Program-made: the position numbers and the translations under genes
Source of the DNA: a virus
IMG/VR virus record: IMGVR_UViG_3300042542_003555
Coordinates: 64,001 to 128,000 of that record
Reading direction: 5' to 3' (one strand)
Length of the DNA stretch: 64,000 nt
Notes under the pieces: generated by a model
Database searches by the model: none
Told to the model about the DNA's origin: nothing
What the model saw: only the letters and a program-made list of their open reading frames with translations
In this document: in pieces, positions 1 to 64,000 of the stretch
How positions within the stretch are numbered: position 1 is the first letter of the stretch
Layout: the number at the start of each line of letters is the position of its first letter

Positions 1-845
1 ATTGGTTTTGCTGGTTTGTTCACAGCATTTTTTATAACATTCAACATATTATTTACTGAGGAATCTACTGTCTCTGAAAAATTATCAAGAGATTGACCAA
101 TAGCTTCAGCACCTGCAACCACAGCCTGCGTTGCCTGCTCTGCTAGAGTTATGTTTCTTTGCAGTGCTTGAATTTCACCTAATAGTCCACCTGTATCTAA
201 TCCTAACGTCACTGAGAGTGCAGAAGCAATAGCATTTTTTATAGCAGTAATACATTCTGCTAAAGCTTGACCAATTAGAGCAGGTAAATTGGCAACAAAA
301 TTAATTAATGCTGCAATGTATCTTTCAACTTGCGCCAACAGTAAAGCACCAACAACATATGTTTCTATCAGTTTGTTGATATATCTTAATTTCTCTGCTA
401 TATATCTTGCTATTTCAGTTATAGATGTTGCAAGTGGACCACTGATACCTAGTGCATTAAGTGCTGATTGAACAATTGCTCTGATTGTCTGCACAATTTG
501 TTGAAATTTTGAACTCTTTATGAAAGCTTCTAGCTGTAAAACAGGATTACCTAATGCTAAGTTTGGAACTTTAAGTCCACTTCTACCTAATACCATTTGA
601 GTATTTTTTGGTAACGGTGAACTGAAAGGTTCGCAGAAATGAAAACCTGGTCTATTGTTGGGCGATAGCGCACCATTAAACACACCTCTGAATGTGTTTG
701 CTGTCTTTTGAATTCCTTCAATCTGTGCATCAGTAAAGAAACCTGTAGATGGTGGATTTTTTTCTATGATATAAATTTGACCATTATTTGCAAGTTCATA
801 GGTCTCACCAACTCTAACTCCACTGAGATTAATGTTTACTGTCAT
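1..845 (-). CDS. Partial ORF downstream of gp5-N, probable baseplate/virion protein (runs off the window)
   Basis: Open frame from ATG at 845 (MTVNINLSGVRVGETYEL...) to the window edge; AGGAA upstream; not in ORF track. Confidence 0.7.
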   Translation of the reverse strand, partial: MTVNINLSGVRVGETYELANNGQIYIIEKNPPSTGFFTDAQIEGIQKTANTFRGVFNGALSPNNRPGFHFCEPFSSPLPKNTQMVLGRSGLKVPNLALGNPVLQLEAFIKSSKFQQIVQTIRAIVQSALNALGISGPLATSITEIARYIAEKLRYINKLIETYVVGALLLAQVERYIAALINFVANLPALIGQALAECITAIKNAIASALSVTLGLDTGGLLGEIQALQRNITLAEQATQAVVAGAEAIGQSLDNFSETVDSSVNNMLNVIKNAVNKPAKP

Positions 846-855
846 TTTTCATTTC

Positions 856-1227
856 CTATGTTGATATAAACTGTGGAGGAACTTTAGTATCATTTCCAAC
901 ACCAGTTGTCACATTATTAAATGCTGAGAAAGTTCCAAACATCACAGGCGCCTGACCAGATTCGCCATCCAAAAAGAAACCTATAACCCAATCACCAACT
1001 CTCAGTTGATGCATTGTGGTAGATGCAGGTGAAGTTATTGGGTATATTGGCTGTGCCCACGGTAAATCTTGAACAGGTACTTTAGCATCCATTTCTGGTG
1101 AACCATCACCATGCCAACCAAAAATTCTTACCTTGCATCTACCAAGACCTAGTGGATCCATTCTATCTTGAATCACTCCTATCCACCATATAAACCCATT
1201 TTTTCCTATAAAATGTGGTTCATACAT
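856..1227 (-). CDS. gp5: Baseplate hub gp5, N-terminal OB-fold only
   Basis: WWIGV..DRMDPLGLGRCKVRIFGWH...DLPWA...WVIGFFLDG..Q.P; follows gp53/hub genes. Confidence 0.9.
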   Translation of the reverse strand: MYEPHFIGKNGFIWWIGVIQDRMDPLGLGRCKVRIFGWHGDGSPEMDAKVPVQDLPWAQPIYPITSPASTTMHQLRVGDWVIGFFLDGESGQAPVMFGTFSAFNNVTTGVGNDTKVPPQFIST

Positions 1228-2600
1228 TATGACATCCTCGCTCTTTGAATATTGCCGCTGCTATTATCAGTCAATTGATTTTGATACGATAAACTATCTG
1301 TTACTGCTTCAACAACACACAAATATTGTCCTCTGAAGTTGAGTATGTGTCTAATTGCTGAAACTAGATAGTAACCTGAGTAATATTTATTGATTGCTTT
1401 TTTTCCCGTATCATCTTCAAGTGATAATGAGGGAACATTTAATTTTACTTTAGACCCCACCTTCAAGTTTGCATCTCCATAGATTGTAAACTCTACGATA
1501 GCTGATCTTGATAGACCAATCTGTGCGGTTCTATTGGGTAAGTATGTCTCAATATCAATACTTGGTGCTACTGTTGCTAGAGAATCTCTATTTTTTATAA
1601 GTGGATTTTCTCTTTCCTTTGCGTTTGTGGTCATCACTTTAAATGCAGCATTTGTCATTTGACTTGCAGTTTTACCTTTTCTATTTTCATACCCATTTGT
1701 CAAAGGATGTTGATTTAATGTTGTGGCATTTGGAAAATACTCGTCATACTTAAACTCTGTAACTTGATATGTTTGTAACAGAGGATCTATTGTTAATAAC
1801 TTATTGGCATATAATCCTATTTGTGTGGCTTGTAGAGAATCGAAGTGCTTTTTGATATTGAATGATAGCATATTTCTTATACCATATTCAAGATATTCTC
1901 TATCGGTTGGAGAATAAACGCTTATAGGACTAAAGAAATATTCAGCATAGGTTGGATTACTTGAATCGCTGTATAGAGATTGTAGAGATTTGAACTTGTA
2001 ACCATCTACAGTGTCAAAGAAAATCATATCTGCACCAGGTTTGTTGCTTTGTACCTTTGCTGGTTTAGCATAGCCACATAACCACTGTATTGCTTCTAAT
2101 GGGTTTTTGTTTGATATAATAAAACTATAGGCTCCTTCAGTTTCATCAATGTCACGAACTCTTCCTGAGTTTAATTCAGTATCTAGGATATCATTTATAA
2201 TTTCACTTATTCTTTTCTCTTTGTATGACTTAACAACTTTGGTCTGTTGATTCAGAAAAACATCTTCTGATACAAAATTTATTGTGAATTCTTCATTACC
2301 TCTTGTTACTGGGTTATTATTTGCAATTTTATGAATTCTAAAATATGCATCATTCAATGAATTCTGATCACCAAATCTTGAAAAACTTATTTTTAAAAAA
2401 TTAAATCCATTAATATTGAATATTTCAATGAAACCTTGTGAGTCCGTCAAAGATACATGACCAGAAACCACGCCAGAGTACATGTCTTCATAAATCGACA
2501 ACTCAATGATAGATGGTTTTAAATTAATTATTTGTCCGCTTGATGTTATGAGGTCAACATTTGAAATAATAAATTCTTGCGGATTGGTAATATTTGTCAT
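1227..2600 (-). CDS. Baseplate hub protein, gp27-like
   Basis: IYEDMYS.VVSG...D, FFDT.DGYKFKSL, SGYYLVSAIRH motifs; position between gp53 and gp5. Confidence 0.7.
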   Translation of the reverse strand: MTNITNPQEFIISNVDLITSSGQIINLKPSIIELSIYEDMYSGVVSGHVSLTDSQGFIEIFNINGFNFLKISFSRFGDQNSLNDAYFRIHKIANNNPVTRGNEEFTINFVSEDVFLNQQTKVVKSYKEKRISEIINDILDTELNSGRVRDIDETEGAYSFIISNKNPLEAIQWLCGYAKPAKVQSNKPGADMIFFDTVDGYKFKSLQSLYSDSSNPTYAEYFFSPISVYSPTDREYLEYGIRNMLSFNIKKHFDSLQATQIGLYANKLLTIDPLLQTYQVTEFKYDEYFPNATTLNQHPLTNGYENRKGKTASQMTNAAFKVMTTNAKERENPLIKNRDSLATVAPSIDIETYLPNRTAQIGLSRSAIVEFTIYGDANLKVGSKVKLNVPSLSLEDDTGKKAINKYYSGYYLVSAIRHILNFRGQYLCVVEAVTDSLSYQNQLTDNSSGNIQRARMS

Positions 2601-3211
2601 TATGTTCTATAAAGCTTTCTAAACTGATCTTCAATATTTGAAACATAATCTTTATCGATTATACCAATGTCTCTTTTAGATTCGTTTAAGTTATATTCAT
2701 AATCATATGCATTAACTTCAGCTTTACTAATTGTTTGTTTGACTTGAGAATTGTCTGGTAAAATATATGTGGTTATTCCTACCTGCGTATTTGCATATTC
2801 ATATTGATCAATGATCGTAATAAATTCTGTTGTTTCTCCAGACAAAGGATCCTCATTTATCATCTTTTTTTCGTAGTGATGAATTTCTAGGACTGCATTA
2901 CTTACAGACCCATACTTATCATTCAAATATAGTATGAAGTTTTGAGGTGTCAGTGGCCAATCATACTGAAGGTCTTGTAGTTTATTTTGGTTTGAAAGAG
3001 AAAGTAACCAAAACTGTTCTGGTGCACCATAATACTTATCTGCTATGACTTCTGGTAAATCACTATCCGTTATACTGTAATCATAGAATAAAAGAGGTTC
3101 TTTTGTCAATTGATTAATGAGATAGGTTCTTGTCATTACATTCTTCATAATGACTGTACTTCCATCTTTTTGAGGATAGTTAATGTATGGTAATTGTGAA
3201 AAGTATTTCAT
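2600..3211 (-). CDS. gp53: Baseplate wedge protein gp53
   Basis: YFSQLP.I.Y, PEVIADKYYG...W, WPL, IHHYE, YDYE..LNESKR.I. Confidence 0.9.
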   Translation of the reverse strand: MKYFSQLPYINYPQKDGSTVIMKNVMTRTYLINQLTKEPLLFYDYSITDSDLPEVIADKYYGAPEQFWLLSLSNQNKLQDLQYDWPLTPQNFILYLNDKYGSVSNAVLEIHHYEKKMINEDPLSGETTEFITIIDQYEYANTQVGITTYILPDNSQVKQTISKAEVNAYDYEYNLNESKRDIGIIDKDYVSNIEDQFRKLYRT

Positions 3212-4200
3212 TAATATTTACCGTCTTGTATTTTCTTTTTGTCTATAATATTCAATTCTTTGAATGATAGTGTAAGTCTGGTTTGAAGTGGATAACCTTC
3301 TGGACCAATAGCAGCCCAACCCGCACCAGACGCAGCATAGTCAACGTCAACACGTTCTAAAACACACTCATCTATTTTATGTAATTGTTTATTTACTCCA
3401 GTAGAGTTACGAAATTCAATGTTGAAAGTGTCTGGCATCTTAAAGAATAGATCATTGTTTATCGCTCCACCACCAATTTCTGGAGCTGAATAATATTTAA
3501 ATTTGTATATAATTTCTCTAATTGATTCTGCTTCTTTTTGAGTTTTTGGGGTAAGTAAAAAATTAAATTGAAATGTTCTTAATGCTGTTGCTTTAAATAA
3601 TAATTGTACTTGTGGATTAATTGCTAAACCTTGCGCTTTCAATAATGCATCAACAGGAAGAAGATCCGAACTAAATTTTCTCACTAATGCTAGTACACCA
3701 GGATTTGAAGTTACTGTGTTGAGAGGATGTCTTACTGCTTGTCCTCCTAATCTTCCTTCTCCATCAAACAATGCTCCAGCTGCTTTACCATAATATACAA
3801 GAGTATAGTCACTTAAATCATCTTCCTGATATGCATTTGTATATTCTGCCGTAAGAGTATCGGGCATATATAACAGCATATGATCTTTTGCGATTGTAGT
3901 TGACGGTTTAATTCTTATACCTAGAGGATTAAATCCTGGGACATTAGTTATTACTGGCGTAACTCCCGAAGAAGTTATATTTCCACCTGTAAGAGTAGAA
4001 TTATTTCTGGTTAGACCATCAACTTGTTGCACATTCGGATTGCTTATTATTGCGTCATATGAAGGCGTTTGAATCTCATTTACTGAAAAATAAATATAGT
4101 GACTTCTAGTTTCTGAACCTAAATCATCAGGAAACGCTGTAATAGTGCCACCTTTAAAATTGGCAGAATTTTGAATTAATTCTTGTAGAGGTCTAGGCAT
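3211..4200 (-). CDS. gp48: Baseplate tail-tube cap gp48
   Basis: LYMP, INPQ.QLLF....RTFQFNF.LTPK...EA..I..II..FK, C.L..V.VDY, L.FKE. Confidence 0.85.
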   Translation of the reverse strand: MPRPLQELIQNSANFKGGTITAFPDDLGSETRSHYIYFSVNEIQTPSYDAIISNPNVQQVDGLTRNNSTLTGGNITSSGVTPVITNVPGFNPLGIRIKPSTTIAKDHMLLYMPDTLTAEYTNAYQEDDLSDYTLVYYGKAAGALFDGEGRLGGQAVRHPLNTVTSNPGVLALVRKFSSDLLPVDALLKAQGLAINPQVQLLFKATALRTFQFNFLLTPKTQKEAESIREIIYKFKYYSAPEIGGGAINNDLFFKMPDTFNIEFRNSTGVNKQLHKIDECVLERVDVDYAASGAGWAAIGPEGYPLQTRLTLSFKELNIIDKKKIQDGKY

Positions 4201-4230
4201 TTTAACATAAATTAATTGGTGAGATAAGTA

Positions 4231-4238
4231 TATTTATA
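4231..4238 (-). promoter_or_regulatory. T4-type late promoter (TATAAATA) for the gp48 operon
   Basis: Exact TATAAATA on the minus strand 30 bp upstream of gp48. Confidence 0.75.
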
Positions 4239-4657
4239 TGGCATACTCAGGAAGATTCAAACCCACAAACCCGCAAAAATACATAGGCGACCACAAAAAT
4301 ATCATTTATAGGTCCTCATGGGAATGTCGTGTTATGTCGTGGTTAGACAAGAATCCTGACATTATAAGTTGGGGTTCAGAAGAACTTATCATTCCATACA
4401 AATCTCCTGTTGATGGTAAATACCATAGATACTTTCCAGACTTCATAGTAAAGACAAAAAACAAAACAATGATCATTGAAGTCAAGCCAGACAGAGAAAC
4501 TAGAGAACCCAAACCCAAAAAACGAATCACAAAACAATACCTACAGGAAGTCATGACCTATGGTGTCAATCAATCTAAGTGGAAAGCGGCACAGGAATAC
4601 TGCTTAGATCGAGGTTGGGAGTTCAAAGTAATCACAGAGAAACACCTAGGAATCTAA
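4238..4657 (+). CDS. gp4: Head completion nuclease gp4
   Basis: MAYSGRFKP.NP.KY.GD...IIYRSSWE, WGSEE..IPY, RYFPDF, IEVKP. Confidence 0.95.
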   Translation: MAYSGRFKPTNPQKYIGDHKNIIYRSSWECRVMSWLDKNPDIISWGSEELIIPYKSPVDGKYHRYFPDFIVKTKNKTMIIEVKPDRETREPKPKKRITKQYLQEVMTYGVNQSKWKAAQEYCLDRGWEFKVITEKHLGI

Positions 4658-4669
4658 CATAAATACCAC

Positions 4670-5278
4670 ATGGAATCCAAACTAACAAACCTAGCAAAAC
4701 AACGGTCTGAACTAGAATACAATCTTCTTTCGAGAGATAGTATCAACTGGTTTCAGCAAAAGGTCAGAGATGTCAGAAATCCTACTAATGAGATTATGGC
4801 CATTGCTAGAGAAAGACAAAGAAGAACCACTTTTCCAGTCTTAGGCAAATTATACTTTTTTAATTATGACCCAAAGTTTGCAGATGTTTTACCATACTAT
4901 GATATTTTTCCTTTGGTATTGATACTTAGAAGATATAATGATGGTTTTCTTGGCTTGAATTTGCATTATTTGCCAATACTCTATCGTGCCGCATTTTTGG
5001 ATAGATTGATGAATTTGGCAGTATTGGATGATAATGATCATCCTGAGAGGGTTAAAATATCCTATAGTATTCTCGACACATCTAGGAGATATAAAGCGTT
5101 TGAGCCCTGTCTGAAGCGTTATCTGTACGGTCAAATGGGGTCAAGACTGCTCAAAGTTGAGCCAAATGAGTGGGAAACAGCACTATTTTTGCCAGTGGAA
5201 AAGTTTAGGTCTGGTAATAAAGCTATCAGTAAAAATAAAGTGTTTAAAGAATCCATCCAAAAGATAAGGAAGAAGTAG
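4670..5278 (+). CDS. gp2: DNA end protector gp2
   Basis: YDPK....LPYYD.FPLV, GFLGLNLHYLP, PCLKRYL; CATAAATA late-promoter variant at 4658-4665. Confidence 0.95.
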   Translation: MESKLTNLAKQRSELEYNLLSRDSINWFQQKVRDVRNPTNEIMAIARERQRRTTFPVLGKLYFFNYDPKFADVLPYYDIFPLVLILRRYNDGFLGLNLHYLPILYRAAFLDRLMNLAVLDDNDHPERVKISYSILDTSRRYKAFEPCLKRYLYGQMGSRLLKVEPNEWETALFLPVEKFRSGNKAISKNKVFKESIQKIRKK

Positions 5279-5279
5279 G

Positions 5280-5798
5280 ATGCCAAAAAGTATATCAGAA
5301 ATTCTTGGTGAATTTCAGAAAAAAGGATTTGCTAGACAAGCAAGATTCGAGGTTACATTTGCATCGCCCAATTTATTCGATGAAGTCGATGTGCAAAGAA
5401 AAAATGAATTACAATTTAGATGTGAAACTGCTCAGTTACCAAGTAGAACTATCATGACAACTGAACAAAAAATTTATGGTTACGCTGAAAAATATCCATA
5501 TGCAACATCATATGATGATATAACCCTTAATTTTTTTGTTTCTGAAAATATGGGAGAAAAGAAACTTTTTGATAACTGGTTGAATTATGTACATCCAAAA
5601 TCTACTTATAATATGAGATTTAAAAATCAATACGAAACTACCATAACAATAAAGCAGTATGACATGGAAAATGTAAACACACATACTGTTAAATTATTGG
5701 AAGCATATCCTATAGCCGTAGGTGAGTTGGAGTTAAACTGGGCGTCAGAGTCAATTCATATTTTGCCAGTAGTTTTTGCTTATAGTAGATGGGAATAA
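5280..5798 (+). CDS. gp54: Tail tube initiator gp54 (gp19-like fold)
   Basis: ARQARFEV, CETAQLPSR, FDNW, L.EAYP..V..L.L.W, V.FAY..W; synteny with gp2/gp26. Confidence 0.75.
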   Translation: MPKSISEILGEFQKKGFARQARFEVTFASPNLFDEVDVQRKNELQFRCETAQLPSRTIMTTEQKIYGYAEKYPYATSYDDITLNFFVSENMGEKKLFDNWLNYVHPKSTYNMRFKNQYETTITIKQYDMENVNTHTVKLLEAYPIAVGELELNWASESIHILPVVFAYSRWE

Positions 5799-5836
5799 AA
5801 TTTGTTTAATTTAAAATGTTTAAGTAGGAGATTATA

Positions 5837-6565
5837 ATGCCTTTACCAAAAGTTGATGTGGTGACATATGACTTGAAATTACCAATATCAAATAAAACAA
5901 TTAGATATCGTCCGTTTCTTGTAAAAGAACAGAAAATTCTTTTGATGTCAGCAGAATCAGAAAATGCTGAAGTGATTGAAAGAGGAATGAGACAAATATT
6001 ACAGAATTGTTGTTTAGATAATATTGATGTAGAAAATCTAAGTTTGCTTGATGTTGAATATTTTTTCATGAACGTTCGTGCTGTTTCTGTTGGAGAAATA
6101 GTAGAGAATAAATTTAGATGTAAAAATTTAGTCGAAGGTGAAGTGTGTGATAACCTAATGACTGTTGATATTAATTTAAATGAAATAAAAGTCGAAGGAT
6201 TAGAAACATATAAAGATATCATTCCAATTACAGACAAAATTGGAGTGAAGATGACTTTACCAAAGTATTCTTTGATTGGAAAAGCAGTTACATATGATAA
6301 TGAATTTGGTACCGACTTTATTTTTGACTTGTTTGTTGATTGTATTGAATACATTTATGATGGCGAACAAATATTTTATACCAAAGAAGTTGATAGAAAA
6401 GAAGTTGTAGAATTTTTAGAAAACTTAAACTCTGAACAATTTGAAAAAGTTCAAGGTTATTTTAGTAATATTCCAAAGCTAGACAAGACAAAAGAAGTAG
6501 ATTGTAGTAAGTGTGGTTTTCATCATAAAATTGAATTTGATGGAATTGAAAGTTTTTTCGAATGA
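5837..6565 (+). CDS. gp26: Baseplate hub subunit gp26
   Basis: MPLPK...Y.L.LP...I.YRPFLVKEQKILL, D.EYFF...RA.SVGE. Confidence 0.93.
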   Translation: MPLPKVDVVTYDLKLPISNKTIRYRPFLVKEQKILLMSAESENAEVIERGMRQILQNCCLDNIDVENLSLLDVEYFFMNVRAVSVGEIVENKFRCKNLVEGEVCDNLMTVDINLNEIKVEGLETYKDIIPITDKIGVKMTLPKYSLIGKAVTYDNEFGTDFIFDLFVDCIEYIYDGEQIFYTKEVDRKEVVEFLENLNSEQFEKVQGYFSNIPKLDKTKEVDCSKCGFHHKIEFDGIESFFE

Positions 6566-6753
6566 TTTTTAGTCATGATACTTTGGAAAACTATTTCACA
6601 ATGAATTTTAGTTTGATGCAGCACCATAAGTATAGCCTAACGGAAATTGAGAACATGATTCCGTGGGAAAGAGATGTATATGTGGGAATGTTGATTAGTT
6701 ATATTAGAGAAGAAAACGAAAGAATTAGAGATAAAAACAAAGCGAGATCATAA
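6562..6753 (+). CDS. gp51: Baseplate hub assembly catalyst gp51
   Basis: NFSLMQHHKYSLTEIENMIPWERDVY. Confidence 0.93.
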   Translation: MIFSHDTLENYFTMNFSLMQHHKYSLTEIENMIPWERDVYVGMLISYIREENERIRDKNKARS

Positions 6754-6755
6754 AA

Positions 6756-8933
6756 ATGGCACAACAAATAGCAGCCGATCCTGTCGAAGCAGCAGCGAAC
6801 GTAATGAAACGCCAAAGAGCTGGTGTTCGATCACAGAGTTCAGGACAATTAGATGAACTCAATAAAACACTGAAGGCTCAAAATGCCAGCCAAAAACTAA
6901 AAAGAACACCATCTGTTCAGGATAAAGTTAGAGCAAACGATTCTGTTGCAATGATTCTTGCTAAAGTTTATGCTATTGTAAAAAAAGAACAAGAAACAAA
7001 TAAGGTCTATCAAAAACAACAAACTTCGGCTATCAAAAACTTAGCTAAAGATTTTACTGATGTAATCAAAAAGACCAGTGATAATATTAAAAAAGCCATA
7101 GAAAAATCAGTAAAAGTTAATGAAGAACTGTTAAAGGAAAACAAAAAGGTTCGTCAAGAAAATAAACTATTTCAAGAAGAAACACAACAAGAAACTGTTT
7201 CTAAGGAATCAAAGAGACAGAAAGAAATGTTGTCTGCTGAAGATAAAAGACACAAAGAATTAATTTCTATATTGAAAAAAATAGAAAAGAAAACTGCGCC
7301 TATAACAGAAGAAGATGAGGATGAAGAATCTTCTTCATCTAAAGGTAAAGGCAAAAAAAGAAAAAAATCACTTAAAATTGGTGACATTAAAGATCAATTA
7401 AAAGAAAAACTTCTAAGTGTCGTGTTAGATCCAAAAGCAATTGCCGCCGCAGCTACCGGAGCATTAATAATAGCAGCAGGTGAAGCTGCTCGGGAAGATA
7501 TTCAAAGCAGTGAACGCTCCGCACAATCTGCTGCACAGAGAGGTGATCTTGCAGGATTAGATAGAGAAATAAGAGAAGCAAATGAGAGAACTGTAAGACA
7601 ATCTGTAACGGATCCTAGAGATGAGGAAGGTGTACAAGCAGCACTCAAAACAATGAATACCCCAAAAAAATTATTATATGAAAAAAGAAAAAGATTGAAA
7701 GAGGCAAACACACCAGAATCAAAACGTGCTTTAGACGTATTGGATGCACAAGAAGAAAAACGTGTATTGATGGAATCTAGACCAAAAGATTCTGCTGCCG
7801 CAAAAAAATTCGATGAAGATAATAAGGCAAAAATAGAAGCAATTGATAAAAGAATCAAACAACCTATTTTAGTTAGTTCATCTACAGGTTATTCTTTACC
7901 GGTAGAAAACACAGAATTTGGTAGTGGTTATGGAACAAGAACCCGAGGGGGAAAAATAGAAAGTCATCAAGGTGTTGATCTAAAAATGCCAGTTGATACA
8001 CCGATTCTTGCAGCAAATTCAGGAGAAGTTATTTTTGTTGGAGAAGGATCCGGCGGCGCTGGTGAAACCATAAAGATAAAACATGACGATGGGAAATATA
8101 CTTCTTATTCACATTTAAGCAAGTCTAATGTGAAGGTTGAACAAAGAGTAACAAAAGGACAAGAAATTGGTCGCTCTGGAGGAAAAAAAGGGGCACCTGG
8201 CGCAGGAAATTCTGAAGGACCACATTTACATTTTGCTGCCTATGATGAAAAAGGAAAATTCATAGATCCAAAAACTTTAATTCCAGAATTGTCTGGTGCA
8301 AAAAAAGGTGATAATGTTATAAGATCAAAAGATTCAGCAACCACATCCAGTGATTCTACAGCTACGCAAACACAAGCAACAAATAAGAATGCAGAAGCAG
8401 TACCTGGTTACACATATAAAAGAGGACCAAATGGTGGTAGAATGATCCTCAACGACAAAGGTGAGTTTGTAGAGGAACCTACTGCTGCAATGGATGAATC
8501 GAAAACGTATAAAGGTGCGTTAAGAGAATTTGAGAAAGAATTGAATTCAGATCCAAATGCGCCTAAACTCAATAGGTCGGCAGCAGAAGCAGCAAAATAT
8601 GAATCTTACGAAAAAGAAGCGGCTAAAAAATTCATACAGAAAAAAGGCCTTGATCTTAAAAAAGCAAAACAATATGGATTTCCAGTTAGCAGTATTACAC
8701 CAGTTGATTCAAACAATGACAGAAAAATATCATCTCTAATTGATGCTGAAAGAATGTCTAGAGACCTAGCCTCAATGGGTCAAGGAATGACAAACAATTT
8801 CATAAATCAAACTCAAATTGCAAGCGGTGGTGGAGGTGGTGGCGGATCTTCAGTTCCACCAGCAAGCGTAAGAGATAATAATGTTACGATTATGGCAGCA
8901 CTGTATGGTCAACATAATGTTCGTATGAGTTAA
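6756..8933 (+). CDS. gp29-position tape-measure-like protein with M23 peptidase domain
   Basis: Long helical/coiled-coil protein after gp51; M23 motifs HQGVD, YSHL, GPHLHF. Confidence 0.75.
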   Translation: MAQQIAADPVEAAANVMKRQRAGVRSQSSGQLDELNKTLKAQNASQKLKRTPSVQDKVRANDSVAMILAKVYAIVKKEQETNKVYQKQQTSAIKNLAKDFTDVIKKTSDNIKKAIEKSVKVNEELLKENKKVRQENKLFQEETQQETVSKESKRQKEMLSAEDKRHKELISILKKIEKKTAPITEEDEDEESSSSKGKGKKRKKSLKIGDIKDQLKEKLLSVVLDPKAIAAAATGALIIAAGEAAREDIQSSERSAQSAAQRGDLAGLDREIREANERTVRQSVTDPRDEEGVQAALKTMNTPKKLLYEKRKRLKEANTPESKRALDVLDAQEEKRVLMESRPKDSAAAKKFDEDNKAKIEAIDKRIKQPILVSSSTGYSLPVENTEFGSGYGTRTRGGKIESHQGVDLKMPVDTPILAANSGEVIFVGEGSGGAGETIKIKHDDGKYTSYSHLSKSNVKVEQRVTKGQEIGRSGGKKGAPGAGNSEGPHLHFAAYDEKGKFIDPKTLIPELSGAKKGDNVIRSKDSATTSSDSTATQTQATNKNAEAVPGYTYKRGPNGGRMILNDKGEFVEEPTAAMDESKTYKGALREFEKELNSDPNAPKLNRSAAEAAKYESYEKEAAKKFIQKKGLDLKKAKQYGFPVSSITPVDSNNDRKISSLIDAERMSRDLASMGQGMTNNFINQTQIASGGGGGGGSSVPPASVRDNNVTIMAALYGQHNVRMS

Positions 8934-8960
8934 AACAAAAACCCCGCACTAGGCGGGGCT
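8932..8960 (-). terminator. Rho-independent terminator after gp32
   Basis: CCCCGC/GCGGGG stem followed by a T-run on the minus strand, between convergent genes. Confidence 0.85.
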
Positions 8961-8981
8961 AAACAAGACCGTCTAGTCTGT

Positions 8982-9860
8982 TTAATCTTCTGCTGCCAAC
9001 TTAGAGAAATAACTCATGTCATCATCTTCATCCAAGTCTGGTGAAGTTTTAGGAACAACTTTTGCTTTAGGCTTTTCATCAAAAGATGCATCCTCTACAG
9101 TAGTTGTTGGTGCAGCACCAGCATTACCTAGAACTTTATCTAGTCTTGCTTTGATAGCATCATAAGACTTAAACTTACTTGAATCAATAAGTTCTTTCAA
9201 AGAGTATTCACGCTTCCACACTTTTTCAAGTTCATCGTCATCATCAAGTAGTGCAGCAGGTGCTTCAAACTCACACTTATCATAGTTTTGATAACCATCA
9301 ACCTTACGAATCTTGACTTTGAAGTTAGCACCTTTCCACAAGTCAAATGGATTCAATGGCTTCTCATCTTCAAACTCTGGGTTCATTGCACCGTTGATTT
9401 TATCAAAGATGCTCTTGCCATATTTGAACAAGAATACTTTACCGTTGTTCTCTGGATGTTTTGGATCCTCAACAACATAGATGTTGGAAACATAAGTGAG
9501 TTTACGTTTCTGGTCACGGGCAATTTTTTTATTTGCTTCAATGCCTGAGTTCCAAAGTTGTGTATTGTATTCACATACAGGACACTTTTCATTCAAGGTA
9601 GTACGACAGTCATCAATCAGCCAACCACCTGGACCTTGAAAGCCATGACGGAACATTTTGACCCATGGGAGTCCATCTTCATCTTGTGGTGGTTCGGGAA
9701 GAAAACGAATGACTGCATAACCGTTACCAGATTTATCGATCTCTGGTTTCCAATAACGATCATCATCGGAACTTGCTTCGGTGTTTGTATTGATTGATTC
9801 TAGTGCTTTGGATAGTTTGTCTAGGTTAGACGAACTCTTTTTCAATTTGGAAAAATCCAT
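8982..9860 (-). CDS. gp32: Single-stranded DNA-binding protein gp32
   Basis: DDRYWKP..DKSGNGYAVIRFLP, HGFQGPGGW, GANFK.KI, acidic tail ending YFSKLAAED. Confidence 0.97.
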   Translation of the reverse strand: MDFSKLKKSSSNLDKLSKALESINTNTEASSDDDRYWKPEIDKSGNGYAVIRFLPEPPQDEDGLPWVKMFRHGFQGPGGWLIDDCRTTLNEKCPVCEYNTQLWNSGIEANKKIARDQKRKLTYVSNIYVVEDPKHPENNGKVFLFKYGKSIFDKINGAMNPEFEDEKPLNPFDLWKGANFKVKIRKVDGYQNYDKCEFEAPAALLDDDDELEKVWKREYSLKELIDSSKFKSYDAIKARLDKVLGNAGAAPTTTVEDASFDEKPKAKVVPKTSPDLDEDDDMSYFSKLAAED

Positions 9861-9942
9861 TATTATCTCCTTGTATTAAACGTAGTATAAACGATATATT
9901 AAACGACTTGTCCACATACATCACATGATATCATAGTATTTA

Positions 9943-10431
9943 TCATACTGCAAGAGCGTCAATAATTAATTGCTTAGTATTGCCTAAATCTCTATGTAGA
10001 ATACCAATGCCACCTTTTTTAATGAAAGCATCAATTACATAGTCGGTATCATCTACAAGAATGGTATCTGAACCTATAGCGTATTTGGATTTTAATCCAC
10101 TACCAGGTACGATATTCTGCTTATATTTGATACCATGGTCTTGCAACCATTTTTGTTTTTGTTCTGTGACTTCTTTGTGGTACTTTGCACCACCACTAGA
10201 ACTGAGAATCTCTATATTGATGTTTGGAATATTGTCAACAAATTCTAATAGTTCTTGTCCACCTGGCCACCACTCAAGTGTAGCAAAGTTACTGCCTTCA
10301 ATAAATGTTGACCAATCTGTAGTAAACTCTTTGTTATGTCTAGATTCACCTGGTGTCTTGTTGAATAGTTCTTCAAAACGTTTCTCAAAGTTAGCTAGTA
10401 CACCGTCCATATCCAAAAATAACGTTTTCAT
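9943..10431 (-). CDS. HAD-family 5'(3')-deoxyribonucleotidase-like protein
   Basis: LDMDGVL and ILVDD motifs; start moved to MKTLFLD behind a GGAG RBS. Confidence 0.85.
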   Translation of the reverse strand: MKTLFLDMDGVLANFEKRFEELFNKTPGESRHNKEFTTDWSTFIEGSNFATLEWWPGGQELLEFVDNIPNINIEILSSSGGAKYHKEVTEQKQKWLQDHGIKYKQNIVPGSGLKSKYAIGSDTILVDDTDYVIDAFIKKGGIGILHRDLGNTKQLIIDALAV

Positions 10432-10445
10432 CAAATTCTCCATTG

Positions 10446-10453
10446 TATAAATA
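10446..10453 (+). promoter_or_regulatory. T4-type late promoter for the GIY-YIG endonuclease
   Basis: Exact TATAAATA ~55 bp upstream of the endonuclease. Confidence 0.75.
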
Positions 10454-10503
10454 GGTGTATGTCGCCGGTGGTCAGACCGCACATACTCTAACATTGAAAA
10501 GGA

Positions 10504-11061
10504 ATGTCAGCTATGATTATATATTCAATCTACAAATGTGTCAATAAAATAAACGGCAAAGTTTACATTGGGTTTGATTCCAATTGGCCTAAAAGAAAAA
10601 CCTCACATAACTACATATCATCTTCAAATAAATCAAAACATTCAAGTTTCCACCAAGCCATTAGAAAATACGGATGGAATAATTTTGAATGGGAAATTTT
10701 ATATCAATCGAAAGATAGAAACCACACATTAAAAATTATGGAACCATATTTCATACAAGAATACAACTCATATAAATGTGGATACAATAGAACTAAAGGT
10801 GGTGAAGGAACTTTTGGTAAAACTCAATCTATCAAAAATAAAAAAAATCTATCGGAAAGACAAAAAATTAAAAATAAAGAAAGTAGATGGTATAATAACG
10901 GAACAAAAAATACATTTTCAACCATTCATCCTGGTGAAGGTTGGGTTTTTGGAAGACTCAATCAAAAACCAACAACAAAAGGAAGAAAGTGGTATAATAA
11001 TGGAACAAAACAAATATTATCAGAAACTCAACCAGAAGGTTGGATATTAGGCATGTTGTGA
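10504..11061 (+). mobile_element. Free-standing GIY-YIG homing endonuclease, antisense to its neighbours
   Basis: SIY...N.INGKVYIG, FHQAIRKYG..NF, GYN.T.GGEG; two C-terminal WYNNGTK...GW..G repeats. Confidence 0.88.
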
Positions 11062-11658
11062 GTTTTCATATAGTTCCTTCAATTTATTCTTATACTTCAT
11101 TTTATCATAAACAACAAATGGTGCATACTTCTTTATTTTTCTTTGCCACATTGGCCACACAATATCATCATCAATTTTCTTCTCCCACATTGGTAAAAAG
11201 TTCATCAAGTTATTCATTATGACTAGTGTTTCTAATGTAACCTTCTTTCGCATTATCTGCATCAGTAGAACAGGAAAAGAGCCGTCTACGGGTTTAATTA
11301 TATCATGTGCATCGTAATTGTCAAGTAAATATTGTGTGTCAGATTCAAACTGGTAGAATAGTGATTGATTTCTTTTCTTCCAGTCTGTATATACTTCTTC
11401 TGCTTCCTCTGTTAACAATTCACCAACCCACTTCGTATCACTTTCAAGAAAGTTAGCCACAAAAAAATCTCTAGCATCTTCTAGTGTGTGTTTTCTTGAT
11501 AGACGATAAAAAGCGTATTTGTTTTTGTGTGTGAGGAAAGATTCTTTGGTAGTATTAGTCTTGCCGTTATACTTGAAGTAGTCATAACTATCTGTGGTAA
11601 AATGCAACCTCAAAGCATTGTACATCATATAAACGGCTAGGCCGCTGTTTTCACTCAT
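11047..11658 (-). CDS. gp59: Helicase loader gp59
   Basis: Y.AL.LHF....YDYFKYNGK, FFVANF, ETLVI, KKY.PF; sits between gp33 and gp32. Confidence 0.92.
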   Translation of the reverse strand: MSENSGLAVYMMYNALRLHFTTDSYDYFKYNGKTNTTKESFLTHKNKYAFYRLSRKHTLEDARDFFVANFLESDTKWVGELLTEEAEEVYTDWKKRNQSLFYQFESDTQYLLDNYDAHDIIKPVDGSFPVLLMQIMRKKVTLETLVIMNNLMNFLPMWEKKIDDDIVWPMWQRKIKKYAPFVVYDKMKYKNKLKELYENSQHA

Positions 11659-11876
11659 AAAGGTAATCTACTAGTTTTCTTTAGTTGATTGTTCTTCTCG
11701 GCTTGTTCTCTGATTTTTGATTTAAGTGCTGATGATATAAGAGAGGATGCAACCTCTAACTCTAAACCTGTTTGTTCACAATGATAGAGTATTGCATCCA
11801 ACAAATCACACTTCTTCTCACCAGCCATTGCTTCAATCATCAGGCTGAATGATTTCATTTCTTCTCTTGTAGGCAT
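11655..11876 (-). CDS. gp33: Late transcription coactivator gp33
   Basis: FS..IE, DAIL.YC...LE.E....LIS..LK.KI..A...N.L, ends RLPL. Confidence 0.88.
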   Translation of the reverse strand: MPTREEMKSFSLMIEAMAGEKKCDLLDAILYHCEQTGLELEVASSLISSALKSKIREQAEKNNQLKKTSRLPL

Positions 11877-12415
11877 TATGTCCGTGTATAAAAAATATGA
11901 TTACCAATTCTCATGACAACACCTTTTTTGTTCCAGCCAGGATTGATATATGTTGCATGATAAAACATTACATTATGTGCTGCAATTTTAGCATGAGCAA
12001 TAGGTTCTGTCAATGCTTTTTTGGCAATGTATTGTGCTTCTTCCCATAGGTATTGGCTTCTTGGACGAATAACTTTTTCACATGTCCAACTAAATTGACA
12101 TACAGTCATTCCTCTGTATAAGGTTCTCTGATAAACTACACCACAAATGGTGTTTGGATAGTTACCTGATTTTGTTCTATTGATAGTAACTTGTGCCACA
12201 GCAAGTTTTCCTTCAAATGATTCACTTGCTGCTTCATAATAGATATTTTTGGCAAGACATTCAACATCTTTTGCCATGACTTGTTTAGTTTCTTGTTCAA
12301 TTTCATCTGCAACTTGTGGTGGTATTGTATATGCAAATACAGATACAGATAACAAGGCTGCTACAATTAAAAAACTAATACCACTGAAAATGTTAGTGAA
12401 TTTATCTCTAAGCAT
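11876..12415 (-). CDS. SleB-like cell wall hydrolase (Hydrolase_2) with N-terminal signal/anchor
   Basis: CLAKNIYYEA, AVAQVTINR, PNTICGVVYQ, CQFSW, IGNHIFY. Confidence 0.92.
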   Translation of the reverse strand: MLRDKFTNIFSGISFLIVAALLSVSVFAYTIPPQVADEIEQETKQVMAKDVECLAKNIYYEAASESFEGKLAVAQVTINRTKSGNYPNTICGVVYQRTLYRGMTVCQFSWTCEKVIRPRSQYLWEEAQYIAKKALTEPIAHAKIAAHNVMFYHATYINPGWNKKGVVMRIGNHIFYTRT

Positions 12416-12463
12416 TGTTTCTCCTTAGTAGTTAGGGAGAGGCCAAAGCCTCTCTTGTCCCGA

Positions 12464-12736
12464 TCAGGTAGACTTTTTGCTAGTAGTCTTTTCTGGTGTG
12501 ATGTTTGAAACGAAACCATTCAAAGACTGTGCTTTGGTGATGATATCGTTTTCTGTGGGATAGGTTGGGTAGGCAGGATGTTCAGGTATTGGTTGTCCGT
12601 TTAGTTTAGCAGACTCTACCTTTACGTGCCATTCATTGGTTAGGCGATCTTTGTTAGAGTGATATTCTTCTAACAAAAGTCCTTGCGCCATTTTTAAAAG
12701 TTCAAGACGAATTTCAAAAGGTGTGAGATTACTCAT
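12464..12736 (-). CDS. Conserved small phage protein
   Basis: MSNLTPFEIRLELLKMA...YPT..DII.KA..LN.FVS; AAGGAG RBS. Confidence 0.8.
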   Translation of the reverse strand: MSNLTPFEIRLELLKMAQGLLLEEYHSNKDRLTNEWHVKVESAKLNGQPIPEHPAYPTYPTENDIITKAQSLNGFVSNITPEKTTSKKST

Positions 12737-12821
12737 ATACTTCTCCTTGTGTTGTGTGTAAGTGTAGTAGTGAGTTTGGATCAGGCACTCACAAGACCTG
12801 TAATACTGCAACCAGTATTAT

Positions 12822-12829
12822 TATTTATA
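12822..12829 (-). promoter_or_regulatory. T4-type late promoter overlapping the rubrerythrin stop codon
   Basis: Exact TATAAATA on the minus strand. Confidence 0.7.
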
Positions 12830-13259
12830 GTTGTCCTGCTTTGTAAGCATCAAGAGTTTTCTTGAACTTACCTGCATGAGAACGTTCTGCTTTCGCTAAT
12901 GTTTCAAACCAATCTGCAATTTCATCAAAGCCTTCTTCACGGGCTGTCTTAGCCATACCTGGATACATATCGGTGTATTCGTGAGTCTCACCTTCAATGG
13001 CAGATTCAAGTGCCTCTGCAACATTACTTACTTGCATACCTGTTGCAGGATCGCCAGCGGAACCATTCAACAAATATTCCATATGACCGTGTGCATGTCC
13101 AGTTTCACCTTCTGCTGTGTGACGAAATACCGCAGCAACTTCTGGTGAACCTTCAATGTCAGCCATGTTTGCAAAATATAGATAACGGCGATTTGCTTGT
13201 GATTCACCTGCAAATGCTTCTTTCAAATTCAATTCAGTTTTAGTTCCTTTGACGCTCAT
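12825..13259 (-). CDS. rbr: Rubrerythrin, short form without rubredoxin domain
   Basis: [43 protein letters not shown] di-iron motifs. Confidence 0.95.
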
Positions 13260-13271
13260 AGTGTCTCCTAA

Positions 13272-13346
13272 TTAACGATTCGCAATATACATTGTGATTT
13301 CAAAACCAAAACGCATATCGTTTGCTTGTGGTGTCATCCAGGTCAT
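13272..13346 (-). CDS. pqqA: PQQ precursor peptide PqqA (MTWMTPQANDMRFGFEITMYIANR)
   Basis: 24 aa with W..P..D.RFGFEITMY.ANR and the E-x-x-x-Y core; AGGAG RBS; below the ORF-track cutoff. Confidence 0.95.
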   Translation of the reverse strand: MTWMTPQANDMRFGFEITMYIANR

Positions 13347-13392
13347 AGTAGTCTCCTAAAATTAAAAGTCGTAGCAACATGCTACAACTGAA

Positions 13393-13422
13393 ATTATATA
13401 TCGACTTGATGGGATTTGTCAA
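13393..13422 (-). promoter_or_regulatory. Sigma70-type promoter for pqqA-rbr
   Basis: TTGACA-18 bp-TATAAT. Confidence 0.8.
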
Positions 13423-13440
13423 GTAGTGAAAATCATGATT

Positions 13441-13740
13441 ATAAGCTAGTTGATTCTGTTGCCAAGTTCAACTAGCAAAACTCCGGTCAGTGTTTAAGCT
13501 GCCAGTGCGAACTTTTCATCGTTTGCATTTATGGATTTGCTTGATTTACGGTCATCGCCTACCGTGTTGTCCATATCCTTACTCATTGCCCTGTCGAAAC
13601 CAGGTCAGCCCCATCAGAAGCACATTAGGGTGTAGCAGCCCCACCAGGATCCCTACTGTAGTGGTTAATGTGCTTTTGGTGGAGCTGGGCGGAATCGAAC
13701 CGCCGTCCAGAACACCTTTCATTCTACTTCATACAACAAT
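13441..13740 (-). ncRNA. ssrA: Circularly permuted (two-piece) tmRNA, tag ANDEKFALAA
   Basis: Acceptor piece (T-arm GGCGG-TTCGATT-CCGCC, then CAGCTCCACCA ending 13677) precedes the GGGGCTG 5' end (13612); G3-U pair; tag frame 13526-13494; outer ends approximate. Confidence 0.93.
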
Positions 13741-13744
13741 AAGG

Positions 13745-13835
13745 TACACACTATGTAGGATTCCCACCTACGTTACCGACCAGCGGTATCTTAGTTTATC
13801 CGTCGCCTTTGCCACTTCTAGATGAATAGTGTGTA
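13745..13835 (-). ncRNA. tRNA-like structured RNA with non-canonical anticodon arm
   Basis: 10-bp closing stem TACACACTAT/ATAGTGTGTA, D-loop-like AGAAGTGGCAA, T-arm-like GTAGG-TGGGAAT-CCTAC. Confidence 0.6.
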
Positions 13836-13837
13836 TT

Positions 13838-14002
13838 TTATTTAGATTTTTCAACTAAAACACATCTTGCAGTGACATTATTTCTACTTCCTACTAATAA
13901 TGTTGCTGCTTCCCAACATTCTTCAAATCGTTCATACGTTTTCATTTGAACTTCATGTACTTCACCTGAGATGACGAATGTTAAGAACAATGCGTAGAAC
14001 AT
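13838..14002 (-). CDS. Small two-Cys protein (54 aa)
   Basis: MFYALFLTFVISG...YERFEEC...ARCV; AGGA RBS; not in ORF track. Confidence 0.65.
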   Translation of the reverse strand: MFYALFLTFVISGEVHEVQMKTYERFEECWEAATLLVGSRNNVTARCVLVEKSK

Positions 14003-14334
14003 TTTAGTTCCTATTTAAATGGCCAATTGTTTATAGAAATAACAATTATAAAAATCAACCAACCAACTCTTAGAACATTATCAAATATTCGTTCGTATGT
14101 GTCAATTAATCTTTTTTTTCTTCTCTCATTATGTATTTCGCTCATTGATAGCCTTTTCAACAAAATAGATATTTACTGCATTACCAAAAGTAAGCAGAAA
14201 AAACATTACTAGTCCCATAGTGGTCTCCTATTCATCTATTAACATCCAAATGCAAAAACATATTAAACAACCAACTATTAGACCTACGTGGAAGCCTAAA
14301 ATATATTGCATTGTAACATTATTCTATTGGAAAG

Positions 14335-14997
14335 TCAATATTTATTCTGGTGATAATACTTAATAGCTTCTGCTAAACCGTTTAGATGATCTTCGGTTTT
14401 CTCTTTGAAGATAATTGGTGGTGAGTCTTTGACTGCCATAATAATAATAAGATTGTTAATTGGGGTGCCAATTAGTTCTTCATACATCAAAGAGTATGCA
14501 GTAGTTTGCCAAAAGTATTCAAGAATATCATCACGTTTCTTTGCTCTACTGGCAGTCTTAAAGTCAATGATAGATAGTTCACCTTCATATTCTGCTATAC
14601 AGTCTACTCTGCCAGCCATACCTATCGTTGTAGACCAAAGTGCTTGCTCTTGATAGTGTATGTTGTTTATATAGTTCAGATAAGGCTTGATTGAGAGGAA
14701 ATACTCAACAGCATCAGGCATGACACCTTTCATATAATCCTGTTTGTTGTTAAGATAAGCCTCGCAGATAGTGTGTACATTAGTGCCACGTGAGGTTGCT
14801 TGTTTGGAGATACGATTGGCTTCTTCTTCACCAACTCTTGCTCTCCATTCCATAATGGCTTTCTTTTTCTTGGCACCAACAACAGTAGTTACAGATGGTA
14901 GCTTAGTACCATCTGGCAACTTGTAATATCTTTTACCGTCAGGAAAAGTTTCTGATTGAAGGTCTTGTATTTCTTTAGGTGGGCAATAGTTAAACAT
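14335..14997 (-). CDS. PD-(D/E)XK exonuclease of T4-like phages
   Basis: PSVTTV, RGT.VH, AGRVDC, IIDFKT, Q..AY. Confidence 0.9.
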   Translation of the reverse strand: MFNYCPPKEIQDLQSETFPDGKRYYKLPDGTKLPSVTTVVGAKKKKAIMEWRARVGEEEANRISKQATSRGTNVHTICEAYLNNKQDYMKGVMPDAVEYFLSIKPYLNYINNIHYQEQALWSTTIGMAGRVDCIAEYEGELSIIDFKTASRAKKRDDILEYFWQTTAYSLMYEELIGTPINNLIIIMAVKDSPPIIFKEKTEDHLNGLAEAIKYYHQNKY

Positions 14998-15653
14998 TAT
15001 TTAAATCCAGGACCACCAACCCAAAGTACCAATGAACGACGAATACCTTTAGTGACTGGTGTAACACGATGTAATGTCCATGATGGGAAGAACCATGCAC
15101 GGCCTTTTTTCTGTTCTAAGTTTCTCACTTCATCATTACCTGTTTTAACATGTAATTCACCACCTTCAAATTCAGATGGGTCGCTTAGTAACAATGACAT
15201 GGACAACTTACGATATGGTGAGTTACCACCAGCAAGAGAGGTATCGGTGTGCCAATCATAGTGACCTTGATCATGCTGTGTGTAAGAACCAAGTTGTGCT
15301 AGTTCATAACAACCAGTCAAATCAAACTGAAAGAATTGTCTATTGGCAGACCAAACCGCATTGGTTATCTTTTGCCAAATATGGTCATTCTTACTATCAA
15401 CACCCATCCATGCAATGTTTGTTCGACGGAATTTTGGATTTACTTCTCCATTAGAACCATATCCTACTTGTGCTGCTGTCTGATCGTGCCATTCTGGTCG
15501 TGATAAAACATAATTAATGTCATCATCAGAAAGAAAACCTTCCCACCAGCACAAGTCATCTTTACCTGGTGCACTAAAAGGTGCAATTGGGTATACCAAC
15601 CCATGTAGAATTACATCACGTTTCACTTTTATCTCACTTTCTATACATGTCAA
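14997..15653 (-). CDS. 2OG-Fe(II) oxygenase (PKHD-type)
   Basis: YDWHTD, RKLS, FEGGEL, FPS..LHRVTPVTKG.R.SLV.W. Confidence 0.92.
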   Translation of the reverse strand: MTCIESEIKVKRDVILHGLVYPIAPFSAPGKDDLCWWEGFLSDDDINYVLSRPEWHDQTAAQVGYGSNGEVNPKFRRTNIAWMGVDSKNDHIWQKITNAVWSANRQFFQFDLTGCYELAQLGSYTQHDQGHYDWHTDTSLAGGNSPYRKLSMSLLLSDPSEFEGGELHVKTGNDEVRNLEQKKGRAWFFPSWTLHRVTPVTKGIRRSLVLWVGGPGFK

Positions 15654-16227
15654 TCATACGGTTTCTAACAAATGGATGTTGTCTTTCCCATCTTTTATCA
15701 CCAGCGAATTCTGCAAAAGGTCCACTCGCACGAACAAAATGACAGAATACTTGTCCAGAATAATAATCTTCGGGACCATCACATGGTTTTCTCCAGTGCA
15801 ACAAATCACATCCTTTATACACAACACCATCACCTTCAGCTAAATCAAAACGATGTCCTGCCATATATATGGGCCACGAATAGTGATGAGAACGACCTAG
15901 TTGTATTGTAACAGATATCTCACATGAAGGTCTATCAGAATGTATCTTCAGTTCATCACCATTGCCATATAATCTAGCATAAGAATAGGTAGGAATGAGT
16001 TCTTCTTCAAGAGCATCTTCAAGTCTTGGCCATACTTGTTCTAGGATTGTTTCGCAGGCAAATTCACCATGACCCGCTGCTTTTGAATTTGGTATCTGTG
16101 GATCACCACCTACTCCAAATGCACCTTTAACTGAGAGTAGGTGGGTTAGAAACTTAGATACATCAGGACTGACGAGTCCTCTGAAGTGTAAGACACCTTT
16201 ACTATTAAAATATTCACGGGAACTCAT
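15634..16227 (-). CDS. 2OG-Fe(II) oxygenase
   Basis: PTYSYARLY, L..HSDRPSCEISVT, GD.V.Y.G....HWR. Confidence 0.88.
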   Translation of the reverse strand: MSSREYFNSKGVLHFRGLVSPDVSKFLTHLLSVKGAFGVGGDPQIPNSKAAGHGEFACETILEQVWPRLEDALEEELIPTYSYARLYGNGDELKIHSDRPSCEISVTIQLGRSHHYSWPIYMAGHRFDLAEGDGVVYKGCDLLHWRKPCDGPEDYYSGQVFCHFVRASGPFAEFAGDKRWERQHPFVRNRMIDMYRK

Positions 16228-16255
16228 AAAATTTCCTTTCTATTAATTATTTTTT

Positions 16256-16927
16256 TCATGATGTAACTCTACGAACTCGACCAACAGGAGAATTATTTAC
16301 AAATAATTTATTTACAAAGAAAACAAGCGTAAGTCTTGAATCTTGACCTTCGCCAAAGAAGTCTTGTGCTGCGTGATGTAGATGTGAGTCAAAAGCAATT
16401 AAGCGATTATATATGTTCGAAATACGTATCGTTTCTTCAAACTGCGAATTATGTTCTTTTTTATATTGCTTTGCGTTTTCAATACTCATCTTGTTTAGAT
16501 AACTATCTTCTTTATATTGAGTGTTTCGATGAGCATGTTGAAGCACATTTGCTTTCTGACGATAAATTGATGTGCCCCCATTTAAATTAGAATTTGGGGT
16601 GAGATAAATGATACCCGTTACTTGTGATGTTTCTTGATCTGAATGAATCCAACCAGAATCGTAACCTTCATGTACGATTTGAAAATTCATCGAAACATTC
16701 CATTCTATTTGTTCTTCACGAAGTTCATAAAACTGCGAAAAAAACTTTCTGCACGTTAGTTGAAAAAAAGAATCATCAAGTTCATGAATATAATTTGACC
16801 TTAATCCTGGCCAGCGCCCCTTAGAATCAGGTAAATATTCTTGTTGTAAAGCCCATCTGCGTACTTTATCTGGTTCATCGAAGAAATTATCTAGAACAGT
16901 AACAGGAATTGTTTGCATGTATTGCAT
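16256..16927 (-). CDS. 2OG-Fe(II) oxygenase-like protein
   Basis: DNFF..PD, WPG.R, WIHSD, YL.P...GT, N.YNRL..FD...H, RLTLVFF. Confidence 0.85.
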   Translation of the reverse strand: MQYMQTIPVTVLDNFFDEPDKVRRWALQQEYLPDSKGRWPGLRSNYIHELDDSFFQLTCRKFFSQFYELREEQIEWNVSMNFQIVHEGYDSGWIHSDQETSQVTGIIYLTPNSNLNGGTSIYRQKANVLQHAHRNTQYKEDSYLNKMSIENAKQYKKEHNSQFEETIRISNIYNRLIAFDSHLHHAAQDFFGEGQDSRLTLVFFVNKLFVNNSPVGRVRRVTS

Positions 16928-16929
16928 AA

Positions 16930-17520
16930 TTATTTTTGTGTGAAATTAACGTCAAATGCGATTGAGATTCTATCTTGATCGGTCAAATTAGGTAAAACAT
17001 AATGTTTAATCCACGAGGGCATAATAATCAACTTACACGGTTCTGGTTTATAATAGACGTTTGACATCGAGCGTTCAATTGATGCTTCTTTAAACGGTTG
17101 TTCAGCGTAGTGATATGAGAATTGTTGAGAAGGATGTTCTAATACGAGATCGCCACAATTTTCATGTCCAGTCACATAGTATACACCAGAAAAGGTCCAA
17201 CCTCTATGGGTATGCGGATTATTTGTGTGACCTTTACCATTAATGTTTACCCAGCAATTATCGATGTTTAATTTTATATCATCTCTAAAATTAAAACCTT
17301 TATGAAGTGTTTCAAGCCGTTGATTGACATTATAAAACAATTCATTTAAAGCTGGAATATAACCAGTTAACTGTGTGCTATGCCATCCACCATAGTTTGA
17401 AAAATGTGATGTTTCACCTTGTTGTTGACGAAGATCGTAACAGAATTTTTTGATCGATTCGTTATCAATTTCAAGCATATCAACAGCAACGGTTGACACA
17501 AAAATATTTTCAACTAGCAT
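16930..17520 (-). CDS. TIGR02466-like 2OG-Fe(II) oxygenase
   Basis: SN.GGW.S, W.NIN, HTH, SGVYY, PSW..H.V.PN, RISIAF. Confidence 0.88.
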   Translation of the reverse strand: MLVENIFVSTVAVDMLEIDNESIKKFCYDLRQQQGETSHFSNYGGWHSTQLTGYIPALNELFYNVNQRLETLHKGFNFRDDIKLNIDNCWVNINGKGHTNNPHTHRGWTFSGVYYVTGHENCGDLVLEHPSQQFSYHYAEQPFKEASIERSMSNVYYKPEPCKLIIMPSWIKHYVLPNLTDQDRISIAFDVNFTQK

Positions 17521-17560
17521 TGATAATAATTGTTGAAGTTTTCATAATATAATAGTTTGT

Positions 17561-18100
17561 CTAATGTTTATACCAATACCATATATTTTCAGATATATGA
17601 ATTTCATGCATCATATTGTTTTCTCTTTTAAACTTAAAGAGAGCGTCATTCACACCATCAATACTAAAATCGTCGCCAGAAAATAGTCCGCCAATTTTTA
17701 CTTTAGGATACCAAGTAACAATATCATTATATACAGATTCAAAAGAATGGTTACCATCAATAAAAACAAAATCTAAACTTTCGTCTTCAAAACTGTCAGA
17801 AGCTTCTAAAGATGTTTTTATGATTAATTCTACATTATCTAAATTTGATACATTATCTTGCGCTTGTTTTTTAGCGGGTTCTAACGAATCTATATCAACA
17901 AATCTTTTCCAATTACCATAAGGTTGATATGGGTCGATTCCATATATTTTTTTTATATTAGGACATTCGATAGCGAGTCTTTTTAAATTTTCGCCTTCCC
18001 AAACACCAATCTCAACACCTACAATATCAGTAGTTGAATTTTTTATGAGATTTATTAATGTGTTTTTACTTTTCGATGATCCAACATTAATACTCGACAA
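17561..18100 (-). CDS. Class I SAM-dependent methyltransferase (start uncertain)
   Basis: VEIGVWEG, GIDP, DFVFIDGNH, W.PKVK.GG.FSGDD. Confidence 0.85.
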   Translation of the reverse strand: MSSINVGSSKSKNTLINLIKNSTTDIVGVEIGVWEGENLKRLAIECPNIKKIYGIDPYQPYGNWKRFVDIDSLEPAKKQAQDNVSNLDNVELIIKTSLEASDSFEDESLDFVFIDGNHSFESVYNDIVTWYPKVKIGGLFSGDDFSIDGVNDALFKFKRENNMMHEIHISENIWYWYKH

Positions 18101-18797
18101 CAATAACTCCCGCAAATCCAGTTTGACCAGCACTTGGACTAGGACTACCCGCTCCACCTCTACCATATGAACCCAAAATACTTTGACCTCCACCTGCAGC
18201 ACTGAGGTCACCAAAAGCAACGGTTGGGCCAGCTACGCCGGAAATTGCATCACCTAGACTGCCTGTAAAATTTAAATCACCATTCGTTCCCGATCCACCA
18301 TTCCCACCTGTAGATCCGCCAGTAGCACTTACCGTAACTGTTGGTGCTGGAGACGCTGGATTATATGGTCCAAAAGAAGATGTCCCACCAGAACCGCCTA
18401 CCGTAAGAGGAACTGTCGTTCCACCGGTTACTGAGAAAATTTTAATAGCACCTCCACCACCCCCGCCCCCACGACCGGAGTAACACGCTGTAAAAGATAG
18501 GGGTGGCTCACCACCTTGTGACGCCGACGCACTTGCACCAGTTCCTCCTTGTCCACCACCACCGACAACCGTTACCTTAGCCTTTGTTGTACTTGGTGGT
18601 GCTTGCCATGATGATGGACCCGGAGATGTAAATGCTGAAATATTTGTGAAACCACCCGATGGAATTACACCTGGTGCAATCTGTGGTGCTGTAATAGTTC
18701 CAGTGATATTAGCAGCAGCAACGGCTCCAGTAAATCCAAAACGTTGCGTGGAATTATCGTTAAATATTAAAGTCGTTCCGTTTGCAGTAATTGCCAT
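18087..18797 (-). CDS. Gly/Ser/Pro-rich tail-fibre-like protein
   Basis: KVTVVGGGGQGG, GGGGGGG, TVGGSGG, terminal G..GVIVVEY. Confidence 0.7.
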   Translation of the reverse strand: MAITANGTTLIFNDNSTQRFGFTGAVAAANITGTITAPQIAPGVIPSGGFTNISAFTSPGPSSWQAPPSTTKAKVTVVGGGGQGGTGASASASQGGEPPLSFTACYSGRGGGGGGGAIKIFSVTGGTTVPLTVGGSGGTSSFGPYNPASPAPTVTVSATGGSTGGNGGSGTNGDLNFTGSLGDAISGVAGPTVAFGDLSAAGGGQSILGSYGRGGAGSPSPSAGQTGFAGVIVVEY

Positions 18798-18810
18798 TTT
18801 AACCTCTTAA

Positions 18811-19533
18811 TCAGTTGTTTTGTAACAATTGTTCTTTGATTTTTAAGTATTCTTTGACGAAACCACTACGAACAATGTCTTCTAACCCAAATTTGATGTG
18901 GTGAACGTCATCCATCTTGTCCAGTATATTTATAATGTCAGGGAATCCGCTTTTCTCTTTCTTCAGGTTCAAGTCATTTTGATTATAATCGCCACACAAT
19001 ACAAACCTACAGTTCTCACCTATACGAGTCAAAACGGTATCTATCTCATGGAAAGTTGCTGACTGAAACTCATCAAATATAATAATGCAATCCCTAAATG
19101 TCAACCCACGCAGAAAGCTGGTAGTCTGAAACTCAATGATTTCTTTGTTCATCAAAAAGTGCCATGCGTCACCACGACCTATCAATTCATTGACAATATT
19201 CTGATACGGCTCCTGATATATCTTTGCTTTTTCCTCAAGCGTACCTGGTACAAATCCCAAATCTCTTGATGGTACCGCAGAACGAATTATAATGATCCGA
19301 TTGTAATGAGAACTATCTTCCAACAAATCTTTTAATCCAAGATACATGGCAAGAAAAGACTTACCTGATCCTGCTGATCCCGATAAAACTAAATGATTAC
19401 CTGCTTCATATGCTTCAAATGTTCTTTCTTGATTCTCCGTTAATGGTTTGATTTTTTTAAGTGAAAAATGTTGTGATTTGGCTTCTGCTGATGCTGTTCT
19501 TTTTCTTGGCGCCAATTGTTTCTCCTTTACCAT
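18811..19533 (-). CDS. phoH: PhoH-family ATPase
   Basis: PLT.NQ, GSAGSGKS, RDLGFVPG, SFLRG.TF, DE.Q, GD..Q.D, DIVRSG. Confidence 0.95.
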   Translation of the reverse strand: MVKEKQLAPRKRTASAEAKSQHFSLKKIKPLTENQERTFEAYEAGNHLVLSGSAGSGKSFLAMYLGLKDLLEDSSHYNRIIIIRSAVPSRDLGFVPGTLEEKAKIYQEPYQNIVNELIGRGDAWHFLMNKEIIEFQTTSFLRGLTFRDCIIIFDEFQSATFHEIDTVLTRIGENCRFVLCGDYNQNDLNLKKEKSGFPDIINILDKMDDVHHIKFGLEDIVRSGFVKEYLKIKEQLLQNN

Positions 19534-19802
19534 TCTCTGGGCATTTTAGTTTTATGTCCTGCCTTTACCGTATTGTGTGGAACTTTCTCTTTGATGCGGC
19601 CTATAATCTCCCTTTCGAATCGTGCATCGGGTTGACCAATACCTGGTACAGACATACGCATACCATCTCCAAGAATAGGAGACTCTATAATATGTCTTTC
19701 TAGGTGGGGATTGTTTGCTTTGAATTCATCATACTGAGATATTCTCATAGTATATTCTTCAATTTCATCCGTGTTTCTGTTCAAGAATTCGTAAGTTGGC
19801 AT
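19527..19802 (-). CDS. FmdB-like small protein lacking the Zn-binding cysteines
   Basis: MPTYEF.N..T.E N-terminus. Confidence 0.55.
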   Translation of the reverse strand: MPTYEFLNRNTDEIEEYTMRISQYDEFKANNPHLERHIIESPILGDGMRMSVPGIGQPDARFEREIIGRIKEKVPHNTVKAGHKTKMPREW

Positions 19803-20050
19803 AGTGTCATATCAGCAGGTTTATCATTAATAATTGCAGTAGATGTTATCTTATTTATTTCAAGATACCCATGACATACAATGTTCCAATGTTGGCCATC
19901 ATCATCTACTAGTCCTTTTGATGGTACATTTATCTCAACAGATTTACATATGTATTCTCTACCATTCTCAAAGACACGCCATGCATGGTCAACGGTACCT
20001 CTACCTGGCTGTCCTCTTGTTTGATTGAATCTGATTTTATATTCGTTCAT
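19781..20050 (-). CDS. Hypothetical protein
   Basis: Coupled ORF in the operon; IRFN..RGQPGRGT..H.WRVFE. Confidence 0.7.
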   Translation of the reverse strand: MNEYKIRFNQTRGQPGRGTVDHAWRVFENGREYICKSVEINVPSKGLVDDDGQHWNIVCHGYLEINKITSTAIINDKPADMTLCQLTNS

Positions 20051-20685
20051 ATGATAATTGGTTCTGGTTGAGGTTGATAGTTAGTATTTCTACCCACACC
20101 TAAATTGAAATGAATAAAGCGGAATGGATTATCATTTGCATTTCTTGTGAAGCCATGAGGCAACCATGAATTAGTAAAGTATAACATACCCGGTTGCATT
20201 TGAAAATAGACAGATTGATTGGCTTCAGTTAATGTATTCATATCTTTAGCCCACATACTAATCTGTCGTTTAGCTGGTCTAGGATCATGCACAATGAACT
20301 GACAACTATTTTCTGGTACATCAAGACAATATATGCCCGTCAATTGATTACCAAAACCATGTACGTGTTCATCATGCCCAGAATATTTTTCATGTTCTTG
20401 ACACCAAAACTCTTTGCAGATAACTGTCCAACCATCCATGTTGTAGCCTTGTGATGCAAGAATGTTCCATCCTGTGCCACATAGGTATTCAATCATAGGA
20501 TACAATCTAGCATCATCCATATATTCTGTCATATGAACAGGATATACAGGGTTGGATGTTGTGTCTTTTCTTGTTTTTGCTAAGTAGGCGTAGGATACTT
20601 CTCTTGCCACATCTAGATATTCTGGTCGTTCTATCCAATACACGTTGGATGGAAACAAACTTTGCGTAGACATTTCATTATTCAT
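20047..20685 (-). CDS. TIGR02466-like 2OG-Fe(II) oxygenase
   Basis: HVH, DPRP, NSWLPH, RFIHFN. Confidence 0.85.
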   Translation of the reverse strand: MNNEMSTQSLFPSNVYWIERPEYLDVAREVSYAYLAKTRKDTTSNPVYPVHMTEYMDDARLYPMIEYLCGTGWNILASQGYNMDGWTVICKEFWCQEHEKYSGHDEHVHGFGNQLTGIYCLDVPENSCQFIVHDPRPAKRQISMWAKDMNTLTEANQSVYFQMQPGMLYFTNSWLPHGFTRNANDNPFRFIHFNLGVGRNTNYQPQPEPIII

Positions 20686-20767
20686 AGTTCAATCTCTCAT
20701 AAAACACAGGCTAATTATATATTATTATTTAACAGTAATCAAGTTATTTTTTAACTTACTCCAGTAT

Positions 20768-21484
20768 TTAGTTCCAATAGTTAGAGTAGTTGAGATTTTT
20801 CCAATAGTTCTCATCATTCCGATACCAAAAGTTTTTAATTAGATACCGAGCCATTCCAAAGTAACCCATCTTTCTGAATCGTCTGCTATCTTGACCAAAA
20901 TAATGATTGACTATTTTAAATTTCTTAGTATCATATTTCTTGGATAAGAAAAAATCTTCACTTGTACCATACTTTTCACCAAACCCACCATATTCCCAAA
21001 ATCTATCTGTTCTGGTCAACATAAAAGCACCAACAGCAAAAGGTGACCAGTGTTTCAAAATATTGTTAATCATATTGAATACCATAAAACCAATTTGCGT
21101 TCTGATATCATCATCATAACATTTGATATTTAATCCAATCAAATCTAAATTCTCTTTTTCTATCGCATTAACGCAATCTACTATAACTGAATGATTGAAA
21201 AATCTAACGTCACTATCTATAAACAAGACATAAGGTGTATTGACAAGCCTAGCGCCATTGTTTTTTGCTGTAGATACAGGTCCGCCATCTATGATCTCAA
21301 CATTCAAATCACCTTTTCTATCATTTATAACATTTCTTGTATTGTCTGTAGATGCATCTGCAATGATAACTTTAGTGTTGCCTATATTCTGCATTTGTAA
21401 GTGTTCAAGCAAATACGAAATATAGTCTTCCTCATTTTTACAAGGAACAACTATAGTAATTTTATCTTTTAGATTTTCTGACAT
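20768..21484 (-). CDS. Family 2 glycosyltransferase
   Basis: IVVP..NEE, IIAD..STDNT, N.GA, LFIDSD, EDFFL. Confidence 0.92.
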   Translation of the reverse strand: MSENLKDKITIVVPCKNEEDYISYLLEHLQMQNIGNTKVIIADASTDNTRNVINDRKGDLNVEIIDGGPVSTAKNNGARLVNTPYVLFIDSDVRFFNHSVIVDCVNAIEKENLDLIGLNIKCYDDDIRTQIGFMVFNMINNILKHWSPFAVGAFMLTRTDRFWEYGGFGEKYGTSEDFFLSKKYDTKKFKIVNHYFGQDSRRFRKMGYFGMARYLIKNFWYRNDENYWKNLNYSNYWN

Positions 21485-21639
21485 TTACCTTCAACCTTAA
21501 AATTATCAAACTTTAATTTGTAAGTCATGGTACTCAACACCTGTTCACATTCGGTTTGAGTTTGGAATTGTAAATTAATTTTTCCCGGTATGTCTTTTGG
21601 ATCGGTCACGTGGACCGCTATCAATATCATCAACCACAT
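21469..21639 (-). CDS. Small two-Cys protein (56 aa) between the phosphoesterase and GT2
   Basis: MWLMILIAVH...FQTQTEC...EGKC; AGGAG upstream; overlaps both neighbours. Confidence 0.65.
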   Translation of the reverse strand: MWLMILIAVHVTDPKDIPGKINLQFQTQTECEQVLSTMTYKLKFDNFKVEGKCQKI

Positions 21640-22390
21640 TATCGCTCTCCTGTGTCCATGTGACTATTTCCCATCTGCCATCATGATGTTCAACAAGTGC
21701 AGTCAACGATTCAACCCAATCGCCGTCATTCATATAGGTAACACCGTCAATTTCTTTTATCTCCGCATGATGAATATGCCCACATATAACACCATCATAA
21801 CCTTTCTTTTTACAATATGTTGCAAGATTTTTCTCAAACTGAAAAATAAAATCTATAGCTTTTTTTACTTTACGCTTAAGGAAACTAGAAAGGCTCCAAT
21901 AATTAAGACCAATTCTATGTAAGAACCAATTATATCTATTATTAATTGATAGGATAAAGTCATATGCTTTGTCTCCAAGAAATGACAACCAAGGTGCTAA
22001 CCGTGTGATGCCATCAAATAAATCACCGTGAACTACAAGATAATGTTTCCCATCGGCACCGATGTGTTCACACTGATTAGTAATTTCAACCATTCCAAAC
22101 CCAAGGCCATACTGAAGGTAAGGTCTTAAAAATTCATCGTGGTTCCCTATAACGTAAACTACTTTTGTACCACGTTTTGCATGGCCTAGTATTCTACGAA
22201 CAACGTTGGTGTGTGATTGTTTCCAACGCCATTTGTTTTGTTTTATTTTCCATGCGTCAATTATATCACCAACCAGATATAATGTTTCGCAGGTATTATG
22301 TTTGAGAAAATTATTGAGTGCTTCAGCCTTGCAGTCTTTAGTACCAAGGTGAACGTCTGAGATAAAAATACTACGGTAAGTTTTGTCCAT
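21575..22390 (-). CDS. plcP: PlcP-like metallophosphoesterase (LpxH-like family; putative phospholipase C)
   Basis: ISDVHLG, VGDIID.W, GNHDE, HGDLFD, WL..LGD.AY, YWSLS..LK.KVK.A, CGHIH, NDGDWVES.TALVE. Confidence 0.8.
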   Translation of the reverse strand: MDKTYRSIFISDVHLGTKDCKAEALNNFLKHNTCETLYLVGDIIDAWKIKQNKWRWKQSHTNVVRRILGHAKRGTKVVYVIGNHDEFLRPYLQYGLGFGMVEITNQCEHIGADGKHYLVVHGDLFDGITRLAPWLSFLGDKAYDFILSINNRYNWFLHRIGLNYWSLSSFLKRKVKKAIDFIFQFEKNLATYCKKKGYDGVICGHIHHAEIKEIDGVTYMNDGDWVESLTALVEHHDGRWEIVTWTQESDNVVDDIDSGPRDRSKRHTGKN

Positions 22391-22443
22391 CTATACACCT
22401 AAAAAATTTATCGTAACGGAATTGTCACAATAAAGAATTTTTT

Positions 22444-23052
22444 TTAAGCGTATAGACCTAACTCTTGATTGATATCGACCATCTTCTGGAGACAACCTTC
22501 AGTATACCATTTAGGTATAGGTCTTGAATTCACTTTACCTTTCCATGATGCAAGATGCGTCTTATTATTTATATAATAATTTCTGTAAGAAGCAATAGAA
22601 TTACCAGAAATTTTTACGTCATCAGGCATGGCAGGTGTAGGTTCAGTAAATACTCTATCATTAGGAATATTCTTAGGATGAATTCTCAATGCTTGTACTA
22701 GGCCTATCTGCTCACACTTATGTACCTTACCGTAACGATAAGTGTATTCTTTACAGAGAGCCATCAACAAGTGAACAAGCCAATCATAGTTTGCTGCTGA
22801 TTGTCTTGCCCAAACAGCAGATGGGTGACTGATATGAGTAGCAGAGTAGTAGATATTCTCCATCTCATTGTTCAGTACCCAACGCTTAACATTACGGCCA
22901 GTTTTTGACTTGGCTTGAGTTTCTGTACCATCTAGAATACGGTGAGCCGTAGAGAGTAACTGACAGTATTCTAGAATCATTTTTATAGTGTGCTTGTCGT
23001 TATGCATTTCGGCACACTTCACGGGATCATTATGTAGGTAAAAGATATTCAT
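22444..23052 (-). CDS. Pyrimidine-dimer DNA glycosylase / endonuclease V-like protein
   Basis: MNIFYL, DKH..KM.LE..QLLSTAH, H..HPS..W, L..EYT.RYGK.H, AMPD. Confidence 0.8.
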   Translation of the reverse strand: MNIFYLHNDPVKCAEMHNDKHTIKMILEYCQLLSTAHRILDGTETQAKSKTGRNVKRWVLNNEMENIYYSATHISHPSAVWARQSAANYDWLVHLLMALCKEYTYRYGKVHKCEQIGLVQALRIHPKNIPNDRVFTEPTPAMPDDVKISGNSIASYRNYYINNKTHLASWKGKVNSRPIPKWYTEGCLQKMVDINQELGLYA

Positions 23053-23054
23053 AA

Positions 23055-25429
23055 TTAGAGTTTAGGAATCTCCAGTTTTTCATTCTTATCTTTTTTGGGA
23101 AAACGTGCAGCAATAGATTCTGCCGTTACTGTTTGCATTGCAAATTGTTTGAACTGTTCATAACTATCTTTTACGGGATAAGCTGATTTACCATTAACAG
23201 CAGCAGAATCAGCAAAGAACAATACGCAACCACCAGCAGCAAGTGGAGCAATCTCAATGATATCATCAAGATTGATGATTACTTTACAGCCTTTTTCTAC
23301 GGAATCAACTTCAACGAATGTAGCCATTATGCCTCCAAATCGGGTTTAGAATTATCTTTAATCTTTGCTTGTTTTGCTTTCGCCTGAGCAATTTCAGCTT
23401 CAATCATTTTTTCTTTCATGAAGTGAATTTTTTCTATTGGCGTTACCATTAGCATTCTTTTTGTTTCTTTTGACATTTTATAACTAGAATTAAGTTTCAC
23501 ATTTTCTCCTTAACGAACTTTGTTACAATCGGGTACAGCAACAAGATAGTTGGTATATTCATTGTGTGGACGCACAAAGTAACAGTTACCGTTGACATCC
23601 CACACTAAATGATTTTGAACACCTTTTACCTCAGAGAGTGCAGGTGGGTTCTTTAATTCTTCAAAATTTTTTCTGGCAGACAAATATAAAACGCTTGCCA
23701 TACCAATCAAAACAAATGCCATCATAATATAACTAAGGTGATTCTTCAAATACTGAATTACTTTCATAATTAAAATACTCCAATTACATTTTTAATAAAC
23801 GGATATGTAGTATAACATAAAAGACTTAGAATAGCAACAACAATTGTATAGAATACCACTTTCTTTGCTCTCTCTTGGTAATATTCCATTTCAAAATTAA
23901 TCATATCTCTTTGTGCCCGCATCATAGGAGATACATCACCATCTAACATGGCATATGTTTTGTCTGCTTCTTCTAATCTACGTTTGGCACTAATGTAATG
24001 AATAATGGATATCATGCTATACAATCCTTCATCTCTCTCCAATAGTTTCGTTCAGCCCAATGAGTAATGCACCAATCATGTATGCACCACTCTGAAGTGA
24101 GTTTCTCAATAGGTTGATTGTTTTCAACCATTCTTACATACCAATAGGTCCAGTAATCATCAAGAATTTCTTTTTCTGATAGTGTTTCCCAATGTGTATA
24201 CTCTTGCCCTAATGTATTTTCGTCGGGATAGCAGATAGTGTAATACCTCATTGTCAATCCCACAGCCCACTATAGTATTTACCAAACAGTCTTAGGCCAT
24301 TCTGTACACGGTCCTCTACTTTCTGCATACCTTCATAGTCACACACATAGGTATGTTTTGGTCCATGACCCATCTGATAGAATGAGTGTTCACCTTTAGC
24401 TACTTCATTACCATCTTTATCAACAGGAATCCAAGTCATATCAATTTCACCAGAACTGAATGATTCTTTCCATGTATCATCTACAATATGCTCAAAAGCA
24501 AAAATCATTTCATTTAGCACCCAATCCCATCGTTTATGGATATCATATCCATCAGACACATCTTCATTGTAAAAATCAAATACTTTTTGTGAGTCCCAAT
24601 CTTCAGTTGTGGTTGTTCGCATGTATTCTGGCACATCTTCAATGTCAACCATAGGTGAACCATGTTTAGTATCACGCAGTTGTTTCAACATAGGAAGAAT
24701 GATATGGGCAAGAGTATGATCCATGCTCCATGTATCCCAACGGTCAATCTTTACATACTTAATTGGGGGATGTATCTTATCTAAGATGGTTTGAATACCA
24801 CGGGAGATGGGTGCAAGAAAGTCGGTAACCTTGTCTACCCATTCAGGATGTTCAATGTATTTCTCATCGTTAATGATAGCATGGCGATTACGGCTACATT
24901 TAGACCAATCAGTCCAAAAGAAGGCATAATCAATCCATGTGTATGGTGAATACCAGTGATTACGATAATTGGAAATATATACCTTCATCTCAACTCCACA
25001 AATACTTTATCATACATAACATGGCTAGAATGTAAGTGATGCCTTTACCAATAGCAAATATACTGTGCCATACTTTTATCATTTGAATTTCAGTCACTAT
25101 CTTTCTCCATAATATACATCATAACAAACAAACCAATTAATGTCAATACAAAACCAAAAGGATCACCAAGACGAATGGTAAAAAAGAGAAAAAGAAAAAA
25201 GATGAAGTAGATTAAACTATTTTCCATTTATGGTGGCATTGATTTGTTGAGCAGGAATGCCAATATCATAAGCCATACAATGATGTGTCAATAGTCTAAT
25301 GATAATAGCAGCCTTATTTATGAGTATACCACGCTCATGCTCACCGAATTGATTTTGAAGCATAGCATACTCACTTAATTGTTCAATGAACTTATCAACG
25401 ACCAAAGAGTCCTTGACTATCTCGCTCAT
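23055..25429 (-). CDS. Run of small hypothetical proteins (23055-23327, 23510-23767, 23770-24042, 24012-24263, 24254-24988, 25217-25429)
   Basis: Tightly packed same-strand ORFs with RBSs; no recognisable family. Confidence 0.65.
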
Positions 25430-25830
25430 TTGGTTAAGTCTCCCAATTCCTTGTAGCCTTTATATGTAGGATGCACTCCGTCTGCACTTATATTATTCTC
25501 TGGTCTAGGAATAAAAACATCATCAAAATCAAACGCAACACGAATTACTGCCTCAACTTGTTTAGGTTTTAATTTCTGACTAGGTAATAACCAGAACACT
25601 CTATCTGCTTTTACTTTACTTCTTAAAGTTCGAATGTTTTCTTCAGTATTTACACCTAGATCATTAGCACCCAAACTAATAATTACAGTTTTTGCTGGTT
25701 GCAGTTTATTGAGATATTTTTTATTCCAGTCTCTTGAGTTAATACCGCTTTTGGCATAAGCCACGCATTCTTTACGAACCTGACTGACACCAACAGCAAT
25801 ACTATCACCAACAATCAGACACTCAATCAT
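25426..25830 (-). CDS. SGNH/GDSL hydrolase
   Basis: GDSIA, SLGAND, DGVHP. Confidence 0.85.
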   Translation of the reverse strand: MIECLIVGDSIAVGVSQVRKECVAYAKSGINSRDWNKKYLNKLQPAKTVIISLGANDLGVNTEENIRTLRSKVKADRVFWLLPSQKLKPKQVEAVIRVAFDFDDVFIPRPENNISADGVHPTYKGYKELGDLTK

Positions 25831-26044
25831 TTTTCATCTCCATATATAGGAAACAGTTTCAATGCCTCTAGCTTATCTTGATATTCTGCAATGTATGCTA
25901 ATTCTTTTTCAATTGCATCCATCAGATCGGTATGTTCAGGCAATGCTGTGGGATTCTGTAACATCACCTCAACATTTACCCGATGTTTTTGAATATGGCT
26001 TTGAAAATGAATCATACTAGCTTTGAGAATTTCGTTACGCATAA

Positions 26045-26875
26045 TTATACCTCCACATATTTGAGTTTAAAGTTATCTGCACGATCCTCATACCCATCAT
26101 AGCCACGAGGATTACAAACGACACGGGTAGTACCTACCATGTAATCAAAGTCATCATGGGTATGACCGTGCGTCCACAGTTTGATATTACGATGGTCAAG
26201 AATAAATTGTACCAAATCACTAGAATATGCACCATTCATATGGTGTTCTTTCTTATATTTTGGTTTGACACTTTCTTTTGTTGGTGCATGATGGCCAACA
26301 ACCACAAACTTGGTTTCTGGATTCAACGACAAGCAAGTTTTCAATTTAGCCAAAAATTGTTTATGGTCTTCTATCGCATCTTGTGGGAGAAACCAACAGT
26401 TCTCACCCACCTGTTTATTTGTAACTATACGAAAATCATTCATGCTTAACTGCACACGGTTGATGGTATATGGATCCCCACTATTCATATCTGTCCACAA
26501 AGTACCACCAAAGAAAATCGTATCATCTATACGAATGCTTTCTTTATCTAAGATGATTAGATTTTCAAATTTAAGATGCTTACGAATCAGAGGTAAAGTC
26601 TCACCAAAGTCACCATTGTAGTGTTCGTGGTTACCTGCAATGTAAAGAACTACCTTGAATTCTTTGCAACAATTTTCCACAAAAGTATAATATCTTTCGG
26701 CCTCTCCCACTAGGCTAGGTGCGGTATCAGCATCACGTAGGATAGGATCCAGATATTTCAAAATTGGAGCAACCAAAATATCACCACCCAGAATGAGTAC
26801 ATCAGCACCTTCAGTATTCTTTAGGTGCAGATCACCAAATTCTAGATGCAGGTCACTACAAACTGCGATTTTCAT
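26045..26875 (-). CDS. Calcineurin-like metallophosphoesterase
   Basis: SDLHLE, GDI, GNHEHY, TLWTD, HHAP, HGHTH, NPRGY. Confidence 0.92.
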   Translation of the reverse strand: MKIAVCSDLHLEFGDLHLKNTEGADVLILGGDILVAPILKYLDPILRDADTAPSLVGEAERYYTFVENCCKEFKVVLYIAGNHEHYNGDFGETLPLIRKHLKFENLIILDKESIRIDDTIFFGGTLWTDMNSGDPYTINRVQLSMNDFRIVTNKQVGENCWFLPQDAIEDHKQFLAKLKTCLSLNPETKFVVVGHHAPTKESVKPKYKKEHHMNGAYSSDLVQFILDHRNIKLWTHGHTHDDFDYMVGTTRVVCNPRGYDGYEDRADNFKLKYVEV

Positions 26876-28337
26876 TGTTTACCTCACAGATATTTTATGA
26901 TTTTGTTTTTGAGTATATGCAATATAAACTTGCGTTGGGATCAATATCTTGTTTCTTAAATTCTAAAAGAAGTTTGGAACACTCTGCCATTGTTTTAGTA
27001 GCAGTATATTGTGTAAATTCAAATTTAGGCGGACTAACATTTACCATGGTAACAAAGACTAATACCCACATATTAATGCACACCTATAGATATCTATATA
27101 TCTCTAACCTAGCTTCTCTTAATGAAGAAAACTTTTTACCTTTTACATAAATGGATCGTGGTGACATAACACGACACTCACCAAGTTTTGTATCAAATGA
27201 ATAGTATGTGGTTTTGCCATCTACCACTTTTGTTTTGCAATGGTAATCATTGACTAGACCAGCAAACATTAGGAATTCACGAAACTCATCCGACACTAGT
27301 TTACGAAGATATGCATTATTCATTTGACAACACCTTTTTTCACTTGATAAGACATTATAACATAGTTGGTGTCAATTGTCAACTACTTTATTATCCCGCT
27401 GGTTCTTAGCAATTGTGTAACATCTCCAGGTGTCACAAAGACCCTAGCACGAAATACTGTTCTTTGTTCATTGATCAATTCTAGTCTGGTGAATTCAATA
27501 TATTTTCCACTTTCATACATTGCCTCTGCTAGTTTTTGTACTAGGCCATGTTTTATTTTTGTTTCCGGCTCCTGCAACCATTCCAACTCAGATTCATTTA
27601 GGGCAAGTTCAACGACAACAGGTTCACCTCTGATTACAGTGGGAGATACTGTAACTGTGCATACATCATCCACCAATATATGGGGAATATCAGAGATTGG
27701 TATATTAGTAATTGTCATATTTTATAATTTATCATTTGATTGATTGATCGGGATGTGGAAAATATCCTTCAGCTATCCCATTGAGTTGAAGCGTTGGTGT
27801 AAAACAATAAATCATTTTCTCACGGTTTATTGTTTCTACATGACAAATAGCATCATGCCAAGGTGAGGGATTCATAGGATTTTTTTGAATGGCCGTTTGG
27901 GGTATTGGCTCACCAGGTACAGAACCTATGGGTGTTGCAATCATAGGCAGAATGGCACATAGTGCATGTGTGCATATCATAGAGACAGGCATAATTATTC
28001 ACCATTCACTTGTTGTTTCACAACCTCATGCCTAAATGAGGTTACACTCTTATCTACCCATTTAGCCACAGTGGTAAGACCAATAGTAGAAATAATAATA
28101 CCAAAAATTATACCAGTAATGAAGTTCACGATTTCTCCTCTTTAGGTTTTTTCACAGGTTTAGGATACTTTGCACACCATATACATTTTGTTGATGGTGT
28201 ATCATAAAAATAAAGACCCATATCAAAACGTTCAGCACCACAAGAAACGCAAGTGAACTTTTTCATTTCAATATCTGGTTCACTTGCTGCCTTTCGTTTT
28301 TTTGTTTGTTTCTTTTCTTCCATAAAATCAAGAATAC

Positions 28338-28520
28338 TCATACTTGTAAATAACTCAAAACATAATCAATTACATCTTGTCGGTCTATCTCAAATACTTC
28401 CAATGGTGTCTTACCTTCAAAGGCAAGATTGGGACTTTCCCACCATTTATTTACCAGTTCATCACTACCTAACATGGCAAATAGACAAGTGTTCAAATCT
28501 TGTTTAGTATTATCTTCCAT
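28338..28520 (-). CDS. Stand-alone MbcA/ParS/Xre antitoxin C-terminal-like domain
   Basis: KWW.SPN.AF.GKTP.E......V..Y pattern. Confidence 0.65.
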   Translation of the reverse strand: MEDNTKQDLNTCLFAMLGSDELVNKWWESPNLAFEGKTPLEVFEIDRQDVIDYVLSYLQV

Positions 28521-28737
28521 TGTAATAACTCAAAAGACCCGTCATATAGATAGCCACAATGATACATTGCACGGTCATCAGGCTCCACTTACGCCAATAA
28601 TAGCCTAAAGCAAACCACATTACATTACCCACTACTTGCACGATTAGATAATAAGGATATAAATTGAAGGCAGCCATCGCCACGCCAATCAATAGAATGA
28701 CGGTGGCTGACCATTCAAATATAAATTCTTTACTCAC
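28510..28737 (-). CDS. Small 3-TM membrane protein
   Basis: Three hydrophobic segments; N.YP and W....W patterns. Confidence 0.6.
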   Translation of the reverse strand: MSKEFIFEWSATVILLIGVAMAAFNLYPYYLIVQVVGNVMWFALGYYWRKWSLMTVQCIIVAIYMTGLLSYYNGR

Positions 28738-29063
28738 GCAGCAACAGGCTCAGGTTGTACTACAGGTGCAGCAGGCTTGCTAGTGCTACCAACATAGCAA
28801 CCATTCTTGTCAAAATCTTTGAAGTTTACAAGTTGGTAAGAGGTCACTTTGCGGCCATCTTTGATGACCTTGATTACGCCATTGTCATACTTGCGGATGT
28901 CATACACAAAGGTAGACAGGCGATACATGAGACTGGACATCTTAGCATCGGCAGCAAAGGATGCTTTGATATCTTCAACACTCATTACCTTACCGCTCAG
29001 GAGAACCTGTGCAACTTTGTTGTGAGGACGAATCTTGGGGGTTTTAGTAGTAGTTTTTGCCAT
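28734..29063 (-). CDS. Basic early protein, possible winged helix
   Basis: Own promoter; RLSTFVYDIR...DGRKVTSYQL. Confidence 0.5.
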   Translation of the reverse strand: MAKTTTKTPKIRPHNKVAQVLLSGKVMSVEDIKASFAADAKMSSLMYRLSTFVYDIRKYDNGVIKVIKDGRKVTSYQLVNFKDFDKNGCYVGSTSKPAAPVVQPEPVAA

Positions 29064-29128
29064 AATATAAATCTCCAATCAAGTTAATAGAACTACAATA
29101 TAACACACTCTGGATGGTATGTCAAGGG

Positions 29129-30280
29129 TTAGAATGGAACTTCGCCAGTCTGTGGTGGCACAGATACTGGTTCTGGTTCATTCGCTTTTGCATCAATCTT
29201 GGTATACAAATCCAAGAATGACATTTTGGTTTCTGCATCAAAGCGGGCAACACACAATTCAATCGCTCTCATACGGTCACCAAAAATCGTATATGCCATA
29301 GCAATGTGAACAAGACGGCGAGTAGAAATAATTTCATCTACGGCATTCTCATCAAACGATTTACGAATAACATCTGCCCATTGCACAAGCAATTCAACAA
29401 ATTCTTTATCTTCAATAAGAGGAGTAAGAATCTTCTTCTCTGTTTTGATATCAGGATATTCCTGTTCAACAGTAATTGGGAAACGCTCAAGGAAGGCATC
29501 ATCAAGAATTTGTGACAGATACTTACCTTCATCAGAGCCACGACCTTTGGTGTTTGCAGTAGCAACCACATTGAAGCCATTTGCAGGATAAACCATTTCG
29601 CCATTCTTTTTATTGAAGTATGGCTTACCTTCTAGAATACCTTGAAGGCACATAAGTTTATTAGAACCACGGTCTACCTCATCAATCAATAAAACAGCAC
29701 CTCGTTTCATTGCAAGAATAACAGGACCGTCACGGTTAACCACATTACCATCAACAAGTGTAGGACCACCAAGCAGATCAGATTCATCCGTTTCAATAGA
29801 AATATTAACACGGATACATTCACGTTTAAGAGTAGCACACACTTGCTCAACCATCAAGGTCTTGCCGTTACCAGATAGACCAGTAACGAACACAGGATAG
29901 AATTTTTTTGAGCCAATGATTTTATTCAGGTCTTTGTAAAAACCAAACGGAACATAATCGGGAAAGATATCGGGAATTGATGGTTCTGATTCATCAATCA
30001 ATTTGGGTTGCTTGAAAGCCAGTACCTGAGCCGCTAGTTCAACGGTTTCGGTTTCTGCTACCTCAATGGGTGCGGGAGAGTTTACCTGAGGTTTTACCTC
30101 AGTCATAGGAAGTTTGTATTGACCACGACCTGCACGATAAGCAGGACGGGAAACAAACCAATAAGGATAGGAAAGACCTTTTTCATTTACTACCTTGTCA
30201 ATTTGGTCACGGTTGATAATTGCACCTGCACCAAACACCTCTGTGGCGGCTTCAACAAAAGCCATAGCATTACGATTCAT
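29129..30280 (-). CDS. MoxR/CobS-like AAA+ ATPase
   Basis: GLSGNGKT, ETDE.DLLGG, LLIDEVD, ATANTKGRG, AFLERF, ISTRRL. Confidence 0.92.
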   Translation of the reverse strand: MNRNAMAFVEAATEVFGAGAIINRDQIDKVVNEKGLSYPYWFVSRPAYRAGRGQYKLPMTEVKPQVNSPAPIEVAETETVELAAQVLAFKQPKLIDESEPSIPDIFPDYVPFGFYKDLNKIIGSKKFYPVFVTGLSGNGKTLMVEQVCATLKRECIRVNISIETDESDLLGGPTLVDGNVVNRDGPVILAMKRGAVLLIDEVDRGSNKLMCLQGILEGKPYFNKKNGEMVYPANGFNVVATANTKGRGSDEGKYLSQILDDAFLERFPITVEQEYPDIKTEKKILTPLIEDKEFVELLVQWADVIRKSFDENAVDEIISTRRLVHIAMAYTIFGDRMRAIELCVARFDAETKMSFLDLYTKIDAKANEPEPVSVPPQTGEVPF

Positions 30281-30552
30281 TTTCACCTCATCAAGTTTGT
30301 TCATAATAATTAAATCCATCAGGATAGCCAACACCCATGGCTTCCATGATTTTTATTACCTCATCAATCGACATACTCATATATAATGCAACCTGCCTAG
30401 GTGTCATACCATCTTCAATCAATTCCATGACACCAAGAACCTGATTTTTCATCTTACCCATTTGTTTACCTCAATGTTACCAACATCATTAATTATAATG
30501 GTTATCGGACGAATTGTCAACAAGTTTACCTGACTGTTGCAAAAAAGCAACA

Positions 30553-32187
30553 TCAGGCTCCTGTCCAACTTACATTCCCATAATTAAAGCACAGGACGTT
30601 ACCTCTGGCAAAGTTGGTAGCAGGTGCATTCCAACTGGCAGCCTTCAATATATCGCCTTTCTTAAATTTAGGACCATCTTCTTTTACGATAAAAGAATGA
30701 ACCGATGATCCCTGTATAACCTTGATATATTTGCTGCCTTCCTTGTACCGGAGTTTATTTGCAAACTCCTCGGTCATTTTTTCACGGACCTGACGGGAAA
30801 CCTCATCAAGTGCATCCTCGGGACGGCTCCAGGTTTTATAGTTTTCAAGGAGATAACGGAGATAGGAATTCATTTCATTTTGAAAATTCATATTCTTAAC
30901 CTCTTACAAAATTTTTAACAGTGGTAGAACGAATAATTTCCATTGTATTTTTGAAAACTTCCTCGCTTACATTTTCTGCAAGTGTATTCAATAGCATTTG
31001 ATTAATATACCCCAGGGTATAGGAATCAGACTTGTATTTTTCATAATTAACAGCCATGAAACTTTTGAGAACCGCTTCGGCTTCGGCACGACGGCGATTC
31101 ATTTTATATAACGATTTTGCCATTGTTTTCTCCTCATCAATCAATATGGATACATTATGGGGCATCCATGCCGAATTGTCAAGGGCTATTTTTGTTGCAT
31201 TTTTGATAACATGCCTGCTGGACCGTCTAGGACCTAGTGGCTATGCGGTCCAACGGGAGGCTAGGAAGGGCTATAGGAGGTTTTCTGATAGTGGTCCATA
31301 TGGAGATATAGACCAAAAAAAGAGCCTCCTATGCGGAGGCTCTGGAAATTATCAAAAAAACAATTGTTGGATTGTCAACCCCAGGTGCGGTGGCTTTCGG
31401 CAATATGCTCCATGCCATCATATTCTTTTATTACCCATGTAATATCATCGGGAATATCCACGATTTTCAATTCAGAATAATCACCATTGGCCGCTTTACC
31501 CATTTCCTTTACGGTCTGAATCAATGCGGGGTCATTCCTTTCCACATCATATAATGATAGGTACACCGAATTGATTTTTTTGTAGTCTCCTGTTTCCTCG
31601 GCTTCCTTTTCTAAGGCATCATATTCATCCTCAGGAACGGTTGAATATGACCAAAGGTGGTATTTGTCTTTGAAAGGATACACTTTGATGCCTTTCAATT
31701 CATAGTAACGCATCATGCCTTCATGCGATAGGTTGAAACCACCATAACAGGTATTGATTACTACTTTCATTTTTACTCCTATCCAAAAATAGCCTGATTC
31801 ATTTCATACACTTTTATTTCCTTGTCCGTGTATTCTACGGCATGCCACTCACCGTCAGGTGTCTGGGCACGGATAATATCAAAAGAATACACGGATCCCA
31901 TTTCAGTAAAAAAGCCTTCAACCTCTGCAAAGCGGGTTGTGGACTTTTTATTATCCATCATGGTTCCAAACCATCCATTACGGAGTTGGAAACGCATTCC
32001 TTTTTTAATTTCAGCGGTTTTCATTTTGTTCCTCCTCAATATAATCAATTTGCCAATCTGGCTCAAAGGTGGTATCCAATCCGCCTCCTAATTTTTCTGC
32101 CATTCGTTCCGCTTCCTCTTCCGATTCGGCTTCAACAACCACAGAATCATACACTTTAGCAGAAAAATATACTCGGTATTCTTTCAT
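30553..32187 (-). CDS. Small early hypothetical proteins (30553-30891, 30896-31123, 31375-31770, 31779-32024, 32011-32187)
   Basis: RBS-bearing ORFs; phage-typical motifs GDILKAASW.APA and KVVIN.CYGGF.LS. Confidence 0.7.
31315..31343 (-). terminator. Rho-independent terminator
   Basis: AGAGCCTCC/GGAGGCTCT stem followed by a T-run. Confidence 0.88.
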
Positions 32188-32198
32188 ATAATCTCCTA

Positions 32199-33041
32199 TT
32201 AGCCACAGATAGTATACTCGGCAAGTGATTTCCAATTGCCGTTGGGGTTTGCTTTGCGAATCTTGGTCACTTGGATCAAGGTACGCAGGCTCAATTCCTT
32301 GACATTATCACGCAGGGAATCGATAAGGTTAAGGGCATCACGCTTCATGGCACGTGGGTACTCAGGCATGAATTCATCAGAATCAAGGATGAATTGCATA
32401 CGCTCGATTTTTTGTTGCGAGGTCATCGATAGGTCAACGGCCATTGATCGGGTGATGATGGCTTGGTCAATCTGATTGGATGACAGGTTGCTGATAAAAA
32501 TCACACGGCCTTTAAACTCAAAGGTCGTAGGCAGGTCATCATCACGGAGGTCGGCTCTCCATGAAATGATACGGCGAGAATAGGAATCCAATGCACCTTT
32601 GAGCAGGTTAAGGGATACAGGGTCTTTGAGGACAGAATCACAATCGTCAAAAACAATCACGCCGTTACGGTTTTCATATAGTGTACGGTACAGACCTTTA
32701 GGGGTCGAATAACCTTTGATAACACGGTATGAATTTTTGCTCAAGGTCTCGCCGACTTCAAAATCTTCGGTCAATGAAACATCGGTCAGGCCAGACTGGC
32801 GCAAGGCTTGGGTTACAGTAAAGGACTTGCCAAGACCGCCAGGACCAGTGACAATGACGGAAGCCTGATCGCCAAGTGATAACATGGTAACCATGTCAGA
32901 TACAAAGCCGAATCGCTCATTAATGGAAAAACGTGATTCCACAACAGGAGCAGGCTCTGAATTAAACTTGGTGACGGTAACGGGACCATTTACTTGGTTT
33001 TTAGTGCGGCGAAAGCCGGCTTTTGGGACGCCTCTTGGCAT
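32199..33041 (-). CDS. P-loop NTPase (AAA-like) with basic N-terminus
   Basis: GPGGLGKS, IVFDDCD, LLKGALD, F.GRVIFISN. Confidence 0.85.
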   Translation of the reverse strand: MPRGVPKAGFRRTKNQVNGPVTVTKFNSEPAPVVESRFSINERFGFVSDMVTMLSLGDQASVIVTGPGGLGKSFTVTQALRQSGLTDVSLTEDFEVGETLSKNSYRVIKGYSTPKGLYRTLYENRNGVIVFDDCDSVLKDPVSLNLLKGALDSYSRRIISWRADLRDDDLPTTFEFKGRVIFISNLSSNQIDQAIITRSMAVDLSMTSQQKIERMQFILDSDEFMPEYPRAMKRDALNLIDSLRDNVKELSLRTLIQVTKIRKANPNGNWKSLAEYTICG

Positions 33042-33213
33042 AATAGCTCCTTATCAATAAACTACATTCATCACAATATGGATACAGTATAGGGCTATTG
33101 GTGCAAATTGTCAAGGGTTTTATCCTCTTATTCCTATTAAAAATAAGAGAACCGTTGCTATAAATGCAACAATTCCTGAAGATAGCAGAATAGCAAGGTC
33201 CTCTTTCATGTTA

Positions 33214-36001
33214 TCAGGCTGTAAACGGTACTCTGCCCGCCATTGCAGGTTCAAAGGCAAAGTATAGATTCAGGATGGCTAAGGCTAGACTAGTGCCCCA
33301 TACCTTCCATCCGTTGCCGATTCTATAATCAACCAAAGCCATCATAGCCATGCCAAGTCCGGCAATCATACAAAAAACATTCATTGCACCCATGTTATAC
33401 TCCATTCCTATATTTTTCAAGTTTATAGTTCCAAAATTCTAAGGTGCTGGCTAATTGCATACCCGCAGCCTCAACCCCAATAAGCTTACCCTGGGGTGAC
33501 GGATTATTCATTACCGCTTCCAATCGGTGTATTAGGTCAATGATAGAATTATTCATTTCAATTTCCAACTCGGTCATACAGTTTCCTCCTTCAATACTTC
33601 ATTCAGGTTTTTAAATTCATGACCATAGGCAGATACTAGCCATTCGCCCTGGTCGTACAGGTAAAAATACTCTGCTCCTGTAGGATCATAGTATTCCACA
33701 AAGGCATCAAAATTTTCAAAGGTTTTGTATTCGGTGCCTTTTTCACCACGGTCACGACCATAATAAGTGGTCATTTCCTTATAATTTTGTTTTTCTATTT
33801 CATCAAGGTTATAGGTATCGAATGGGTGTTTCACACCAATTTCAGGACCCAGGCTTGATATATCGCCTAGACTGATTAAGGCTTTGATTGTTTCGGGGTC
33901 GGTGTAGTTTTCTGCTAGAATAGCACCATTGTGGGAAGGATAGCCATCCCAATGACAATAGACTGCCATGATATCACCATTTTCCAATTTGATGCCGATA
34001 GCGGAACGAGTAGCCATTATTTTTTCTCCATAATAAATTTGATTATTTCCTTGGCGTCCTTCATTGAGGAAGTTTCCACTGCCGCTTCAATGTAGTCCCA
34101 ATAGGTTTCTTCGAGGTCATTCAGTAAATGATCCAATATTTGTCGTTTTCGGTTCATAGAATGTCCGAATTCAAAAGGTCAATCAGGTTGTCCCAAATTT
34201 TTTGTTTTTCAGAATCATTAGCGGTTGCCCATTGATTCCAAAATTCTGCCTGTGGACGGAAGCCAGTGGCATCCTTGTGGAGGTCAGATACCTCCAATTC
34301 CTTGAAGGTATATTGATTAGGCATTTTCACGGTCCATAACATAAGTAAAGATTACCCACTTGGCACGGTTCAATAATTGGCGCTGGGCTTCAATTGTATG
34401 AAAATCTGGTTGCTCATAAGCCATCATTTCCTGGGCATCGGATAACATGGATGCGGCTATCATTCCAGGACCAGATAATTTGAAGGTGATGCTAGATTCT
34501 ACACTTTCACGCAATTGGGCTTCGGTGCAGCCATACATGGAAATTTCCTGATTCATTTTAATCTCCTAATCTCACAGGTTCATATAATCGGAGCCACCGA
34601 AGGCGTACTCCATGCGGGTAACGTACAGGTATTCCTCGGCTTCGGCTTCAGAATAAAAACTTTTGAGTTTGGTGCCTACACGGCCAGTGGCAGTGGGTGC
34701 CCATTCAACCACGCACCACTCAGGCAGGCGGTCGTCATCGCCATCATAAAAATCCACAGAGAATCGTTCCATTACAGTCTCCTTATCAATCAATATGGAT
34801 ACAGTATAGGGCACCTATGCCGAATTGTCAAGGGTTATTCAATTCCCATAGCCAATCTTCCAGATTGTCATATTGATAATCTGCCCATTCCCAAAAAGGT
34901 CTTAATAATAGCAGAGGCAATAGCATTGTCAATCTGACAACCCAGGTTAGTACCCACTTACACACTTTCACAATTGATAATATTAGCATTTGGAAAATAT
35001 TGTCTAAAAAACAATTCCGCATTAGTTTCATTATTGACACCATTCACCGTGACCTCATAAGGGGTCTCTAGGTCGTGGACCGTATAGGTGATGGTATACT
35101 TGCCTCGGCCTTCGGAGCCTCCTGTAGCCTTGATTTTAGGCTCCTTGGGCTTGTTTTTACTGCCCTTGGGTCTACCCATGCTATACTCCTAGGCTGGTAG
35201 GCAGGTCTGCCACGGTAAAGCGGCTAGCATACAGGTTCAGCCGTTGCCAGGCCCATAGGTCTGTTATCTTATTGAAAACAGGACCAAACAGGTAGCCTGA
35301 GGTTTCAATGCAGGTCTGCCAGCCGCCTGCTACATTCTTACATGTAATTTTCATTTTTTCTCCTTGAATACTTTTTTCACTTCGGCAATGGATACTTGCA
35401 ATTCCATCGATATAAAATCCAGGGTATCGAATTCCTTGCCTTTAGGATCGCCTACTTGTTTGGCTAATTCCAAAACTTTTGTTTTAAAGGTTTTCATTTA
35501 AAACTCCTCGCCATAATATCCATAATCCTCATCGGTGCCGTAGCCAGCTGAGGCCATAGCGGAATCAAAATCGCCGTCCATAGATTCATCATAAGCCTCG
35601 GCCATTTGATCCATCATTTCCTCAAAAATCAATTCTACGTCCCAAATGGACATGTTAAACTTTTCGGCAATTTGCGCCCAGGTCAGGTCACCAGCGGAAA
35701 TTTCATCTTGCACTTTTGATACGATATTCATTTGATATCTCCTTTGTTCACGTTATGGATACAGTATAGGGTAAGTGGTGCGAATTGTCAAGGGTTATTC
35801 CTCATCCTCATCCTGTGATTCTATAATACCTCGTTCTAGCATTTCCGACAACAATTCGGCGTCGGACAGGTCACGCCATCCCTTGACACCAAATTCTAGT
35901 ATATTTGACAAGTATTCAAAATCACGGTTGGCAATACATTCCGTTACGGTATTGATATCATCGGCCAGCAGGTCCTGAATGGCTTTTTCACGGTTAAACA
36001 T
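33214..36001 (-). CDS. Small early hypothetical proteins (33574-34017 with YCHWDGYP; 34958-35179 with AT-hook-like GRPKGSKNK; acidic 34572-34772, 35498-35731, 35795-36001; others)
   Basis: Short ORFs with RBSs directly behind the repeated promoters. Confidence 0.7.
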
Positions 36002-36029
36002 AATTTACCTTTCTTTGGTTAGTGGCCAC

Positions 36030-36779
36030 TTAGGCAGCCATCATCATAACAGTAGGATACTTGACAAAGCCGCTGGTATCTTTTTTTGCTTTGCCTTTTG
36101 CATACAGGCCAACAATAACACCTTTAGGATCAAGGAATCGCAGGTCGGAATCGTCACCATTGAATACAGGACGGCCATTGTAGAATTCAGGCATAGGCAT
36201 TGTTTTCTTGATACCAAACACCGTTGCTACATTGTAACCTTGCTCAATGGCTTTGGCCACGTCGGAATCGTTACCATCAGCGGCAGAGAATGTCAAGTGG
36301 TAGTTAGGAATATGCTTGATTTTACGACCTAGAATCTTGGTGTAATCATAGAATTGTACCTCAGGGAATGCAAAGAAAATATTGTCATATTGCACACCGT
36401 TACGGATAACAGAGTATTTTTCAAAGGCAAGGTCAGAGGTGCCGTTCAGGCGGAATACAGGAATCAGATTAAGCCTTGCGGATTGTTTAATTGCTTTTTC
36501 AATATCAGCAACCAGCCACTCCATGAAACCTGCTCGTTCCTCAAAGAAAAATTGGGTCTTGCGGATTCTTGCTTTTTGGATAACGTTAGTGGTCTCGCCT
36601 TTTTTAAACATGCCGCCACGTCCTGCGGTATTGAGGCAGGCTTCCGCACAACCAGGAGTGGCTTTAGGGCAGGTCTGATAGCCGCTGAGGTTAGCAGGTG
36701 CGAGGTGCAGGATATAGGTGTTATAGCCTTGCTTAGTGCCTTTGAGAATCTTAGGATTACCTGTGGATAGCAATTTCAT
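36030..36779 (-). CDS. Phage gp88-like protein
   Basis: CP.A..GC...CL..AGRG, RLNGTSD, FYDYTK, NYHLTFS, GD.SDLRF.D, GL.AKG.A. Confidence 0.75.
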   Translation of the reverse strand: MKLLSTGNPKILKGTKQGYNTYILHLAPANLSGYQTCPKATPGCAEACLNTAGRGGMFKKGETTNVIQKARIRKTQFFFEERAGFMEWLVADIEKAIKQSARLNLIPVFRLNGTSDLAFEKYSVIRNGVQYDNIFFAFPEVQFYDYTKILGRKIKHIPNYHLTFSAADGNDSDVAKAIEQGYNVATVFGIKKTMPMPEFYNGRPVFNGDDSDLRFLDPKGVIVGLYAKGKAKKDTSGFVKYPTVMMMAA

Positions 36780-37715
36780 AATTTTTCCTTTTTCTTATAA
36801 TCAATCAATATGGATACAGTATAGTGGCATCCATGCCAATTGTCAATAGGCCAGCAAGGAATATTTCAATCCCCAAAGGTGTATGATAATTGATAACCTT
36901 CTGCCTCATACTGATCCCCAATGGAGATTAGCATTTCCGTAATAACCGCATCGGTAGCGGAAGGATGCTTTTCTTGCAACACCGCTGTGGAGGTTATCAT
37001 AAAATCACCATTATCCTTACGGGCACACAAATTAATAAAAAACATATAATTCCTCTCAATTAACCTATTGATAAAATTTCAGATTGTTTCAAAATAACAC
37101 TATTCCTTACACCGCTATAGACTGTTATCGGTTTGATAAGGTCCACATAATAGATTAATTCATTCCTACGCATACGGTATTCACGGATTGTACCTTTGAC
37201 AAGATATTCATTTAGATAATTTCCAGTAATTGTCATTCCGTTAAGGTTCATATAATCTCCGTTCAATCAATCAATGGATACAGTATAGAGGAAAGTGGCT
37301 GAATTGTCAATAGTCTATAGTGGATCCGCAGAAAATACTGTTATCCAAAAGATAACCGCAGAATATATCAGAGGAATACTATGACCCAGTGGTTCCTGAT
37401 AGATTTTGGCTATTGGTGCGCTTAGTAGGTCGCTGGTGCCTCTGGGTATTGGGTCTTTATGCGAGCCACCGAGTAATCCTTTCAGATTGGACAGGCTGAG
37501 AGGGTCGGAGAGAGGTTATTTAAGGGTCTCTGATCCATCCATAGTAGCCTGAAAATACCCTCGGAGAACCCTTAAGGGCACGGAGGTTGTTATACGGACA
37601 ATCAATTGCAATAATGATAACATCTAGTGCAGGAGTGGATTAGGATACCAGATTTTGCTGCATCTCCAATAGTGTAATATTACAGTGGACTGGCTGAATT
37701 GTCAAGGCTTATACC

Positions 37716-37747
37716 AAAAAAATCCTCTAGTTTTTATACTAGAGGAT
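37716..37747 (-). terminator. Rho-independent terminator after the Lys/Ala-rich gene
   Basis: ATCCTCTAGT/ACTAGAGGAT stem followed by a T-run. Confidence 0.75.
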
Positions 37748-37765
37748 CTTATCATATTACTAAGC

Positions 37766-38065
37766 TTAGGCTGTTGCAAACTTAGTAACGGTTACAGGGC
37801 TAGGCTTTTTGGCTGCCTTTTTTGCTTTGATGCCCACTTTGGGGGTTTCGAGGGCTAGGAGTTTCGCTTTGAGTTTTTCAATACGGGCAGCCTTTTTGGC
37901 TTCACGGTCTTGGGCTTTGAGTGCCTTCAGCATGGCTTTAGTGGCCTTCTGGGTTGCACGGAATTCCTTGTCGTCCTCTCGGGCAGCCTTGTACTGGGCA
38001 CGGAGGGACTTGAGGTTAGCGGCAGCGGAGGCAATATCAGCCTTCAGGAGTTGGAGCTTGGTCAT
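37766..38065 (-). CDS. Lys/Ala-rich basic protein (histone H1-like composition)
   Basis: 99 aa dominated by K and A; own promoter and terminator. Confidence 0.7.
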   Translation of the reverse strand: MTKLQLLKADIASAAANLKSLRAQYKAAREDDKEFRATQKATKAMLKALKAQDREAKKAARIEKLKAKLLALETPKVGIKAKKAAKKPSPVTVTKFATA

Positions 38066-38146
38066 GGTGTTTCCTTTCGTTTTTAATCAGTATGGATACA
38101 GTATAGGGTACCTGGTGCGAATTGTCAAGGGTTTACCTCAGGACTA

Positions 38147-38341
38147 TTAGCAGTCCTCTACCTCAAAATCATCCATGAGGCTGTCGATATAGTCATTCAG
38201 ATAACAATTGTAGGCGATCGGATCGCATTCCTTGAGGATGGTCGAGCGGTTGAATTGTATACCTGCTACCTCGACGGTACCTTCACAATCCAAGGCATCC
38301 TCGAACATCTCCACAGCGGTGGCGTAGGATATTGATTCCAT
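38147..38341 (-). CDS. Small acidic early protein
   Basis: LKECDPIAY motif; own promoter and AGGAG RBS. Confidence 0.7.
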   Translation of the reverse strand: MESISYATAVEMFEDALDCEGTVEVAGIQFNRSTILKECDPIAYNCYLNDYIDSLMDDFEVEDC

Positions 38342-38806
38342 TATTTTCTCCTTTAATTAATCACTATGGATACAGTATAGCGGCATTCCTGCCAATTGTC
38401 AAGGGTTATTTGGTCTTGCGGTCTTGATAAGCATCCCAGATAAGATAAGGACCTACAAGGACTGTCAGTATTGCAAAGATGATATCGATGGTTTCCATGA
38501 TGTTTATTTGATAAGGTTGATGATTGTCAGGATTGTATCTTGTCCGTTTTGCAACAGAACGCTTGCAATTGCGATAACAGTAGCAGAAAAGTAAGCGCCG
38601 ACAAGGAGGCTTGCTGCAATAATAATACTTTGCATTTATATAACTCTCATTTATTGTTTCAGTCTGTACAGTATAGCGGCGAGGGGTCTAATTGTCAAGG
38701 GTTAATGCGACAGGTTTTGTCGTTTTACCTACCTCGACCTGTTGACAATTTACCTCACTTGCCCCATAATGTATACATTGATTAAACAAAACGAAGGAGA
38801 AAAAAA

Positions 38807-39046
38807 ATGAATTATTCTTTTAACATCAAATCCACGTACACTGGCATGATGTCCGACCACTATGAGGTTTGTTCTTTTGACAACAAATTGATGGGCACTA
38901 TTTGCCGTAGTGATGTGGAGACTGATGACATTTTCACATATGATGCATTTTTTGCAATGCTCCCTGGGGATGATGATTGGCATGATACTGAATTTGCAAC
39001 ATTCGGCGAGGCTCTTGATTTTTTGATAAGAGAATTCAAATCGTAG
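38807..39046 (+). CDS. Small acidic early protein, divergently transcribed
   Basis: Promoter 38742-38770, AAGGAG RBS, terminator follows. Confidence 0.8.
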   Translation: MNYSFNIKSTYTGMMSDHYEVCSFDNKLMGTICRSDVETDDIFTYDAFFAMLPGDDDWHDTEFATFGEALDFLIREFKS

Positions 39047-39055
39047 TATTTTGAC

Positions 39056-39076
39056 AAGTCCTTCGGGACTTTTTTT
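39056..39076 (+). terminator. Terminator with UUCG tetraloop
   Basis: AAGTCC-TTCG-GGACTT followed by a T-run. Confidence 0.9.
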
Positions 39077-39219
39077 GTGCCCTGGGTGTTGTCAAAAGGA
39101 TAAGGCTTTGGGAGGGCTTAGTGAAATTAAAAAAAATGCAATATTCTCAAACCCCTAGACCCGTAACTGGAAATCTGGAAGTGGAACCCACAGAAACCAA
39201 AATTTTTTCCGGAGCGGAA

Positions 39220-40053
39220 TCAGAGGATTTTCGAGGTTTTCTTATAGCTCTTTCCTTTTTTACTTGTGCTGTAACCAGTTTTACCTTTATTCCATGGTAC
39301 CCAACCACTCTCAAGTTTTTTCTTCATGGCAGCTTTCATATTCTCTTTAGCTTCTTCAGACATTTTTTTACCTTTATGAGCCTCAGAAATTTTCTTTTTT
39401 GTTTCTTCTGTTGGATTCAGAGTACCATTTTTTCTTTTAGTCTCAGTAATTTTAGCACGACTTTCGGGAGACAGAGTATTGTTTCTTGTTTCAATTCCTT
39501 TCAGATATTTCTCACGAACTTCTGGTCTCCACATGGCTTCTTTGGTTTTCTTTGAGATATACTCTTTGTCCATGTTTTCGACCATCTTTTTTCTACTCTG
39601 ACGATATATCTGTTGATACTCTGAATCTTGATGTTTCTTCAGCATGATTTGACGGATTCGTTCCTTAGTCTCGTCTGTCATATTCTTACTGGGATTACCA
39701 TCAGACTTCCACAGTTCACTCAGATGTACCATGAGTTCTTTTCTCAGTTTCTCGTAGGTTTTAGAGTTTATCTTATAGTCTCTGTTGGAAGGTGTCTGTG
39801 TGAACTTATTAGCCATAGCATTATAGGCATGAAGCATCTGTATGTGTTTCTTTTTGGATAGATGCATCTTGGCTAGGAGGGCGTGAGCCATGTAATGTTC
39901 ACGGGCGGTTAAAACAACAAGATTATCAGAATCATCTGACCCACCAAAGCACTTAGGAATAACATGATGAGTCTCTGTGTATCCAGATAGAGATTCTCTT
40001 TGTCTAGATTTCTCCATAAGAGAATCGTACCAGTTCTTATATTTGTCACTCAT
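39220..40053 (-). mobile_element. HNH homing endonuclease with NUMOD3-like repeats
   Basis: E.HHVIPKC.GGSD...NLV.LTAREH..AH.LL; EETKKKISEAHKGKK; PWNKG. Confidence 0.88.
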
Positions 40054-40055
40054 AA

Positions 40056-43000
40056 TTAAACGTATACATCAACTTTACTTGCAGATACCACAGACTCATG
40101 TTGTTTCTGCTGATGTTCTTCTAGCTTCTCTTGCTTGATAGCATTCTCTAAGCGGTCTATACGTTCTCTGTAATCTTCTATACGCAAATCTCGTCTAACT
40201 GCTAGAAGATTAAGATAATAAGCATTATGGATTCTATTCATCTTTTTGTTCCCATTTCTTCCGGCGTTCTTCAGCTTCTTTTTCTTCTTGTATACCATGC
40301 TCTGTTAATTCTACATCACTTTCACAGTATGGACAAATATGTCGTGGGTCTTCAAGTTCATTACCTTCTTTGTCTGCCCAAGCCCACTCAGCATCATAGC
40401 TTTGACCAGTCCACTTACAGTTTGTACACTTGTGAGTAGGCTCTGGTTCTTTCTCTGGTGCTACCCAACTATTCGCATCACCTAACTCATAGGTAATATC
40501 ATAGCCACCTTTACGAGAAGTCCAGCAGTCAGAATACTGATGCTCCCATTCTATCTCTACATCATTGTTCCAGGCGTCTTGCATCAATTCTTCAACGTCT
40601 ACTTCACCATTCTCTATGCGTACTAGCAGAGAAACGATCTGATCTTCATCGAGGTCTGGATAGATATCACTGAGTGTTTCTTCATCTAGATAAAATGCAT
40701 ACTGCTCGTCTACTTGATGCCATTCGTGTTTGACTATGGTTACCATGATTGCTCCTTCTCTCGTAGTTTCTCAATCTCATCAGCAGCTTCTTCTAGCAGG
40801 TCAGCTATTCTGTCAGGCTGTCCTTCTTGTACCGATTTTCTAGAAGGTATCTGACGGCGTATCTCTGCTCTCTTACGAAGTCTGTACACTAAGTCATTTT
40901 CGTTCATTGATTTACTCCGAAATACTTTAGAATTTTATCAGCACAATAATGACCATCCATTCCTTTATCACCTAGTTCTTCACATATACTTAAACATTCA
41001 TAGATAATCAACTCGGCGAACTTTTGAAATAATATTGAATTACTTCCCATATAATTTACTGGATTGAATCCAGCATCTTCAGCAAGTTCTTTTATTCGGT
41101 CGTTCATACAGAATACTCCATCTTCACTTCAATACAGGTACCTTCTAGTGTTTTGATATTACCTTTGTTACCTTTGCCAGCTTTCTTCACTAATTCTTTC
41201 ATGTGCTGCTTTTGCAGTTCTACATTGTCTCGGCATTGTTTCTCTGACCGATAGGTTTGTGTTGACTGCATGAACTCACAATTGCTATTGATACAAATGA
41301 ATAATACGGGTATAAAAATAAACATCACATATTCACCTTAATAGCGCATTTCTCACAGAGTTGTCTGTGCATATAGACAGCTTGTTCAAAGGTAGAAGAT
41401 ACTGACCATTTCTCAGTATATCCACCACCGTGATTGTATAGATGAGTCTCATAGCAATCAACATCAAATCCAAGATATGCTGTAATTATTGATTGTGCAT
41501 GGTTGTTAGATACAAACAGAATCTTCATTCTTTCATTCCAAAGTGTTCTTCAATATACCCTGCGGCTTTTAACTGACCAGCATACAGTTCATCATTCATA
41601 CCACGATTGTAGCACTGATCTAAGCATTCTCTGATAATCAACTCAGCGATAACTTCAATTCTGTGTTGGCAATCCTCAGAGATATATTTGTGAGTACCAG
41701 ACTGAAGCATGATTTCTTTGAGTCTTTTATTCATTCTATATTTCTTGGAGGGCGTACTTATGGGCGGTCCCAACTATCATACCAGTGTCAGTATCATAGT
41801 AATACCACTTAGCGTTTCTCTCACGCCATTCATAGGTTTTGTTCATTAACTTCTTTCTTTAGAAAAACTCTGGAGAATTCTGATTTGAATCCATTAACTT
41901 CTCGTTTAAATTCATTGTGAGCATCTATAGTTGCTTTTTGTACTGTGGAGCATCCAGATAACAACAAACAGATTAAAAGTAGTGTTTTCATTACCAATCC
42001 GTTTCATCAACAAGGGATGCAGTAACTTTCAAAGGAGTACCATGAATTTCTGTTTCCCATTGCATCTCTAGTGTATAACCAATACCAGAATGGTTGTTAT
42101 AGATTAAATCAAAACCTTGTTTGATATCGTGCTTCTCCACAAGTTCATTAATAATCTTGAGGTCAGCAATGTTCACGGATAGTTTAGTCATTTGAGATTC
42201 CTATCAATTAAAAAACGAACATAATCAATATCACCTTCTGCTTCTTGTATATAGGTTTCTATTTCTTTTATAAACAAATCAACAAACTTCTGTAGTTCAT
42301 AGTCATAGTTGGATGACCAGTCAATGGTTGCACCATCTGGCTTCCATGGTTCATCTTCCCACATAGCGAAGCCAGCATCTTCTGCCAATTTTAAAATTAT
42401 TGGATTCACAGGTTACTCCACTTTTTTAGTTTGTCACGTTTTTGATCTTTATAAAATTCCAAATCAGCTTCTTTGAGAATATTATTCTTAATGCAGATAT
42501 CAATCATACAGAGCAAGTCACCAACTTCTTTATTGAGTAATTGATCATTGTATTCTGCCGTGATAGGATTATAACCCCGTAGACCAAAACGATGCATCTT
42601 TGAGATAACTTGAATAACTTCTGCACATTCTTCTTGCAGAATCACCAAAGCTTCATCACATTGCAACACACTCATTTCAGTACACTCTTGTCAATGCAAT
42701 GAAAGCTTTCCATTCCTTTTACCATAATACCATTTTTAGTTTTACAGTCATCTGCTTGGTTTCTTGTCGATTCTCCCACAAGCCAAGAAACACCAAGAAT
42801 CATTGCCATTGCAACACCAAAGACAACAAGAATGTGTAACCAAGGTCTAGATTCGTATTGAAAATCAGTCATTATAATATCCCAAATTCGTTTTTAATCG
42901 CACTCACGTAAACTCCTGCACTTTTGCCATAATGGAAGCCTGCAGGAATTTTCTCTTGCTCTTGCATGATTCTGAATACTTCTTGTAGAATCTTTCTACC

Positions 43001-44370
43001 ATAATCTTCAACTTCATCAACGTCCGCCCAACTTGCAACAAAGCACTCTCTAGGCGTTTCATTATCAATATAATTCAAAAGGCCAGCATCAAGAGCAAGT
43101 TTTTCAAACTTCTCGTTCATGATCTACACACAACTTGAATTTCGGATGCGTTCATACCTTTTTCAATCGCTTTTAGTCTACATTCATGAATAAGTGAATT
43201 TGAAATTATAGATGCAGCAAACATTAATCCAAAAAAGACTAAAATGCCAACAACGAAAACTAAAGATTCTTTAATACTGTCAGTCATGATTCACTCCTTG
43301 TAATGTTTTCTCTTTAAATGCTCTATGCATTGCTTTACGCCATTTTACTTTCTGTCTCTTGGGAAGAGCATTGTAAATGGTATGAAGCTGCTTAGATTCT
43401 TTTTCATCTGTAACAAACTTAAAAAACTTAGGACTTGCCATCCTCTTTCTCCTTTGCTGCTTGCTTATAAGCTTCAAGTATTTCAAATAACGAAACTTTT
43501 TCTTCCCAATAATCAGAATAGATTACTGGTTCTGTATTTGCTTCTGGTTTCTTAAACGGGATGATGTTGGACATAATGATCATCACACAATGTTCTGACC
43601 CATGAAGCATCTCGGCGCTTACCAGGATTACCACAAACTTCACATACATGAATAGATATTTTTTCTGCCATGTCAATAAGACCATTCATGTATTCATCTG
43701 TGTTATCGGCATAGAATCGTAGACCACCAAACTTCTCTTTGATTTGTGCTACTCTAGGATAATCAACGTTTGATTGTTTAGCAGCATCATATATCTTTTT
43801 TGATAGTATGTCTACAAGGTCAAACCATCCTTTGTCTATGTAAATACCACAATAGACATTTTCATACATCTCAGGATAATTTTCTTTGAGATGTTTTTCA
43901 AATTCATCTAGGTTATTAATGTGCATAGTCTAAAGTTCTCCGTGATACTTCTATCCACTCTGGTCTTGGTGCGCCTGCTGCATCAAGAGTCATCATATAT
44001 TCTTCTGTTACTTGCCAAGTTTCTAACCAAACTATATACTCACCAACAATAGTAGGAAGTAATGCAAATTCTTTTAAATGACGAATATCGCCTATCTTCG
44101 GTTCAGGATTTTTTAGTTTCCATCTCATGCTGATTCATCTCCATCATATGGATTCAAATACGCATTTATCTTCCTGTTAGCTTCTTCAAGTGATATAGCA
44201 TAGACAGTAAATGTCATCACACCTTTAGCATTGATAGAAATGTTAAAAGGTACAGGACCACCACGAAATTCAAAGTCATCGGGCACAGGTCGCATAATAC
44301 GAAACTGCTGCGACTGCTTCATTCGATCAATGATTTCGCTAGTTAGCTGGCTGGGAGTTTTATCGTTCAT
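40056..44370 (-). CDS. Dense run of small hypothetical proteins, including four MN.RI.ELA..AG-type paralogues
   Basis: Coupled short ORFs, all on the minus strand. Confidence 0.65.
42406..42675 (-). CDS. MazG-like nucleotide pyrophosphohydrolase
   Basis: EECAEVIQ...K...EVGDL (EExxE...ExxD). Confidence 0.75.
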   Translation of the reverse strand: MSVLQCDEALVILQEECAEVIQVISKMHRFGLRGYNPITAEYNDQLLNKEVGDLLCMIDICIKNNILKEADLEFYKDQKRDKLKKWSNL

Positions 44371-44401
44371 AGTGATATCATATCAAAGAAGAAGTGAATT
44401 G

Positions 44402-44764
44402 TCAAGACTGTTTTTGTGAATCTCCTGGCATAATTCTATAGTTGTCTTCCACAGAATCTGGTGTTGATACTTCAATAATCGCACCTTCTTCAAAACATAC
44501 CAATTGATGAGGCACTAGAGGAGGATTATGCCAAGTTGATCCTTTAGTTAGTCTTGTGTGTTTCATTACTGAATCTTTTGTATCTATCCAGTTTACTTGA
44601 AAATCACCAGATAACACATACCAAGTTTCATCTTTCTGTGCATGAAAGTGCATACTGAATTTAGCACCTTTGTTGAAGTGCATCATCTTACCACAATACT
44701 TATCGTTGGTTGCCCAGATTTCTTCGTGACCCCAACCTTTTTCTACTTTACCCGATAGCCTCAT
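44402..44764 (-). CDS. Cupin-fold sugar isomerase-like protein
   Basis: KGWG.E.IW, YCGK, SMHFH..KDETWYV..G, PHQ, EVST.D..ED.YR..PGD. Confidence 0.85.
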   Translation of the reverse strand: MRLSGKVEKGWGHEEIWATNDKYCGKMMHFNKGAKFSMHFHAQKDETWYVLSGDFQVNWIDTKDSVMKHTRLTKGSTWHNPPLVPHQLVCFEEGAIIEVSTPDSVEDNYRIMPGDSQKQS

Positions 44765-45515
44765 ATATTTCCTCTTTTGTTGGTGCATATACTCCAAGGT
44801 GTTGCACAGTTAATGATGCTGCTATGTTTGCATAGTTGATTGCAATTTGCATATCTTTTGATTCACAGTAGTATACTGCAAGTGCTGCTAAAAATGTATC
44901 ACCCGCACCACAAGCATCAGCAACATTTACTTGTGGACAAGGATAATGATTTCCTTTATATCTTGCTCCATTCTTACCATCTGTAACTATTACATTTCTG
45001 TGAAATGAAGTTACCTTTTTACTTTCGGGTGAGTTGATTTTGATAAAAACATTGACTGGAGGAAATATTTGATCAAATTTTTCAAGATCCGTTTTCTTCG
45101 TATCTATGAATATTGGCAGAGAACTATACGCATTAATAATATGTTTTATATTCTTATAATCCAAACTTCCTTTACCATAATCAGAGATGACAATACAATC
45201 ATATTCTTTATGAGGAATATCATTTATTGAAATAGGATCAGAAATTGCATCTTCATCTAGTCTAAGAAGTTGATGCCCACTCTTTTCATCAATGAATCTA
45301 GTTTTAACAGAAACTTTATTTCCTACGACTTCGGTGATATTAACACCAAGTGACTGTAAGTTCTTAGAAACATTTGCTGCCATACCAGCAAGTTTTTTGG
45401 TGTGGGTGAGTTCCAGAACAGGTACGGGAGCTTCTGGACTTATTCGGTTTACATTACCATAATGATAAACATCATCACAGATATCACCGACTAGTAATAC
45501 GTTTAATCGTTTCAC
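44748..45515 (-). CDS. HldA/RfaE-I-like PfkB sugar kinase
   Basis: RISPEAPVPV, GMAANV..NL, KTR, SDYGKG, D..GAGDTF. Confidence 0.88.
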   Translation of the reverse strand: MKRLNVLLVGDICDDVYHYGNVNRISPEAPVPVLELTHTKKLAGMAANVSKNLQSLGVNITEVVGNKVSVKTRFIDEKSGHQLLRLDEDAISDPISINDIPHKEYDCIVISDYGKGSLDYKNIKHIINAYSSLPIFIDTKKTDLEKFDQIFPPVNVFIKINSPESKKVTSFHRNVIVTDGKNGARYKGNHYPCPQVNVADACGAGDTFLAALAVYYCESKDMQIAINYANIAASLTVQHLGVYAPTKEEIYEAIG

Positions 45516-45876
45516 TTGTTGAATATCCTTCTACCAAATCAAAAAATATAATCTCTTTACATACTTCTTGTCCTACAATATCTTTACCTATGTAGTCACT
45601 ACCTTTAACCATTGCATCATGTTTTGATATTAATTCAATAAGTTCTTCATCAGTATCAAAACAAACAACAGCGTTTACACTTCTTAGGTGCATCAACATT
45701 AACATTCTGTTAACGCAAGAATTAACCGGTCTTGTATGACCCTTTAATCGTTTTACTCTTGTATCAGTATCTACTGCCACAGTTAGGAAGTCTCCCTGTT
45801 CACGGGCAAATAATAATAATTCAAGATGACCTCTATGTAATATATCAAAGGTACCATTGACGAATATTTTTCTCAT
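45484..45876 (-). CDS. HldC/RfaE-II-like nucleotidyltransferase
   Basis: NGTFDILHRGH, V..LKG..RPVN, VKGSDY, YSTS. Confidence 0.9.
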   Translation of the reverse strand: MRKIFVNGTFDILHRGHLELLLFAREQGDFLTVAVDTDTRVKRLKGHTRPVNSCVNRMLMLMHLRSVNAVVCFDTDEELIELISKHDAMVKGSDYIGKDIVGQEVCKEIIFFDLVEGYSTSETIKRITSR

Positions 45877-46321
45877 TCTTCGTGTAATTTCCTTTGCTTG
45901 TGGCTTTTTTCTTGCATGGTTTCTTCTTCGAATACTTTTCTTGGATTAGCACACATATGACACTTTGGATCACCGCAGTTGAAAATATGTTTCTTATGAT
46001 TTCTATGAGGCTGCAAAAGATAACGCCAGTTGTGCATTGTGCTGCTTAGTTTGTGATAACCATAGTCTTTTGCCAATTGTACTTGTTTTTTAATCTTTGT
46101 TTCTTTTTGATGAATTCTTTTGGAGTGTTTCTCTTTTGTTTCTTGGTCCATTTTTTTACTCGGCTAAGAAAACGGGTGTTGTTCCTTCATGTACAAAATC
46201 TTCAGCTATTTGTTCTGCATCATTTATTCTTGTCTTGTTGATTCTTTGTATATGTTTTCCATCAACAAAAAAATCAATCATATAAGTATCTGAAAATTTT
46301 GATACAGTTGCTTTTCTATTA

Positions 46322-47296
46322 TCAACCTGATATTCCGACAGTAGCATTTGATGTTCTCCTTTGTATTGCTTCCCACTGATAGGCAGTGGTGATTATATCT
46401 TTTAGTCCATATTTAGGTTTAAAACCTAAGACTTTTTCTGTATAGTTGGTGTTAGTGTTTACCAATTTAGCAGGATCACCTGGTCTGCGGTCACTATAGA
46501 AAATTTCAAAATTAATTCCTGTTACTTCTTCTACCATTGTAATAACATCCAGAACAGAATAACCTGTACCAGAACCGAGATTAAAAATGCTAGAAGTTTT
46601 ATTTTCATTTAGAAACTGTGCTGCCTTTACATGAGCCTCTGCTAAGTCAGATACATGTATATAGTCTCTTATACAGGTACCATCAGGAGTAGGAAAATCA
46701 TTACCATAGACAGTGAAATCATTCCTAGTGAGAATACGGGGAATGAGATGAGTTTCTGGATCATGATTTTCGCCAAACTCCCCATCAGGATCAGCACCAG
46801 CAACATTGAAGTACCTAAGAATAGCACTATTGACTCCTTCTTTCTTTGCATCTCCTAAAATGATTTCACACATTCGTTTTGTCTGTCCGTAAACAGATTG
46901 TGGTTCTTCTGCTGCACAAGAAGACGAGAAAACAATGTTCTTACATCCATAATCTTTCATTAATCTTAGAATATTGATTGTACCGGAAACATTGTTCTCG
47001 TAGTAATAGGTGGGCATTTCTTCGCTTTCTCCTACCTCTATAGAACCGGCAAGATGAAAGACAATATCAAAGCTGAACTTATCATCATCAAACATTTTAC
47101 CATACTCTATCTCATCAAGAATATGATCATAATTTCTTATGTCTGTCCGAATATATTCATCACAATATTTCGTTGCCATAAGTTGTGATGGATGTTTGCG
47201 ATCCATCACAATCACGTAATAGCCATTTTTCTTCAATTCTTTTTGAAGATGATGACCAATGTAGCCAGCACCTCCAGTCACTAATGCTTTCTTCAT
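46322..47296 (-). CDS. galE: UDP-glucose 4-epimerase
   Basis: TGGAGYIG, EVGES...P..YY.NN, YG.TK, LRYFNVAGA, ETHLIP, DGTCIRDYIHV.DLA.AH. Confidence 0.93.
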   Translation of the reverse strand: MKKALVTGGAGYIGHHLQKELKKNGYYVIVMDRKHPSQLMATKYCDEYIRTDIRNYDHILDEIEYGKMFDDDKFSFDIVFHLAGSIEVGESEEMPTYYYENNVSGTINILRLMKDYGCKNIVFSSSCAAEEPQSVYGQTKRMCEIILGDAKKEGVNSAILRYFNVAGADPDGEFGENHDPETHLIPRILTRNDFTVYGNDFPTPDGTCIRDYIHVSDLAEAHVKAAQFLNENKTSSIFNLGSGTGYSVLDVITMVEEVTGINFEIFYSDRRPGDPAKLVNTNTNYTEKVLGFKPKYGLKDIITTAYQWEAIQRRTSNATVGISG

Positions 47297-49416
47297 GTAA
47301 TCATTCCAATAAAACGGTTGAGTACAACACGATTGATAACTTTGTTTGTATTGTACTTAGTAAAGGCGTTTACGAGGCCTCGGGTAGTGTTTGATTTTAC
47401 TTCAAGTTCACTGTCGGCGTCAACATCAGTTTCGGCACGAATGATGTAATATTCATCATAGCCAGATGTTGTGCAAGTTACATTCTTTTCTTTCATGAAC
47501 TTTTCACGAACGTCATCTATGTTTGCAGTCTTAGGAAACAGTCGTTGAGCGTTTGGTCTAAATTCACGGCTGCTTACAAGATAGAAACCAATAACATTTG
47601 TTTTTGTGACTTGTTTGAAAATTTTCAATGCAGCAGCAGTAAAATGTTCACAACTATAACTTTGAATCTTTTCTGAAATACCTGTGCTTTGATGACGTAG
47701 AACAGCAACATTGGATCCATTTGTTGAAAATGGAAGATCGTTATACATATTTCCAAGTTCTGCTTTTTTTCTAGCTAGTATGTGACCTTCACCATCAGTA
47801 AGAAATACAGTATTGACTACTTGCAGCTTATATTGCTTCTGAAACATCGGAACAATTTTCATTGCTGCAAAGATTGTTTCATTGAGTGGAGTATATTGCA
47901 TACCCATCCATTCTGGAAAACCATGAATACGATCTACCAGTCGTGGGTTGTTTGGATATATACTTGATGATCCATGCAGCAGAACAGATGCCATATAAGA
48001 AAGTTCACTTGCATTCATTTTGCTTGAAAGCAGATTTAGCAAATTGAATGTTTTTAGCATAACATCATTTTCTTGATATTCTACTTGAATACCATACTCT
48101 TTTGGTTTTTCATAATAATCGTGGTAGAACCTATTTGAGAATGCGTACACTTCAAACGGAATGTTTACTTTCTTACAGAACAGAACAAGATTTAAGAGTT
48201 GCTTAATGGTTGCATTCAAGTAGTTTGTCATAGATCCAGACCAGTCTAGGAAGATGACAAGACCATGAGATTTACCACCAGGAACAACAGTCAATCGTTT
48301 GAAAATATCGTCATTAAACTTGTATGAATAAATTTTACTCATATTAAGTTCACCAGTTTTTGCAACACTGGCTCGCTTCATCTGATCCGCATTTTTACGG
48401 AGTTCAAATTCTTTCACAAGATAAGAAACAACCTTTGACGATTTTGTTTTAAAGTTGTTGAATGTGGTTGTGCTTACTTGACTGTTGTAGTAAGATTCTT
48501 TCTTATAACGATTGATTATGTATTTGTATGGAATTACAATATTCTCAAGTTTGATATTTTCTGGAACATTACCATAATTGTAATCAAGAGAATCTTCACT
48601 CAAAAGTTGTTTTTCGTGTTTGCGAAATGCATCATCGGTGTGTGATTCTACTTTATCATCATCATTGAAACTTTCCATTTGATCTTCGTTATCAATCTCA
48701 TCTGAGATTTCAGAAGGTTTTTGTTTTTCTTGTTCTTTGTCATCTTCATCTTCTTCTTCACCATCATCAAAATCCATGGTCTCTGATGAATACTCAGTAT
48801 CTTCATTCCACTCCTCTGTGTGAGCTTCTTCTTGACGTTTTTCTTTTTGCTTTTGTTTTTGTTCACGATAGAGTGCTTGAATCTTTACAGAAAGTTTGAT
48901 AACATCAACAAAAGTTTCCAATTCATTCATTTCATCAACAATTGCAAGTTCTTCTTCATTGAACTTGATGCCGAGGTGTGCGCCAATCTTGAAATGAATA
49001 TTCAAACGGTCTAGAATATTCATACCATTGAGATCAACACCTTCAGTTGCAAAAAAATTATCGTTATAAAGTTGACGATATGCTTTTGAGAATGAGGAAC
49101 GCAGGCCAGGATACTTGCGTTTGATAAGTTTCTCAATTCTTGCATCTTCTACAATATTGAGAATAACTTTAGGAATTTTCAAATCAATAACTGAATCGTG
49201 CCAACCTTCAGTGGGAGTATTCAATGCATGACCAACTTCATGACCAACAAACAGGTCATACATTTCGGGAGTAAGAGTATCTTTAAGAATAGGAATTACC
49301 AGCTTACGCTCTTTTGTATTGAAATAAGCGGTAGGAACTTTCTTGTGTTCAACAATCAGGTTTTCCGTCGCCATCAACTTGGCGAGTTGTGATTTGGATT
49401 CTTGTGTCGTTTGCAT
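47293..49416 (-). CDS. HExxH + acidic linker + VWA protein (CobT-like partner of AAA ATPases)
   Basis: LAKL.ATE, HEVGHAL.TP, N.VEDARIE, LDWSGSM, TPLNE, LTDGE. Confidence 0.88.
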   Translation of the reverse strand: MQTTQESKSQLAKLMATENLIVEHKKVPTAYFNTKERKLVIPILKDTLTPEMYDLFVGHEVGHALNTPTEGWHDSVIDLKIPKVILNIVEDARIEKLIKRKYPGLRSSFSKAYRQLYNDNFFATEGVDLNGMNILDRLNIHFKIGAHLGIKFNEEELAIVDEMNELETFVDVIKLSVKIQALYREQKQKQKEKRQEEAHTEEWNEDTEYSSETMDFDDGEEEDEDDKEQEKQKPSEISDEIDNEDQMESFNDDDKVESHTDDAFRKHEKQLLSEDSLDYNYGNVPENIKLENIVIPYKYIINRYKKESYYNSQVSTTTFNNFKTKSSKVVSYLVKEFELRKNADQMKRASVAKTGELNMSKIYSYKFNDDIFKRLTVVPGGKSHGLVIFLDWSGSMTNYLNATIKQLLNLVLFCKKVNIPFEVYAFSNRFYHDYYEKPKEYGIQVEYQENDVMLKTFNLLNLLSSKMNASELSYMASVLLHGSSSIYPNNPRLVDRIHGFPEWMGMQYTPLNETIFAAMKIVPMFQKQYKLQVVNTVFLTDGEGHILARKKAELGNMYNDLPFSTNGSNVAVLRHQSTGISEKIQSYSCEHFTAAALKIFKQVTKTNVIGFYLVSSREFRPNAQRLFPKTANIDDVREKFMKEKNVTCTTSGYDEYYIIRAETDVDADSELEVKSNTTRGLVNAFTKYNTNKVINRVVLNRFIGMIT

Positions 49417-49444
49417 TTTGATATCTCTCTATTGAAGATGATAC

Positions 49445-49473
49445 ATTATCTCATGGATCCAATCATTTGTCAA
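49445..49473 (-). promoter_or_regulatory. Early promoter for the VWA gene
   Basis: TTGACA-17 bp-GATAAT; similar promoters at 14310-14338, 44377-44405 and 51204-51232. Confidence 0.75.
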
Positions 49474-49494
49474 CAAAAAACCCGATTGTTGTAT

Positions 49495-49671
49495 TTACGC
49501 AACACTTGTCAAGATGATAACATTTCCTTCTGGTTCTTGTTTTATATCAAGATTTAAGGTTTGACCTTCTTTCCAGCCTAGGTCTGCCAACATTTCATCT
49601 GGAAGTTCAATATAAACATCTCCAGAACCATCTTCACACTCTTTAACTACTGAGGTATATATTTTAGACAT
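49495..49671 (-). CDS. AbrB/MazE-type DNA-binding protein (58 aa)
   Basis: GD.YIELP.EML..LGWKEG..L; not in ORF track. Confidence 0.75.
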   Translation of the reverse strand: MSKIYTSVVKECEDGSGDVYIELPDEMLADLGWKEGQTLNLDIKQEPEGNVIILTSVA

Positions 49672-50006
49672 AATTTACCCATACATGAATTGTTTTCTCA
49701 AATCTTCATAATGATCTAAATCTTCTTGCCATCGTCTTTTAATAACCCACTGCTTGATAATCTGTTCAACTTCATCTAGTGCTTCCTTTTGTTGTTGCAA
49801 TTTTGCTATATCTTCAGTTTTCATGTTCACCCCTTTAATGATAAAAAGAACTGCTATCCATAAGTAAAAAATTACTATTCTTTTTTGCTTCTCCCATAAC
49901 TTCAACCATCTTAATAAAATCTTCCACTTCATCGGAAGTCATATCGTCCAACATTTCACTCATTTCCTCCAATAAGACGATTTCTTCATCTGTAAAATGA
50001 TCCAGT

Positions 50007-50705
50007 TCACTCAAATTTAAGTCCGACATAGCCAACACTCCTTTCATCATAAATTTTTTCTAAACGATTAACTGCAAGTTGATAAACTTCGGGAACTATT
50101 TCTGTTCCTATCCATTTTCTATCAGAATATATGCAGGCAGCAGCGGTACTACCTGATCCCATGAATGGATCAAAGACAATTTCATTTGGATTTGTATAAA
50201 CATCGAGGAATTGTGAAATCAAGTCTGTCGGATAATTGTCTATATACGTTCCTATAGGCTTAACTATATGCTCAAGTACATCAGGAATAGACAGATCACT
50301 AAAACCTTCCCGAGAAAACTGTTTTCCGGGTCTTTTAAAGGTTAAAATAAAAGAATAGTTAAAGCGATATAGGTTTGCATTCATTGAACGCACCCAAATC
50401 CTTTGACTTTTATGAATCCAACCTAACTCTTCCATTAAATTTGTGATAAAAGTGTGTTTTTTTACCACTTTCCCGCCCGATTTGCGGTCACGCAGAACAA
50501 TTGTTATGACATTATTGACTGGATGAACTTGAGAGAAAGTATCTCTCATCAAACTTTCCCACTTTTTCACAGATTCATCAGGATTTTCCCCAATTTCATC
50601 AAAATCCGGTGGGGAGGTGATGACATAGTGATAGTTTAAGTTCCACTTTAGAACTTCCAAACAATCTGTATTGTATAGAATACAATTATCCAAAGGTGCG
50701 TACAT
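50007..50705 (-). CDS. Beta-class amino-DNA methyltransferase with atypical motif IV
   Basis: TSPPD in place of SPPY; DPFMGSGST; GTE. Confidence 0.82.
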   Translation of the reverse strand: MYAPLDNCILYNTDCLEVLKWNLNYHYVITSPPDFDEIGENPDESVKKWESLMRDTFSQVHPVNNVITIVLRDRKSGGKVVKKHTFITNLMEELGWIHKSQRIWVRSMNANLYRFNYSFILTFKRPGKQFSREGFSDLSIPDVLEHIVKPIGTYIDNYPTDLISQFLDVYTNPNEIVFDPFMGSGSTAAACIYSDRKWIGTEIVPEVYQLAVNRLEKIYDERSVGYVGLKFE

Positions 50706-50821
50706 TAATTTTCTCCTTATGCTTCACTTTACGTGTATATCTTACATCAATTTTGTGTTTTTGTGGGGCAGGAATAGGTGTGCGACATACAGGTTTTGGT
50801 ATTTTCACAATTATCTTCATT

Positions 50822-51175
50822 TTATCGCCTCATTTTGGCCATATCTTTTGCTTCAGTATCATTAAAAACAGGTACTGCATTAGATTTGTGTAGAGTTCCG
50901 ATACCGATCATCTTATCACCCGTATAGGTGACTTTTTCTTTCTTATTCCAATTAGCTACTTGTACACCGGTATCTATTGATTTGAATTTTTTATGATCAC
51001 GTTCAGCAGGAATAACAAGTTTGGGAAATTTACCAGTTGACTTGAAAGTTGACGGAGTTATCTTTTTAGAAACGACGCCGATACCAACTTTACGGCACCA
51101 TGCATCATATTCTGCTTGTTGCACCTTTGTCAACTTCTTCGGTTTTGATTTGCGAATGTGTCCGTAAATTATCAT
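50822..51175 (-). CDS. Conserved basic phage protein
   Basis: YTG....GIGTLHKSNAVPVF....A...A.MRR; own promoter. Confidence 0.75.
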   Translation of the reverse strand: MIIYGHIRKSKPKKLTKVQQAEYDAWCRKVGIGVVSKKITPSTFKSTGKFPKLVIPAERDHKKFKSIDTGVQVANWNKKEKVTYTGDKMIGIGTLHKSNAVPVFNDTEAKDMAKMRR

Positions 51176-51446
51176 AATGTAAATCTCTAATGAATGAGAC
51201 TACATTATAGCAATGAACAAACAAATTGTCAACTACTATTTTGTTTCAATATTTGAAACGTCTAAATTCTTCATCCTCTCCATGGCGATTCTCATATTCC
51301 CATTGTTTTAACTTTTTCTTAACTTCGCCATGTTCTTTGAATTTTCTTTTCTTTTTTGAAGATTTCGTAAATTCATAATCATCACCGTAATCATCATTTT
51401 TACGGAATTTACCAGCAAATTTACTCATTTGGTTTTCTAGACTCCA

Positions 51447-51824
51447 TTATTTCATTAGTAGGAACTTGATGCCTTTCATTTTACCTTCAGGCGAGGTTTC
51501 TTTATCTCCATTTCTGGAAATAAAAAATATATCGGAGTGAGGATAGCACATTTGTACTATTTTGAGAAGTTGACATGCGGTACCGTCAGTATCATTATAC
51601 ATAAAAACTTCATCAACGTATTTGATACTTCTGACGATATCCGATCTTGAGTTGTAGTTTTGAACAAAACCTTTTTCATACTTTGTTAGGTAAATATCGG
51701 AGTGTACACCGACAATTAGCCAATCACCTTTTTTTCTAGCCTTTTTGAGAAATTCAATATCTGATAATTCTATAGGATCAAAAGTGCCAATCGTTACAAT
51801 TATTTTTTCTTTTCTTGTTTTCAT
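51447..51824 (-). CDS. Cytidylyltransferase-like protein with degenerate HxGH
   Basis: GTFDPIELSD, GDWLIVGVHSD, R..IV.SIKYVDEV. Confidence 0.75.
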   Translation of the reverse strand: MKTRKEKIIVTIGTFDPIELSDIEFLKKARKKGDWLIVGVHSDIYLTKYEKGFVQNYNSRSDIVRSIKYVDEVFMYNDTDGTACQLLKIVQMCYPHSDIFFISRNGDKETSPEGKMKGIKFLLMK

Positions 51825-52243
51825 GGTAACATGTTGGGAAAACACTCCTTGACAAAATTATATGTCAATCCTTTTACACCTAAATCTTTCTTAAATATTC
51901 CAATAATCACTTCTGCTTCTCTTGGTTCTAAAGATTCTAAAAGTTGAATTAGAAGTTCATTCTTTCTCTGTTCTGTTAAATTTTGAGAAGTAGGATGTCC
52001 TTCTTGAAACAAATAAATTCTTCTTAGTTCTGTTCCTAGATGAGCAAAAGAAACACCAGGTAAGGTATCAGGAATTTTATAATTATCAGGAATTTCTTTC
52101 ACAGTCCATTTGTAATTTGGATGAAAGGTGTATTCCAAAACTTTAACAAGGGTTGGAGAAAGATTGTTTTGTATTACGAGTTTTCTATCTGCCTTTGTCT
52201 TTACTTCTTCAAATTCATCCAATATTTCATAAATGTTTCTCAT
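51821..52243 (-). CDS. Conserved T4-like hypothetical protein beside rnh
   Basis: IYEIL, IQLLESL...EA. Confidence 0.7.
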   Translation of the reverse strand: MRNIYEILDEFEEVKTKADRKLVIQNNLSPTLVKVLEYTFHPNYKWTVKEIPDNYKIPDTLPGVSFAHLGTELRRIYLFQEGHPTSQNLTEQRKNELLIQLLESLEPREAEVIIGIFKKDLGVKGLTYNFVKECFPNMLP

Positions 52244-53100
52244 TAAAATTCCTCAATAACGTCCATCAGGTTCTTCAGTCGGTTCTCAATAAAGTAATTC
52301 AACAACTTACTTCTAGGAGCAGGTTTTGTTTCTTCATAAGTATTTATGATTTTCTCCTTTATATCACCTGGTATTAAAGACAGGTCAATTAGGAGTTGAT
52401 TACGGGTAAAGCCAGTATTTGCTATAGATTCATAGTTACTGTAATGCTCAGATAGAAATTTATCTAGTTTTCCTTTTGTAATAGGAGTCTGACGTTTATC
52501 TAGAACAAAACAATCTGAAGAAGATAAGATATTTGGTATACCATCACCTTTGTCACCTTTGATGATTTTTTCTTTCAGGTCTTTTTGTGGATTCTCTGAA
52601 ATGACAAACTTCTTCAAAGCAGGATTATATTGCTTTACACTAAATTCACTTCTACTGTTATATGCTTGAAGTTGTAAGAAATCACCATCACTGGAAAGAA
52701 TCAAGATATTTTCGTGCATGATATGACGAGGAACTAATGTGCCTATAATATCATCAGCTTCGGCCCCTTCAACATCAATTACTTTGTATGGAAAATTTTC
52801 CTTGAGTTCGCTTTTTAGTTTGGCGAGAATATCAAAGATTAGGTGCCAATCAAGATCAGATTTCTCTCTGGCTTTTTTGCGGCCTGCTTTGTAGAAAGGA
52901 AATACAGATTTACGCCAATAGTTACGATTGTCGCAACACAGCACAATTTCACCATATTCACGAAATTTATTGGTGTGGGTGCGAATGACATTGAGCACCA
53001 TATGGCGAACTAGTCCTTCTTCCAGTTTCACATTTTTTTGGGATGCAATCTGAGCCATGATGCCAGAAAGCAGGACTTGATTTAGGTCAATTAATATCAT
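52243..53100 (-). CDS. rnh: T4-type RNase H (5'-3' exonuclease)
   Basis: YWR...FP.YKA.R, EADDIIG, SSDGDFLQL, GDKGDGIPN, RNQ.LIDL. Confidence 0.95.
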   Translation of the reverse strand: MILIDLNQVLLSGIMAQIASQKNVKLEEGLVRHMVLNVIRTHTNKFREYGEIVLCCDNRNYWRKSVFPFYKAGRKKAREKSDLDWHLIFDILAKLKSELKENFPYKVIDVEGAEADDIIGTLVPRHIMHENILILSSDGDFLQLQAYNSRSEFSVKQYNPALKKFVISENPQKDLKEKIIKGDKGDGIPNILSSSDCFVLDKRQTPITKGKLDKFLSEHYSNYESIANTGFTRNQLLIDLSLIPGDIKEKIINTYEETKPAPRSKLLNYFIENRLKNLMDVIEEF

Positions 53101-53443
53101 GATAACACTCTTTGTTCAGGAAACTCTATATTACACTAGTTCATTTACTTTGTCAAATATATTTGTAACAAAGCTACCAGATGTTGTTGTTTTTTTAGCA
53201 ACGAAGCCATAAAAATCACAGGTTATCATTCTGGAAACATATTCTAGAGGTTCTATTAAAATTGCTTCAAATAAATCCGGATCTATAGGATTACCTTCAT
53301 CATCTCTTTTGAATACCATAATATGATACATATTTCCCAATTCACTCATATCAAGACTTTCACCTGGATCTCTATATTTTGCTCCTTCAACACTTACAGA
53401 ATCTTCTTCTGGTCCAGGAACAAAGAAGAAAGCATCAAAATTG

Positions 53444-53881
53444 TCATTCTTCATTTCTTTGAGAAACTCTAGCATTATAGTCCTTAATATGTGATTTTCT
53501 AACTCTTACCATTATCCAAACGTTGTAGTAATCTTCACTTTCCATCACACCACGAACGAACTGTTCCTTCGCTTCAAGATATCCACATTCACCTTTTGTT
53601 TTGCATAGATGTAGAATCTCTCTAGAAAAGTTTTCTTCTCCGTGTAGTTTAACATCATTTACAAGTTCTGTGTTGGAACCATAGTAAGTTTGCCAATCAC
53701 TTGCTACTTTCACTTTTTTCTTTTTACCTTTGACTTGTTTGGTTTTGGCAGAATAAAAAAATTTCTTACCTATGTATTTTCTTTTATTCGTGAGATTAGT
53801 AATCTCGTAAACGAATCCGTAGTTATCACCAATCAAGTCTTCCGTAAAATCAATATTATTATATGTCCAATTTAGTCCCAT
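53444..53881 (-). CDS. Small GIY-YIG-family nuclease
   Basis: GFVY.ITN....KYIGKK, SDW..YYGS, F.REIL. Confidence 0.75.
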   Translation of the reverse strand: MGLNWTYNNIDFTEDLIGDNYGFVYEITNLTNKRKYIGKKFFYSAKTKQVKGKKKKVKVASDWQTYYGSNTELVNDVKLHGEENFSREILHLCKTKGECGYLEAKEQFVRGVMESEDYYNVWIMVRVRKSHIKDYNARVSQRNEE

Positions 53882-54057
53882 TCTTCATCATCTTCAGAGT
53901 CCTCATCTTCTATATATTCTTCTTGAATTTCTTCGATGGGCTCTCCGCAAAATGGACAATGTTCTGGATATTCTTGAGACACAAATTCCTCAGTATAGTT
54001 AATTTGATAAGATGATTCGCAGTTGTGACATTCTGCTGTTATTATTTTGTCGTTCAT
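53872..54057 (-). CDS. Zinc-ribbon protein with acidic tail
   Basis: CHNC...CPFCG. Confidence 0.75.
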   Translation of the reverse strand: MNDKIITAECHNCESSYQINYTEEFVSQEYPEHCPFCGEPIEEIQEEYIEDEDSEDDEEWD

Positions 54058-54066
54058 TTTGTTTCC

Positions 54067-55053
54067 TTAGTGTGCCCATACATCCGCCCAATCTCCAGAC
54101 AAAGCACCTTTCGCATAATCAGTTGCTCTATTCTCAAAGAAGTTGGTGTGTGTTGGTGCATTAATCATTTCTTCTACCCAAGGTAGAGGATTTCTTTTTA
54201 CTTTAAAGATTCCTTTTAGTCCTAGACTAATCAATCTTCTATCTGCAATATAACGAATATATTTTTTCACTTCCTCAGCAGTCAGTCCTTCCATTTCATT
54301 TACACTAAATGCCAAGTCAATAAACTTATCTTCAAGTTCAACCATTCTTTCAGCAATAGTATAAATTCTGCTTTTCAAATCGTCGTTCCAAATTTCCTTA
54401 TTTTCTTCAACATAAGTTCTAAACAACTTAATCATAGATTCGCAATGTTGTGTCTCATCTACAATTGACCACGTTACAATCTGACCCATACCCTTCATCT
54501 TACCGGTGCGTGGGAAGTTAAGTAACATGATAAAGGAACTGAATAGTTGCATTCCTTCGGTGAAAGCAGAGAATACTGCAATATGAGTAGCAGTAGAAGT
54601 CCTATCGCCATTCTGTGAGCTAAGATTAAGAATATAATCGTGCTTCTCACGCATCTCTGCATATTCCAAGAATTCATTGTAGGTTGTCTCCGGTAATCCT
54701 AGTGTCTCAATAAGATGTGAGTATGCTGCGATGTGTAGTGCTTCTCTTGCTGCAAAACCAAGAAGCATCATTCTCACTTCAGGTTGAGCAAAGTATGGTA
54801 GATAGTTTTTAACATAACCACCAGCAACATCAATATCGCCTTGAGTGAAGAATCTAAAAATATGTGTTAGGAATTTCTTTTCTGAGTCTGTGAGTTTTTT
54901 CTTCCAATCTTTTACATCTTCTAACATTGGAACTTCTGTGTGAAGCCAGTGAGACTGCTCATGTTTCAACCATGAATCATATGCCCACGGATAGTTAAAT
55001 GGTTTAAACGATGTTCTATCTTCTGTTAAATCTGATTGTTGCTTCTTGATCAT
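54067..55053 (-). CDS. nrdB: Class I ribonucleotide reductase, beta subunit
   Basis: FFTQGD, EALH..AY, EG..LFSSF, DE..H, NFFE.R.T.Y. Confidence 0.95.
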   Translation of the reverse strand: MIKKQQSDLTEDRTSFKPFNYPWAYDSWLKHEQSHWLHTEVPMLEDVKDWKKKLTDSEKKFLTHIFRFFTQGDIDVAGGYVKNYLPYFAQPEVRMMLLGFAAREALHIAAYSHLIETLGLPETTYNEFLEYAEMREKHDYILNLSSQNGDRTSTATHIAVFSAFTEGMQLFSSFIMLLNFPRTGKMKGMGQIVTWSIVDETQHCESMIKLFRTYVEENKEIWNDDLKSRIYTIAERMVELEDKFIDLAFSVNEMEGLTAEEVKKYIRYIADRRLISLGLKGIFKVKRNPLPWVEEMINAPTHTNFFENRATDYAKGALSGDWADVWAH

Positions 55054-55070
55054 TCTTCTTCTTCTCCTGT

Positions 55071-55709
55071 TTATTCTTCATACATTACGGTATTAGTATC
55101 ACCTAATGTCCATTTTGGTTTTTGTTCTACAACATATTTCTTTGTACATACCTTAAAATCTGGAAACTTCATTTCTTTTGGATTGCTTGCTGCATCTAAA
55201 AATAAACAACGATTATTTGGTTGTGCTGCGAACTGTCCATTATCTAGTTGCATAAAGTTAAAGCTCTTATGGTCTTCTGGCCATTCTGCATAACTTGTAT
55301 CAATAATATTCAAGTCGGGTGCAGAATGGTCTACTGTAAATAGATATTCGCCCTCATAGAAGTTTTTATCTTTTGCATAAAACTTGCAAGTCAAGTTGCG
55401 TAGAAATGCTTTTTGTATGACTGCAAAATCATAACTAAAACAATCCCAGATTTGTAATGTGTCTAGAGGTAAAAACTTCTTAGGGTCAAGATTCTCTGTG
55501 CGTGATACATACGCATGTAAAGGTAATTTGTCATAAACTGCGCCATAGTTTGGTAAGTATGCCTCTATTCTAAATGCTTGACCACGAATGCTTTTGATTG
55601 ATACCCATATACACGGTTCATATTCACCATGCCCCTTTTCAAAGTCATATAAAAACTCTTTGCGTATATAACAATGAACTGGTGGTATGTTAGCTACAAG
55701 ATGTGCCAT
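55071..55709 (-). CDS. Conserved hypothetical protein between nrdA and nrdB
   Basis: L..WDCFSY, YLFT.D, EHK-like DHK, GQFAAQPNNR. Confidence 0.75.
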   Translation of the reverse strand: MAHLVANIPPVHCYIRKEFLYDFEKGHGEYEPCIWVSIKSIRGQAFRIEAYLPNYGAVYDKLPLHAYVSRTENLDPKKFLPLDTLQIWDCFSYDFAVIQKAFLRNLTCKFYAKDKNFYEGEYLFTVDHSAPDLNIIDTSYAEWPEDHKSFNFMQLDNGQFAAQPNNRCLFLDAASNPKEMKFPDFKVCTKKYVVEQKPKWTLGDTNTVMYEE

Positions 55710-55837
55710 TTTTCTTCTCTTCCTCTTTTTTACATTCAATAGGTGGCTTTTCTGGCCATACTTTTTCTTTAATGTATGTTGCACCAAACCAACCCCATGC
55801 GGAAAAGAAACCCCACATAATGATTTCGCCTATCATA

Positions 55838-56479
55838 TTATTTCTCCATTAATCTATTGACAAAATTCAACAACAGATGATGCTTATTTCCATTCCAGTG
55901 TTTTTTCATCCATGAATAACTATCATACCAATGTTTTTCTGCTTCAAGATGACATGCAATTAGTCCTATGTTATTTTGTATAATAGCCATAGGATCACCA
56001 TTCATGTATCTTGCTATCGTTTCAAATTTTGTTTCATCTCCTGTAACTGCAAATCCATCGTAAAAGTACATTCTTTCCCGCTGATGGTTCCAGTCAACTT
56101 CCAAATATTTGGCGTGTGGTCTTTTTGTGTCTGTGTTTGGTCTTTTAATATACTGCGTGGTGGTAACGTCATCAGATAGAACATCAAGATAATAGTGGTT
56201 GGCCCAATAACCACCCATACAGATTCCGAGATACTTACCACCATCTTGTACAAATCTACGGATTCTGTCGCCATTATTGGCAAAGCACATATCAAACTTA
56301 CTAGCATCACCAAAGCCGCCTGGGATGCATACAATATCAACGTCATCAAAGAAGTCATCTTCAAGTTCATGTTTAGTGAATATCTTAAACCTATAGTTCG
56401 GTGTCAATGCATTAATGATACCATTGCCTGATTGCACCGAACAATACGGCTGGTGCATAAACATTGCAATCGTTTTCAT
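55838..56479 (-). CDS. BPL_N / class I glutamine amidotransferase-like protein
   Basis: PGG, GG.YLGICMGGY, HLE. Confidence 0.8.
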   Translation of the reverse strand: MKTIAMFMHQPYCSVQSGNGIINALTPNYRFKIFTKHELEDDFFDDVDIVCIPGGFGDASKFDMCFANNGDRIRRFVQDGGKYLGICMGGYWANHYYLDVLSDDVTTTQYIKRPNTDTKRPHAKYLEVDWNHQRERMYFYDGFAVTGDETKFETIARYMNGDPMAIIQNNIGLIACHLEAEKHWYDSYSWMKKHWNGNKHHLLLNFVNRLMEK

Positions 56480-58263
56480 TAACCCTCACATGCAATACAA
56501 TCATTTCCTTGTGCAATTTGTGTCATATCAAGTTCTTTAATTACTTGGCGTTCAATTCTCTTTGATACTTTATCTGCTTTACCGATCTTTTCACTTCTGC
56601 AATAGTACAGCGACTTCAAACCTTTCTTCCACGCCATGAAATGAATAGCATGTATGTATTTGATATTTGCATCAGGTCTAAAGAATAGATTCAAAGACTG
56701 TGCTTGATCAATATATTGTTGTCTATCTGCTGCTAGGTCAATTACCCAACGCTGATCAATTTCCATTGATGTTTTAAATACAGCCTTTTCATTTTCATCA
56801 AGAATGTCTAGGTGTTGTACTGAACCATCGTTTGCAATAATACTAGACCAAATATCATTATACTCTTGTTCATCGGGTACTTTCTTTTTGATGATTGCAT
56901 CTAGCCATCTATTCTTGTTTAAATAGGCTCCAGAAAGAGTATCTTGTCTATAGGCATTGGCACGATAAGGCTCAACAGAAGGGCTAGTATTCCCCATGAT
57001 AATAGAGCTAGAAGCATTAGGAGCAATGGCCATAAGATGACTGAAACGATATCCGGTCCCTCCAGCATCTGGCGCTTCACCACGTTCACTCCCCAATTCA
57101 AGATTCGCTTCATTTAATTTTTCTCTGATGTGTTTAAAGATTTTGTTGTTGGCGACTTTTGCCATGACACCCTCAAAAGCAATACCATTACGCTGTAGAT
57201 AAGCGTGGAAACCGAGAGCACCAATCCCAATGCTACGCTCACGGGATGCAGAATATTTTGCACGGCTGATTGTGTCAGGAGCATTATCAATAAAATACTG
57301 TAACACGTTATCAAGCATCTCAGCAACATCTCTGAGGAATAATGGTTCGTTCTTCCATTCATCATAAGTCTCCAGATTCAATGATGATAAACAACATACT
57401 GCGGTTCGTTCTTCATTGGTGGGTAACACAATTTCACTGCAAAGGTTAGATTGATGAATTTTCAATCCTTTATTTTTCAACCATTGAGGCATTTGTTTGT
57501 TACTTGTATCAATAAAGTGAATGTATGGTTCACCAGTATGCATTCTCAATTCTAGAATCATCTGCCACAAATGTCTTGCTGATACTACTTCTCTTACTTC
57601 TCCACTATGCGGATCTTTTAGTTCCCAATCATCGTTTGCTTGTGGATCTAACATGCAGTTTTCAATGATGGACATAAAGTCATCTGTGATATTGATACCG
57701 TGATGTAGATTTAAACATCTGACGTTTGGATCTCCCGTTGGCTTTCGCATCTCCAAGAACGGAATAACGTCAGGATGAGATATGTCAAGATAAGCGGCAT
57801 AAGAACCACGGCGAGTGCGGCCTTGACGATAAGCCAAAGAGCTTGAATCATAAATTTTAAGATGAGGCATAACGCCAGTAGACTTATCATCAGCAGAGCG
57901 GATGCCAAAGCCAATACCCACTCCACCTCCGAGCATACTGAGCCAATTAGTTTCTGATAAGTTGTCAACTAGTCCTTCCGCAGTATCTTCAATATAGTTG
58001 AGAAAACAAGATATAGGCATTCCACGCTTAGAACGACCAAAAGAAAGAATAGGCGTAGAATAAGATAGCCAATGTCTACTACTATATTCATACAACCTTT
58101 GAGCATGTTCTGGATTACTTCCGAAACTCTTTGATACAAATGCAAATCTGTGTTGCGGAGATTCTTCATCTTCTCGCATATATGATTCTTTAAGTCTTTT
58201 GATTCCAAGTTCATCAAATAATTTATCTCTCTCTAAGTCTATCTTGATTCCTAAATATTCCAT
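56479..58263 (-). CDS. nrdA: Class I ribonucleotide reductase, alpha subunit (no ATP cone)
   Basis: PISCF, GGGVG, SNLCSEI, AIAPNASS, DQ.QS.N, YY.R, terminal CIAC. Confidence 0.96.
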   Translation of the reverse strand: MEYLGIKIDLERDKLFDELGIKRLKESYMREDEESPQHRFAFVSKSFGSNPEHAQRLYEYSSRHWLSYSTPILSFGRSKRGMPISCFLNYIEDTAEGLVDNLSETNWLSMLGGGVGIGFGIRSADDKSTGVMPHLKIYDSSSLAYRQGRTRRGSYAAYLDISHPDVIPFLEMRKPTGDPNVRCLNLHHGINITDDFMSIIENCMLDPQANDDWELKDPHSGEVREVVSARHLWQMILELRMHTGEPYIHFIDTSNKQMPQWLKNKGLKIHQSNLCSEIVLPTNEERTAVCCLSSLNLETYDEWKNEPLFLRDVAEMLDNVLQYFIDNAPDTISRAKYSASRERSIGIGALGFHAYLQRNGIAFEGVMAKVANNKIFKHIREKLNEANLELGSERGEAPDAGGTGYRFSHLMAIAPNASSSIIMGNTSPSVEPYRANAYRQDTLSGAYLNKNRWLDAIIKKKVPDEQEYNDIWSSIIANDGSVQHLDILDENEKAVFKTSMEIDQRWVIDLAADRQQYIDQAQSLNLFFRPDANIKYIHAIHFMAWKKGLKSLYYCRSEKIGKADKVSKRIERQVIKELDMTQIAQGNDCIACEG

Positions 58264-58276
58264 TTCTTCTGCCTTA

Positions 58277-58921
58277 TTATTGTTGTACGAATTCTTCTAT
58301 CATCGGGAAAATAGGTTCAATAGCCTTTGCACATGCTATAGCAATTTCTTGATGTTCTTTTTGTGTACCATTTGCACTCCTGAGTTGTATATAGTGTACC
58401 CAAGAACGTAAAGTTCCGTTCATATACAGGCGAGAAGGGGTCATACCCTCAGGTAATACTACTCTCGCTTGTTCTTTAGCAATCCCGTTTTTTATTGCCC
58501 AATCGTAGACCTGTTGTACTTTAAATGCTACTGCTGCTTGGTGTTCTTGCCATCTTTCTTTAGTATATTCATCATCAGTTTCAATACTCTTTTGGCGATT
58601 TTTATAATCCTGTAGTCTTGCTTCACGGTATTCAAATTCATTTTCCACAACCGCATAACGTTGACTAAATTCTTGAAAAGAGAATGACCTATGGCGTAAT
58701 ATTTGCCTGGCTATGTCTCTTGTGGTATTGATTTCTAAACATACATTGACCATTTCAAGTGGTGACCAATGTTGATGTTTAATTAGGTAACGAACCAGCT
58801 TTTCTGCTGTATCGTTATTATCTTGGTTTGCTGGATTAGAAACTCTAGCAACAAAGGCTACTTGTTCCAAGAGGTTTCTTCCATCAGTTCCTTGAGAGTG
58901 AGACACTAGTTTTACATTCAT
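58277..58921 (-). CDS. thyX: Flavin-dependent thymidylate synthase
   Basis: HWSPLE, RHRSFSFQEFSQRY, LRSW.HY..LR, TQ.EH. Confidence 0.96.
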   Translation of the reverse strand: MNVKLVSHSQGTDGRNLLEQVAFVARVSNPANQDNNDTAEKLVRYLIKHQHWSPLEMVNVCLEINTTRDIARQILRHRSFSFQEFSQRYAVVENEFEYREARLQDYKNRQKSIETDDEYTKERWQEHQAAVAFKVQQVYDWAIKNGIAKEQARVVLPEGMTPSRLYMNGTLRSWVHYIQLRSANGTQKEHQEIAIACAKAIEPIFPMIEEFVQQ

Positions 58922-58936
58922 TATAAAATCTCCATA

Positions 58937-59974
58937 CTAAACTTTTTTCCATTTGGAAAACTCAAGATTAGCTCTCAAATTACTGAAAGTAAATTTATCT
59001 ATAATATCCAATATTTCATCAGGCGAAATTCCTGCTAAAATCATGTCATTTATATCTTTTTGCTTGATGTTTTCCGGCAGTAATGTTACATTATATCCAG
59101 AAGCAATTGCTTTGCCGATTTGCTTTACAATATCTTTGTTTCTTGGTTCATTATCATACACTAAAACAAAATCAGTTAGCTCTAACTTCGCTGCTCTTGT
59201 TAGGTCCGCATCAGCAGTTGCAATTGCGTTTGGTAAAAACATTGAATCAATTGGTCCTTCAACAACATAAACTTTTTTATTTCTATTTAATTTATTCAAC
59301 CCATAAAACTTCATGTGTCCTTGAAGTAATTCATTCTCCACCAAGGTGATTGTGATGTAACGGATCTTTGATTCCGATAGCGCCCTACCCTGTATGGCAA
59401 AGAGTTCATTATTTTCGTCGTAGAACGGTATGATAAGCCTAGGGTCTTCCGATTTAAGATTTTCCTTTTCAACACCGAGAGATTGTACCAACATCTTGAA
59501 ATCAGGCGCAAAGAATAATTCCGAGAAATATTTCTCAGGAATCTTCCTCGCTTTAACATATGCTTTCGCATAATGCGATTCTGGTAAGGACTCAATTGTA
59601 TCCAACTCGATCTTCTTTTGCGTTGCCTTTTCATTGAACGCAGGTTGACTCTTGAATTCCTCAAAGGTTGGTTTCGGATAATTATGATTCCCGGTCTCCC
59701 CGTTAGTGAACCTTTCATAGGTATACTCTTTCAGTAAGGATGGATCTACAAACTTTAGAAAATTGTAAAAGGTATGACTGGCACCACAATTATGGCACCT
59801 GAAAAAGTAGTCATTACTTTTCTTGTAAACAAAACCTCTGGCTTTGGATTTATTCTTTTGTGAATCGCCACAAATAGGACACCTAAAGTTATACAGGTCT
59901 TGCTTTTTTTGAGCAAAACGTTCTAACTTTGGTGAAACTAGGTGTAGGAATTTTCTGTCAATATAGATGCTCAT
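58937..59974 (-). CDS. gp61: DNA primase gp61
   Basis: NFRCPICGDS, CHNC, QGR, EGPIDS, DNEPRN, KDINDM. Confidence 0.96.
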   Translation of the reverse strand: MSIYIDRKFLHLVSPKLERFAQKKQDLYNFRCPICGDSQKNKSKARGFVYKKSNDYFFRCHNCGASHTFYNFLKFVDPSLLKEYTYERFTNGETGNHNYPKPTFEEFKSQPAFNEKATQKKIELDTIESLPESHYAKAYVKARKIPEKYFSELFFAPDFKMLVQSLGVEKENLKSEDPRLIIPFYDENNELFAIQGRALSESKIRYITITLVENELLQGHMKFYGLNKLNRNKKVYVVEGPIDSMFLPNAIATADADLTRAAKLELTDFVLVYDNEPRNKDIVKQIGKAIASGYNVTLLPENIKQKDINDMILAGISPDEILDIIDKFTFSNLRANLEFSKWKKV

Positions 59975-60020
59975 GTTGTAATGATATCACAAATTTGACA
60001 GATTGTAAAGTGGTAAAAAG

Positions 60021-61590
60021 TTATTTACCGATAAGACTGGAAAAAGTTTCTAAATTAATATTTGATATTAACCAAGATATGGCAATAACACCACCAACTA
60101 CCATCCACTTCCATTGCAGAAGTTTATCTAAAGATTCTTTTTCTTTGGAATTATGATCCTGCATATCTTTACGCATGGCTTTCAATTCATCCATGAGTCT
60201 CAACTCAGAATCTTGCAGCTTATCAAGAACCGTGTCTATTCTAACATGGATTTCTTTGATATCTGTCTCTGTTTCTAATCTTCTATTGTCCATGTCTGTA
60301 TATATTTTAGCAATATGTCTGTCGTGCTGATCGACCAGTTTCTCCATCACCTTATCCATTTTGTCGCAAAGAGTACATAGGGTGCTGACTTGTTGTTTCA
60401 GCACCCCTACGTCAATTTGCAGATTCACTACTTCTTTATCGTCAGACATTTCTATTTCTTTACTTTTTTTCTGGAATTTTTGTACCATCTAATTTCTTAT
60501 GTACTTTAATTGTTTTACATACTTCTTTTTCTTTTTTAGTTTTGTTATCATATTCTTTGACACATACTTTTTTTTCTTCTGCGGCATACACTGATGTTAC
60601 AAGAAATAATGCAATTGCTAAGGCAAATATGTAGTTCATTTTTCTTCCTTTTTAGTAAATTTTTCAGATGCAGTAAATCCTAATCCTGCGATAACAATAT
60701 ACATCATTGAATCAAAGGCTTCTTTTGATACATGATATTCGGTAAATAGCTCTGTCATAAAAGCAACAGAACACATTAAAAATGCTGCTAAAGTAATAAA
60801 GCGTTTGCTGCTGACAGTCTTATTAGTTCCATCAGCAAGCAAACTATTAAACCACATTCTCATTTACTTCTCCGGATGAGGAGGTTGTTCTGGTGCTTCT
60901 TTACCCCCAAACCCAGAAACTACTTCAGCCTTTACTGGCATAATACCACCACTCATCATGCCTGAAGGTGCTGATACAACTGGTGCTGGTGGTGGAACGT
61001 CATGCATGACTTTTTTGGTTGCTTCAAAGTTATCATTGGCCATCTTTTGTGCCTGAAGCATTGCCTCTTTATCTTCTTTAGATGTTCCTGCTAACATGAT
61101 ACCTGATAGAGTACCCGTTAAGAATGTAGCAATGGGAACAATCAACTCAAAGAACTTTTGGTCAATTGGAGAAATTGCATTGAGAGGTTGCGTTACAAAA
61201 ATAAGAGAATATAACACAACAAAGACGATTCCAGTTAATGTTAATGCTAAACATATGCCAATAAAAAACTTCAATCTAGACATCAACTGTTCATCTGTAT
61301 ATAGGAATGGTTGATTATTTTCCACAGTTTGCTCCTTGTGAAACAGGCGGTGTATTAATTGTTTGAGTTGGTTCATCTTTTGGAGGTCCTAATCTAGGGT
61401 CACGTTGTCCTTTAAATACATGTTCTGGACAAGTTCTTGTCACATCACATATAGGTGCTTTGCAAATATCCTTATCCCAATTAGCAGGATCCTGACAAGG
61501 ATATCTGAATCTATCTCCACTACACATTGCCATACCTATCGGCAGCAATAACAACACAAGCATAAACTTTGCTAGTTTTGCATCTGTCAT
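60021..61590 (-). CDS. Five membrane/secreted proteins after the endolysin (60021-60449, 60460-60639, 60636-60863, 60864-61325, 61315-61590); holin/antiholin candidates
   Basis: TM segments or signal peptides in each; co-oriented with the lysis genes. Confidence 0.6.
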
Positions 61591-61591
61591 C

Positions 61592-62206
61592 TTATGCTCC
61601 TAATACGTGCAATGCATGTTCGTAGTGTTTTATTCTATCATCGAGTCCTATTGTTCCACCATTGATTCTCTTTGTCATGGTAACAATATCACCACTATCT
61701 GCGTATTGATTTAGTTTGTTTGTTTCCCAGAACCAACATGCTGATTGTGCAGCACCTTCAAACGTTTGAGTATACTCTGCTGCTTCTTCTGGAGAGATTT
61801 CTAGTGATGCAGCAAACCAAGTATAGTTTGTTTTGCCTGTCAGTTGAATTAATCCACGACCACGATATTTCCATCCGTCACCAGATGCTTCGTTACCGTT
61901 ACCCATACGGTCTGCGTAGACACGATTCGCAATCTTTTGTGGATTTCTTTCGTATGCTTTTGCTGTGGCCATATCTGGAAAATATTTTTTGAAAGTCTTC
62001 ATCAAACTTTCTGCTCTGTAGTTCAGGTTTTCTGTAAGAAAGATGAACCCACCAGATTCGTGGGCACATTGAGCCATGAATGCTGCAATACGTTTTGGTG
62101 TGTTTATTTCATAGTCAGGAAATAGTTGACTTAGTGCTTTATGCCACTGATTAATATATGGATTTTTTGGAAGCAGTTGTTTTAATTGTTCTTTTGTTAG
62201 TTCCAT
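61592..62206 (-). CDS. GH19 endolysin
   Basis: AQCAHES, ENLNY, DGW.YRGRGLIQLTG..NY, TKRINGG..GL.DR. Confidence 0.93.
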   Translation of the reverse strand: MELTKEQLKQLLPKNPYINQWHKALSQLFPDYEINTPKRIAAFMAQCAHESGGFIFLTENLNYRAESLMKTFKKYFPDMATAKAYERNPQKIANRVYADRMGNGNEASGDGWKYRGRGLIQLTGKTNYTWFAASLEISPEEAAEYTQTFEGAAQSACWFWETNKLNQYADSGDIVTMTKRINGGTIGLDDRIKHYEHALHVLGA

Positions 62207-62217
62207 TTAATTTCACC

Positions 62218-62484
62218 TTATTTTATACTTTCGAATATTTTTTTCTGTTTAGCATACCAAATATTCCACTCATCAACCTTTATTGAACACTCATAATATT
62301 GAGTATAATTTTCTACAACTTTGGTGTGTAAATCTACGATATTTATTTGATCGCCTTCCAGTTTTCTAAGCGGCTCACACTTTTCTGTTAGTGATTTTGG
62401 TGCTTCTGGAAATTTAGCTACCACTGGTACTGTAGTAGAACAACCAACTAACAACAAGGATAGCAATAAAATATAGGTTTTCAT
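62218..62484 (-). CDS. o-spanin (Rz1-like lipoprotein)
   Basis: Lipobox LVGC, Pro-rich segment, further Cys residues; next to the endolysin. Confidence 0.8.
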   Translation of the reverse strand: MKTYILLLSLLLVGCSTTVPVVAKFPEAPKSLTEKCEPLRKLEGDQINIVDLHTKVVENYTQYYECSIKVDEWNIWYAKQKKIFESIK

Positions 62485-63008
62485 TTTGGTTGCGCTGCCT
62501 TATTATGTTCTTCAATTATAATTTTAGGGATAGGGCAATTTTTGATTGCATCTTGTAGTTCTTTTTGCTTAACCAAAAATGCCTGTCTTTCTTCTTCACT
62601 CATATCTTTAGTTACTTCTTTAATTACTTCTACTGTATCGCCTTTAACTAAACGATTAATATATTCAATTTGAGTTTTACCTTTTTCTTTAACAACTTTA
62701 GTTCGCTCAACAACTCTTATTTCAACTTCTTTATTGACTTCTTTTGATTGTTCTTCGGCAACTTTAACTTTTTCTTCTAACTCTTTTACTCTAGCTTCCC
62801 ATTGATCGTTATTGTATATTGCACCAGACATAAAGACACCAAGAATTATTAGGGCTATAGATATTAGTTGTATCGGTGTTTTATAAACGTAGATAGGTGG
62901 AATAAACTTAGCTAAGAATTTAACTAAGTAAGTTGATATTAATCCTATCACACCAACAACAAGTGCCGCATAAAAAATCCAATCTGGTAGCCATTTTAAA
63001 ATCCACAT
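62481..63008 (-). CDS. i-spanin (Rz-like)
   Basis: N-terminal TMs, coiled coil, C-terminal Cys; overlaps the o-spanin start. Confidence 0.75.
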   Translation of the reverse strand: MWILKWLPDWIFYAALVVGVIGLISTYLVKFLAKFIPPIYVYKTPIQLISIALIILGVFMSGAIYNNDQWEARVKELEEKVKVAEEQSKEVNKEVEIRVVERTKVVKEKGKTQIEYINRLVKGDTVEVIKEVTKDMSEEERQAFLVKQKELQDAIKNCPIPKIIIEEHNKAAQPK

Positions 63009-63019
63009 ATTACACTCTC

Positions 63020-63247
63020 TTACGCTTTAGGTGGTTTTCTAGTTAATGTTGGATACTTTTTTTTCATAGGCATCTTTACTGCTGTTGCACTCACAGGATC
63101 AGTCGCACTTTGTACACCAGTGACAACTGTTGGTCCTGCTGAACCATCTTCTTTAACGCAACTACCTTTTGAGTACGGTGTTTTGCCTGGAACTTTTCTA
63201 TATCCTGACCAGCAAAGTTCTCTGATATCTTTGAATTTCTTTTTCAT
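63020..63247 (-). CDS. Small basic protein with CW.GY...SCVKE motif
   Basis: Motif typical of small modular proteins of T4-like phages. Confidence 0.6.
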   Translation of the reverse strand: MKKKFKDIRELCWSGYRKVPGKTPYSKGSCVKEDGSAGPTVVTGVQSATDPVSATAVKMPMKKKYPTLTRKPPKA

Positions 63248-64000
63248 CAGCAATTCCACTTTCTCAGCGATTTATTAATTCTGCTATTTGGATCTCTTGC
63301 TGTCTTTGCCGAGGTTAATCTGCGTTTCATGCCAGACATTCTTGCACAGAATGACTTTCTACGATTCCATGCTTTTGAACCTTTCTTCAACTTTGATGGC
63401 TTTGTTGTTACAGCCATTGAAAGTTTAGAACCAGGATTAGCACGACGATACGATGCAATACCTTTACGATTTAGGCCACCTTCAGGATCTTTACCTGCTG
63501 ATCTTTGCCATGCTGGTGATTTTTCCATGATAGAGTCTTCTGTCAGAATCTCATCATCACCAATATCAAAATCTTCTTTCAAGCCTGCAATAAAGTTGTA
63601 ATCGTCCATTGTTAGGACACCTTTGTTGCGAATCTCAATTAGTCTTTCTGTGATAGCATGAAGTTCCATGTCATCTTTAACATCTTCTCTTGCTAGTTCT
63701 AGCATACGAATCATGAGAGGAATGTTTAAGGTAATAGTATCTTTTTTGTCGGTGACCTCAGTAACAAACTGTCTAAATGATTTCACTGGTTCTCTTTCTT
63801 CTTTTACTGATCTCCAACCACCACCTTTTGACTTGTACCATTTAGAAGCCCAGCCGTTTGCATACGCTGAAGGATATACATCAAACTTTGATCTTGCAAG
63901 TGATTTTGCTCTAGCCCAGAGTTTAGGATTCGTTGGTTTATTTTTTTCTTCTAAATGTTCCATATCTTCACTCAACTTTCCTTTTCCGTAACTTGATACA
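63247..64000 (-). CDS. Partial modular basic protein, possible internal head protein
   Basis: Frame open to the window edge; modules KF.VYPSAYAN.W and AWQR..GK.P.GGLN...RRKSFCARM. Confidence 0.6.
   Translation of the reverse strand, partial: VSSYGKGKLSEDMEHLEEKNKPTNPKLWARAKSLARSKFDVYPSAYANGWASKWYKSKGGGWRSVKEEREPVKSFRQFVTEVTDKKDTITLNIPLMIRMLELAREDVKDDMELHAITERLIEIRNKGVLTMDDYNFIAGLKEDFDIGDDEILTEDSIMEKSPAWQRSAGKDPEGGLNRKGIASYRRANPGSKLSMAVTTKPSKLKKGSKAWNRRKSFCARMSGMKRRLTSAKTARDPNSRINKSLRKWNC

Follow-up and report, generated by a model that had tools for sequence, protein, structure and literature searches.

A stand-alone pqqA gene in a large T4-like phage and its counterparts in phages of betaproteobacteria

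We confirmed that a 24-codon open reading frame (ORF) of a large T4-like phage is a genuine stand-alone pqqA, the gene for the precursor peptide of the cofactor PQQ. Such genes are common, and usually unannotated, in phages of PQQ-using betaproteobacteria. Comparison of the viral copies shows that the peptide is maintained by purifying selection, and it is quite likely that phage pqqA tops up the PQQ pathway of the host, keeping the PQQ dehydrogenases loaded. The stretch of DNA analyzed, referred to here as the window, comprises 64,000 nucleotides (bases 64001 to 128000) of a 160,983-bp IMG/VR viral record with a CheckV completeness of 96%.

RESULTS

The 24-codon ORF is a stand-alone pqqA gene

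The first-pass annotation of the window had read the ORF as a phage-encoded pqqA with no other pqq genes in the window and had proposed a PqqA profile search as a check. Both parts of the claim held. The 24-residue peptide scored 35.4 bits with the Pfam PqqA profile PF08042 (cut-off, 21.1; E value, 1e-8) and 35 bits with the NCBIfam equivalog TIGR02107 (cut-off, 20; E value, 9e-9), placing it above both curated cut-offs. Its length fits the PqqA range of approximately 20 to 40 residues. The E-x-x-x-Y pair, from which PQQ is built, corresponds to Glu16 and Tyr20, and an N-terminal W-x-x-P (W3 and P6), the putative leader for PqqD recognition, is also present; its W and P were invariant in the viral set listed and in the sampled bacterial peptides. 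The ORF is the sole PqqA match in the whole phage genome.

Profile searches for PqqB, PqqC, PqqD, and PqqE gave no match in the window or anywhere else in the 160,983-bp record, and the PQQ-dependent alcohol dehydrogenase family was likewise not matched in the record. The searches for PqqC, PqqE, and the dehydrogenases did recover their targets in bacterial genomes. Linkage to pqqBCDE, the usual trait of PqqA, is thus missing in the phage genome. This is not disqualifying, since bacterial orphan pqqA genes far from pqqCDE exist and are usual in Methylophilaceae (PMC4109929).

The gene lies in a T4-like early or middle region that resembles the corresponding region of Pelagibacter phage Mosig. 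Its flanks are viral. The order on the same strand is PD-(D/E)XK exonuclease, small ORFs, tmRNA, pqqA, rubrerythrin, an ORF of unknown function, cell-wall hydrolase, late-transcription factor gp33, and helicase loader gp59 (Table 1). Upstream of the exonuclease gene are two adjacent overlapping ORFs, the first encoding a 2OG-Fe(II) oxygenase and the second having no family match. A GIY-YIG-type homing endonuclease gene was observed beside the gp59 loader gene, on the opposite strand. Megablast of the 6 kb around pqqA against GenBank phages returned no match, and tblastn with the baseplate or lysozyme protein matched the M23 domain only, which was uninformative on the relatives of the phage.

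Table 1. Features of the pqqA region (window coordinates)
Feature	Position	Strand	Basis or detail
Rubrerythrin gene	12825..13259	-	PF02915, 95.7 bits
pqqA coding sequence, 24 codons and TAA	13272..13346	-	ORF list; PF08042 and TIGR02107 matches
RBS AGGAGA, 5 nt ahead of ATG	13352..13357	-	Read from sequence
10-bp hairpin followed by T-run	13367..13389	-	Terminator-like site; folding energy, -12.8 kcal/mol
Sigma-70-type promoter, TTGACA, 18-nt spacer, TATAAT	13393..13422	-	Consensus scan, 12/12
-10 hexamer TATAAT	13398..13393	-	
-35 hexamer TTGACA	13422..13417	-	
Upstream box TCATGATTTTCACTA	13424..13438	-	10/12 positions of TCATGA-N3-TCATGA
Two-piece (permuted) tmRNA, tag ANDEKFALAA	13427..13790	-	Rfam RF01850, tmRNA_permuted, ARAGORN
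PD-(D/E)XK exonuclease gene	14335..14997	-	
Two adjacent overlapping ORFs	14997-16227	-	
GIY-YIG-type homing endonuclease gene	10504-11061	+	

pqqA is widespread in phages and usually unannotated

The 8-residue core of the peptide was back-translated to a degenerate DNA pattern, and IMG/VR was searched with an Ile and a Val version of it. By our own estimate, the Ile-core pattern is expected less than once by chance. It was found in at least 120 contigs, and every listed match was a complete PqqA ORF of 23 to 26 residues; chance is therefore excluded. The Val-core pattern was found in at least 120 further contigs. Among the matches listed, there were 65 distinct peptides in the Ile-core set and 48 in the Val-core set. 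Approximately half of the listed Ile-core set share genes with the phage of the window, and 25 loci share none with it. Across related phages, pqqA occupies several different genomic positions.

Host contamination or a prophage edge was rejected as the origin of these loci. When the flanks of the 240 viral loci listed were compared with the pqqB-E region of 71 bacterial loci, none contained pqqB-E-like ORFs, the four weak matches being unrelated ORFs. The GC content was low at all viral pqqA loci listed (medians, 37 to 38%).

Cultured phages also carry the gene. When 50,697 GenBank phage records were searched by tblastn with the peptide, nine records of cultured Methylophilales or Methylophilaceae phages were recovered, namely, Melnitz (four isolates), Venkman, MEP301, MEP401, MEP402, and P19250A; "all nine" refers here to the cultured methylophage records that this search returned. 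Five of the nine (Melnitz, Venkman, MEP301, MEP402, and P19250A), which belong to four unrelated phage types, were inspected. In each, pqqA was intact (TIGR02107, 34 to 41 bits) and unannotated in GenBank, and neither pqqC nor pqqE was found in these five complete genomes. In Melnitz (MZ577097.1, 76100-76208), for instance, pqqA is on the plus strand between a hypothetical gene and tRNA-Leu, and an opposite-strand hypothetical ORF, MelnitzEXVC044M_152, is annotated there instead. As far as they could be searched, the papers describing these cultured phages do not mention pqqA. Additionally, a weak full-length tblastn match (50% identity; E value, 0.3) was seen in Acinetobacter phage MD-2021a (CAKLQF020000010.1 and CAKLQH020000055.1), which could be a gammaproteobacterial-type viral pqqA or a chance match.

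The gene of the window is similar to those of the cultured methylophages (Melnitz, Venkman, MEP301, MEP401/402, and P19250A) in being a solo pqqA of 23 to 24 codons that scores above the HMM cut-off. However, the peptides of the cultured methylophages have an EVT core and mostly a VMNK tail, which is the Methylophilaceae type, while the peptide of the window has EIT and IANR. Moreover, the Melnitz gene is located among tRNA genes near the baseplate module, whereas that of the window adjoins a tmRNA.

The viral peptide is conserved as a protein

Selection was analyzed with the 103 unique viral coding sequences of the Ile-core set listed, leaving out the pattern-fixed codons. The pooled pN/pS was 0.38. 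W1, P4, and R10 (numbered as in this comparison) were invariant and A6 and N21 nearly invariant, and the third codon positions of P4, A6, and R10 varied freely. The search pattern itself prescribes E and Y inside the core, so that finding them unchanged in every viral copy is no independent test. The invariant residues, the free third positions, and the pN/pS value together indicate that the ORF is conserved as a protein, under purifying selection. In line with this, pqqA is maintained across related and unrelated phages, in at least 240 contigs and in the nine cultured-phage records.

Phage and bacterial pqqA share upstream signals

The expression signals that the first-pass annotation had pointed out were recovered as well. 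The strong RBS is an AGGAGA, and AGGAGA-type sites were located ahead of nearly all viral and bacterial pqqA copies examined. The promoter, described earlier as near-consensus sigma-70, matches at all hexamer positions and is the best promoter-like site within the 2.1 kb scanned. A hairpin begins approximately 4 nt past the -10 hexamer and sits between it and the RBS; it either forms a stem-loop at the very 5' end of the pqqA transcript or terminates read-through from the tmRNA. The leaders of viral pqqA genes were enriched in structure (median z, -1.3 to -1.6) compared with control windows (-0.1 to -0.3). Similar hairpins are visible ahead of bacterial orphan pqqA copies.

The upstream box abuts the -35 hexamer and is centered near -45, and its second half-site is degenerate in the pqqA copy of the window. 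With up to one mismatch, the box core ATGATTTTC was present in 53 to 64% of the unique viral pqqA upstream regions versus 6 to 7% of the background windows, and in 34% of the bacterial pqqA upstream regions versus 2% of the background. The box is located approximately 86 to 92 nt ahead of the pqqA start codon. In viruses, its core lies at approximately 86 nt, and this core could be seen in four of the five isolate phages examined. In Burkholderiales, TCATGA-N3-TCATGA (at least 10/12 positions) was found 105 to 150 nt ahead of pqqA in 41 of 116 loci, compared with 1% of background windows. The bacterial loci showing the repeat included L124, L140, L154, L157, L165, L173, and L181, among others. 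We regard it as a candidate operator of the PQQ regulon. As far as we could find, the shared upstream box is unpublished.

Use of the upstream cassette as a general early promoter of the phage was rejected, since the combination of box, -10 hexamer, and stable hairpin was seen solely at pqqA in the whole phage genome. Because the box and the 5' hairpin are common to phage and bacterial pqqA, the phage gene seems to have been taken up as a whole host expression unit. The gene of the window is similar to the orphan pqqA genes of Methylophilaceae and other Burkholderiales in length, in its conserved residues, and in its solo state away from pqqB-E, and it shares with bacterial orphan copies the TCATGA-type box, the 5' hairpin, and the AGGAGA. 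It differs from them in being virus encoded, in the degeneracy of its second half-site, and in promoter hexamers that match the consensus perfectly. With this combination of perfect hexamers and a degenerate half-site, the promoter may work without a host activator.

The neighboring tmRNA and rubrerythrin genes

The pqqA promoter directly adjoins the tmRNA gene, which scored 153.9 bits with beta_tmRNA RF01850 (gathering threshold, 84) and 156.3 bits with tmRNA_permuted. Neither this adjacency nor the hairpin had been mentioned in the first-pass annotation. Among the 120 related viral loci listed, 21 had a same-strand tmRNA near pqqA, located upstream in 19 of these 21. The tmRNA is context and no part of the pqqA function.

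The rubrerythrin gene starts 12 nt past the pqqA stop codon, has its own AGGAGA, and is probably cotranscribed with pqqA. Its product is 72% identical to the rubrerythrin of phage Mosig, its nearest named relative. pqqA was not found in Mosig, which infects SAR11, and PHROGs contains no family for rubrerythrin. A same-strand rubrerythrin gene within approximately 4 kb of pqqA was present in 18 of the 120 Ile-core loci listed versus 1 of 125 Val-core loci. Loci in which rubrerythrin recurs beside viral pqqA include L011, L021, L043, L053, L074, L098, L100, L115, L121, and L092; the order of the two genes varies, rubrerythrin usually being just upstream. Both the tmRNA and the rubrerythrin link are nearly missing from the second, Methylophilaceae-type set listed, and they may do no more than reflect a variable region common to a single T4-like lineage. 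PqqE is oxygen sensitive, and PqqC releases peroxide. It is a matter of speculation that rubrerythrin might protect the former or remove the peroxide made by the latter.

Bacterial pqqA of the same type, and the host

With one genome per prokaryotic species, the same DNA pattern was found almost exclusively in Burkholderiales and other betaproteobacteria among the matches listed. None of our conclusions draws on the unpublished genome G031. Burkholderiales genomes have the core in the form RFGFEITMY, and by this comparison the peptide is of a betaproteobacterial type. Named freshwater genomes of Rhodoferax, Albidiferax, Polaromonas, and Limnobacter contain the tail DMRFGFEITMYIANR of the window's peptide, whose exact C-terminal 15 residues were present in only 3 of 401 sampled Burkholderiales genomes. 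Of the 65 Ile-core viral peptides listed, one was identical to a sampled bacterial peptide. Furthermore, two Burkholderiales genomes of 1.3 Mb and approximately 35% GC (G183 and G379) each contain three identical orphan pqqA copies that are dispersed far from pqqCDE, each copy with its own terminator hairpin downstream (loci L260-L266). Both genomes encode exactly the same peptide as the LD28 phage P19250A.

Bacteria with this peptide type have the rest of the pathway. In six such genomes, PqqC was detected in all six, PqqE was matched in all six (above the cut-off in five), and PQQ-dependent alcohol or methanol dehydrogenases were present in five. Methylophilaceae have 3 to 12 pqqA copies and a single pqqB-G set (PMC4109929), a disproportion suggesting that the dosage of pqqA is important.

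The tmRNA of the phage is of the betaproteobacterial two-piece type, with a best identity of 82% over the coding piece in a DNA search of the 401 Burkholderiales genomes. PqqA was not found in the five genomes with the most similar tmRNA, and PqqC and PqqE were absent in the two of them that were also checked. Naming the host from the tmRNA was therefore rejected: genomes that have the closest tmRNA and are devoid of PqqA do not name a PQQ maker. Since the pqqA type points to PQQ-using bacteria and the tmRNA to PQQ-less lineages, these appear to be two host-like genes with different donors. A betaproteobacterium, of the Burkholderiales as defined by GTDB, is the probable host.

DISCUSSION

We consider it quite likely that the phage gene is a functional copy of pqqA, an auxiliary metabolic gene that supplies precursor to the PQQ pathway of its host. 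The model builds on the identity of the peptide, on its solo state, on its conservation under purifying selection in many phages, and on the rest of the pathway being present in bacteria with this peptide type. According to this model, host RNA polymerase would start at the consensus sigma-70 promoter and transcribe pqqA, probably jointly with rubrerythrin and at an early stage of infection. The 24-residue peptide, once translated, would be passed to the PqqD/PqqE, PqqB, PqqC, and peptidase of the host. As one peptide is consumed per PQQ made, the phage would replenish the only pathway input that is used stoichiometrically. Periplasmic PQQ-dependent dehydrogenases (XoxF/MxaF-type methanol or alcohol dehydrogenases) would then remain supplied with cofactor and continue to provide energy as host transcription falls off, to the benefit of the phage. 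Like the first-pass annotation, we infer that pqqA in this way sustains respiration during infection. The model assumes that fresh PQQ synthesis is needed within a short infection, PQQ being a recycled cofactor. Points against the model, besides this assumption, are the similarity of the phage tmRNA to tmRNAs of genomes without PqqA, the absence of pqqA from the SAR11 phage Mosig, and the rarity of the exact C-terminal form of the peptide among the sampled Burkholderiales genomes. A parallel is offered by classical auxiliary metabolic genes such as cyanophage psbA, a phage copy of the fastest-turnover host component, which keeps the host machine running during infection. Unlike psbA, phage pqqA specifies neither an enzyme nor a subunit but a peptide that a RiPP-type cofactor pathway uses up as its substrate.

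Three other explanations have to be weighed, each of which we judge less likely than precursor supply. pqqA could be a neutral passenger, i.e., a small, easily acquired host promoter-gene cassette that recombination in variable regions spreads among phages although they gain nothing from it. Its several positions in related T4-like genomes, its presence in unrelated phage types, the host-like regulatory DNA with which it travels, and the homing endonuclease gene nearby in the window would all fit such a history. Against it, the ORF is intact in all of the at least 240 contigs and nine cultured-phage records, the peptide is conserved despite synonymous change, as the pN/pS value reflects, and four unrelated phage types of one host group have repeatedly acquired or retained the gene, which points to selection. 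We therefore regard the passenger explanation as improbable. Even less probable is a role against the pathway or outside it, in which the peptide would be a decoy tying up PqqD/PqqE, a signal perturbing the PQQ regulon, or the substrate of another phage or host enzyme. The lack of any other pqq gene in the phage is compatible with this, as is the finding that the variable positions differ from those of the sampled bacterial peptides, with the single identical peptide among the 65 listed. A decoy would, however, be expected to diverge or to lose its reactive residues, while the viral copies retain, without exception, the residues that bacterial PqqA conserves, the cross-linked Glu and Tyr included (for these two, this is imposed by the pattern), and the P19250A peptide is the very one found in the 1.3-Mb host-type genomes.

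It is very improbable that the ORF is untranslated and that conservation instead acts on an RNA or DNA element associated with the 3' region of the tmRNA. The ORF does lie 80 nt past the tmRNA gene, behind a terminator-like hairpin, and the two genes adjoin each other in the 21 of 120 related loci mentioned above. Yet a tmRNA is missing from the vicinity of pqqA in approximately 100 of those 120 listed loci and in almost the entire second set. Moreover, the sequences differ mostly at third codon positions and retain the same amino acids, a strong RBS is present, and the HMM matches are to a protein family.

The basic idea of a viral pqqA has already been published. Coutinho et al. (2020, Microbiome 8:163; PMC7678222) described viral PqqA in Methylophilaceae phages of Lake Baikal (population VP_266), and a 2026 reservoir study lists viral PqqA (PMC13188868); our literature search revealed no further report beyond these two. 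As in the window, the pqqA of VP_266 stands alone, and it was read as an auxiliary metabolic gene for PQQ-dependent methanol oxidation in the host (PMC7678222). The Baikal contigs differ from the phage of the window in also carrying methanol dehydrogenase and, in VP_139, radical-SAM genes (PMC7678222). In contrast to the Baikal case, the carrier described here is a 161-kb T4-like phage in which pqqA is in a probable operon with rubrerythrin next to a tmRNA, and the IANR tail of its peptide is found, among named genomes, mainly outside Methylophilaceae. The window thus adds a further case, that of a large T4-like phage with a peptide of a non-Methylophilaceae type, together with its anatomy, i.e., the tmRNA and rubrerythrin link and the shared upstream box.

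More tentatively, phage pqqA genes could be whole host cassettes, composed of operator box, promoter, 5' hairpin, RBS, and peptide, that are wired into the PQQ regulatory circuit of the host and that, in the lineage of the window, have been joined with rubrerythrin as one operon. If so, phages of PQQ-dependent betaproteobacteria would almost universally be marked by a solo pqqA, a signature that has been overlooked. Taken as a whole, this broader proposal is possible but rather unlikely.

With only 24 codons, pqqA escapes routine annotation. The presence of the gene in cultured OM43 and LD28 phage-host pairs makes the hypothesis of precursor supply directly testable, and solo pqqA may serve as a host-prediction marker for viral contigs. 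In place of an enzyme, the phage would provide a consumable peptide substrate of a host cofactor pathway, which has implications for the turnover of methanol and other one-carbon compounds in lakes and oceans.

Follow-up and report, generated by a model that had tools for sequence, protein, structure and literature searches.

The window analysed here, a stretch of 64,000 nucleotides, carries on its minus strand a complete, circularly permuted tmRNA gene of the betaproteobacterial type, resident in a phage genome. Very probably it encodes a functional two-piece tmRNA (ssrA), as its helices are maintained among related phages and its tag is maintained as a peptide. A permuted phage tmRNA is not new as a kind, and the gene is a further beta-type member from a large uncultured clade; the unusual part of the locus is the spacer between the two pieces, which bears cargo.

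Structure of the permuted gene

The only RNA gene that ARAGORN called in the window is a permuted tmRNA at 13403-13769(-), whose tag is ANDEKFALAA. Two Rfam models matched the same place well above their cut-offs: RF01850 (beta_tmRNA) at 13427-13790(-), with 153.9 bits against a gathering cut-off of 84, and RF04321 (tmRNA_permuted), with 156.3 bits against 47, the E-values for the gene being 2e-47 and 4e-31. Both the match to the models and the pairing of the helices are far beyond chance. The label 'Permuted' reflects a 3' tRNA domain at positions 55-93 of the gene and a 5' domain at 158-184, and the Rfam alignments concur: the T-arm, the 3' strand of the acceptor stem and the CCA come first, and the 5' acceptor strand and the tag frame follow downstream. 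The permuted call and the two model scores bear out the sequence-only reading, which had placed an acceptor piece before a coding piece and had named ARAGORN and permuted tmRNA models as a check.

By the Rfam alignment, the acceptor piece occupies 13677-13738 (this and all following features of the gene are on the minus strand). It opens with the 5' strand of P2a, UGUUGU (13738-13733), and continues with the proximal strand of P2, UGUUCUG (13714-13708), a T-arm, GGCGG-UUCGAUU-CCGCC (13704-13688), the 3' acceptor strand CAGCUCC (13687-13681) and an encoded ACCA (13680-13677), the end of the piece at 13677 reading ...CAGCUCCACCA. The intervening segment of 64 nt (13613-13676), delimited by reading the sequence and by its fold, is closed by a 10-bp stem, AAGCACAUUA/UAAUGUGCUU (13675-13666 with 13627-13618), seen in the sequence and in covariation; CUGAU stands between this stem and G1 of the coding piece.

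The coding piece starts GGGGCUGACCUGGUUUCGACAGGGCA and runs for about 170 nt, from 13612 to about 13445. Rfam, ARAGORN and covariation together delimit the piece and its elements, which are the 5' acceptor strand GGGGCUG (13612-13606), the sequence GGUUUCGAC (13601-13593), the strands CAGGGCA (13593-13587) and ACAACA (13570-13565), a hairpin (13564-13549), and a 3' hairpin/pseudoknot (13490-13445), the 3' end of the RNA near 13445 being a 9-bp hairpin with a pseudoknot partner. The resume context AUAAAU-GCA leads into the ten-codon frame and stop at 13494-13526, GCA AAC GAU GAA AAG UUC GCA CUG GCA GCU UAA, called by ARAGORN as ANDEKFALAA*. The acceptor stem GGGGCUG/CAGCUCC has 7 bp with the G3:U alanine identity pair, a discriminator A and the encoded CCA, and the helices that join the pieces, UGUUCUG/CAGGGCA and UGUUGU/ACAACA, are pairs in the Rfam alignment. 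All of these details (the exact extent and closing stem of the intervening segment, the acceptor stem with its G3:U pair, both cross-piece pairings, the tag, and the short coding piece) had been proposed from the letters beforehand, and each agrees with what the programs and the minus-strand sequence give.

Conservation of the structure and the tag

We measured covariation in 56 distinct phage copies, 67-87% identical to the window copy, with the structure for counting pairs derived from the window sequence, itself one of the aligned set. Paired cells made up 89.0% of the total. Shuffling gave 74.5%, and none of 500 shuffles reached the observed value; with partners slid the figure was 40-51%, a control that overstates the contrast in percentage paired, because the structure was drawn from one aligned sequence, but does not overstate the contrast in double changes. 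Changes on both sides were found at 43 of the 57 pairs. The acceptor stem and T-arm were paired in 100% of cells, with G3:U in 56 of 56 copies; UGUUCUG/CAGGGCA was paired in 99% and UGUUGU/ACAACA in 93%, both with compensatory changes. All 10 pairs of the stem that closes the intervening segment covary, with 95% of cells paired, and GGUUUCGAC, the SmpB-contact sequence, is invariant in the aligned copies.

The tag is conserved in a different manner. Among 48 ten-residue phage tags, Leu8 is encoded by CTT, TTG, TTA, CTA and CTG, and Ala7, Ala9 and Ala10 by four codons each. Position 6 is aromatic in 47 of the 48 and residues 4 and 5 vary freely, yet the peptide pattern AND..(F/Y)ALAA is constant across the set despite the synonymous codon turnover. 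The tag is thus under selection at the peptide level, read as protein, and synonymous turnover under a constant peptide speaks against both a relic and a pure SmpB decoy.

Residence in the phage genome

The source record has 160,983 bp, is 96% complete by CheckV and T4-like, and has 36.5% G+C and 25 tRNA genes; the tmRNA is present in one copy per genome. Its neighbours in the window include a T4 gp59-type helicase loader, NrdA, a SleB-like hydrolase, a PD-(D/E)XK nuclease, rubrerythrin and several 2OG-Fe(II) oxygenases. The gp59 and NrdA genes, the 2OG oxygenases, the 25 tRNAs and the CheckV estimate identify the record as a phage. Runs of 2OG-Fe(II) oxygenase-type genes are typical of aquatic T4-like phages; four tandem genes at 14997-17520 (-) adjoin the PD-(D/E)XK gene, and at least one of them is a 2OG-Fe(II) oxygenase by Pfam. 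Elsewhere in the genome (157732-157842 in whole-genome numbering), a 111-nt spacer between tRNA-Asn and tRNA-Ala has the appearance of a tRNA-Tyr-like gene that was left uncalled; it shows a long variable arm, an encoded CCA and the GUA anticodon in the context CUGUAAAUC.

We searched IMG/VR with a pattern that joins the T-arm and CCA, across a gap, to the start of the coding piece. It recovered the permuted order in at least 217 contigs, of which 69 fell in a gap window of 40-70 nt, 35 in one of 10-39 nt and 113 in one of 71-100 nt. Synteny was assessed by tblastn of the window proteins against the first 69 of these contigs (gap 40-70 nt). The PD-(D/E)XK nuclease was found upstream in 33 of the 69 loci and, downstream, the SleB-like hydrolase in 48, orf73 in 39 and gp59 in 38, so that the order PD-(D/E)XK - tmRNA - SleB-like - orf73 - gp59 is conserved in 33-48 of them. 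Because the tmRNA keeps this position while the syntenic neighbours diverge to 30-92% identity with the window proteins, we consider the gene an old resident of the phage lineage.

It is scarcely credible, given this recurrence, that host ssrA DNA was misassembled into phage DNA or that the gene is an att-site fragment from a temperate element. Such an origin might be suspected, as ssrA is a common integration site (PMC4383910) and the local G+C at the tmRNA, 46-49%, stands above the genome-wide 36.5%. However, raised G+C is normal in structured RNA, both pieces are complete, and the exact pattern with a 53-70-nt spacer was found in 0 of 185,579 species genomes. Dozens of independent metagenome contigs repeat the same order and neighbours, which also speaks against the assembly rearrangement that the sequence-only reading had named as a possible source of error. 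We ruled out a chimera or att fragment on the grounds of complete pieces, recurrent synteny and the absence of the pattern from species genomes.

Flanking sequences

Many relatives carry a consensus TTGACA-17-TATAAT that ends a few bases before the acceptor piece, and in these the 5' end of the acceptor piece would be the transcript start. By consensus match, and unlike many relatives, the window copy lacks a strong sigma70 promoter immediately upstream; it likewise differs from the RF01850 model, which includes a promoter there. The nearest strong sigma70-like promoter upstream, TTGACA-17-GATAAT at 14077-14105(-), is a consensus match only and is a possible source of a precursor, which would run through two small ORFs.

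What stands in place of the adjacent promoter is a structured element of 91 nt (13745-13835, minus strand), recognised from its fold, in which a 10-bp stem, UACACACUAU/AUAGUGUGUA, surrounds about 71 nt. It folds at -26.9 kcal/mol (z -2.1), ends 6 nt before the acceptor piece and contains a T-arm-like hairpin, GUAGG-UGGGAAU-CCUAC; its stem resembles the hairpin cassettes discussed below in both sequence and position. Because relatives have at this position a short hairpin only, with the same stem sequence (e.g. CCACUAUAAUAGUGG) and overlapping the sigma70 -10 box, the element seems to be that hairpin in a filled form, built like the spacer cassettes. A search of IMG/VR found no second copy of it. 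With the adjacent promoter missing and this element in its place, some 5' processing of the window tmRNA precursor is likely. In three other loci (L009, L028 and L050), an element of roughly 70 nt with a 7-bp closing stem and a T-loop-like motif, GGUUCGAAUCC, lies between promoter and tmRNA; ARAGORN made no tRNA call for it in L009 or L028.

The downstream boundary is formed by a promoter matching the consensus, TTGACA-18-TATAAT (13422-13393), and a terminator-like hairpin evident in the sequence (13389-13367), both on the minus strand. Behind this promoter and directly downstream of the tmRNA, on the same strand, lie pqqA, of 24 codons (MTWMTPQANDMRFGFEITMYIANR, 13272-13346), and then the rubrerythrin gene (12825-13259). 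In nine related loci (L018, L020, L024, L025, L034, L044, L058, L067 and L070), pqqA adjoins the tmRNA on either side.

Relation to other tmRNAs and the likely host

The gene shares its order with the betaproteobacterial two-piece tmRNA (RF01850), reportedly described by Sharkady and Williams in 2004, as well as the G3:U acceptor stem, the T-arm, GGUUUCGAC, the cross-piece helices, the hairpin before the tag, the AND..FALAA type of tag and the 3' hairpin. The likeness extends to the closing stem of the spacer, AAG.ACAUU/..GUGU..U, and to YUGAU before G1. The window gene differs in being viral, with no smpB nearby. We compared it with 401 genomes drawn from the order to which a Herbaspirillum genome belongs; this is presumably the GTDB Burkholderiales, in which the former Betaproteobacteria are included. 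The best bacterial matches were all two-piece, with tags such as ANDENFALAA, ANDESYALAA, ANDERFALAA and ANDEQFAIAA. The closest, from a 2.0-Mb genome with a local G+C of 40%, is 82% identical over the coding piece and has the tag ANDENFALAA. Against beta_tmRNA the phage gene scores 153.9 bits, compared with 111.9 for Duganella and 102.8 for Herbaspirillum.

The host is most likely a methylotrophic or other PQQ-using betaproteobacterium, such as a member of the Methylophilaceae. This best guess, still a guess, was made because pqqA adjoins the tmRNA and because T4-like, pqqA-bearing Methylophilaceae viruses of 35% G+C have been published from Lake Baikal (PMC7678222; tmRNA is not mentioned there). 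A search for PqqA (PF08042) gave no match in the five genomes with the closest tmRNAs and is uninformative, since the control gave no match either.

Two-piece tmRNAs of phages are already in the literature. Buchholz et al. 2022 (PMC9004378) reported a two-piece ssrA in Melnitz, a phage of OM43 (Methylophilales), and 402 phage genomes with tmRNA, comprising 133 unique structures of which 53 were permuted by ARAGORN; their supplement includes permuted copies in the Stenotrophomonas phages Mendera and Moby. A 2025 tmRNA database holds 79 unique phage sequences (PMC11915505). Melnitz and the pelagimyophages are likewise T4-like aquatic myophages of streamlined heterotrophs with a complete permuted ssrA (PMC9004378). 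The Melnitz gene, however, is of the alphaproteobacterial type with a glutamine riboswitch reported in its 3' domain, whereas the window gene is beta-type, and Rfam detected no riboswitch in it.

The Stenotrophomonas phages Marzo, Moby, Mendera and YB07 (Menderavirus, about 160 kb) have tmRNAs of permuted order with about 69% identity to ours in both pieces; the Marzo gene is annotated as tmRNA and is permuted by ARAGORN. Stenotrophomonas, the host, is a gammaproteobacterium with a one-piece tmRNA. The Menderavirus tmRNA too has a long intervening hairpin, of about 57 nt, but the genomes have 54% G+C, the gene lies inside a tRNA array and not in the gp59 neighbourhood, and the tag is longer (ANDDSYTVRIAA).

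Exchange of tmRNA alleles among phages

The alleles of the tmRNA do not track the phage backbone: they are swapped among close relatives, and similar alleles are found in distant phages. In L044, the flank proteins are 80-92% identical to those of the window but the tmRNA is only 73% identical, with another architecture of the acceptor piece and a 13-residue tag. The reverse is seen in L011 and L021, which have the most similar tmRNAs (86-87%) between flanks of only 33-45% identity. The invariant blocks of 20-30 nt (from the T-arm to CCA, and GGGG..GGUUUCGAC) are obvious recombination points. In the comparison of L003-L071 with the window, the tags extend from ten residues (ANDEKFALAA, ANDNVWALAA, ANDYDLALAA) through 13 (ANDAYFGDERLAA) to about 28-31 by ARAGORN.

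Maturation and function

If the RNA matures in the manner of the two-piece tmRNA of Caulobacter, reportedly characterized by Keiler, Shapiro and Williams in 2000, a single precursor would contain the acceptor piece with its encoded CCA, the 64-nt hairpin and the coding piece, possibly headed by the upstream hairpin element. Once the two pieces had paired via the acceptor stem and the two cross-piece helices, RNase P would cut 5' of G1 at 13612 and 3' trimming would free the CCA at 13677, releasing the hairpin. Host AlaRS would charge the G3:U acceptor, and host SmpB and EF-Tu would carry the RNA to stalled ribosomes, where translation would resume on GCA and append ANDEKFALAA, a ClpXP-type degron. 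A search for smpB in the phage genome, proposed with the sequence-only reading, came back negative: SmpB (PF01668) is absent from the 161-kb genome, with a control that was positive in 12 of 14 reference genomes. The host must therefore supply SmpB, AlaRS, EF-Tu, RNase P and the proteases, and function would depend on compatibility with its SmpB. The proposal that the phage maintains ribosome rescue remains the natural reading of a conserved structure and conserved tag coding. The part of it that concerns a benefit to the phage we infer from T4 biology: the phage probably keeps ribosomes recycling during host transcription shut-off, as truncated mRNAs pile up.

Two other roles for the RNA have to be weighed against rescue. 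It might titrate host SmpB or block host trans-translation, as proposed for the gene of mycobacteriophage DS6A, which has a tRNA-like domain only. Such phage genes are on record (PMC4131195; PMC11915505), and a phage without its own SmpB is compatible with this role, but the window gene has a complete coding piece with its resume context, ten-codon frame and stop, and the constancy of the AND..(F/Y)ALAA peptide through synonymous turnover in 48 copies would be needless for a pure decoy. We rejected this role in view of the full coding piece and the peptide-level conservation of the tag, and consider it very improbable. It is also unlikely that the phage copy exists to evade host nucleases that cut the host tmRNA as a defence, a bypass that the sequence-only reading had suggested and to which nothing in the data points. 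The swapping of alleles seen in L044 and, reversed, in L011 and L021 would fit diversifying pressure of this kind, but recombination at the invariant blocks explains it equally well, and the variation lies in loops, tag residues 4 and 5 and the spacer, not in one defined target site. No such nuclease was identified here, and we know of no established host nuclease against tmRNA.

Cassettes in the intervening spacer

The bacterial beta-type spacers that we examined are plain hairpins, 24-46 nt long, such as AAGGACAUUC-CGCU-GAGUGUUUUU-GGAU. In contrast, the segment in the window has 64 nt with a conserved core of 42 nt, and 182 of the 217 phage copies (84%) have spacers of 53-100 nt between the same closing stem. 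An 'empty' hairpin form is present in some phage copies, such as L143 (AAAGCAUAUU-GUAU-AGUGUGUUU-CUGAU). The closing stem, AAGYACA.../...UGURCUU, is conserved around a core that is variable but conserved within a type. These inserts can be sorted into distinct types whose conservation exceeds that of the mature RNA surrounding them: the largest type is 94% identical where the mature RNA is 85%, another is 97% against 72%, and over the cassette types in other phages the identities are 90-97% for the cassettes and 72-85% for the mature tmRNA around them.

One type (type A, core GAAAGAAACCUCUNAGGGCU) was found in 49 contigs, within tmRNAs whose acceptor stems and T-arms differ considerably, and at four loci its place is between the CCA end of a tRNA and the 5' end of the tmRNA. 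Its 32 distinct copies share an invariant loop of 22 nt and show covariation in the inner stem. In the cultured-phage database, the only match to the type A cassette was one of 38 bases at 87%, located under the annotated SsrA of Pelagibacter phage Mosig and covering the first half of the query.

The 42-nt core of the window cassette (13626-13667, minus strand) has a single other copy in IMG/VR, 100% identical, in the spacer L100:2886-2954 between tRNA-Ser(tga) and tRNA-Ser(gct). This locus belongs to a 162-kb phage (IMGVR_UViG_3300008267_000003) whose core proteins are 37-54% identical to those of the window phage, and the closing stems of the two cassettes show two compensated pair differences. 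A looser IMG/VR pattern returned L100 again and nothing else, and the window spacer had no match in the cultured-phage database. The intervening segment of the window shares the build of these cassettes, being a hairpin that follows a CCA within a few bases and precedes the next 5' end of tRNA type; inter-tRNA spacers of similar stem-closed build occur in L100, L105 and L113. Four inter-tRNA spacers of 73-89 nt (L100:4449-4537, L105:6266-6340, L113:9071-9144 and L109:8018-8090), each with its own core, are built as CCA-UAUA..AACACAUU, about 40-50 nt, and AGUGUGUU..UAUAU, and none has an Rfam match.

Rfam gave no match to the spacer or the upstream element at E<=1 in the window stretch, nor at E<=0.1 in eight related loci. 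A likeness of the spacer to preQ1 riboswitches (GCUACACCCU) was dropped since Rfam did not report one, and a reading of the spacers as micro-ORFs was dropped since neither stop nor frame is conserved. The nearest analogy is provided by the stable RNAs species 1 and 2 of T4 (rnaC and rnaD), small non-tRNA RNAs that are co-transcribed with tRNAs and released by tRNA-processing enzymes. The cassettes differ from them in being shorter, in having a conserved closing stem directly on the CCA end, and in occurring also in the tmRNA spacer; we found no sequence or Rfam relation between the two.

These observations lead us to a tentative proposal, which we hold with some reserve: the tmRNA locus may also, or mainly, be a launch pad, with the excised 64-nt hairpin a functional 'CCA-anchored cassette' RNA and 13745-13835 a second. 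The 64-nt segment, and probably also the 91-nt element, would then be functional small RNAs of an undescribed family of stem-closed cassettes on CCA ends. T4-like water phages would position such cassettes within tRNA arrays as well as in the spacer of the tmRNA, where RNase P and 3' trimming would set them free, and would exchange them as units, the tmRNA gene doubling as a platform for their production. A 42-nt core that is fully identical in a phage with core proteins of 37-54% identity, between stems with compensated changes, speaks for this proposal, as do cassette types better conserved than the tmRNA that encloses them; high core identity could, however, also mean recent exchange by recombination at the invariant flanks and not function. 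The covarying inner stem and invariant loop of type A, and its four placements between a tRNA CCA and a tmRNA, also favour it, but the window cassette is present in two copies only, which puts its own fold beyond covariation testing, and its fold z of -1.5 is not exceptional. Although the predominance of long spacers in phages, beside the plain bacterial hairpins, favours cargo, the 'empty' phage copies indicate that such cargo is dispensable for the tmRNA, and the spacer has no Rfam family, known target or partner. On this evidence the cores would be either functional RNAs or recently exchanged units recombining at invariant flanks.

Biological significance

Our results show a beta-type two-piece ssrA in a large clade of freshwater or aquatic T4-like phages, most of them uncultured; there the gene is old, syntenic and under selection, and close relatives differ in their alleles and tags. 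Such a picture agrees with the idea that large lytic phages supply the upkeep of translation themselves. The Menderavirus phages, which are in culture, have a similarly long tmRNA spacer, which makes the idea of a functional spacer open to a test at the bench. Should the excised hairpins prove to be working RNAs, the processing of tRNA and tmRNA would offer phages a general route to small RNAs, and a part of the tmRNA precursor long treated as waste would have a use.
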